Source: Eledone cirrhosa
Taxonomy: Eukaryota
Length of the DNA stretch: 64,000 nucleotides
Reading direction: 5' to 3'
NCBI GenBank assembly: GCA_964016885.1
Contig: OZ024765.1
Coordinates: 22,444,001 to 22,508,000, forward strand
Below are positions 1 through 64,000 of the stretch, piece by piece. Both the position numbers and the translations under genes were made by a program. Each line of letters opens with the position of its first letter. Positions within the stretch are counted from its first letter, which is position 1. The notes under the pieces were generated by a model. That model had not been told where the DNA came from, searched no databases, and worked only from the letters and a program-made list of their open reading frames with translations.

Positions 1-6
1 TCTGTG

Positions 7-37
<31 letters not shown>

Positions 38-44
38 GTCTGTG

Positions 45-75
<31 letters not shown>

Positions 76-82
76 GTCTGTG

Positions 83-113
<31 letters not shown>

Positions 114-178
114 GTCTGTGTGTGTGTATATATATATATATATATACACATATATATGTGTTAGTGTGTGTATATATG
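1..178. repeat. Compound (TG)n/(TA)n low-complexity repeat
   Basis: Alternating tgtgtg/tatata blocks repeated with catatatgtc spacers. Confidence 0.9.
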
Positions 179-1200
179 ATTGTCATGAGAGAGAGGAGAG
201 GAGAGGAAGAGAGTCAACTGAAATCAATAAATAAATAAATGATGTTTGTTTTTGATGAAATGTCGCGAAAAGGTGAAATGATGGAAGGAGACGTGGGTGG
301 GGTGGGGGTAGTGGGGGGGAAGTCGTCATAGTGAAAGTAATAGGGGCGGAGGTGTAGAAGATAGTGAGGTGAGGGTGCAGGTAATGAGGTGGGGCTGGGG
401 GGAGGGTGAGGGTGCAGGTAATGAGGTGGGGCTGGGGGGAGGGTGAAGGTAGCGAGGGAGAGGTGTAGGGAAGATAGATTTACTACATACCCACCTCCCA
501 AGCAACTACCCTAAAAGGAAAGTAGAATTTGAAAAAGAATCTGGTCCCCCCCCCCCCTGCACTCTCCTCCCCACATACCTCTCCCTCCTACCCCAAACCC
601 TGCCTGCCCCTCCTAATTCCTTAACATTAAAACAAAAGCCAGTAAGAATTTCTTAGATAGAACTAATAAATAAACATTTGTCCCGATCCTGTCCCCCAAT
701 AGCCCCCAACTCCTCACCCAATCCCCCTTACTAACACCAACACTAACCCCCCCCCGCACTAACACTCCCCTCCCCCAACCCAACACCCCAACCGTGCTCC
801 TCTCACCCCCAACCATGCCCCCCTCATCCCCCAACCATGCCCCCCTCACCCCCAATCATACCCCCCTCACCCCCCAACCCCACACCAACACCCACCAGCT
901 GCCGCTACCCCCACCAGAAAATAACCGTAAAAAAACAACCACCACCAACAACAACAACACCCCACTCCCCCGCCCGAGATAGATCCAGAAATATCTTGTA
1001 GGGTCAAAGGAGAACTGCCACACCTCCCAACCTCCAACAGATTGGTCAGATAGAATCGAAGATGGCGTCTGATTAATTGAAGCAGATTGGTCAACGCTAA
1101 GATTAGTCTCTTATGATTAATTGGATGTGATCATAAAACTGTGAGTACCAAAGAAAGCATATGTTTGGCTGCTTAGCTGCCATGTATTTTGAGCAATATA

Positions 1201-1263
<63 letters not shown>

Positions 1264-1442
1264 GTGAATATATATATATATAGAGAGAGAGAGATTTTGA
1301 GTATATGTTGGTTGTATACCAACACCTCAGTATGCATATTGAAGCACTCGACGAAGTGCGCAGGTTGGTTTGGTTTCTCCGGAGTAATGTAAAATAAAGT
1401 AAGATAAATAAGTCAAATGTTTAAAATTTAGCTTCGTTTATT

Positions 1443-1497
1443 ACTGCTATATATATTTCGGTGACAGCCATCTTTGGCTGTGACCTCTTCAGGCAGT
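1443..1497 (-). ncRNA. Minimal type I hammerhead ribozyme
   Basis: Reverse complement of the motif at 1720-1774. Confidence 0.8.
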
Positions 1498-1719
1498 CCG
1501 AATTAGTGTGGTATAGACAAGTACATATGTTGTTGAGGTGTATAATATTGTCAATACTCTGATATACCCAGTTCCTGGTTGGGTTGTTATTTCACTGAGG
1601 AACTGGAATCATATGAATCATGTGAAATAACAACCCAACAAGGAACTGGGCATATCAGAGTATTGACAATATTATACACCTCAACAACATATGTACTTGT
1701 CTATACCATACTAATTCGG

Positions 1720-1774
1720 ACTGCCTGAAGAGGTCACAGCCAAAGATGGCTGTCACCGAAATATATATAGCAGT
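1720..1774 (+). ncRNA. Minimal type I hammerhead ribozyme
   Basis: actgc CTGAAGA ggtcacagcc-aaagat-ggctgtcacc GAAA TATATA TA gcagt: stem I, core, stem II, palindromic stem III. Confidence 0.85.
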
Positions 1775-1823
1775 AATAAACGAAGCTAAATTTTAAACAT
1801 TTGACTTATTTATTTTACTTTAT

Positions 1824-1875
<52 letters not shown>

Positions 1876-1949
1876 GTATATATATATATTAGAAAGTAAG
1901 GTTTTTTTACAAAATGAAAAATAACCGAGGTGTCCTACACGAGTGAAAG

Positions 1950-2090
1950 TATAAAGAAAAAAAGATGAAATCGAAAATGCAACTGGAGTCTTATGTTTAA
2001 AAAATATATAAAAGGAACCAAATAAATATATACATTTTTTAAAAAATAAGACTCCAGTTGCATTTTCGATTTCATCTTTTTTTCTTTATA
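1950..2090. repeat. 45-bp inverted repeat with ~50-bp spacer
   Basis: tataaagaaaaaaagatgaaatcgaaaatgcaactggagtcttat (1950-1994) and its reverse complement (2046-2090). Confidence 0.85.
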
Positions 2091-2097
2091 TATATTT

Positions 2098-2620
2098 CTG
2101 GGACGATCTGATAAATTCCGACCTTACACACTTACACCTCTCTAAGACAATGTCACTGGACCGAGATCTTTGGCGTTACGCAGTAATACAGAAGACCCGC
2201 CTTGCCTATGTACAAAGTGAAACCTACAGTCAGTAGGCACCTCTTAACCAAATATACACCCCAATCCACTACCCCTACCCTATCCTCCCACTCCCACCAA
2301 CACCACCCTCTCTCTGTAAAGTTGGTACCACAACATCCAGTCCATATAAATGAGATAATGAGATCGAGGTCGTGTAGGTGTCACGACAAAGAAACACACA
2401 GTCCACGCTGTAATGTGGCCGTGTAGGTAACACGGTAATAGGTTCCCAGTCTACACTGTACATGTGGTTGGTGTTAGGAAGGGCATCCAGCCGTAGAAAA
2501 CCTGCCAGACAGTCCTATATGAGCGAGACATGGTCACCCGACCAATCTTGCCTCAAGTGGGACAACTCCCGTCTAACCCATGCTAGCGTGGAAGATGGAC
2601 GTTAAACGAAGATGATGATG
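2098..2620 (+). mobile_element. RTE LINE 3' end (ORF2 C-terminus and 3' UTR)
   Basis: Encodes WDDLINSDLTHLHLSKTMSLDRDLWRYAVIQKTR; matches 58880-59390; (GAT)n tail. Confidence 0.85.
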
Positions 2621-2685
2621 ATATATATATATATATATATGAATATATATATGTATATGAATATATATATATATATATATGTATA

Positions 2686-2754
<69 letters not shown>

Positions 2755-2880
2755 ATATATGTATATGAATATATATATGTATGTATATGAATATATATAT
2801 ATATATATGTATATGAATATATATATATATATGAATATATATATAATATAAGATCAAAAGATGGTTAAAAGTGTTCCAAG

Positions 2881-2951
2881 TATTTTATTATGCGCATTTC
2901 AAAAACAAATATCATCATGGGATGATATCTGCGTTATCATCAGATAAAATA
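2881..2951 (-). ncRNA. Minimal type I hammerhead ribozyme
   Basis: Reverse complement of 3071-3141. Confidence 0.8.
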
Positions 2952-3070
2952 GGGATACATGATATGAAGGTTAAAAAACACTTGTGAATAGTGAAGTTTT
3001 AAATCAACATATGTTGATTTAAAACTGTACTATTCACAAGTGTTTTTTTAACCTTCATATCACGTATCCC

Positions 3071-3141
3071 TATTTTATCTGATGATAACGCAGATATCAT
3101 CCCATGATGATATTTGTTTTTGAAATGCGCATAATAAAATA
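3071..3141 (+). ncRNA. Minimal type I hammerhead ribozyme with long stem II
   Basis: tattttat CTGATGA taacgcagatatcatc-ccat-gatgatatttgttttt GAAA TGCGCA TA ataaaata. Confidence 0.85.
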
Positions 3142-3265
3142 CTTGGAACTCTTTTAACCATCTTTTGATCTTATATTATTTATACTCCAGTCCTATAAAC
3201 TGTAGAGTGCTTCTTATCTGATATTTGCATTTCTTTATTGTGCTACAATAAAACTCACCTCCTAC

Positions 3266-3388
<123 letters not shown>

Positions 3389-3450
3389 ATATATGTATAT
3401 ATATGTATATATAAATTACACAAATATCAAAGTTATGTTCAAATCATATA

Positions 3451-3500
3451 ATCGCTGACAATTGTTTCTTCCAAACTTTAGTCTGGAGTCATTGGAGCAT
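3451..3500 (-). ncRNA. Hammerhead-like motif with variant core
   Basis: Minus strand: atgct CCAATGA ctccagac-taaa-gtttggaa GAAA CAATTG TC agcgat; helices intact, core CCAAUGA instead of CUGANGA. Confidence 0.55.
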
Positions 3501-3959
3501 TATCGATGTTTGTACATATAATTAACCTCCTATTCAACTGAACAATCATACAGATACATATATATTGATGTTGTGAACAACAGTTTAGTATTTACAGAGT
3601 GTAATGGATGCGACATAGATTATACGAGAATTGTACAAAAATTCAAATTAAAAGCACAGCGTGGAATACATGCAACAGATAATACAATTGAAGAGGCATT
3701 GAGAAAGAATGAGGACACTAGCAGTACATATGCAAGCGTATAGAGAGTGCACATGCATTAGTCATATATATGAGAAGGAAACAAGCAAAGGTATTAGGCA
3801 TATATGATTTATATTACTGCTCCGTAAAATACCTGATGTTTTTACATTGAGCTATTTCTCTTACTGGTAATAATGTAGTAATTAATTACTGACCTTTCCT
3901 GTTTATAGTTGTTTATAGTATATACATAACTATAAATAGTATCCTTATTATTATATATA

Positions 3960-4128
<169 letters not shown>

Positions 4129-4147
4129 ATATATATATATATATATA

Positions 4148-5606
4148 GTAATAATAATACATTTGAAGACTAAAATCCAAAGAGGGCTCGATAAGGATAA
4201 ATATATATCAAATATATAAGAACCGTAGAGCAAATATTTATTAAAATAACAGATTAAAGTTTAAGCAAAGAATCGCTGCTTTCACCCTTAACGGGATCTT
4301 CTGAAACTAACAAAGTCAATCTGTAAACGCAGAAGTGGATATTTCAAAAAACGTTGCAACCGGAGGAAGAGAGGAAGACGATACTTTGGTTCGTGGAAAC
4401 GTTCGCTGGCAAAGAACGGGAAAAAACGAATAATACGTCATTAATAGGAGCGGTGATAAAATAAAGTACCAGTAATGCACTGGGTATTTGTAGGCCTTGT
4501 GCCTAAAGTAGAAACAATTAATAGGAGCGGTTAGTACGATCTATACGTGGATAATTTACGTCTTGATGTGGGAGCTAAGTATATGTTTTGTTTATTCCTT
4601 TACTTATTTGCATAGGTAAGTATATATTACCCGTATGTTTTGTGAAGGTACGTATACCTTCTCGTACGTATATTTGATTGTTATGGCGTATAATTTTATA
4701 TTCCTGGTACATAGGGTTTGGCTATGTGTATACGGGAGTTTTGCGTCTGTGTGAGTATGCAGGTTCGTACGTATGGTCGGTGTGTGTATATGTGTACTTC
4801 TTGTTTTAGTTGACTTACGTCTCCAAACATTCGTGTATTTATATGTAGGTATGTGTGTGCGCTTGTTATATACGTATTTATTTATTCTTATACGTTTATA
4901 TAATTATTTATTTATTTGTATACACGCATACACACATATTTATATGTGCGTGGTTTTGTACACCTATGGTAAGGTTTTGCGTATGCTTGTGTATGTACGT
5001 ATTTGTTTGCGTGTATGTATTTATTTATTTCTATTACTTCTGTATTGTATTTATTTACTTTGTTCTTAACTCTGAAGCGGAGAATCATTCGGTCTGCTAG
5101 TTAGAATTTTAGTCTACGACTTCTGCTATACCATTTACGTGGTTTTGTCTTTGCGTGCTATTGTTCTCCACGCTCCACATATGACTTATTATCTTCGTTT
5201 TTTCGTTCATTGCCAGAGAACGTCTCTATGCACCACCTAAGAGAACATTAGTCTACGACCTCTTTTATACCATAAACGTGGTTCTGTCTTTGCGCGTAAT
5301 TGTTTTTCACCGCTCCTATTAATTGTTTCTACTTTAGGCACAAGGCCAGCAATTACCCAGTGCATTACTGGTACTTTATTTTATCACCGCTCCTATTAAT
5401 GACGTATTATTCGTTTTTTCCCGTTCTTTGCCAGCGAACGTTTCCACGAACCAAAGTATCGTCTTCCTGTCTTCCTCCGGTTGCAACGTTTTTTGAAATA
5501 TCCAGTTCTGCGTTTACAGATTGACTTTGTTAGTTTCAGAAGATCCCGTTAAGGGTGAAAGCAGCGATTCTTTGCTTAAACTTTAATCTGTTATTTTAAT
5601 AAATAT
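4148..5606 (-). mobile_element. Penelope-like non-coding element, family C, ~300-bp inverted arms with ~780-bp spacer
   Basis: Arms 4234-4531 and 5309-5606; tail 4148-4233; single-arm copy at 15689-15905; only a degenerate CAGAAGA..GAAA motif. Confidence 0.6.
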
Positions 5607-5679
5607 CTATATATACATATATATATATATATATATACAATATTAAATAAATGGAAAACTATATTTATAAAACCATATT

Positions 5680-5745
5680 TATTTCATTATATATATTTCG
5701 GGGATATCATATTAACAATATGCTATGCCTTCATCAGACAAAATA
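5680..5745 (-). ncRNA. Minimal type I hammerhead in pLTR remnant (5640-5890)
   Basis: Minus: tattttgt CTGATGA aggcatagcatatt-gtt-aatatgatatcccc GAAA TATATA TA atgaaata. Confidence 0.75.
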
Positions 5746-5887
5746 CAATATAAACAGTTTTATAGATAAATATATTCGACATACCGTAATAGACATCAAC
5801 TTCATTTGAAGAGGTTTACTCTAGCAGAGGTTTTATATCAGTTATAAATATTTACTAGTTGTAACCCAACAATTTTAAATATAACTT

Positions 5888-5949
<62 letters not shown>

Positions 5950-5979
5950 TATATATATATATATATTGTATATATATAT

Positions 5980-6195
5980 GTATCCCAGTACAACCTGTCC
6001 CATGGTCGGGTCGTTGGCGACTAAACTGGCAACCCCACCAAGGTTTCTTGGTGAGGAGGGTGACTTTGGACATCCTGCAGGACTAAATACAAAACCTGTC
6101 AAAGGGCAAAGGAGCTCTTAAGAGTCAATGGCCATCCAAAATCACCGGGAGAGATGACCCCTTAGCCTTTGTCAAGGCAGAATTCTAGGAGAAGG
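5980..6195 (+). repeat. Interspersed repeat, possibly a LINE 5' UTR
   Basis: Near-identical to 8138-8350. Confidence 0.6.
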
Positions 6196-6198
6196 AAA

Positions 6199-6418
6199 AT
6201 ATGCTTCAGCTTGTACCCATGGGAGGTCGGGTATATGTATATATATATATATACATATGAATAAAGTGGTCCTTCATCAGTGATCTTCCAACCATCATCG
6301 GTATTTCTTCGCTTTAAAGACCATATACCTCCAGTTGGTGCGAGCAACGGCTAAAGAAAGTCGTTGGGACATGTAAATAAAGGGAACAGCGAGAGTGTAA
6401 ACAAACAAAGATGGTGAA

Positions 6419-6452
<34 letters not shown>

Positions 6453-6546
6453 CATTGGGAGCTGGACCAACCGTCGAACAGGACGTCACTGTGTGGTGCC
6501 AAAGGTCCCGTCTTCCACATCTAGAATAAGGAGCAGGTATTCCACA

Positions 6547-6617
<71 letters not shown>

Positions 6618-7087
6618 GCGGTGGGTTGGCAGTATCGGTAAATAGTCGGGCGCTATGCTTTGCAGCAAAGAGTTACGGCCCCTTTATGGTCTGAGTTCAA
6701 ATTCCGCTGAGGTTAACTTTGCCTTTCATCCTTACGGGGTCGATAAAATAAAGTACCAGTAATACACTGGGATAATTGCTGGCCTTGTGCCAAAAGTAGA
6801 AACAATTATTATTATATGTATATGTATAATATATATGTATATATGTATATATATATATATATATGGCTTCACCATCTTTGTTTGTTTACACTCTCGCTGT
6901 TCCCTTTATTTACATGTCCCAACGACTTTCTTTAGCCGTTGCTCGCACCAACTGGAGGTATATGGTCTTTAAAGCGAAGAAATACCGATGATGGTTGGAA
7001 GATCACTGATGAAGGACCACTTTATTCATATGTATATATATATATATACATATACCCGACCTCCCATGGGTACAAGCTGAAGCATAT
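6199..7087. repeat. ~225-bp inverted duplication (6199-6423 / 6863-7087)
   Basis: Arms are reverse complements, including an internal (TA)n; identical peptides on opposite strands in the ORF track. Confidence 0.9.
6616..6813 (+). mobile_element. tRNA-derived SINE, family 1
   Basis: A-box-like TGGCAGTATCGG, B-box GAGTTCAAATT, central gcctttcatccttacggggtcgataaa (resembles Nin/Deu-type domain), (ATT)n tail; copies at 42620, 45515. Confidence 0.85.
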
Positions 7088-7390
7088 AGACAATATGCCC
7101 CCACACCCCCCACCGCAAGGTGGTCGTGGAGGGGCCACGGCAAAAAAGCACCCAGCCCACACTGTAAAGTGGACGTGTAGGCGCCACGAAAAAGCACCCA
7201 GCACTCACTGTAAATGAGGTTGGTATTAGGAAGGGCATCCAGCTGTAGAAATCAAGCCAAATCAGTTCCTGTATGAGCAAGGCATGGTCAGCCGACCAGA
7301 CACTGCCCACAACAGGACAACCCGTCTAACCCATGCTAGCGTGGAAGAACGGACGTAAAACGGTGATGATGATGATGATGATGATGATGA
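7054..7390 (+). mobile_element. RTE 3' UTR / SINE-tail fragment
   Basis: Matches 62389-62665; (GAT)n tail. Confidence 0.8.
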
Positions 7391-7428
7391 TATATGTATA
7401 TGTGTATGTGTATATATATGTATATATA

Positions 7429-7850
7429 TAATAAAGAAGAAATTAAAAGATGGTTAAAAGAGTTCCATATATTTTGTTATGCGCATTTCGAATACAAAAT
7501 CATCCTGGGTCAAAAATTGTGTTCTCATCAGCTAAAATAAGGTAACATGATATGAGACATAATAGCACTTGTTTACAGGAAAGTGGTATATGTAGACTTA
7601 GCACTTTCCTGTAAACAAGTGCTATTATGTCTCATATCATGTTACCTTATTTTAGCTGATGAGAACACAATTGTTGACCCAGCATGATTTTGTATTCGAA
7701 ATGCGCATAACAAAATATATTGAACTCTTTTAACCATCTTTTAATTTCTTCTTTATTATATATATACTCCAGTTCCACCAACTGTTGAGTGCTACTTATC
7801 TGATATATACATAGTTTTATTGTTCTACAATATTACTCACCTTCTACATA
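7429..7850 (+). mobile_element. Penelope-like pLTR hairpin, family B variant, with two hammerheads (7470-7539 minus, 7648-7717 plus)
   Basis: tattttag CTGATGA gaacacaa...ttgtattc GAAA TGCGCA TA acaaaata; two stem I mismatches beside the core; arms ~7429-7586 / 7602-7758. Confidence 0.75.
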
Positions 7851-8028
7851 TGTATATATATATATATATGTATGTATATATATATGTATATATATATGTA
7901 TATGTATGTGTATATATATGTATATATATATATATGTATATATATATGTATATATATATATATATATGTGTGTGTATATGTGTGTGTGTGAGTATATGTG
8001 TGTGTGTGTATATATGTGTGTGTGTGTA

Positions 8029-8069
<41 letters not shown>

Positions 8070-8099
8070 ATGTATATATATGTGTGTATATATATGTAT

Positions 8100-8600
8100 G
8101 TTATGTCAGGTCACCAGTTGGTGCTACTGGAAACATGTATCCCAGTACAACCTGTCTCATGGTCGGGTCGCTGGCGACTAAACTGGCAACCCCACCAAGG
8201 TTTCTTGGTGAGGAGGGTGACTTTGGACATCTTGCAGGACTAAAAACAAAACCTGTCAAAGGGCAAAGGAGCTCTTAAGAGTCAATGGCCATCCAAACTC
8301 ACCGGGAGAGATGACCCTTAGCCTTTGTCAAGGCAGAATTCTAGGAGAGGAAAACTCTGATATAACACCTGCAACCCTGATGGTATCCAATGATGTTGAC
8401 TTGTTCTTCTTTTTGGTAAATATCATCTTGGTTAAGAGAGTGGGACTGGCTTTGTGCAGTGCCTTTGCTCACTATAAAAGCTTCACGGCACAGGCATTGC
8501 TTTATATCTGGAGATCTCTCTGCACTTGCCGTCACATGGTACCATGGGCCCAGCACTATGTGTCAGTAATTGTCACAGGTGTAGTGTTTGTACCAGAGTT
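8100..8600 (+). repeat. Longer copy of the 5980-6195 interspersed repeat
   Basis: Shared ~210 bp. Confidence 0.55.
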
Positions 8601-9015
8601 TTCAAGTCGCTGGCTGGACTAAAAAGTCACACTCGTTCAGCGCATCGGTGGGGGTTCTCCTACATGGATATAAAGTAGTGGCCGTACTCGAAAACGAGTT
8701 GGCAGCCACCATATATATGTATGTATACATATATGTATACATATATGTATGTATATATATACAAACAAACCGAACATTATAATAAATGTTTGGTAAACCC
8801 ATACGTACATATATATATGTGTGCATATATGTATATATATACATACTACTGTACGTCTGTATACATATATGTATGTACGTATACATACATACTTACATTT
8901 AAGTATCAGCCGTACTAAGAGTGAGAAATGAAATTTTGTTTCATTCTTTTCCATTTATATATGTATACATATATGTATACATATATGTATGTATATATCT
9001 TTGTATATACATATA

Positions 9016-9810
9016 CAGGGTGTGGACGATATTTGTTCGCAATTTTCAACTGCTAATTTGTGCAAAAATGTTTACTTCTGTTGTCACTCTTGTCTTCATA
9101 AAAACAGTGACTATATTTCCATTATTTATTTTCAGAATAATTGATTATGAATAATTTTGAACCTCCAAATTTGTGGAAGAGACACAGAGTTCTTCTTGGA
9201 ATCCGCGCCGGGAGGACAAATAAGTAAATTTCAGACCAGAAGATCAACCCCCAGAACAACAGATGGCTCGCTGTCTCATCCAAAGATGTGACCAGAGTCA
9301 TGCAGACAAAGTTTCCAGCGACAACATTGGTCTTAGGTGTCGTCAGCAGTCAAGGTGACGTCATGCCACCTCACTTCTTCCCTGAGGCCCTCAAGCTGAA
9401 CACCGATGGCTACATCCGCGTTCTGAGCGAGGTAGTAAAGCCCTGGATCGACCAGGTAGCTGCAGGTAGGCCGTACGTGTGGCAGCAAGACTCAGCGCAC
9501 TGCCATACCAGCCGAAAGACCCAAGCCTGGCTGTCAGAGAACTTCGTTGACCACACTTCACCTGACATCTGGCCTCCCAGCTCGCCTGACTGCAACCCCC
9601 TCGACTTCTTTGTGTGGGGCGCAGTGGAACGAGACACCAACAGATCTAGCTGCAATACGAAAGACGATCTGAAGGCCAGGATCACAAGTGCCTTTAGGGG
9701 CCTAAGTTGGGGGACAGTGAAGAAGGCCTGTAGCCGGTTCCGAGGCAGCCTTGAGGCTGTCATCAAAGCCAATGGCGGGTTTTTCGAGTGAGATCAAAAG
9801 AACAAGCACT
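9016..9810 (+). mobile_element. Tc1/mariner DD37D (maT) transposon, internally deleted, lacks 3' TIR
   Basis: 5' TIR CAGGGTGTGGACGATATTTGTTCGCAA after TA; WQQDSA...SPDCNPLD with 37 residues between the catalytic Ds. Confidence 0.9.
9147..9791 (+). pseudogene. DD37D transposase remnant
   Basis: ATG 9147 MNNFEPPNLWKRH..., stop at 9225, in-frame deletion of most of the DNA-binding domain and first D, C-terminal catalytic half open. Confidence 0.85.
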
Positions 9811-10805
9811 TTGGATCAAACGCCTAGGGCCACAAGTAAATAACCGATCCGAGAGAAGCGAAATGAGGTGGCTGGTTTAAATAAACAAACGAGTCAACAA
9901 CACACGCACACACACACAGTAGCATTCCACCATACGAATATACTACACTCCTAATACAGACGAACGAGGCAACAACACACGCACACACACACACACACAC
10001 ACAAGTGAGACAACAACACACGCACACACACACAAGTGAGACAACAACACACGCACACACACACAGTAGCATTCATCAAACAGGCAGAGACTACTACCAC
10101 CACCACACACCATTCAACACTGCTAATATAGAAACCAGCATGGGCAGATATTACAATGGATTCACAGCTAACGCCGCCCCACTCCCACAATTAAAAGAAC
10201 TATTTCGGCTGCCGACCTCTGCTTGACTGACCCCATTTTATGCCCGCACGCACTCTGCCGAATACCTCAGATATTCAAAACAACGAACAGCAGAGGTCAC
10301 GTATCGCTCCTATCCGACAGATACACCCCTCCCCCAGGAAAACTCCCCCAGTTGATGGATATGAATCCGAAATATAGGGACAATCAAATCTCTCCCAAGG
10401 TAACTCTCTCTCGTGTTATTTTTCTTATTTTTTACACTCTTTCCTACGTTCCTCTACACACTAAACATCTCATTCTACACCCCTTACATCTCTCTCTTCA
10501 CCACCGGATCTTGTTACCCGGAGAATTACCCATCTGCATTGTTGAGGCTTCCAAAACGGCTTCAAGAAAATATGTATATATATGCATATGTATATATATA
10601 TATGTATTTATGTATATGTATATATATATGTATATATATATATATGTATATATATATATGTATGTTTATATGTATGTATATATATATATATGTATACATA
10701 TAGGTATGTAGATATATAAGTATATGCATATATATGTATATATATATGTATATATATATATTTATATATATATATACACACACATACACACATATACATA
10801 TATAT

Positions 10806-10838
<33 letters not shown>

Positions 10839-10857
10839 CACACACACACATAAACAC

Positions 10858-11199
10858 ATCATCATCATCATTTCATTTCACGTCCGCTATTTCCCTGCTT
10901 GCAAGGGTGGGACGGGAACTGATTCTGGCTTGATTTCTACAGCTGGATGCCCTTCCTAACACCAACCTCATTTACAGTGAGTGCTGGGTGCTTTTTTTTG
11001 CTGTGGCACCTCCACGACCACTTTGCCGTGGAATGATATGGACCCCAGTCCCTATCATCTCATTTCTACAGCTGAGTAAACTGGAGCAATGTGAAATAAA
11101 GTATCTTGCTCAAGGAAACAGCACATCACCCGGTCTGAGAATTGAACTCACAATTTTTCGATTGCAAGGCCAATGCTCTAACCACTAAGCCATGTGCCT
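10858..11199 (-). mobile_element. tRNA-derived CORE-type SINE, family 2
   Basis: Reverse-complement copy of 20616-20945. Confidence 0.85.
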
Positions 11200-11292
11200 A
11201 CATATATACATATACAGATGATCGTAAAACAATAAAACAATGAACTCTCTACCTCACCTGACTTCTGTTTTTATTATTCAAACACACATGTA

Positions 11293-11328
<36 letters not shown>

Positions 11329-11416
11329 CAATCATAGATATATATATATACATATATATACATATATATATATATATACATACGTAGATATATATATATA
11401 TACATACACACACATA

Positions 11417-11450
<34 letters not shown>

Positions 11451-11454
11451 AATG

Positions 11455-11757
11455 TTGAGTATATGTTGGTTGTATACCAACACCTCAGAATGCAGGCTGG
11501 CGCACTCGACGAAGTGCGCAGGCTGGTTTGGTTACTCCGGAGTAATATAAAATAAAATAAAATAAATAAGTCAAATGTTTAAAATTTAGCTTCGTTTATT
11601 ACTGCTATATATATTTCGGTGACAGCCATCTTTGGCTGTGACCTCTTCAGGCAGTCCGAATTAGTATGGTAGAGACGAGTACATATGTTGTTGAGGTGTA
11701 TAACTTTGTCAATACTCTGATATACCCAGTTCCTGAGGAACTGGAATCATATATGAT
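11455..11757 (-). mobile_element. Family A pLTR single arm with hammerhead (11601-11655, minus)
   Basis: Highly similar to 1298-1615; hammerhead identical to 1443-1497. Confidence 0.8.
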
Positions 11758-11762
11758 TGTAC

Positions 11763-11862
11763 TTTTGTTAGAGGTGCCTACTGACTGTAGGTTTCACTTT
11801 GTACTTAGGTAAGGCGGGTCTTTTGTATTACTACTTAGCGCCAAAGATCTCGGTCCAGTGAC
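11763..11862 (-). mobile_element. RTE 3' fragment
   Basis: Reverse complement of ~2150-2250. Confidence 0.75.
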
Positions 11863-11877
11863 ATATATATGTATATA

Positions 11878-11942
<65 letters not shown>

Positions 11943-12439
11943 CAAACATAAATTATCGAGATTCGCATTTCGGTCCACGAAATAACGAAAAACAACCTCC
12001 GAGATGTGCGGCAAGTGCTCAATGATTCAGATGAACCAGAGCTATAACAAACGTTAAAGGCCAAACACACTGAGACGATGGTTAAACGATCATTCGCATA
12101 GCCAAAAAAAAAACGATCAAGTAATTCGGGTATTGAAAATTTACTCGGACCCCTGGAAGTTTGGTAAAATCCAGTATATGGGTTTCTGCGGCTCCTAAAT
12201 CAAGTACCGTCCGCTTACATAAATAATGTCAGGCTTCTGGTAAGATGATTGAACAAGGAAGCCACTTTCTCAACAGGTTTTAGTTCAATGTTAATACAAG
12301 GACTGACTATTGCTGACTCCACGTGGGGATCGGCAAGGGAGGCAGCCCCTATATCAGGCGAATGAATTCAGTTGTGTATATTTTTGCAAGAATGCAAAAA
12401 CATCACAAATCGGATAGAGTTCTCAACAGAAGGGTTACA

Positions 12440-12526
<87 letters not shown>

Positions 12527-12679
12527 GTTATATATATACACACAGTATAACAGTGAGAGGTGTCGGGTGGGTCTGAGGTTAGACAGACAATAAAGATGAG
12601 TAAATTATAGACTAGATAGAAACTTAAGTTTGTAATTGACTTTTATTCAGGGGGGGGGGCATAAACACATAGACACCCA

Positions 12680-14072
<1,393 letters not shown>

Positions 14073-14954
14073 CAGGGTGAGGACGATATTTGTTCGCAAG
14101 ATTACTCTCTAGCAAAAAATAAAACAGTAGTTTTATTTTTTAAGATATATTTATCAAACTTGGGTCAGTTTGTCTTCATGACTTGTTCTTTCAATCTCAC
14201 TCGATAAACCCGCCATTGGCTTTGATGACGGCCTCGGAACCTGCTACAAGCCTTCGTCACTGTCCCCTGACTTAGGTCCCTAAAGGCACTTGTGATCCTG
14301 GCCTTCAGATCGTCTTTCGTATTGCAGCCAGATCTGTTGGTGTCTCGTTCCACTGCGCCCCACACAAAGAAGTTCGAATGGGTTGCAGTCAGGCGAGCTG
14401 GGAGGCCAGATGTCAGGTGAAGTGTGGTCGACGAAGTTCTCTGACAGCCAGGCTTGGGTCTTTCGGCTGGTAAGGCAGGGCGCTGAGTCTTGCTGCCACA
14501 CGTACGGCCTACCCGCAGCTACCTGGTTGATCCAGGGCTTTACTACCTCGCTCAGAACGCAGATGTAGCCATCGGTGTTCAGCTTGAGGCCTTCAGGGAA
14601 GAAGTGAGGTGGCATGACGTCACCTTGACTACTGACGACACCTAAGACCAATGTTGTCACTGGAAACTTTGTCTGCATGACTCTGGGCATGTCTTTGGAT
14701 GAGACACCATTCTCCTGCTGATGCTGAGAAAGTCTGAAATTTCCTTATTTGTCCTCCCGGCGCGGATTCCAAGAAGAACTCCGTGTCTCTTCCACAAATT
14801 TGGAGGTTCAAAATTATTCATAATCAATTATTCTGAAAATAAATAATGGAAATATAGTCACTGTTTTTATGAAGACAAGAGTGACAACGGAAGTAAAAAA
14901 AATTTGCATAAAATTAGCAGTTGAAAATTGCGAACAAATATCGTCCACACCCTG
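14073..14954 (-). mobile_element. DD37D (maT) non-autonomous transposon with both TIRs
   Basis: 27-bp TIRs 14073-14099 and 14928-14954 (1 mismatch), TA flanks; frameshifted transposase closely similar to the 9016 copy. Confidence 0.92.
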
Positions 14955-15099
14955 TATATATACATATATATATATACATATATAGATAGTCCTATATGAG
15001 CGAGACACGGTCACCCGACCAACATTGCCTCAAGTGGGACAACTGCCATCTAACACATGCTAGCGTGGAAAATGGACATTAAACGAAGATGATGATGAT

Positions 15100-15157
<58 letters not shown>

Positions 15158-15376
15158 CAACATCACGTCTTACAATTAAGGACAAAATGAAAACACACAC
15201 GCACATAGAACAAAGAACCAACCAGTAACATGTAAATAAACAAATAAATAAACAAATATAAACACACACAGACACCCGGATGTAACACATGCGCAAACTA
15301 AGCACACAACAAACAAAAACAAGATGGCGTAGGACAGAACAAAGGAGAGGCACAAAAACAAAGAAAAGAATCCCCA

Positions 15377-15419
15377 GTCACTGAAGAGGTCACAGAATGT
15401 GTGACGAAAGAACTTTGAC
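15377..15419 (+). ncRNA. Minimal hammerhead-like motif in probable pLTR remnant (15155-15570)
   Basis: gtca CTGAAGA g gtcaca-gaatg-tgtgac GAAA GAAC TT tgac; extra G and non-palindromic loop III. Confidence 0.6.
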
Positions 15420-15584
15420 AATAGATAAACAATCATCTGGTTGTGGAACCAACCAACCGGAAATTTGTAAATTCCTAAATTTATAAATTTATTATAAATT
15501 GAAGTGAAAGTTACTGGTGCGTGTGTTTCTTATTGGCAACATGACCCTCCCAAAGTATAACAATATCGGTTTATATATATATAC

Positions 15585-16660
<1,076 letters not shown>

Positions 16661-16782
16661 GTGTGTTGTGTAGTATGGTATCATATGAATTGGTGGCTTT
16701 AATCAATAAACTATCGTCTGATTTGTTGAACACAAATAATATGACAGCGTCTCACTAGATGTTTCCATGTAATCACAGAGAT

Positions 16783-16783
16783 A

Positions 16784-16872
<89 letters not shown>

Positions 16873-16891
16873 CACTACTACTACTACTACT

Positions 16892-16926
<35 letters not shown>

Positions 16927-16946
16927 CACTACTACTACTACTACTA

Positions 16947-16977
<31 letters not shown>

Positions 16978-17427
16978 CACTACTACTACTACCACTACTA
17001 CTACTACTACTACTGCTACTACTACTACTACTACTGATACTACTACAACAACCACAACAACAGCAACTATAACAAGAACAATAACAACAACAACAATAAC
17101 AACAACAACAACAACAACAATAACAACAACAACACCAACACCAACACCAACAACAGTAACAACAACAGTAACAACACCAACAACAGTAACAACAACAACA
17201 ACAACAATAACAACAACACCAACAGCAGTAACAATAACAATAACAACAACACCAACACCAACAACAGTAACAATAGGAACAACAACAACAACAACAACAA
17301 CAGTAACAACAACACCAACAACAACAGCAACAAAAATAACAACAACAACAATAAGAACAACAACACCAACACCAACAACAACACCAACAACACCAACACT
17401 AATAACAGTAACAACAACAACAACAGT
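16783..17427. repeat. (TAC/CAC)n followed by (AAC)n trinucleotide repeats
   Basis: Direct reading. Confidence 0.95.
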
Positions 17428-17629
17428 AAGGCAGTGCAGCTGTAGTTGACTGCCTCCCCACCTTCTTACATTCCCCCACCACAACACAGATAAATGTTAT
17501 CACACGTCCACACATTTATATGCATACTACTTATGTGTGTGTATATAAATATAGATAGATATATATAGATATGCATATCCATATATATATGCACACACAC
17601 ACACATATATATATATTTGTGTATCATCA

Positions 17630-20595
17630 TCATTCATCATCATCATTTTACGTCCGCTTTTCCCTGCTTGCAAGGGTGGGACGGGTCTTATTCAGCACAG
17701 CATCTCTCCACTCGTCACGGTCCCTCGTCATCTCCACCGTGAGCTTCAATGATCTGAGGTCTGTTCTCACCACCTCCGCCCATGTTTTTCGTGGTCTACC
17801 TCTACCACGTCTTCCTTCAACTGGCAATTCCTGGCACTTCTTCACCCATCGGTCATCCTCCATGCGCATCACATGTCCATACCACCTCAGTCTCCTCTCC
17901 CATACACTACATTCTATCCCTCTCAGACACAGTTTCTCTCTCAACACATTTTTGCTGGGTCGTTCACGCACATTTACACTGCACATCCAACGGAGCATGC
18001 TTGCCTCATTTCTCTCCAGCCGTCTCATATCCTCTGCAGTTGCTGCCCATGTCTCACTACCATGCAGCATCGCGCTCCTCACACAGGCATCATACAACCG
18101 GCCTTTCGTACGCAGGGAGAAACCCTTCTTCGTCAACAGAGGAAGCAGCTCCCTAAACATCTTCCAACCCGTCCTTATTCTAGATACTATGGCCTCGGAA
18201 CACCCTCCTCCCATGCTAATCTGATCTCCTAGGTACCGGAAGCTATCCACCACTTCTATAGCGCCCTCCTGCATTTGAAAAATGTGTCTATCAATGCGAC
18301 TTCTACTGTCTAATTTCCCTGTACATCTACTGCATGCATATTTCTCCCTACCTGTTAGTTTGCCTGCTATCCCGCTACATCTCTTATGTACCCAGGATCT
18401 GCATTGTGTGCATTTTATAGAATTTATGCCAGTTCCTTTTCTGCATATCGAACATGGCCATTTCCCTGACGGAATCAGTTTTTGTCCTCTTTTCTACTCA
18501 TCAACACTTTTGTCTTAGCTAGATTCACTCTCAGTCCTCTTGCTTCCAACTGCTGTTTCCATAGCCAGAATTTATTCTCCAGCTCCTCTACTGATTCTGC
18601 TATAAGAACCAGATCGTCAGCATAGAGAAGTTCCCATGGACAGCCAGTCTTAAACTCCTCTGTTATGGCTTGGAGGACTACAATGAACAAGAGCGGGCTG
18701 AGGACCGAACCCTGATGTACTCCTACTTGTATCTGGAATTCCTCACTAAACTCCATTCCTACCCTGACTTTACTGAGAGTACCTCTGTACAAAGTTTGCA
18801 CTGTCCTCACAAGCCATTCCTCAACACCTAGTTTCCTTAGGGACCACCAGATGACAGATTGGGGTACTCTATCAAAGGCCTTCTCTAGGTCAACAAAGGC
18901 TAAGTATAGTGGCTTATTCTTCTCTAAGAACCTCTCTTGCAATTGTCTCACCAAGAAGAGGGCATCTGTTGTACTCTTCCCAGGCACAAAACCAAACTGC
19001 ATCTCATCTAGTTTGACCCTTTCTCTAATTAGTTGTGCTAAAATCCTTTCTGCCACTTTCATAACCTGATCTATCAGTTTTATACCCCTATAATTGCTCC
19101 TCTCCAAAGCACCCCCTTTACCTTTGTAGCAATTTATGAGAATACTGCTGCACCAGTCTTTGGGTATGACACCACCAAATATAGCCTGATTGATGATGCG
19201 TGCAACCAGTTTAGTGCCTACGTCCCCTGATGCCTTCAGCATCTCACAAACTATTACCGATGGTCCGGCAGCCTTACCATTTTTCATTTTTCTAATCGCC
19301 TCTTGGACCCTATATTCGTCAATCTCAATAGCTGATCCCTCTGTCGGATCTACTGAGGGTAATTTCTCTCTCTCCCATTCGTTCTCCACATTCATCAGTC
19401 TCTCATAATGACATTTCCAGGCCTCTTTTTTCTGATCATTCGTGACACTAAGTACACCGGCATCATTCCAGACACATTTATCTCCAACAACATCCTGATT
19501 TGCATTGACACACTGCCTTGCAATGTGGAACACCGCACGCCTCTGATCTTCCTGTCACACAACATTGGCAAACCTCCTACTCTCAGCCTCCCTGCGTGCG
19601 AAGTACACCTGATGTCTAGCTTCTCTCTTAGCGGCTGTATATCCTTCTCTACTCCCACCCTTTTTCTAATCCTTCCATGCTAGTCTTTTGGCTCTAATGG
19701 CCCTATCTACCGTGCTGTTCCACCACCAGATCACTTTCTAAATCGTCTTCTTTTTCGTCATATACATTTTGATGGGATTTCCTAAATTGGTATTTTAGTG
19801 AAAGGTCTTTTAGCTTCCAGACCTTTCTTCTCCACACCTTCCTATATCTCTCATTCCATCACTTCCTTACTGAGATATCATTAACGACTAACCTATGCTG
19901 TGGGGTACATTCTTTCCCAGGATATGCCTTGGTATTTGACACCATCTGCCTGTTCCACTGCCTAACTAGTAAGAAGTCAATCTGGCTTATGTGTTCGCCA
20001 GATTTGTAGGTTATTAGGTTGTTGGCAGGTTTCTGGAAGTTAGTGTTGCAAATAGTCAGTGTACTTGGATCACAAAATTTAAGAAGTCTCACTCCTTCTT
20101 CATTTCTTGAGCCGTAACCGTGCCCACCATGTACCCCAGTGTATCCATCCTGGAGCTGTCCAACATGACCATTGAAGTCCCCTGCTAGCATAACGATGTC
20201 TCCGTCTTCTGTCATTACGGCTGTTTGTACAAGTTGCTCATAAAAGCAGTCTTTCTCTTCTTTACCTAGTCCTGCTTGGGGAGCATAGGCCGAGATGATT
20301 GTCAGTAGTCTCCTGTTTACAACTAATCTAAGCTTAATTATTCGATTACTAACTCGAACTACCTCTATTGTCTTATTGATCCATTTCTAACCCATCATCC
20401 TTACCTACCCAGAAAAGCTTATAACTAAGATGTTTGCCTGCGACTAGTCTTGCAGAGGCACCTCTCCACCTCACCTCTTGCACGCAGCACACATCCACCT
20501 GCCTTCTCTCCAGCATCTCCGCTATTTCAGCAGATCTACCTCTGAGAGTGCCAACATTAAGTGTTGCAGCTCTGAGATGCGACGTCTTCATAGAT
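17630..20595 (-). mobile_element. Near full-length decayed RTE LINE (APE endonuclease, RT, PHD finger)
   Basis: APE motifs ATLNVGTL, CVQEVRW, AGDFNGHVG, SQIDF; RT motifs YRGIKL, QFGFVPG, FVDLEKAFD, GVHQGSVLSP, YADD; C-terminal GRGRPRKTW; frameshifts; linker replaced near 19740-19800; (GAT)n tail. Confidence 0.95.
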
Positions 20596-20615
20596 TTGTT
20601 ATATATATATATAAT

Positions 20616-20945
20616 GGAGGCACATGGCTTAGTGGTTAGAGCATTGGCCTTGCAATCGAAAGGTTGTGAGTTCAATTCTCAGACCGGGTGATGTGTTGTT
20701 TCCTTGAGCAAGACATTCTATTTCACATTGCTCCAGTTTACTCAGCTGTAGAAATGAGATGATAGGGACTAGGGTCCCTATCATTCCACTGTAAAGTGGT
20801 TGTGGAGGTGCCACGGCAAAAAAAAGCACCCAGCACTCACTGTAAATGAGGTTGGTGTTAGGAAGGGCATCCAGCTGTAGAAATCAAGCCAGAATCAGTT
20901 CCCGTCCCACCCTTGCAAGCAGGGAAAAGTGGACGTAAAATGAAA
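20616..20945 (+). mobile_element. tRNA-derived CORE-type SINE, family 2
   Basis: A box TGGCTTAGTGG, B box GAGTTCAATTC, CORE-like ccttgagcaagaca...ctcagctgtagaaatg, 3' tail nearly identical to the RTE end at 17640-17685. Confidence 0.85.
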
Positions 20946-20960
20946 TTATGATGAATCATG

Positions 20961-20993
<33 letters not shown>

Positions 20994-21029
20994 AATGTAT
21001 ATATGTACATATATATATGTGTGTGTGTA

Positions 21030-21063
<34 letters not shown>

Positions 21064-21448
21064 TGTGTGTGTGTGTATATGTATTAATGTATGTATGTGT
21101 ATATGTGTGTATATATGTGTATGTGTATGTGAGTGTACGTTTTATATATATGTGTATATGTATATATGTCTGCGTACATATATATATGTATATATGTATG
21201 TGTGTGTAAGTATGCTTTTGGGTTTTTTTTGTGTGTGTGTTTGCATGTGTAGTTTTATTTTATTTTATTTTTCCTTTCCTTCTCCCTTCTTCAGCCTCAC
21301 TTTCATATAGATTGCATTTTTGTTTTTGTAATCCAAATTCAATAAACAAACCAGGATTTTTTCGTTCTGAGGATTGAAAGCAAAACCTTTTGCTTTTAAG
21401 AAACCACTGGTAAATGGAATAATTGCCTTATGTTGTTTATCACATAAT

Positions 21449-21484
<36 letters not shown>

Positions 21485-21495
21485 ATAATGAATGA

Positions 21496-21532
<37 letters not shown>

Positions 21533-21650
21533 TAGACATAGAATATTCGAAAATATTCTGTATGTTTATAATAAACATTTTGAAGACCTAATCGCTATAG
21601 AATAGAATACGTCACGTATTACAATTAGATTCTCGATAAAAGCAAGGGAA

Positions 21651-22623
21651 GTAATCTACGCGTTTCATTCTCGTTAGAAATCATCAGGACTACATATCCA
21701 GTGCTTTTATCGAGAATGACACAGCTAGAGACTTATAGAATACTTAGCTGTGTACAGGAACTGGTTTGAAAGAGCGGTTGCCGGTCCGGCAGAAATTAGA
21801 AATTGGAATAAATGCTCTGAAATAGCGATATATATGTGAATATAGACATAGAATATTCGAAAATATTCTGTATGTTTATAATAAACATTTTGAAGACCTA
21901 ATCGCTATAGAATAGAATACGTCACGTATTACAATTAGATTCTCGATAAAAGCAAGGGAAGTAATCTACGCGTTTCATTCTCGTTAGAAATCATCAGGAC
22001 TACATATCCAGTGCTTTTATCGAGAATGACACAGCTAGAGACTTATAGAATACTTAGCTGTGTACAGGAACTGGTTTGAAAGAGCGGTTGCCGGTCCGGC
22101 AGAAATTAGAAATTGGAATAAATGCTCTGAAATAGCGATATATATGTGAATATAGACATAGAATATTCGAAAATATTCTGTATGTTTATAATAAACATTT
22201 TGAAGACCTAATCGCTATAGAATAGAATACGTCACGTATTACAATTAGATTCTCGATAAAAGCAAGGGAAGTAATCTACGCGTTTCATTCTCGTTAGAAA
22301 TCATCAGGACTACATATCCAGTGCTTTTATCGAGAATGACACAGCTAGAGACTTATAGAATACTTAGCTGTGTACAGGAACTGGTTTGAAAGAGCGGTTG
22401 CCGGTCCGGCAGAAATTAGAAATTGGAATAAATGCTCTGAAATAGCGATATATATGTGAATATAGACATAGAATATTCGAAAATATTCTGTATGTTTATA
22501 ATAAACATTTTGAAGACCTAATCGCTATAGAATAGAATACGTCACGTATTACAATTAGATTCTCGATAAAAGCAAGGGAAGTAATCTACGCGTTTCATTC
22601 TCGTTAGAAATCATCAGGACTAC
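21651..22623 (-). ncRNA. Four type I hammerheads (21651-21693, 21961-22003, 22271-22313, 22581-22623)
   Basis: Reverse complement of the motif at 22924-22966. Confidence 0.9.
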
Positions 22624-22923
22624 ATATCCAGTGCTTTTATCGAGAATGACACAGCTAGAGACTTATAGAATACTTAGCTGTGTACAGGAACTGGTTTGAA
22701 AGAGCGGTTGCCGGTCCGGCAGAAATTAGAAATTGGAATAAATGCTCTGAAATAGCGATATATATGTGAATATAGACATAGAATATTCGAAAATATTCTG
22801 TATGTTTATAATAAACATTTTGAAGACCTAATCGCTATAGAATAGAATACGTCACGTATTACAATTAGATTAAGTATTCTATAAGTCTCTAGCTGTGTCA
22901 TTCTCGATAAAAGCACTGGATAT

Positions 22924-24516
22924 GTAGTCCTGATGATTTCTAACGAGAATGAAACGCGTAGATTACTTCCCTTGCTTTTATCGAGAATCTAATTGTAATA
23001 CGTGACGTATTCTATTCTATAGCGATTAGGTCTTCAAAATGTTTATTATAAACATACAGAATATTTTCGAATATTCTATGTCTATATTCACATATATATC
23101 GCTATTTCAGAGCATTTATTCCAATTTCTAATTTCTGCCGGACCGGCAACCGCTCTTTCAAACCAGTTCCTGTACACAGCTAAGTATTCTATAAGTCTCT
23201 AGCTGTGTCATTCTCGATAAAAGCACTGGATATGTAGTCCTGATGATTTCTAACGAGAATGAAACGCGTAGATTACTTCCCTTGCTTTTATCGAGAATCT
23301 AATTGTAATACGTGACGTATTCTATTCTATAGCGATTAGGTCTTCAAAATGTTTATTATAAACATACAGAATATTTTCGAATATTCTATGTCTATATTCA
23401 CATATATATCGCTATTTCAGAGCATTTATTCCAATTTCTAATTTCTGCCGGACCGGCAACCGCTCTTTCAAACCAGTTCCTGTACACAGCTAAGTATTCT
23501 ATAAGTCTCTAGCTGTGTCATTCTCGATAAAAGCACTGGATATGTAGTCCTGATGATTTCTAACGAGAATGAAACGCGTAGATTACTTCCCTTGCTTTTA
23601 TCGAGAATCTAATTGTAATACGTGACGTATTCTATTCTATAGCGATTAGGTCTTCAAAATGTTTATTATAAACATACAGAATATTTTCGAATATTCTATG
23701 TCTATATTCACATATATATCGCTATTTCAGAGCATTTATTCCAATTTCTAATTTCTGCCGGACCGGCAACCGCTCTTTCAAACCAGTTCCTGTACACAGC
23801 TAAGTATTCTATAAGTCTCTAGCTGTGTCATTCTCGATAAAAGCACTGGATATGTAGTCCTGATGATTTCTAACGAGAATGAAACGCGTAGATTACTTCC
23901 CTTGCTTTTATCGAGAATCTAATTGTAATACGTGACGTATTCTATTCTATAGCGATTAGGTCTTCAAAATGTTTATTATAAACATACAGAATATTTTCGA
24001 ATATTCTATGTCTATATTCACATATATATCGCTATTTCAGAGCATTTATTCCAATTTCTAATTTCTGCCGGACCGGCAACCGCTCTTTCAAACCAGTTCC
24101 TGTACACAGCTAAGTATTCTATAAGTCTCTAGCTGTGTCATTCTCGATAAAAGCACTGGATATGTAGTCCTGATGATTTCTAACGAGAATGAAACGCGTA
24201 GATTACTTCCCTTGCTTTTATCGAGAATCTAATTGTAATACGTGACGTATTCTATTCTATAGCGATTAGGTCTTCAAAATGTTTATTATAAACATACAGA
24301 ATATTTTCGAATATTCTATGTCTATATTCACATATATATCGCTATTTCAGAGCATTTATTCCAATTTCTAATTTCTGCCGGACCGGCAACCGCTCTTTCA
24401 AACCAGTTCCTGTACACAGCTAAGTATTCTATAAGTCTCTAGCTGTGTCATTCTCGATAAAAGCACTGGATATGTAGTCCTGATGATTTCTAACGAGAAT
24501 GAAACGCGTAGATTAC
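22924..24516 (+). ncRNA. Six type I hammerheads (22924-22966 and every +310 bp to 24474-24516)
   Basis: gtagtc CTGATGA tttct-aacg-agaat GAAA CGCG TA gattac, with stem I extended by a perfect 16-bp helix. Confidence 0.9.
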
Positions 24517-24702
24517 TTCCCTTGCTTTTATCGAGAATCTAATTGTAATACGTGACGTATTCTATTCTATAGCGATTAGGTCTTCAAAATGTTTATTATA
24601 AACATACAGAATATTTTCGAATATTCTATGTCTATATTCACATATATATCGCTATTTCAGAGCATTTATTCCAATATATATATATATCAGAATAATGAAT
24701 GA

Positions 24703-24736
<34 letters not shown>

Positions 24737-24739
<3 letters not shown>

Positions 24740-24875
24740 CAGAATTAGCCGTCGAAACGGCTTGAGCTCAGCCGTCGGGGTCTTACTGGTTCCTATTACC
24801 CACTCTACTACCCTAAGTATTGAGTACTTTGGTGCGTTATGGTCCACCTGGTTCCTTACCACATTTCCTTCATTA
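24737..24875 (+). mobile_element. pLTR-like fragment with hammerhead 3' half and tail
   Basis: GAAA CGGC-ttgagctca-GCCG TC; relatives at 58135-58260 and 59655-59780. Confidence 0.6.
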
Positions 24876-24984
24876 TATATATATATATATATATAATGGA
24901 CATCAGCTATGAAAACATAATTTTGTCCATTCCCTTGTCTTTAGATGGGATTGTCTTGAAAACGTAACCTTATTACATGATGGT

Positions 24985-25065
24985 GTTGTCTGATGAGATC
25001 AAGTAGCCTGTTACGTGATTGAACAATCACATAGCCACAAGTGTCATTGAAATATATATCACAGC
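24985..25065 (+). ncRNA. Type I hammerhead in pLTR remnant (24895-25260)
   Basis: gttgt CTGATGA ...gtgattg-aa-caatcac... GAAA TATATA TC acagc, then AATAAA and tail; base of stem II imperfect. Confidence 0.65.
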
Positions 25066-25651
25066 TTTGTTAATAAAGAACTCTTTAACATCTACAGTGA
25101 ACCTAGCATTTTCCTTATTCTATATATACTCCGTCACTGACTGACAAATTATATATGGAAAAAAATACATAACGTTGAGTGCTTCAATCGAATTACATCA
25201 TTATTCACTGGTTGGTGCATTGCATACGCAAACCTGATTAGTCAACATGTTTTTCACAAGTATATATATATATATATATACTTGTGATAAACATGTTGAC
25301 CAATATATATATATATACACACATATATATACACACTCACATATATATATATATACTTGTGATAAACATGTTGACCAATATATATATATATACACACATA
25401 TGTATACACACTCACATATATATATATATACTAGTCTCTGTATATATATACCTATATATACATATACTGGTGTGTGTATATATATGTATGTATATGTATA
25501 TGCATGTATGTATATGTATGTATATATTATATACTATTATATATATATATATAATAGTATATAATATATATATATATATATATACTAGTATATATATATG
25601 TATATGTACACACCTGAATACACAAACACACACACACTCACACACACACAT

Positions 25652-25682
<31 letters not shown>

Positions 25683-25721
25683 CTAGTATATATATATATA
25701 TGTACACACCTGAATACACAA

Positions 25722-25776
<55 letters not shown>

Positions 25777-25909
25777 CACAAGTGTGTGTGTATAATGTTG
25801 TTACTAATGGCTGCAATGATAAGCAAATCTCCACTTAAAATATACACCAGGAGTTCTTTGATGTCAACTTTGTTGTTGGTGTTAGAATTATTTCATAGAG
25901 CCTTTACTG

Positions 25910-26205
25910 TTTGTTGTTGTTGTTGATGGTAGTGATGATGATGGTAATGGTTGTGATGGTGATGATGATGCTGATGGTGGTGGTAGTTGGTGGTGACGTC
26001 TGAATAAATTATCATGGTGATGATAGTGACGATGATGGTGGTGGTCTGAATAAATTATTATGATGAGACAGTAGTGATGGTGATGAAGGAGATGGTCTGA
26101 AGATGATGATGATTCTGGTGGTGATGATGATGATGGTCTGAATGAATTATTATGATGGAGATAATAGTGATGATGATGATGACGATGATGGTGATAATGA
26201 TGTTG
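25910..26205. repeat. Degenerate (GAT/GGT)n repeat
   Basis: Direct reading. Confidence 0.85.
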
Positions 26206-26684
26206 CATAAATATTTATAAAATCCTCAGTCATTGCTACATTGTCACTCTACCTGTTGTTGTTTTCTATCTCCTGCACTGAAGAGGTTAATTTTCATCAA
26301 ACTTTTCTGCCATTTTGTTTATTAATAATTTTCATTAAAATTTATTTTAATTTGATGGAATTCTTCTGTTTCTTTTTCATTTTGAAACCCAGCCGAGGTC
26401 AATTTTGCCTTTCATCAATTCGAGATAAAAACAAAAGTACCAGTCATGTATTGAGGGTTAGTACTTCCTTCATATTTCTTTTACACTTTCTGTCTATCAT
26501 TCTCACTCTCTGTCTCTCTCCCTTTCACACACATACACACACACTCTCTCTCTCACACGTACACACACACTCTCTTTCACATACACACACACTCTCTCTC
26601 TCTCACACACACACACACTCACACACACACTCTCACACACAGATACACTCGCTCAATCTCTCCCTCTATCTCTCTCTCTAGTAT

Positions 26685-41740: not shown

Positions 41741-42169
41741 CCTCATTTATAGGGAACTTAAAGCTGTATGTAGATATGTCATCCCGTCATTAAAGAAACC
41801 ACGAATCTGATGAGCTATTATTGATTCCAGAGCCTGATCGAACGCGATTGATACTCATTGAACCTTAAGCCAAATAATTGTGAAACACATGTCACACCTG
41901 AACATTATGATGAGCTTTTGATACTTCGTTCTTATTCAAAGCCTGGAAGGGCAGGCAGTTTTTATCTGTCTGGTGGCCATGGCGAAAGAGATAGTATGGT
42001 GGACACGTTTGAAAGGGCTGAAGACGAGCACTTACCTCTTCGGTGATGCCCTGATTAACTTTTTCAAATTTCATTTGAAAAGGAAAATCAGGGTAGAGAG
42101 GGAGGTGCTCTCTTCCCAGCATTTGTTGAAAGATGGGTGAGAGAGGCAAGAATGGCCCGAGTGAGTATT

Positions 42170-42350
42170 CATTTCATTTCATTTTACGTCCACTTTTTCC
42201 CTGCTTGCTAGGGTGGGACAGGAACTGATTCTGGCTTGATTTCTACAGCTGGATGCCCTTCCTAACACCAACCTCATTTACAGTGAGTGCTGGGTGCTTT
42301 TTTGCCGTGGCACCTCCACGTCCACTTTGCAGTGGAATGATATGGGCCCC
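42170..42350 (-). mobile_element. Family 2 SINE 3' part
   Basis: Matches 10870-11045. Confidence 0.8.
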
Positions 42351-42619
42351 GTATGTGTCTGTAAATTAAAGGTGGAAAACTGGGAGAGGACACTTGCCCT
42401 GGTGGTCAGGGTCACTGTGGCCTTTTAATGGGCTTTCTCCACGAATGTCCCTCGGAGGTCTCTCTCCTGTTGGGGAATTTTTCATTGTTATTTTTTTGTT
42501 ACATCCTCTGTTTTTGTTTTTTTACACGCAGAAATGCCCATTTGTACCGTCCTGTATTGTCCTGTACTGTCCTTAATGTCTACTTTATGTAAACCCTTGT
42601 GCTTAATAAAGAAAGCATT

Positions 42620-42835
42620 GGATTGGTAGTATCGGTAGAGAGTCGGACACCATGCTTTCCAGCAGAGTTACGTCCCTTTACGGTCTGAGTTCAAATCCCG
42701 CCGAGGTTTACTTTGCCTTTCATCCTTACGGGGTCGATAAAATAAAGTACCAGTAATACACTGAGATAATTGCTGGCCTTGTGCCTAAAGTAGAAACAAT
42801 TATTATTATTATTATCATTTTTGTTATTATTATTA
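42620..42835 (+). mobile_element. tRNA-derived SINE, family 1
   Basis: Matches 6616-6813. Confidence 0.85.
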
Positions 42836-42841
42836 TAATAT

Positions 42842-42905
<64 letters not shown>

Positions 42906-43564
42906 ATATTTGTTTGTTTATATATATATAAATTTGTGTGTATGTATATATGTATATATGTATGTATATATGTTTACATACATATCTATGTGTGTATGTA
43001 TATATGTATATATGTATGTATATATGTTTACATACATATCTATGTGTGTATGTATATATGTATATATGTATGTATATATGTTTACATACATATCTATGTG
43101 TGTATGTATATATGTATATATGTATGTATATATGTTTACATACATATCTATGTGTATATATATATATATGTTTTCATATATTTATATATATATATTTGTC
43201 TATCTACCTGTCTCTCTATCTCTCCCCCTCCCCTTCACTGACTCCCCCCCCCCTCCTCTCACTCTACAATAACCAGACACCTAACGGTAAGCTACCTAAA
43301 TGTAACTGTAGCAATATCTAAATATCACATGCTTTGCAGTCATTTCACCCCACCGGACCGACACACTGACACACATATGGCCCACGACATTCCAGCCATG
43401 CCCATCCCCTTCAGATCTGCTACATTATCCTATCTGTTCCAGCCTCCACCCCAGACCCCCAACCCCCTTTGTTTTGTGTGGGTTTTTTTTTTTCTTTTAA
43501 AAAATAATGTGGCATAATGAAGATTTAGCTGTTGTTTCTAGCAGAGTGAAGACTTTGTCTGTGC

Positions 43565-44252
43565 ATGGTACTTTAGCTGCTATTTCTTGCAAAGTAGAGA
43601 TCCTCTCTCAATGAGGTATTTTAGCTGCTATTTCTAGCAAAGTAAAGATCCTTACTGCGGTATTTTGGTTGCTATTTCTAGCAAAGTAGAGATCCTCTCT
43701 CAGTGAGGTATTTTAGCTGCTATTTCTAGCAAAGTAAAGATCCTTACTGAGGTATTTTGGTTGCTATTTCTAGCAAAGTAGAGATCCTCTCTCAGTGAGG
43801 TATTTTAGCTGCTATTTCTAGCAAAGTAAAGATCCTTACTGAGGTATTTTGGTTACTATTTCTAGCAAAGTAGAGATCCTCTCTCAGTGAGGTATTTTAG
43901 CTGCTATTTCTAGCAAAGTAAAGATCCTTACTGAGGTATTTTGGTTGCTATTTCTAGCAAAGTAGAGATCCTCTCTCAGTAAGGTATTTTAGCTGCTATT
44001 TCTAGCAAAGTAAAGATCCTTACTGAGGTATTTTGGTTGCTATTTCTAACAAAGTAGAAATCCTCTCTCAGTGAGGTATTTTAGCTGCTATTTCTAGCAA
44101 AGTAAAGATCCTTACTGAGGTACTTTAGCTGCTATTTCTAGCAAAGAACAGATCCTCTCTCAGTGAGGTATTTTAGCTGCTATTTCTAGCAAAGTAGAGA
44201 TCCTCTTTCATTGAGGTATTTTAGCTGCTATTTCTAGCAAAGAACAGATCCT
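43565..44252. repeat. 92-bp dimeric tandem repeat (44+48 bp subunits)
   Basis: gtattttagctgctatttctagcaaagta... alternating two endings; period 92 (43691 to 43783). Confidence 0.92.
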
Positions 44253-44497
44253 ACTTCTTTTCTTCTCCCACTTATTCCTGAGATGGTCGGGTGGGGTCCT
44301 CAAACACTCCGTCCAGCAAGTCCTGTCAGAAGTAACCCTCTCCAACAGATCAGGCTGGGTCCCCAAGCGAGACCAGCCAAGCTCAGGGATGTTATCCAAC
44401 CATCTAACTCAGGGTCTACCCCTGGGTCTCCTGCCAGCTGGTTTTGTCTGTAAAATCTGTCCAGAGATTCTTTCCTGAGACATTCTAACCACATGTA
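44252..44497 (-). mobile_element. RTE (Rex3/Expander-like) 3' end, same family as 26685
   Basis: Minus: HVVRMSQERISGQILQTKPAGRRPRGRP*VRWLDNIPELGWSRLG. Confidence 0.85.
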
Positions 44498-44569
44498 CAT
44501 GGTACCTTACTTACTGTGGTTAACCCCGATTGAATCCAGGACTCACATATATATTTATATATAGATTTT

Positions 44570-45095
44570 CTAACCAGGAAGGGTATGGCATGGTCAGCGT
44601 GCAATGACATGCACGCCATATGGACATCTCAACTTACCAACAAGCTAAAACTGGAAATATTCCAAGCAACCATTAAGCCCATATTACTTTATGGATCCGA
44701 AACTTGGACACTAACATCACAACTTGAGAGGAGATTGGATGGCACATATACCTGCCTCTTAATGAGAGTGCAAAACCTATCCTGGAAGCAACATCCCACC
44801 TTGTCTAAAATCTATGGCAAACTCCCTCGAGCCTCTGCCCTTCTAAAATCCCGGAGAGCTCAATTTGCTGGTCACTGTCACCGTGCCAGCAATGAAATCA
44901 TATCCGCTCTCTTGCTCTGGAACCCTGACTCCAGCCTGACTAGGAGTAGGAAGCTGTCATTCCCTGACGTTATCTCTAGGGATACGGGAATCAGCAGACA
45001 GGACCTGGGGGCAGCGATGGGGGACAGGGGACTCTGGGGCATGAGAGTGAGATCCATCATCTCGACACTAGTCGACGAGTGATGATGATGATGAT
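44570..45095 (+). mobile_element. RTE-clade LINE 3' end, 5'-truncated
   Basis: ATIKPILLYGSETWTLT...RRAQFAGHCHR; (GAT)n tail; related 3' end on minus strand at 40650-40730. Confidence 0.88.
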
Positions 45096-45514
45096 ATATA
45101 GGGTCGGGAGGGCCCCTCCAGCCGTGTCAAGGGCATCACAATCTCCCTAATGTTGGTGATTTATACAGTAAACCCACCCAGAACACACTGTAAAGTGGTT
45201 GATGATAGGAAGGGCATCCAGCCATAGAAATGTTGCCAAACAAAGGGTTGAGAGGACCCCTCAGTTGCCTCGAAAGACATGACAACCTCCCCTGTCATGT
45301 GAACTCAGTAATACAGGAGACCATATATAAGGGAGACACAGACCCCTGGCCTGTCTGGGAGATCAGTAGCCACCGCTTCAGTACTGACTTGGTCGATGTA
45401 GACCTGTCCAACCCATGCTAGCTGGGAAAGCAAACATTAAAATGATGATGATGTTCATTGGAAGTCTAATTTCGATATGGTTTTGTCATTATTTTGATAT
45501 GGTTTCATTATTAG

Positions 45515-45708
45515 GGTGGATTGGCAGTGTATCGGTAGAGGGTCTGACGCCATGCTTTGCAGCATAGAGTTATGGCCCTTTACGTTCAGAGTTCAAATCC
45601 TGCCGAGGTTAACTTTGCCTTTCATCCTTACGGGGTCGATAAAATAAAGTACCAGTAATACACTGGAATAATTGCTGGCCTTGTGCCAAAAGTAGAAACA
45701 ATTATTAT
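45515..45708 (+). mobile_element. tRNA-derived SINE, family 1, inserted at the start of the 22-bp array
   Basis: Matches 6616-6813; array-like sequence on both sides. Confidence 0.85.
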
Positions 45709-47200
45709 TTCGATATGATTTCGTTATTTCGATATGATTTCGTTATTATTTCAATATGGTCTTATCATTATTTCGATGTCGTTATTATTTCAATATGATT
45801 TCGTTATTATTTCAATATGGTTTTGTCATTATTTCTATATGGTTTTGTTATTATTTCAATATGGTTTTGTCATTATTTCTATATGGTTTTGTTATTATTT
45901 CAATATGGTTTTGTCATTATTTCTATATGGTTTTGTTATTATTTCAATATGGTTTTGTCATTATTTCTATATGGTTTTGTTATTATTTCTATATGGTTTT
46001 GTCATTATTTCTATATGGTTTTGTTATTATTTCTATATGGTTTTGTTATTATTTCAATATGGTTTTGTCATTATTTCTATATGGTTTTGTTATTATTTCT
46101 ATATGGTTTTGTTATTATTTCAATATGGTTTTGTCATTATTTCTATATGGTTTTGTTATTATTTCAATATGGTTTTGTCATTATTTCTATATGGTTTTGT
46201 TATTATTTCAATGTGGTTTTGTCATTATTTCTATATGGTTTTGTCATTATTTCTATATGGTTTTGTTATTATTTCAATATGGTTTTGTCATTATTTCTAT
46301 ATGGTTTTGTTATTATTTCTATATGGTTTTGTCATTATTTCTATATGGTTTTGTTATTATTTCTATATGGTTTTGTTATTATTTCTATATGGTTTTGTTA
46401 TTATTTCAATATGGTTTTGTCATTATTTCTATATGGTTTTGTTATTATTTCTATATGGTTTTGTTATTATTTCAATATGGTTTTGTCATTATTTCTATAT
46501 GGTTTTGTTATTATTTCAATATGGTTTTGTCATTATTTCTATATGGTTTTGTTATTATTTCAATATGGTTTTGTCATTATTTCTATATGGTTTTGTTATT
46601 ATTTCTATATGGTTTTGTTATTATTTCAATATGGTTTTGTCATTATTTCTATATGGTTTTGTTATTATTTCTATATGGTTTTGTTATTATTTCAATATGG
46701 TTTTGTCATTATTTCTATATGGTTTTGTTATTATTTCAATATGGTTTTGTCATTATTTCTATATGGTTTTGTTATTATTTCAATATGGTTTTGTCATTAT
46801 TTCTATATGGTTTTGTTATTATTTCAATATGGTTTTGTCATTATTTCTATATGGTTTTGTTATTATTTCTATATGGTTTTGTCATTATTTCTATATGGTT
46901 TTGTTATTATTTCTATATGGTTTTGTTATTATTTCAATATGGTTTTGTCATTATTTCTATATGGTTTTGTTATTATTTCTATATGGTTTTGTTATTATTT
47001 CAATATGGTTTTGTCATTATTTCTATATGGTTTTGTTATTATTTCTATATGGTTTTGTTATTATTTCAATATGGTTTTGTCATTATTTCGATATGATTTC
47101 GTTATTATTTCAATATGGTCTTATCATTATTTCGATATGTCGTTATTATTTCAATATGATTTTGTCATTATTTCTATATGGTTTTGTTATTATTTCGATA
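45709..47200. repeat. 22-bp tandem array, ~65 units
   Basis: Unit atatggttttgt(c/t)attatttc(t/a). Confidence 0.97.
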
Positions 47201-47251
47201 CATCCACCCGGGGTACTTTCTATTGCTAGGTCTATTCAAAGTCTAATTAAG

Positions 47252-47447
47252 GAGGGTGGGTTGAAAATTTCATAGGCTGACTATGAAGGAGTGATGCTAG
47301 AGCTGTGTAATCTTACATGCATTAATTTCAACTCTTCTTATTAATAACTGCATTGTTTCCTTCAAGGGACTATGTTGAAAAATAAACCTCATTTGGTCAT
47401 TCCATGAGAGTATCTTGGTCAGCCGAGAAATTTTTCAGCTGACCCTC
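47252..47447. mobile_element. Mariner-type MITE, copy 1
   Basis: Imperfect ~30-bp TIRs gaggg...tgaaaa...ggctgac. Confidence 0.65.
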
Positions 47448-47531
47448 ATATATATGTGTGTATATATGTATACATCTATATGTATCTATCTCTATATATA
47501 AGTGTGTGTGTGTGTGTGTGTGTATATACTT

Positions 47532-47727
47532 GAGGGTAGGCTGGTAGAAGTTCATAGGATGTCTATGAAGGAGTGATGCTAGAGCTGTGAAATCAAAATC
47601 TTACATGTATTAATTCCAACTCTTCTTACTGCATTGTTTCCTTCTAAGGACTATGTTGAAAAATCAACCTCATTTGGTCATTCCATGAGAGTATCTTGGT
47701 CAGCCTATGAACATTTCAGCTGAGCTC
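47532..47727. mobile_element. Mariner-type MITE, copy 2
   Basis: Direct copy of 47252-47447. Confidence 0.65.
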
Positions 47728-48036
47728 CTATATGCAGTCTCGTCATTTTTATAAAAAGTATTTTGCAATGTCTAAAACTGAAAGTTTGATCAGTTGAAGG
47801 AACACAGAAGCAAAGAGATTAGAGACAATAACAAAATCAATTATTGATCTCTGTCCCTGATTTCCCTTATACCATTTATGGATGTCTGTGTGCTGGAAGA
47901 AAGTGTTCATAATAAGGAGTCCATTACTAGAACAGATGTCTAATGAATCCTTGCCATTCATATTTAAATCAAGAATTACCGTTCCTTGCAAACACTTCTT
48001 TCTATGTCAGGTGGTCTATGTTAACATGTGTATTAA

Positions 48037-48301
48037 CCCTTTAGCATTTAAACTGGCTGTACCCGGCCACAATTCTCTCACCTCTTTCTCTTCAAACTCG
48101 TCGTAACCGGCCACTCATACTGATGTTAAAGTATTCTTCTAAAAAATAATAATATCAAAATCTCATAGATTTGATATTATGTGATATAATTATGTGAGGT
48201 AAAGCCTTTACAATGAAAATACAATAGTGTATATAGAGTAAAGTAAAGACTTTACTGTGAAAATACAACAGTATATATAGAGTAAAGTAAATGCTAAAGG
48301 G
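48037..48301. mobile_element. piggyBac-type MITE
   Basis: TTAA TSD on both sides; 14-bp TIR CCCTTTAGCATTTA. Confidence 0.85.
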
Positions 48302-48305
48302 TTAA

Positions 48306-51300
48306 AGACTCCCATTAAGGTATATGACAGTATTAACTACAATTAATTCTGCAGTGTCTTAAGTCTCCCATTAAAATATATGGCTGTCTTAACTACCTCT
48401 AACTCTGCAGTGTCTTAAGTCTCCCATTAAGATATATGGCTGTCTTAACTACGTCTAACTCTGCAGTGTCTTAAGTCTCTCATTAAGATATATGGCTGTC
48501 TTAACTACGTCTAACTGTGCAGTGTCTTAAGTCTCCCATTAAGATATATGGCTGTCTTAACTACGTCTAACTCTGCAGTGTCTTAAGTCTCCCATTAAGA
48601 TATATGGCTGTCTTAACTCCATCTAACTCTGCAGTGTCTTAAGTCTCCCATTAAGATATATGGCTGTCTTAACTACGTCTAACTCTGCAGTGTCTTAAGT
48701 CTCCCATTAAGATATATGGCTGTCTTAACTACCTCTAACTCTGCAGTGTCTTAAGTCTCTCATTAAGATATATGGCTGTCTTAACTACGTCTAACTGTGC
48801 AGTGTCTTAAGTCTCTCATTAAGATATATGGCTGTCTTAACTACGTCTAACTGTGCAGTGTCTTAAGTCTCCCATTAAGATATATGGCTGTCTTAACTAC
48901 GTCTAACTCTGCAGTGTCTTAAGTCTCCCATTAAGATATATGGCTGTCTTAACTACGTCTAACTCTGCAGTGTCTTAAGTCTCTCATTAAGATATATGGC
49001 TGTCTTAACTACGTCTAACTCTGCAGTGTCTTAAGTCTCCCATTAAGATATATGGCTGTCTTAACTACGTCTAACTCTGCAGTGTCTTAAGTCTCTCATT
49101 AAGATATATGGCTGTCTTAACTACGTCTAACTCTGCAGTGTCTTAAGTCTCCCATTAAGATATATGGCTGTCTTAACTACGTCTAACTCTGCAGTGTCTT
49201 AAGTCCCTCATTAAGATATATGGCTGTCTTAACTACCTCTAACTGTGCAGTGTCTTAAGTCTCCCATTAAGATATATGGCTGTCTTAACTACCTCTAACT
49301 CTGCAGTGTCTTAAGTCTCCCATTAAGATATATGGCTGTCTTAACTACGTCTAACTCTGCAGTGTCTTAAGTCTCCCATTAAGATATATGGCTGTCTTAA
49401 CTACCTCTAACTCTGCAGTGTCTTAAGTCTCCCATTAAGATATATGGCTGTCTTAACTACCTCTAACTCTGCAGTGTCTTAAGTCTCCTATTAAGATATA
49501 TGGCTGTCTTAACTACCTCTAACTCTGCAGTGTCTTAAGTCTCCCATTAAGATATATGGCTGTCTTAACTACCTCTAATTCTGCAGTGTCTTAAGTCTCC
49601 CATTAAGATATATGGCTGTCTTAACTACCTCTAACTCTGCAGTGTCTTAAGTCTCCCATTAAGATATATGGCTGTCTTAACTACCTCTAACTCTGCAGTG
49701 TCTTAAGTCTCCCATTAAGATATATGGCTGTCTTAACTACCTCTAACTCTGCAGTGTCTTAAGTCTCCCATTAAGATATATGGCTGTCTTAACTACCTCT
49801 AACTGTGCAGTGTCTTAAGTCCCTCATTAAGATATATGGCTGTCTTAACTACCTCTAACTCTGCAGTGTCTTAAGTCTCCCATTAAGATATATGGCTGTC
49901 TTAACTACGTCTAACTGTGCAGTGTCTTAAGTCTCCCATTAAGATATATGGCTGTCTTAACTACCTCTAACTCTGCAGTGTCTTAAGTCTCCCATTAAGA
50001 TATATGACTGTCTTAACTACCTCTAACTCTGCAGTGTCTTAAGTCTCCCATTAAGATATATGGCTGTCTTAACTACCTCTAACTCTGCAGTGTCTTAAGT
50101 CTCCCATTAAGATATATGACTGTCTTAACTACCTCTAACTCTGCAGTGTCTTAAGTCTCCCATTAAGATATATGGCTGTCTTAACTACCTCTAACTCTGC
50201 AGTGTTTTAAGTCTCCCATTAAGATATATGACTGTCTTAACTACCTCTAACTCTGCAGTGTCTTAAGTCTCCCATTAAGATATATGGCTGTCTTAACTAC
50301 CTCTAACTCTGCAGTGTCTTAAGTCTCTCATTAAGATATATGGCTGTCTTAACTACGTCTAACTCTGCAGTGTCTTAAGTCCCTCATTAAGATATATGAC
50401 TGTCTTAACTACCTCTAACTCTGCAGTGTCTTAAGTCTCTCATTAAGATATATGGCTGTCTTAACTACGTCTAACTCTGCAGTGTCTTAAGTCCCTCATT
50501 AAGATATATGGCTGTCTTAACTATGTCTAACTCTGCAGTGTCTTAAGTCTCCCATTAAGATATATGGCTGTCTTAACTACCTCTAACTCTGCAGTGTCTT
50601 AAGTCTCTCATTAAGATATATGGCTGTCTTAACTACGTCTAACTGTGCAGTGTCTTAAGTCTCTCATTAAGATATATGGCTGTCTTAACTACCTCTAACT
50701 CTGCAGTGTCTTAAGTCTCTCATTAAGATATATGGCTGTCTTAACTACGTCTAACTCTGCAGTGTCTTAAGTCCCTCATTAAGATATATGGCTGTCTTAA
50801 CTACGTCTAACTCTGCAGTGTCTTAAGTCTCCCATTAAGATATATGGCTGTCTTAACTACGTCTAACTCTGCAGTGTCTTAAGTCCCTCATTAAGATATA
50901 TGGCTGTCTTAACTACCTCTAACTGTGCAGTGTCTTAAGTCTCCCATTAAGATATATGGCTGTCTTAACTACCTCTAACTCTGCAGTGTCTTAAGTCTCC
51001 CATTAAGATATATGGCTGTCTTAACTACGTCTAACTCTGCAGTGTCTTAAGTCTCCCATTAAGATATATGGCTGTCTTAACTACCTCTAACTCTGCAGTG
51101 TCTTAAGTCTCCCATTAAGATATATGACTGTCTTAACTACCTCTAACTCTGCAGTGTCTTAAGTCTCCCATTAAGATATATGGCTGTCTTAACTACCTCT
51201 AACTCTGCAGTGTCTTAAGTCTCCCATTAAGATATATGACTGTCTTAACTACCTCTAACTCTGCAGTGTCTTAAGTCTCTCTTTAAGATATATGGCTGTC

Positions 51301-53284
51301 TTAACTACGTCTAACTCTGCAGTGTCTTAAGTCTCCCATTAAGATATATGGCTGTCTTAACTACGTCTAACTCTGCAGTGTCTTAAGTCTCCCATTAAGA
51401 TATATGGCTGTCTTAACTACCTCTAACTCTGCAGTGTCTTAAGTCTCCCATTAAGATATATGGCTGTCTTAACTACGTCTAACTGTGCAGTGTCTTAAGT
51501 CTCCCATTAAGATATATGGCTGTCTTAACTACCTCTAACTCTGCAGTGTCTTAAGTCTCCCATTAAGATATATGGCTGTCTTAACTACCTCTAACTCTGC
51601 AGTGTCTTAAGTCTCCCATTAAGATATATGGCTGTCTTAACTACCTCTAACTCTGCAGTGTCTTAAGTCTCCCATTAAGATATATGGCTGTCTTAACTAC
51701 CTCTAACTCTGCAGTGTCTTAATTCTCCCATTAAGATATATGGCTGTCTTAACTACCTCTAACTCTGCAGTGTCTTAAGTCTCCCATTAAGATATATGGC
51801 TGTCTTAACTACCTCTAACTCTGCAGTGTCTTAAGTCTCCCATTAAGATATATGGCTGTCTTAACTACCTCTAACTCTGCAGTGTCTTAAGTCTCCTATT
51901 AAGATATATGGCTGTCTTAACTACCTCTAACTCTGCAGTGTCTTAAGTCTCCCATTAAGATATATGGCTGTCTTAACTACCTCTAACTCTGCAGTGTCTT
52001 AAGTCTCCCATTAAGATATATGGCTGTCTTAACTACCTCTAACTCTGCAGTGTCTTAAGTCTCCCATTAAGATATATGGCTGTCTTAACTACCTCTAACT
52101 CTGCAGTGTCTTAAGTCTCCCATTAAGATATATGGCTGTCTTAACTACCTCTAACTCTGCAGTGTCTTAAGTCTCCCATTAAGATATATGGCTGTCTTAA
52201 CTACCTCTAACTGTGCAGTGTCTTAAGTCCCTCATTAAGATATATGGCTGTCTTAACTACCTCTAACTCTGCAGTGTCTTAAGTCTCCCATTAAGATATA
52301 TGGCTGTCTTAACTACGTCTAACTCTGCAGTGTCTTAAGTCTCCCATTAAGATATATGGCTGTCTTAACTACCTCTAACTCTGCAGTGTCTTAAGTCTCC
52401 CATTAAGATATATGACTGTCTTAACTACCTCTAACTCTGCAGTGTCTTAAGTCTCCCATTAAGATATATGGCTGTCTTAACTACCTCTAACTCTGCAGTG
52501 TCTTAAGTCTCCCATTAAGATATATGACTGTCTTAACTACCTCTAACTCTGCAGTGTCTTAAGTCTCCCATTAAGATATATGGCTGTCTTAACTACCTCT
52601 AACTCTGCAGTGTTTTAAGTCTCCCATTAAGATATATGACTGTCTTAACTACCTCTAACTCTGCAGTGTCTTAAGTCTCCCATTAAGATATATGGCTGTC
52701 TTAACTACCTCTAACTCTGCAGTGTCTTAAGTCCCTCATTAAGATATATGACTGTCTTAACTACCTCTAACTCTGCAGTGTCTTAAGTCTCTCATTAAGA
52801 TATATGGCTGTCTTAACTACGTCTAACTCTGCAGTGTCTTAAGTCCCTCATTAAGATATATGGCTGTCTTAACTATGTCTAACTCTGCAGTGTCTTAAGT
52901 CTCCCATTAAGATATATGGCTGTCTTAACTACCTCTAACTCTGCAGTGTCTTAAGTCTCTCATTAAGATATATGGCTGTCTTAACTACATCTAACTGTGC
53001 AGTGTCTTAAGTCTCTCATTAAGATATATGGCTGTCTTAACTACGTCTAACTCTGCAGTGTCTTAAGTCTCTCATTAAGATATATGACTGTCTTAACTAC
53101 CTCTAACTCTGCAGTGTCTTAAGTCTCTCATTAAGATATATGGCTGTCTTAACTACCTCTAACTCTGCAGTGTCTTAAGTCTCTCATTAAGATATATGGC
53201 TGTCTTAACTACGTCTAACTCTGCAGTGTCTTAAGTCTCTCATTAAGATATATCACTGTCTTAACTACCTTTAACCCTGCAGTG
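48306..53284. repeat. 56-bp tandem array, ~89 units
   Basis: Unit ctctgcagtgtcttaagtctcccattaagatatatggctgtcttaactac(g/c)tctaa. Confidence 0.97.
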
Positions 53285-53364
53285 ACTTCATCAAGGAAGG
53301 ATCTGTATCAAATCCTCTGTTTGTTGTATAAGCTTACACCACCTTGTACCACACAGAATATTTA

Positions 53365-54688
53365 AAAATAAAAATAATGAAATTATTGTGTACAGTGCTC
53401 AGGTGCACTACAACTCATCAAAGGTGTATGTATAGTACATAGAATAATGTACAAATGTCAGGAAAGTGAACAGTGTATGAGTCATGATATACACACAGAT
53501 ACATGTGTGTGTGTATGGAGGGGGGATATCTGGTGTAGTGTTGGCGAATCTCAGGGAGCATGGAGGTTTTCAAGGATGCAGTGTCTCGACAACTAACAAC
53601 TGATGCAGGTAGTTTGTTCCATGGAGGTTTTAAAGGATGCAGTGTCTCGACAGCTAACAACTGATGCAGGTAGTTTGTTCCATGGAGGTTTTAAAGGATG
53701 CAGTGTCTCGACAGCTAACATCTGATGCAGGTAGTTTGTTCCATGGAGGTTTTAAAGGATGCAGTGTCTCGACAACTAACAACTGATGCAGGTAGTTTGT
53801 TACATGGAGGTTTTAAAGGATGCAGTGTCTCGACAGCTAACAACTGATGCAGGGAGTTTGTTACATGGAGGTTTTAAAGGATGCAGTGTCTCGACAGCTA
53901 ACAACTGATGCAGGTAGTTTGTTCCATGGGGGTTTTAAAGGATGCAGTGTCTCGACAGCTAACAACTGATGCAGGTAGTTTGTTACATGGAGGTTTTAAA
54001 GGATGCAGTGTCTCGACAGCTAACAACTGATGCAGGTAGTTTGTTCCATGGGGCTTTTAAAGGATGCAGTGTCTCGACAACTAACAACTGATGCAGGGAG
54101 TTTGTTACATGGAGGTTTTAAAGGATGCAGTGTCTCGACAACTAACAACTGATGCAAGGAGCTTGTTCCATGGATGTTTTAAAGGATGCAGAGTCTCGAC
54201 AGCTAACAACTGATGCAGGGAGTTTGTTCCATGGATGTTTTAATGGATGCAGTGTCTCGACAGCTAACAACTGATGCAGGTAGTTTGTTCCATGGGGGTT
54301 TTAAAGGATGCAGTGTCTCGACAGCTAACAACTGATGCAGGTAGTTTGTTACATGGAGGTTTTAAAGGATGCAGTGTCTCGACAACTAACAACTGATGCA
54401 GGGAGTTTGTTACATGGAGGTTTTAAAGGATGCAGAGTCTCGACAGCTAACAACTGATGCAAGGAGTTTGTTCCATGGAGGTTTTAAAGGATGCAGTGTC
54501 TCGACAACTAACAACTGATGCAAGGAGCTTGTTCCATGGATGTTTTAAAGGATGCAGAGTCTCGACAGCTAACAACTGATGCAAGGAGTTTGTTCCATGG
54601 AGGTTTTAAAGGATGCAGTGTCTCGACAGCTAACAACTGATGCAGGGAGTTTGTTCTATGCTTCAGCAACTCTGAGCCTGAAAAAAAC
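53365..54688 (-). mobile_element. CR1/L2-like LINE 3' end containing a 61-bp array
   Basis: Minus: FFRLRVAEA*NKLPASVVSCRDTASFKTSM; 3' UTR also at 58350-58436. Confidence 0.75.
53559..54660. repeat. 61-bp tandem array, ~18 units
   Basis: Unit catggaggttttaaaggatgcagtgtctcgacagctaacaactgatgcaggtagtttgttc. Confidence 0.96.
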
Positions 54689-55056
54689 AAATATTCTTCT
54701 TCTTATCTCGTAACTCCTGAGAGAGTTGTAGGGACACCGTATTGACATACAAAGCTTCCTGGCATTTTAAGCCTGGTGGATCCCATCTCTCATCCTTCTC
54801 CAGGCCTGAGTACAGTAGATTTCTTCCAGAGAAAGATAGAAAGTGAGAGAGAGGAAGTGAGAGATATAGAGGAAGAATTGACCCCAGTACTTGACTGGCA
54901 CTGAATATGTATATATATATATATATATAATATATAAGATCAAAAGATGGTTAAAAGAATTCCATGTATTTTATTGTGTAGAGTGCTTCTTATCCGATAT
55001 CAGCATTGCTTTATTGTACTACAATAAAAATCACCTCCTACATATATATATATATA

Positions 55057-55471
55057 ATATATAAGATCAAAAGATGGTTAAAAGAGTTCCATGTATTTTA
55101 TTATGCGCATTTCAAAAACAAATATCATCATGCAATAATATTTGTGTTTTCATCAGATAAAATAGGAAGACATGATATGAAGGTTAAAAAACACTTGTGA
55201 ACAGTGCAGTTTTAAATCAACATATTAAAACTGCACTGTTCACAAGTGTTTTTTAACCTTCATATCATGTCTTCCTATTTTATCTGATGAAAACACAAAT
55301 ATTATTGCATGATGATATTTGTTTTTGAAATGCGCATAATAAAATACATGGAACTCTTTTAACCATCTTTTGATCTTATATTATGTATACTCCAGTCCTA
55401 CAAACTGTAGAGTGCTTCTTATCCGATATCTGCATTGCTTTATTGTACTACAATAAAACTCACCTCCTACA
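55057..55471 (+). mobile_element. Family B pLTR hairpin with two hammerheads (55094-55164 minus, 55276-55346 plus)
   Basis: tattttat CTGATGA aaacacaaatattatt-gcat-gatgatatttgttttt GAAA TGCGCA TA ataaaata; similar to 2843-3268. Confidence 0.85.
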
Positions 55472-55559
55472 TATATATATATCTATATATGTATATATAT
55501 ATATAGAGAGAGAGAGAGACAGAGTGAGAGAGAGGAAGTGAGAAAGAGATATGGAGGAA

Positions 55560-55702
55560 GAATCAACCCCCAGTACTAAACTGGTATTTTTTTTATCGAC
55601 CTCGAAATGATGAAAGGCAAAGTTGACCTTGGCGGGATTTGAACTCAGAGAGCCGGAATACCTTAAAGCATTCTGTCCAACTTTCTAGCAACTCTGGCAG
55701 CT
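55560..55702 (-). mobile_element. Family 1-related SINE
   Basis: Minus B box and gcctttcatc domain. Confidence 0.65.
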
Positions 55703-56014
55703 ATTCTAGAATATTTACAGGATTCTAAATCTATGAAATTGTCTGCTAATCTACTTTTTTGTCAGGTATAACTGAGGTGAATTTGAGGTACTGGGCTACT
55801 GTTTCGAGCTGGTTGTGTGACCACTCAGAAGACACTGAACCTGTTGAAGATGTATATAAATATATAAATATATATATATATGCAGAGGTTATATTTAATT
55901 TGTTGGGATTCAACAAGCTTAAACATTTTATAACTGATATAAAGCACTCAACAGTTTAGTGGAGTAAATATTCAATATATTAATAAATGGAAACTATATT
56001 TATAAAACCATAAT

Positions 56015-56080
56015 TATTTTATTATATATATTTCAAGGGCAACCAAGGCAAATTATGGTGCGCTTTCATCAGATAAAATA
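56015..56080 (-). ncRNA. Minimal type I hammerhead in pLTR remnant (55882-56110)
   Basis: Minus: tattttat CTGATGA aagcgcacca...tggttgccctt GAAA TATATA TA ataaaata. Confidence 0.75.
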
Positions 56081-56294
56081 CAGATTTGTTTTATAAATAA
56101 ATATTGACATACCCGGAAAAAAGACAACCCTAACGGTTGGAGCTTCCTGGATAGTGGAGATAATCTTTTATTGAGGGTGATACAAAGTTATGAGTGAGTA
56201 TGCAAATGAGTGTCAGAAAAATTGAAAAAAACAACAGTTTATTTAAATTAAACTGTTGGAAGAAAGGAGATGTAAAAGGGAGAGAGAAATATAC

Positions 56295-56329
<35 letters not shown>

Positions 56330-56722
56330 AATATCAACAACATTAATAAATGGAAACTATTGCCACAAAACCATATTTACCTCACTATATATATTTCAAG
56401 GGTACCAACATTTTTGGTATGTTCTCATCAGATAAAATACAAAAGTTGTTTTACAGATAGTGACATATTCAAAACTAGAACTTAGCGTTTTGAATATGTC
56501 ACTATCTGTAAAACAACTTTTGTATTTTATCTGATGAGAGCATACCAAAAAATGTTGGTACCCTTGAAATATATATAGTGAGGTAAATATGGTTTTGTGG
56601 CGATAGTTTCCATTTATTAATGTTGTTGATATTATACTCCAGAAGAAAACTGTAGAGTGCTTCTAATCTGTTACAAACTAAATTTGTTGAATAACCAATA
56701 AATTAAATAACTCATTGCTTAT
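56330..56722 (+). mobile_element. pLTR hairpin with two hammerheads (56378-56439 minus, 56523-56585 plus)
   Basis: tattttat CTGATGA gagcataccaa...ttggtaccctt GAAA TATATA TA gtgaggta (stem I kept by G.U pairs). Confidence 0.8.
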
Positions 56723-56744
56723 GTATATAAATATATATATCTAT

Positions 56745-57242
56745 ACGGGGTAACAAATAATAGTTATATGCAGTCCACTTAGATGTAGTCCAGTTATGGT
56801 ACTCCGGGTAGTGGATGATATCAACGCTTGGCTAAGTTTGACTCAACAAGGCGTTTCCATAGTGATGCTGCGAGTACGCTGTAATTCCTATGTTGTAAAC
56901 ACTTGGAGTAATAATAAATCAGGAAAGAAGAGTGACACGGTTTGCTATACAAAAAAGGCTTTTAATCTCATTGCTGACAATTGTTTCTCTGAACTGGTAG
57001 GTCTAGAGATCGCTATCCGCTTATTTTCGCGTTACTCGATCGCCAATACAAAGTTATAACCAGTCAGTTCATCGGAGCTTGCGATGAACTGACTGGTTAT
57101 AACTTTGTATTGGTGATTGAGTAACGTGAAAATAAGCGGATAGCGATCTCTAGACCTACCAGTTCAGAGAAACAATTGTCAGCAATGAGATTAAAAACCT
57201 TTTTTGTATAGCAAACCATGTCACTCTTCTTTCCTGATTTAT
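56745..57242 (-). mobile_element. pLTR-like hairpin with degenerate hammerhead
   Basis: Palindrome 56914-57242; GAAA CAATTG TC agcaat as at 3451-3500, but no CUGANGA; tail on the left. Confidence 0.6.
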
Positions 57243-57289
57243 ATATATATATTTATATATATTTATTTATATATATATATTTATATATA

Positions 57290-57370
<81 letters not shown>

Positions 57371-57391
57371 GTATATAACTATATATATATA

Positions 57392-57570
57392 TCACCTTGA
57401 TCACCTTGACCGACCAGTCTGTCGGGCGTCCATTCGGCGCCGCTGGTCACAGCACGCCGTCCTTTCCTCTCTGGATCGTGATTTCTTCATCCATGTAGTC
57501 CCAATAGTATTCTTAAAATCGTAACTCCACCCTCGTGGAGGCCTTCCGTGTGGTCGTTTCCGAATCCCCA
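57392..57570 (-). mobile_element. RTE-type LINE 3' end
   Basis: KRPHGRPPRGWSYDF...TTWMK; ATCAAGGTG repeat tail. Confidence 0.65.
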
Positions 57571-57960
57571 GCATGGCCTCAGCCGGATGGCTGAAACAGG
57601 TAAAAGAGTATATATGTATCCACCCCACACACACCTCTTCCTGAACATGCAACCCCGTTCTTCCCCCAACCCTTGCTTTCACATACACACACACACACAC
57701 ACACACGTACACCTACACACACACACCACCTTCAGCCCTCCCCGCTCGGACACCCCGTCTCCCTCTCCCCACTCCATCCGCCACCACCCCTACACACCCC
57801 ACACCCTTCCACCACCTGTTTTACCCCATTTTAATTTTATTTTATTTTGATCATGCTTTTATTTTTAATTTCATTCGCACCGTTTCCTCCCACCCCTGTT
57901 CACTATATGTCTCTCCAACACTCCCCTACACACCCTTTGAACTCTCTTCCCACACACTTT

Positions 57961-58081
57961 TCACCTGAAGAAGGGCTTATGCCCGAAACGTCGTTCCCCA
58001 CCACCACCCCACTCTCCAGAGCGTGAAATTAATAAACATTCGTTGTACTGCCTCTCTGTTTTGTTCCTGTTCAAATTTTCC

Positions 58082-58085
<4 letters not shown>
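57961..58085 (+). mobile_element. Penelope-like pLTR fragment with hammerhead core
   Basis: CTGAAGA agggc-ttat-gccc GAAA CG TC, then AATAAA; stem I weak. Confidence 0.6.
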
Positions 58086-58134
<49 letters not shown>

Positions 58135-58621
58135 CAAAGAAGGTGTGGTAATGAACCAGCTGGACCTAAAGCACCAGAGTACTCAATACTTAGGGTAGTA
58201 GAGTGGGTAATAGGGAAAGAGTCAGGACCCCTGCCGTTTCGACAGTTAGATCCAAACTCATATATAAATGTAATTCATGGGAAAATAGAAAAACTCGACA
58301 TAAGGAAGCTGTTAAAACAGCAAAATGCTGTCAAAATGGCGTTTAATAAAACTTTCCTGACATTTGTACATTAGTCTATGTACTATACTTGCACTTTTGA
58401 TGAGTTGTAGTGCACCTGAGCACTGTACACAATAACTTCCATCCGGCGGGGTTGATAAAATAAAGTAGCAGTAATGTACTGGGTAATTGCTGGCCTTGTG
58501 CCAAAAGTAGAAACAATTATTATTATTACTATATCAAACATGAAACTAATATATTTCTTCATTGTACTGTGTTGGTTGCTTTGCTGTTTCTATTTACCTT
58601 TTGCATATATATATATTATCG

Positions 58622-59390
58622 TGTGCAGAGGATATATACAGACTGGAGAGGAACGAAGCTTGCATGCTCCGCTGGATGTGTAATAGTAATATACGTGAAC
58701 AGCAAAGCATAAATGAACTAAGTGAGAAATTAGGAATAAGAGGGATCAGATGCTGTTTACTCGAGAGAAGACTACGTTGGTATGGTCACGTGATGCGCAT
58801 GAAAGACGGCAGCTGTATAACAAAGTGCAGGGCGATCAAAATAGATGGAAGCTACAGAGTAGGCAGACCCAGAAAAACCTGGGACAACTTGATAAATTCC
58901 GACCTCACACACTTACACCTCTCCAAGACAATGTCACTGGACCGAGATCTTTGCCGCTACAGAGTCATACAGAAGACCCGCCTTGTCTCAGTACAAGGCG
59001 AAACCTACAGTCAGTAGGCACCTCCTAACCAAATATACACCCCATCCCACTACCCTTACCCCCACCCCCATCTACACCACCCCTTTCAATGTAAAGTTAT
59101 GTTTGTGCCACAACATCCAGTCCGAAACAAATGAGGTCGTGTAGGTGTCACGACAAATAAAACACACAGTCCACGCTGTAATGTGGCCGTGTAGGTAACA
59201 CGGTAAAAACCTCCCAGTCCACACTGTAAATGTGGTTGGTGTTAGGAAGGGCATCCAGCCGTAGAAAATCCGCCAGACAGTCCTATGCGAGCAAGACAAC
59301 CACTCTTGCCTCAAGTGGGAAAATTCCTGTCTAAACCCATGCAAGCGTGGAAGATAGATGTTAAACGGTGATGATGATGATGATGATCAT
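58622..59390 (+). mobile_element. RTE LINE 3' portion
   Basis: RLERNEACMLRWMC...RRLRWYGHVMRM...GRPRKTWD; 3' UTR and (GAT)n. Confidence 0.9.
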
Positions 59391-59998
59391 CACCATTTAA
59401 AGTCAATATATTTATATATATGTCATCATCATCATCATCGATTAATGTCCATCTTCCATGCTAGCATGGGTTAGACGGGTCCTATTTTGAGGTAAATTGT
59501 GTCGGGTGACCGTGTCTCGCTCAAATAGGGGTGTTTCTGGGTGGTTTTCTATGACTGGATGCACTTCCTAGCCCTAACCACATTTACAGTGTGGACTGGG
59601 TGCTTGTTGCCGTTTCTTTTACACGTCCACTTGTATATATATATATATATATAACAAACAAAGTGTGGTAAGGAACCAGGTGGACCATAACGCACCAGAG
59701 TACTCAATACTGGGAAGTAGAGTGGGTAATAGCTGCCGAAATGGCCAGAGCTCTGCCATCGGGGTCCTGACTCTTTTTCTATCAAAAATCACGAGCACTC
59801 TATCTCAAAATTATTTTTGAAAAGCATAAGAAATGTGCAACCGGTAAAAACTTAAATCAAAAACTGAATACTAACTAATACTTATTACTAACTAATACTT
59901 ATTCCTAATTAAACTATTTTTCACTGGGAAAAATTTGTCAGCATTTTCTTTTCTTTTTTACTAATATATCACAACTCGTGTGTCACACCTCTATTTTT

Positions 59999-60033
<35 letters not shown>

Positions 60034-60635
60034 TCAATACATAAACAGAGAAAGCCTTAAGCAATACTCCGACCAACTCCATCTCACTCAACAAACATTA
60101 GGATATACCTAAGTATTATCCCAGTTTAGTGTTTGGGCTGCTAACTATTCAGTATTTCGTGGATAGCTGGTTGTATTATTTTATATGAGACATTATTAAA
60201 TATCTCTTTCCTTCCAGACGATGGCTTCGTTATAAGATTTCTACAATTTGGGATAAATAATGTCCAGGTTATGTAGAAACTTGTATATAATCCATAGTTT
60301 TATACACAAGCGGACTCTTATAAACTCATCGGTGGATGCCCAAATAATATCGATATAAGAATTATATCGACATTAATAGAATGGACACACACACATATAT
60401 GCACAGCTGTGAGGTCAATTTTGGGGAGGGACTAGGCTGGTGTTTCTAGCAGGATGTGTGACTTCTCAGAAGACACTAGACCAGTTATTGGTGTAAACAC
60501 ACAAGCAGGTGAACATTCACGCATGAACGCACAGGAAAAATGACGGACAACGCCCACAATATACATACATGTATACACACGAATATACATGTATATCTAA
60601 GTATATATATGCCCATATACAAACACACACATACA

Positions 60636-60762
<127 letters not shown>

Positions 60763-61119
60763 ATATATATATACACACACACATATAGATAGATAGATAG
60801 AATTATATATATACATATGTGTATATATATATACACATATATATATATATATACACACACATATATATATATATATACATATAGATTCAGATATGTGTAC
60901 ATGCATGCATACACATATACCTACACACACATGCACATAGGTACATGTATATACATATATATATATATATACATACATGCATACACACTTGCACATACAT
61001 ACATTAATAAATACATCAATATATATATGTATATATAAATACATCAATATATACTTAAATAGAATACAAAGACTACGCCTCTGTAACGCAGTGTTACATT
61101 AGTATATATATACAAATTG

Positions 61120-61153
<34 letters not shown>

Positions 61154-61170
61154 TATATATACACATATAT

Positions 61171-62665
61171 AAAAATATGCCACTCTACCTGGCATTCGTT
61201 GATCTCGAGAAAGCCTTTGACAGAGTCCCCTGTGCTATAATCTGGTGGGTTCTTAGAAAACTAGGAGTAGATGAATGGCTTGTGAAAGCTGTACAAGCCA
61301 TGTATAGGGGAGCAGTCAGCAAAGTTAGGATTAGCAATGAGTATAGCGGGGAATTTAGCGTACAGGTTGGGGTCAACCAGGGCTCTGTTCTTAGCCCTCT
61401 CCTATTCATCATAGTCCTGCAGGCAATAACGGAGGAGTTTAAGACCGGATGCCCATGGGAACTCCTGTATGCTGATGACCTCGCACTTATAGCTGAATCT
61501 ATGGTAGAACTAGAGAAGAAATTCCAAACTTGGAAGCAGGGACTAGAAAGAAAGGGTCTCAAAGTCAACATGACAAAGACTAAGGTCCTTGTAAGTAGAC
61601 GAGAAAACAGAACCCAGATTCCCTCAGGGAAATGGCCTTGCTCATTATGTAGGAAAGGTGTAGGTAGGAACTCCATTCTCTGCCCCAAATGCAAACAATG
61701 GGTACACAAGAGATGTAGAGGGATCTCAGGAAGCTTAATTAAGAATGTAGGCTTCACATGCAGCAGCTGTGCTGGGAAAACAAACAGCAAACAGCCACAG
61801 AAAACAAGTACCACCAATCTCTGGGAGGCCTCTGTAGAAACAGTAGACAGCTTCTGCTACCTAGGTGACCGAATTAGCAGCGGAGGTGGGTGTTCGGAAA
61901 GTACAATAACTAGGGTAAGAACAGGATGGAAGAAGTTCAGGGAGCTACTGCCACTGCTAGCTGCAAAAAGGCTTCTCCCTCAAAATGAAAGGCAGACTGT
62001 ATGATGTGTGTATACGAACAGCAATGTTACATGGTAGTGAGACCTGGGCGCTGAAGGTGGAAGACTTACGTAGATTAGAGAGAAACGAAGCCTGCATGCT
62101 CCAATGGATGTGTAACAGTAATATACGCGAACGGCAAAGCATAAATGAATTGAGAGAGAGACTGAGCATAAGAGGAATCAAATGCTGTGTGCAGTAGTGG
62201 AGGTTGTGTTGGTATGGACATGTGAAGCGTATGAAGGATGACAGCTGCATAAAAAGGTGCAGAGCACTAGAAGTCGATGGATGAAGAAGACCTGGGATGA
62301 GGTGATAAAAGCCGACCTTACCCAATTACACCTCTCAAAGGCGATGACACACGACCGTGACCTCTGGCGTCACGCAGTAATTCAGAAGACCCGACCCCCC
62401 ATGGGTACAAGCTGAAGCATATAGACAATATGCCTCCACACCCACCCACTCTAAAGTGTAGGTGCCACGGAAAAAGCACCCAGCACTCACTGTAAATGAG
62501 GTTGGTGTTAGGAAGGGCATCCAGCTGTAGAAGTCAAGCCAAATCAGTTCCTGTATGAGCAAGGCATGGTCAACCAACCAGACACTGCCCACAACAGGAC
62601 AACCCATCTAACCCATGCTAGCGCGGAAGAACGGACGTAAAACGGTGATGATGATGATGATGATA
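61171..62665 (+). mobile_element. RTE LINE, 5'-truncated, RT plus PHD finger, decayed
   Basis: FVDLEKAFD, GVNQGSVLSP, YADD, C4HC3 finger 61633-61770, frameshift near 61965, stops, (GAT)n tail. Confidence 0.93.
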
Positions 62666-62674
62666 TATATATAC

Positions 62675-62703
<29 letters not shown>

Positions 62704-62705
<2 letters not shown>

Positions 62706-62885
62706 TAATATAGAAAAGCTTCTACAGGATTAGAACTGTTTCATTCGTGAGAAATCATCAGGAAGGTGACTGTCCAAGTAACATGGTATTTATACTTTTT
62801 CTGGTGGTTTATACTCTATTTATACTCTGCTTTGTATTGAGTACCTTCCTTACTGTGGTTACCCCCGATTGAGCCCGGGATAAAC
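62704..62885. mobile_element. Family D pLTR remnant with hammerhead (62719-62765, minus)
   Basis: Minus: cttc CTGATGA tttc-tcac-gaat GAAA CAG-ttctaatc-CTG TA gaag; tail on plus matches 36955-37015. Confidence 0.75.
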
Positions 62886-62897
62886 TTATCTTATGTG

Positions 62898-62939
<42 letters not shown>

Positions 62940-63198
62940 CATCGTTTAATGTCCATTTCCCATGCTTGCATGGGTCAAATGGGTCTTCCACGTCATGAGA
63001 CAAATCGGGCCAGATTTGGCCAGATTTGGCCACACCATATCTTGTTTAGATGGATCTGTAAATTTGGCTGAGTATTTTACAGTAGGATGCCCTTCCTAAC
63101 ACCAACCACATTTACAGTGTGGACTGGGAACCTTTTTACCGTGTTTCCTACACGACCACTTTACAGCGTGGAATGTGTTTTTTTTTGTATATATATAT

Positions 63199-63550
63199 AT
63201 ATAAGTTAAAACAATGAAATAAAAAAATCAAGTCATTAGAAATATACTTCACTGCTTTGCGATCGTTTCTAGGTGATGATAATACATCGTAACTATACTT
63301 CGTTATCGACCTATGTAACGAAGTATAGTTACGATGTATTATCATCACCTAGAAACGATCGTAAAGCAGTGAAGTATATTTCTAATGACTTGATTTCTTA
63401 TTTCATTGTTTTAACTTATATCATGACTCTGTTTTCCTTTTAATGTTTTATTGTTTTCCGGGATTTATTTTAACCTACAACATTTTCAACATATGGATTA
63501 CATTGAGTTCTTCATGCAGACTAGACCCCACAACTTACCGTGGATACCTC

Positions 63551-63556
<6 letters not shown>
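63199..63556 (+). mobile_element. pLTR-like hairpin with hammerhead 3' half
   Basis: Palindrome 63199-63421; GAAA CGATCG TA; tail with gactc...gagtt. Confidence 0.6.
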
Positions 63557-63599
<43 letters not shown>

Positions 63600-63601
<2 letters not shown>

Positions 63602-64000
63602 TAAGGCGGCCGGACCATCGGGAATAGTTGCTGAGATGCTGAAGGCATCAGGGGACGTAGGCACTAAACTGGTTGCACGCATAATCAATCAGGCTATATA
63701 TGGTGGTGTCATACCCAAAGACTGGTGCAGCAGTATTCTCATAAATTGCTACAAAGGTAAAGGGGATGCTTTGGAGAGGAGCAATTATAGGGGTATAAAA
63801 CTGATAGATCAGGTTATGAAAGTGGCAGAAAGGATTTTAGCACAACTAATTAGAGAAAGGGTCAAACTAGATGAGATGCAGTTTGGTTTTGTGCCTGGGA
63901 AGAGTACAACAGATGCCCTCTTCTTGGTGAGACAAATGCAAGAGAGGTTCTTAGAGAAGAATAAGCCACTATACTTGGCCTTTGTTGACCTAGAGAAGGC
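63600..64000 (+). mobile_element. RTE LINE RT fragment running off the window
   Basis: GKAAGPSGIVAEMLKASG...YRGIKL...FVDLEK, near-identical to the reverse complement of 18878-19277. Confidence 0.93.

What the first reader, a model, noticed from the sequence alone, without database searches (positions are those of the whole stretch)
21481..24705. Array is a divergent, inverted insertion with a target-site duplication inside (TA)n
Seen: cagaataatgaatgatga embedded in (TA)n occurs as a direct repeat at 21481-21498 and 24688-24705. The array switches strand at 22871 with 5' ends joined. The outer ends stop at different AT-rich points of the unit. The short pLTR hairpins in this window share the same minus-then-plus geometry. 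Inference: both strands of a staggered cut primed reverse transcription on a circular or multimeric RNA, plausibly by a Penelope-like RT/GIY-YIG enzyme acting in trans.
Basis: partly seen in the sequence, partly recalled or inferred. Interest (0 to 1): 0.75.

Follow-up and report, generated by a model that had tools for sequence, protein, structure and literature searches.

The report
Two-armed retrozyme with long target duplication
Ten copies of a small ribozyme-like repeat sit here as two back-to-back arms between duplicated host DNA, a layout shared by about a hundred sister insertions, likely made when a Penelope-type enzyme copied one RNA, probably a circle, from both cut DNA strands.

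Summary
Two arms of a 310-bp unit (4.3 and 5.8 copies, no mismatch) meet 5'-to-5' at 22871. The 18-mer in its TA context occurs only twice in the 3.0-Gb genome, once on each side. The unit carries a type I hammerhead motif, so it is an animal non-LTR retrozyme.

The inversion is the family rule. The outer ends are not arbitrary AT-rich points: 103 of 104 resolved two-armed loci have one end at site A (unit 118-139) and one at site B (157-172). This is the Penelope 'tail' footprint, and an intact Penelope-like element of this genome obeys the same rule (7 of 7 resolved pairs). Both arms carry the same unit variants in 38 of 39 loci, which favours one template, probably a circle.

The family's target duplication is about 11-12 bp (34 of 45 marked loci). 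The 18-62 bp here is an outlier; it probably arose at insertion (about 65%), but a duplication older than the insertion is not excluded. The enzyme, the RNA and the empty allele were not found. The scan reported this family before on other DNA of this genome.

The parts
21469..21528 (+). Left copy of the duplicated target, maximal extent: 12 nt of TA, the 18-mer (21481-21498), 30 nt of TA
21529..22871 (-). Left arm, 4.3 units, 4 hammerhead cores; RNA-sense 3' end at unit position 128 (site A), 5' end at 26
22871..22871 (.). 5'-to-5' junction, one shared base; not a perfect palindrome
22871..24675 (+). Right arm, 5.8 units, 6 hammerhead cores; 5' end at unit position 221, 3' end at 165 (site B)
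22924..22966 (+). Type I hammerhead motif (first plus copy): core at 22930, U-U at the base of stem II, palindromic stem III, predicted cut after 22960
   Evidence: sequence; Hammerhead_HH9 E 0.9, below gathering score; cofold -17.7 vs -5.8 kcal/mol for one copy
23060..23075 (+). 6-bp hairpin just 5' of site A, kept with compensatory changes in the sister family; candidate protein-binding site (inferred)
24639..24675 (+). 37-nt 'tail': the part of the unit between sites A and B, present at one outer end only
   Evidence: PMC11167929 and PMC8557442 passages
24676..24735 (+). Right copy of the duplicated target: 12 nt of TA, the 18-mer (24688-24705), 30 nt of TA
21330..21450 (+). Left neighbour: fragment of another abundant repeat with a hammerhead-type core at 21367 (edges approximate)
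24738..24868 (+). Right neighbour: 5'-truncated fragment of a different repeat that also forms head-to-head pairs with unequal ends
   Evidence: 61 BLAST rows

Best explanation
This is one recent insertion of a 310-nt hammerhead-motif retrozyme, laid down as two head-to-head multi-unit arms, likely by a Penelope-like reverse transcriptase/GIY-YIG enzyme acting in trans that would nick both strands in (TA)n and use each 3' end to copy the same RNA, probably a circle. Shown: the anatomy, the one-A-one-B rule, shared variants in both arms, and an 11-12-bp family duplication. Inferred: (1) arrays are transcribed, self-cleave, probably as dimers, and are ligated to circles; (2) an enzyme dimer binds near the hairpin before site A; (3) one target end primes at A and the other at B, using 1-9 nt of TA microhomology; (4) each enzyme runs round the template several times; (5) the two cDNAs are joined, usually by 0-5 nt of microhomology, and filled in. 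At this locus the top-strand end primed at A and the bottom-strand end at B. The duplication is 18-62 bp instead of 11-12, likely because the nicks fell in two neighbouring TA tracts, or because the top-strand end first copied about 48 nt of target DNA before switching to the RNA. Odds by step: Penelope-type two-ended priming 0.9, circle as the usual template 0.6, long duplication made at insertion 0.65.
For: Geometry and ends: set 1 (70 stretches of C1 plus the window) gave 58 independent two-armed loci, all A+B, none A+A or B+B. Set 2 (60 stretches chosen by their B end) gave 45 A partners and 1 B partner among 46 resolved. An intact 830-codon Penelope-like element with RT and GIY-YIG-type motifs shows the same one-each rule in 7 of 7 resolved pairs, of 9 fetched. 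PMC11167929: both strands cut and extended, two internal start sites, predicted dimer.

Duplication: 34 of 45 marked loci allow an 11- or 12-bp duplication, against 313 of 1980 swapped-flank controls.

One template: the same fixed variants in both arms in 38 of 39 loci, 16 haplotypes, 0.18 expected at random. Variants within a locus are in all units (71) or one unit (61), seldom between (10). Only 2 of 116 inner ends lie within 5 nt of the cleavage site.

Long duplication: 0 of 64 complex spacers between two TA tracts were repeated exactly, and a looser test found one such locus in 1.08 Mb with 5829 tracts.
Against: No RNA, circle or cleavage was observed, and no enzyme sharing sequence with the unit was found. 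The autonomous element examined has sites about 137 nt apart, not about 35, and no canonical hammerhead core.

Two unit-specific variants sit at the same unit in both arms (L062, L073; 42 unshared), which a monomer circle cannot give. L080 has arms that start on different haplotypes. The longest arms show periodic variants, so later local duplication occurs.

Single-armed or unresolved loci exist: 12 of 70 stretches in set 1 and 7 of 60 in set 2. Ten of 45 marked loci failed the strict duplication test. The window's duplication is five times the family mode, and several loci with a spacer beside the insertion did not duplicate it (for example L045, L046, L048, L058).
Confidence: 0.65

Rival explanations
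1. Same two-ended Penelope-type priming, but the template is an uncleaved multimeric transcript (linear or a multi-unit circle) from a homogeneous source array.
For: Unit-specific variants at the same unit of both arms in L062 and L073. In PMC11167929 unprocessed RNA was the main substrate in vitro. The stem III and U-U stem II suggest weak cleavage; 8 of 9 Xenopus dimers did not cleave (preprint).
Against: 11 of 16 haplotypes occur at one locus only yet fill every unit, which needs a one-unit bottleneck at some generation. Arm length would shrink each generation without a circle (inference).
Confidence: 0.22
2. The insertion had the usual 11-12-bp duplication and landed in the middle TA tract of an older tandem duplication that already held both 18-mers. 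This concerns the duplication only.
For: The 12 nt of TA between site B and the second 18-mer equal the family mode. Tandem repeats across TA tracts exist (L153). L143 is equally ambiguous, 12 or 58 bp.
Against: Such duplications are rare: 5 tracts at one locus of 5829, about 0.1 expected in some 100 insertions. Primer extension on the target also explains the 12 nt.
Confidence: 0.3
3. A short inverted insertion (one to two units per arm) that later grew by local unequal crossing-over, as the 2026 preprint proposes for retrozyme tandems.
For: It also predicts shared variants in both arms. Periodic variants occur in arms of 19-45 units (L047, L049, L068/69).
Against: Within-locus variants are mostly singletons (61 against 10 shared). 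Both arms reach at least one unit in 47 of 58 loci with almost no divergence. The more diverged sister family is mostly sub-unit to two units in the 30 loci viewed.
Confidence: 0.08
4. Assembly artefact from fold-back reads.
For: No record bridging 22871 was listed in 4 runs. One locus (L175) has mirrored flanks and B+B ends, and L151 has a garbled arm.
Against: The flanks here are different and unique, the arms differ in length and phase, the duplication is direct, and 103 loci follow a rule that fold-back cannot make.
Confidence: 0.02

Closest known systems
Metazoan non-LTR retrozymes (Cervera and de la Pena 2020, PMC7229834: passages and Discussion read; Li, Clavereau and Pollet 2026, 10.64898/2026.07.22.740005: parts 1-3 of 5 read)
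   Same: 150-450-bp non-coding tandem unit, low GC (about 34%), one type I hammerhead per unit; U-U at stem II as in axolotl HHR_Amex2 and a palindromic stem III as in HHR_Amex1; Penelope-like elements and circles proposed as the route.
   Different: The text read describes plain tandems. It reports no inverted two-armed insertions, fixed end sites or duplication length. The route is proposed there, not shown.
Penelope-like element insertions (PMC3846280 and PMC8557442: passages; PMC11167929: parts 1-2 of 4)
   Same: Head-to-head inverted copy, 30-40-nt tail at one end only, 8-10-bp duplications, (TA)n targets, both strands cut and extended, two internal start sites.
   Different: No ORF. Both arms are many units long. 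The two ends are almost strictly one A and one B, whereas in vitro no strand difference in start site was seen. PMC3846280 explained such inversions by self-priming on antisense RNA. This locus has an 18-62-bp duplication.
L1 twin priming (recalled; only a search listing seen)
   Same: Both target strands prime on one RNA and give a 5' inversion within a duplication.
   Different: No poly(A). Both primers start at fixed internal sites 35 nt apart. The arms copy the same sequence repeatedly, and inversion is the rule.
Long target duplications of R9 (126 bp) and Dualen (median 900 bp) LINEs (PMC9977147 passage)
   Same: Duplications far beyond 20 bp do occur in target-primed elements.
   Different: Different enzymes; here the long duplication is an exception within an 11-12-bp family.

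Membership tests
Metazoan non-LTR retrozyme | Tandem unit of 150-450 bp, GC under 50% | tested here: met
   310 bp, GC 0.34
Metazoan non-LTR retrozyme | Type I hammerhead motif in every unit | tested here: met
   10 cores with stems by inspection. Rfam: nothing at gathering score, HH9 at E 0.9
Metazoan non-LTR retrozyme | Non-coding, no LTR, dispersed as many loci | tested here: met
   No ORF of 150 aa in the array. 4204 exact hammerhead 37-mers; 756 B and 645 A ends on the forward strand. PBS/PPT not searched
Metazoan non-LTR retrozyme | Self-cleavage; expression as linear and circular RNA | not testable with these tools
   No RNA run on record
Penelope-type insertion footprint | Inverted 5'-truncated copy joined head-to-head | tested here: met
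   10 of the first 11 listed loci; 58 plus 46 two-armed loci
Penelope-type insertion footprint | 30-40-nt tail at one end only | tested here: met
   37 nt here; modal ends 130 and 165
Penelope-type insertion footprint | Short target duplication in AT-rich DNA | tested here: met
   11-12 bp in 34 of 45 loci; this locus is longer, 18-62 bp
Autonomous Penelope-like element | ORF with RT and GIY-YIG | tested here: not met
   None in the array
Non-autonomous derivative of a particular Penelope family | Homology of the unit to that family's pLTR | tested here: inconclusive
   No match downstream of the GIY-YIG fragments in fetched loci or in the intact 6.67-kb element; other families not surveyed

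The most novel reading that the evidence does not exclude
A Penelope-type enzyme dimer grips one RNA circle, assigns one subunit to each of two fixed start sites and each target strand, and rolls both round the circle. Its two nicks are usually 11-12 bp apart but are not rigidly coupled, and here lie about 60 bp apart in neighbouring TA tracts. This would be a two-primer rolling-circle mode of retrotransposition that also explains the Penelope inverted pLTR and tail.
Probability: 0.4. Interest if true: 0.8.

Novelty: new variant of a known kind. Interest (0 to 1): 0.6.

Why it matters
How animal retrozymes move, and why Penelope elements leave inverted ends with a one-sided tail, are both stated as open in the papers read. 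This young family gives a simple rule (one A end, one B end, 11-12-bp stagger, one haplotype in both arms) that turns both questions into direct in vitro tests with a 310-nt RNA. This locus adds a rare marked target that limits how far apart the two nicks can be. The element class and the footprint are each known; their combination was not found in six paper searches.

Tried and rejected
DNA search of the genome with the unit returned nothing because common words are skipped; patterns were used instead. Rfam gave no match at gathering score.

No RNA holder listed. Laying 4 runs on the left junction was uninformative because the TA/18-mer stretch was skipped. Laying 4 runs on the central junction listed no bridging record, but listings were cut and contigs in this repeat are about 30-60 nt. 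Neither counts for or against.

Partner search: no homology of the unit to sequence downstream of GIY-YIG fragments or to the intact 830-codon element. Pfam found nothing significant for that ORF; it is called Penelope-like from motifs seen in the translation and from weak RVT_1 and GIY-YIG hits in other fragments. The RTs in the window are of a different, LINE-like build and were not linked.

Rejected: run-off on linear monomers (inner ends avoid the cleavage site); ends at random AT-rich points; an excess of variants near the ligation site (noticed by eye, not tested, not claimed); 'A primes first' (single arms occur for both sites). The L050 insert is not a recognisable copy of the unit (score below shuffles).

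Rows dropped before counts: second copy of L055; in set 2, L150 and L155 (match inside an arm), L162, L163 and L174 (arm runs off the stretch), L151 (garbled), L173 (not oriented), L175 (counted as B+B, left out of the duplication test). Three A-end places in the C1 range were not fetched. Set 2 used 60 of the 100 listed rows of 128 matches, chosen for a marker close to site B. No supplements were read; Fig. S9 of PMC7229834 and the preprint's tables may bear on novelty.

Full report
OBSERVATION. The 18-mer lies at 21481-21498 and 24688-24705 and, in its TA context, at no other place in the 3.0-Gb genome. Between the copies lie two arms of a 310-bp unit with no mismatch: 21529-22871 (minus, 4.3 units) and 22871-24675 (plus, 5.8 units), sharing one base. 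The strict duplication is 60-62 bp with its TA runs and at least 18 bp without them. Six short hairpins of the window with hammerhead-type cores in both arms are all minus-then-plus.

THE UNIT. Each unit holds a type I hammerhead motif (10 cores), with a U-U pair at the base of stem II and a self-complementary stem III. Two copies cofold at -17.7 kcal/mol against -5.8 for one. Rfam gives only a weak HH9 match. Size, GC and tandem form match metazoan non-LTR retrozymes (PMC7229834). Fixed variants within the motif fall on tolerant positions, such as N7, loop II and wobble pairs; one closes the U-U pair (read; no statistic made). I number the unit from the predicted cleavage site. One 37-mer of the motif occurs 4204 times. 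Forward-strand end patterns give 756 and 645 hits, so roughly 1300-1500 insertions (estimate).

THE INVERSION IS THE RULE. Ten of the first 11 listed loci are minus-then-plus. From 70 stretches of C1 plus the window, 58 independent loci are two-armed and 12 stretches are single-armed or unresolved. Outer ends form two clusters, A (118-139, mode 130) and B (157-172, mode 165). Every one of the 58 loci has one of each (where L055 is counted twice). In a second set of 60 stretches chosen by their B end, 45 partners were A and one was B; that one (L175) has mirrored flanks. Inner ends spread round the unit and only 2 of 116 are near the cleavage site. Junctions overlap by 1-5 nt in 31 of 59 rows. 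A 6-bp hairpin just before site A is kept with compensatory changes in a sister family of about 5000 copies that uses the same two ends.

PENELOPE FOOTPRINT. An inverted truncated copy, a 30-40-nt tail at one end and (TA)n targets are described for Penelope-like elements (PMC3846280; PMC8557442). A purified Penelope-like protein cuts and extends both strands, starts at two internal sites that bound the tail, and is predicted to be a dimer (PMC11167929). In this genome a very young element with an intact 830-codon frame (150 matches scored, most identical) and a 6673-bp unit shows one-each ends in 7 of 7 resolved pairs, of 9 fetched. It shares no sequence with the unit and its sites are about 137 nt apart, so it is a control for the rule, not the identified partner.

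TARGET DUPLICATION. Most insertions lie in pure TA and cannot be read. Among 45 loci with a marker base near site B, 35 duplicate the marker and 34 allow 11 or 12 bp, against 16% of swapped-flank controls. The window's 18-62 bp is the longest of all loci tested; L143 allows 12 or 58. Three readings remain: nicks in two neighbouring TA tracts; a normal stagger followed by about 48 nt of target copying before the switch to RNA; or an older duplication. The 12 nt of TA between site B and the second 18-mer equal the family mode, which suits the last two. Older duplications of this form are rare, but spacers beside other insertions were not duplicated. I give about 0.65 to an insertion-made duplication.

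TEMPLATE. In 38 of 39 loci with at least two units per arm, both arms carry the same fixed variants; 0.18 is expected at random from 16 haplotypes. Variants are in all units (71) or one (61), seldom between (10). This shows one template sequence per event and suggests a one-unit bottleneck, as a circle gives and as PMC7229834 proposed. Against a monomer circle as the only route: two unit-specific variants recur at the same unit of both arms (L062, L073), L080 starts on two haplotypes, and the longest arms show later duplication.

MECHANISM. Likely: transcription, self-cleavage and ligation give a 310-nt circle; a Penelope-type dimer binds it, nicks both strands in (TA)n with 3' overhangs, primes at A from one end and at B from the other, runs round several times, and the cDNAs are joined by microhomology. 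The anatomy and statistics are shown; the RNA, the circle and the enzyme are inferred. Independent reads did not settle the junction or the empty allele.

COMPARISON AND NOVELTY. It meets the sequence criteria of a non-LTR retrozyme and carries the Penelope footprint, but is not an autonomous element. The 2026 preprint links the two classes by distribution and pLTR homology and favours local amplification. I found no report of two-armed retrozyme insertions in six searches; no supplements were read. Earlier notes of this scan describe the same family at other loci (one search found nothing). I read them after forming my view (stated); they are not independent support. They call the host a cephalopod, which I did not test.

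VERDICT. A real feature; a new variant of a known kind; interest 0.6. What this locus adds is the unusually long, marked duplication.

Noticed in passing
G000:C1 183,739,000-183,748,900 (L253) and at least 150 places: Very young Penelope-like element with an intact 830-codon frame, a 6.67-kb unit with a long TA-rich UTR, tandem arrays of up to 5 units, two end sites about 137 nt apart and no canonical hammerhead core. A ready candidate for an in vitro assay.
   Followed up: partly
L101-L130; pattern count 5263: More diverged sister family of about 320 bp with the same A/B region and hairpin but a different, often decayed hammerhead and short arms.
   Followed up: partly
L137 junction; window 24738-24868: A 54-nt piece of the window's right-neighbour repeat is captured between the two arms at L137, a possible template switch to another family's RNA and a lead to the shared enzyme. 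In L138 a GIY-YIG frame ends about 1.26 kb upstream of that repeat.
   Followed up: partly
L090:604-875, L092:631-917: Two single A-ended arms stop at unit positions 167 and 163, that is at site B after just under one round, as if blocked by a bound partner.
   Followed up: no
L050:1699-1970; L151 left arm: A 272-bp unassigned insert at the L050 junction; at L151 a C-rich, garbled copy of the arm, possibly a sequencing error.
   Followed up: partly
L068/L069 (C1 about 97.46-97.48 Mb): An arm of about 45 units with variants recurring 27 units apart, a higher-order repeat forming in a young array.
   Followed up: partly
L090:4252-7028: Inverted pair of Penelope-like 3' halves whose outer flanks are mirror copies, as at L175: secondary inversion or fold-back artefact.
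   Followed up: no
window 8968-9806 and 14182-14998: Inverted pair, 90% alike, with a frame resembling a Tc1/mariner transposase end (recalled; Pfam gave no hit).
   Followed up: partly
window 17648-20386 (minus) and 61087-62260: LINE-like fragments with endonuclease, RT and PHD-finger hits.
   Followed up: partly
window 26908-30521, 43567-44252, 45702-47200, 48305-53288, 53559-54660: Young minisatellite arrays of 65, 92, 22, 56 and 61 bp.
   Followed up: no
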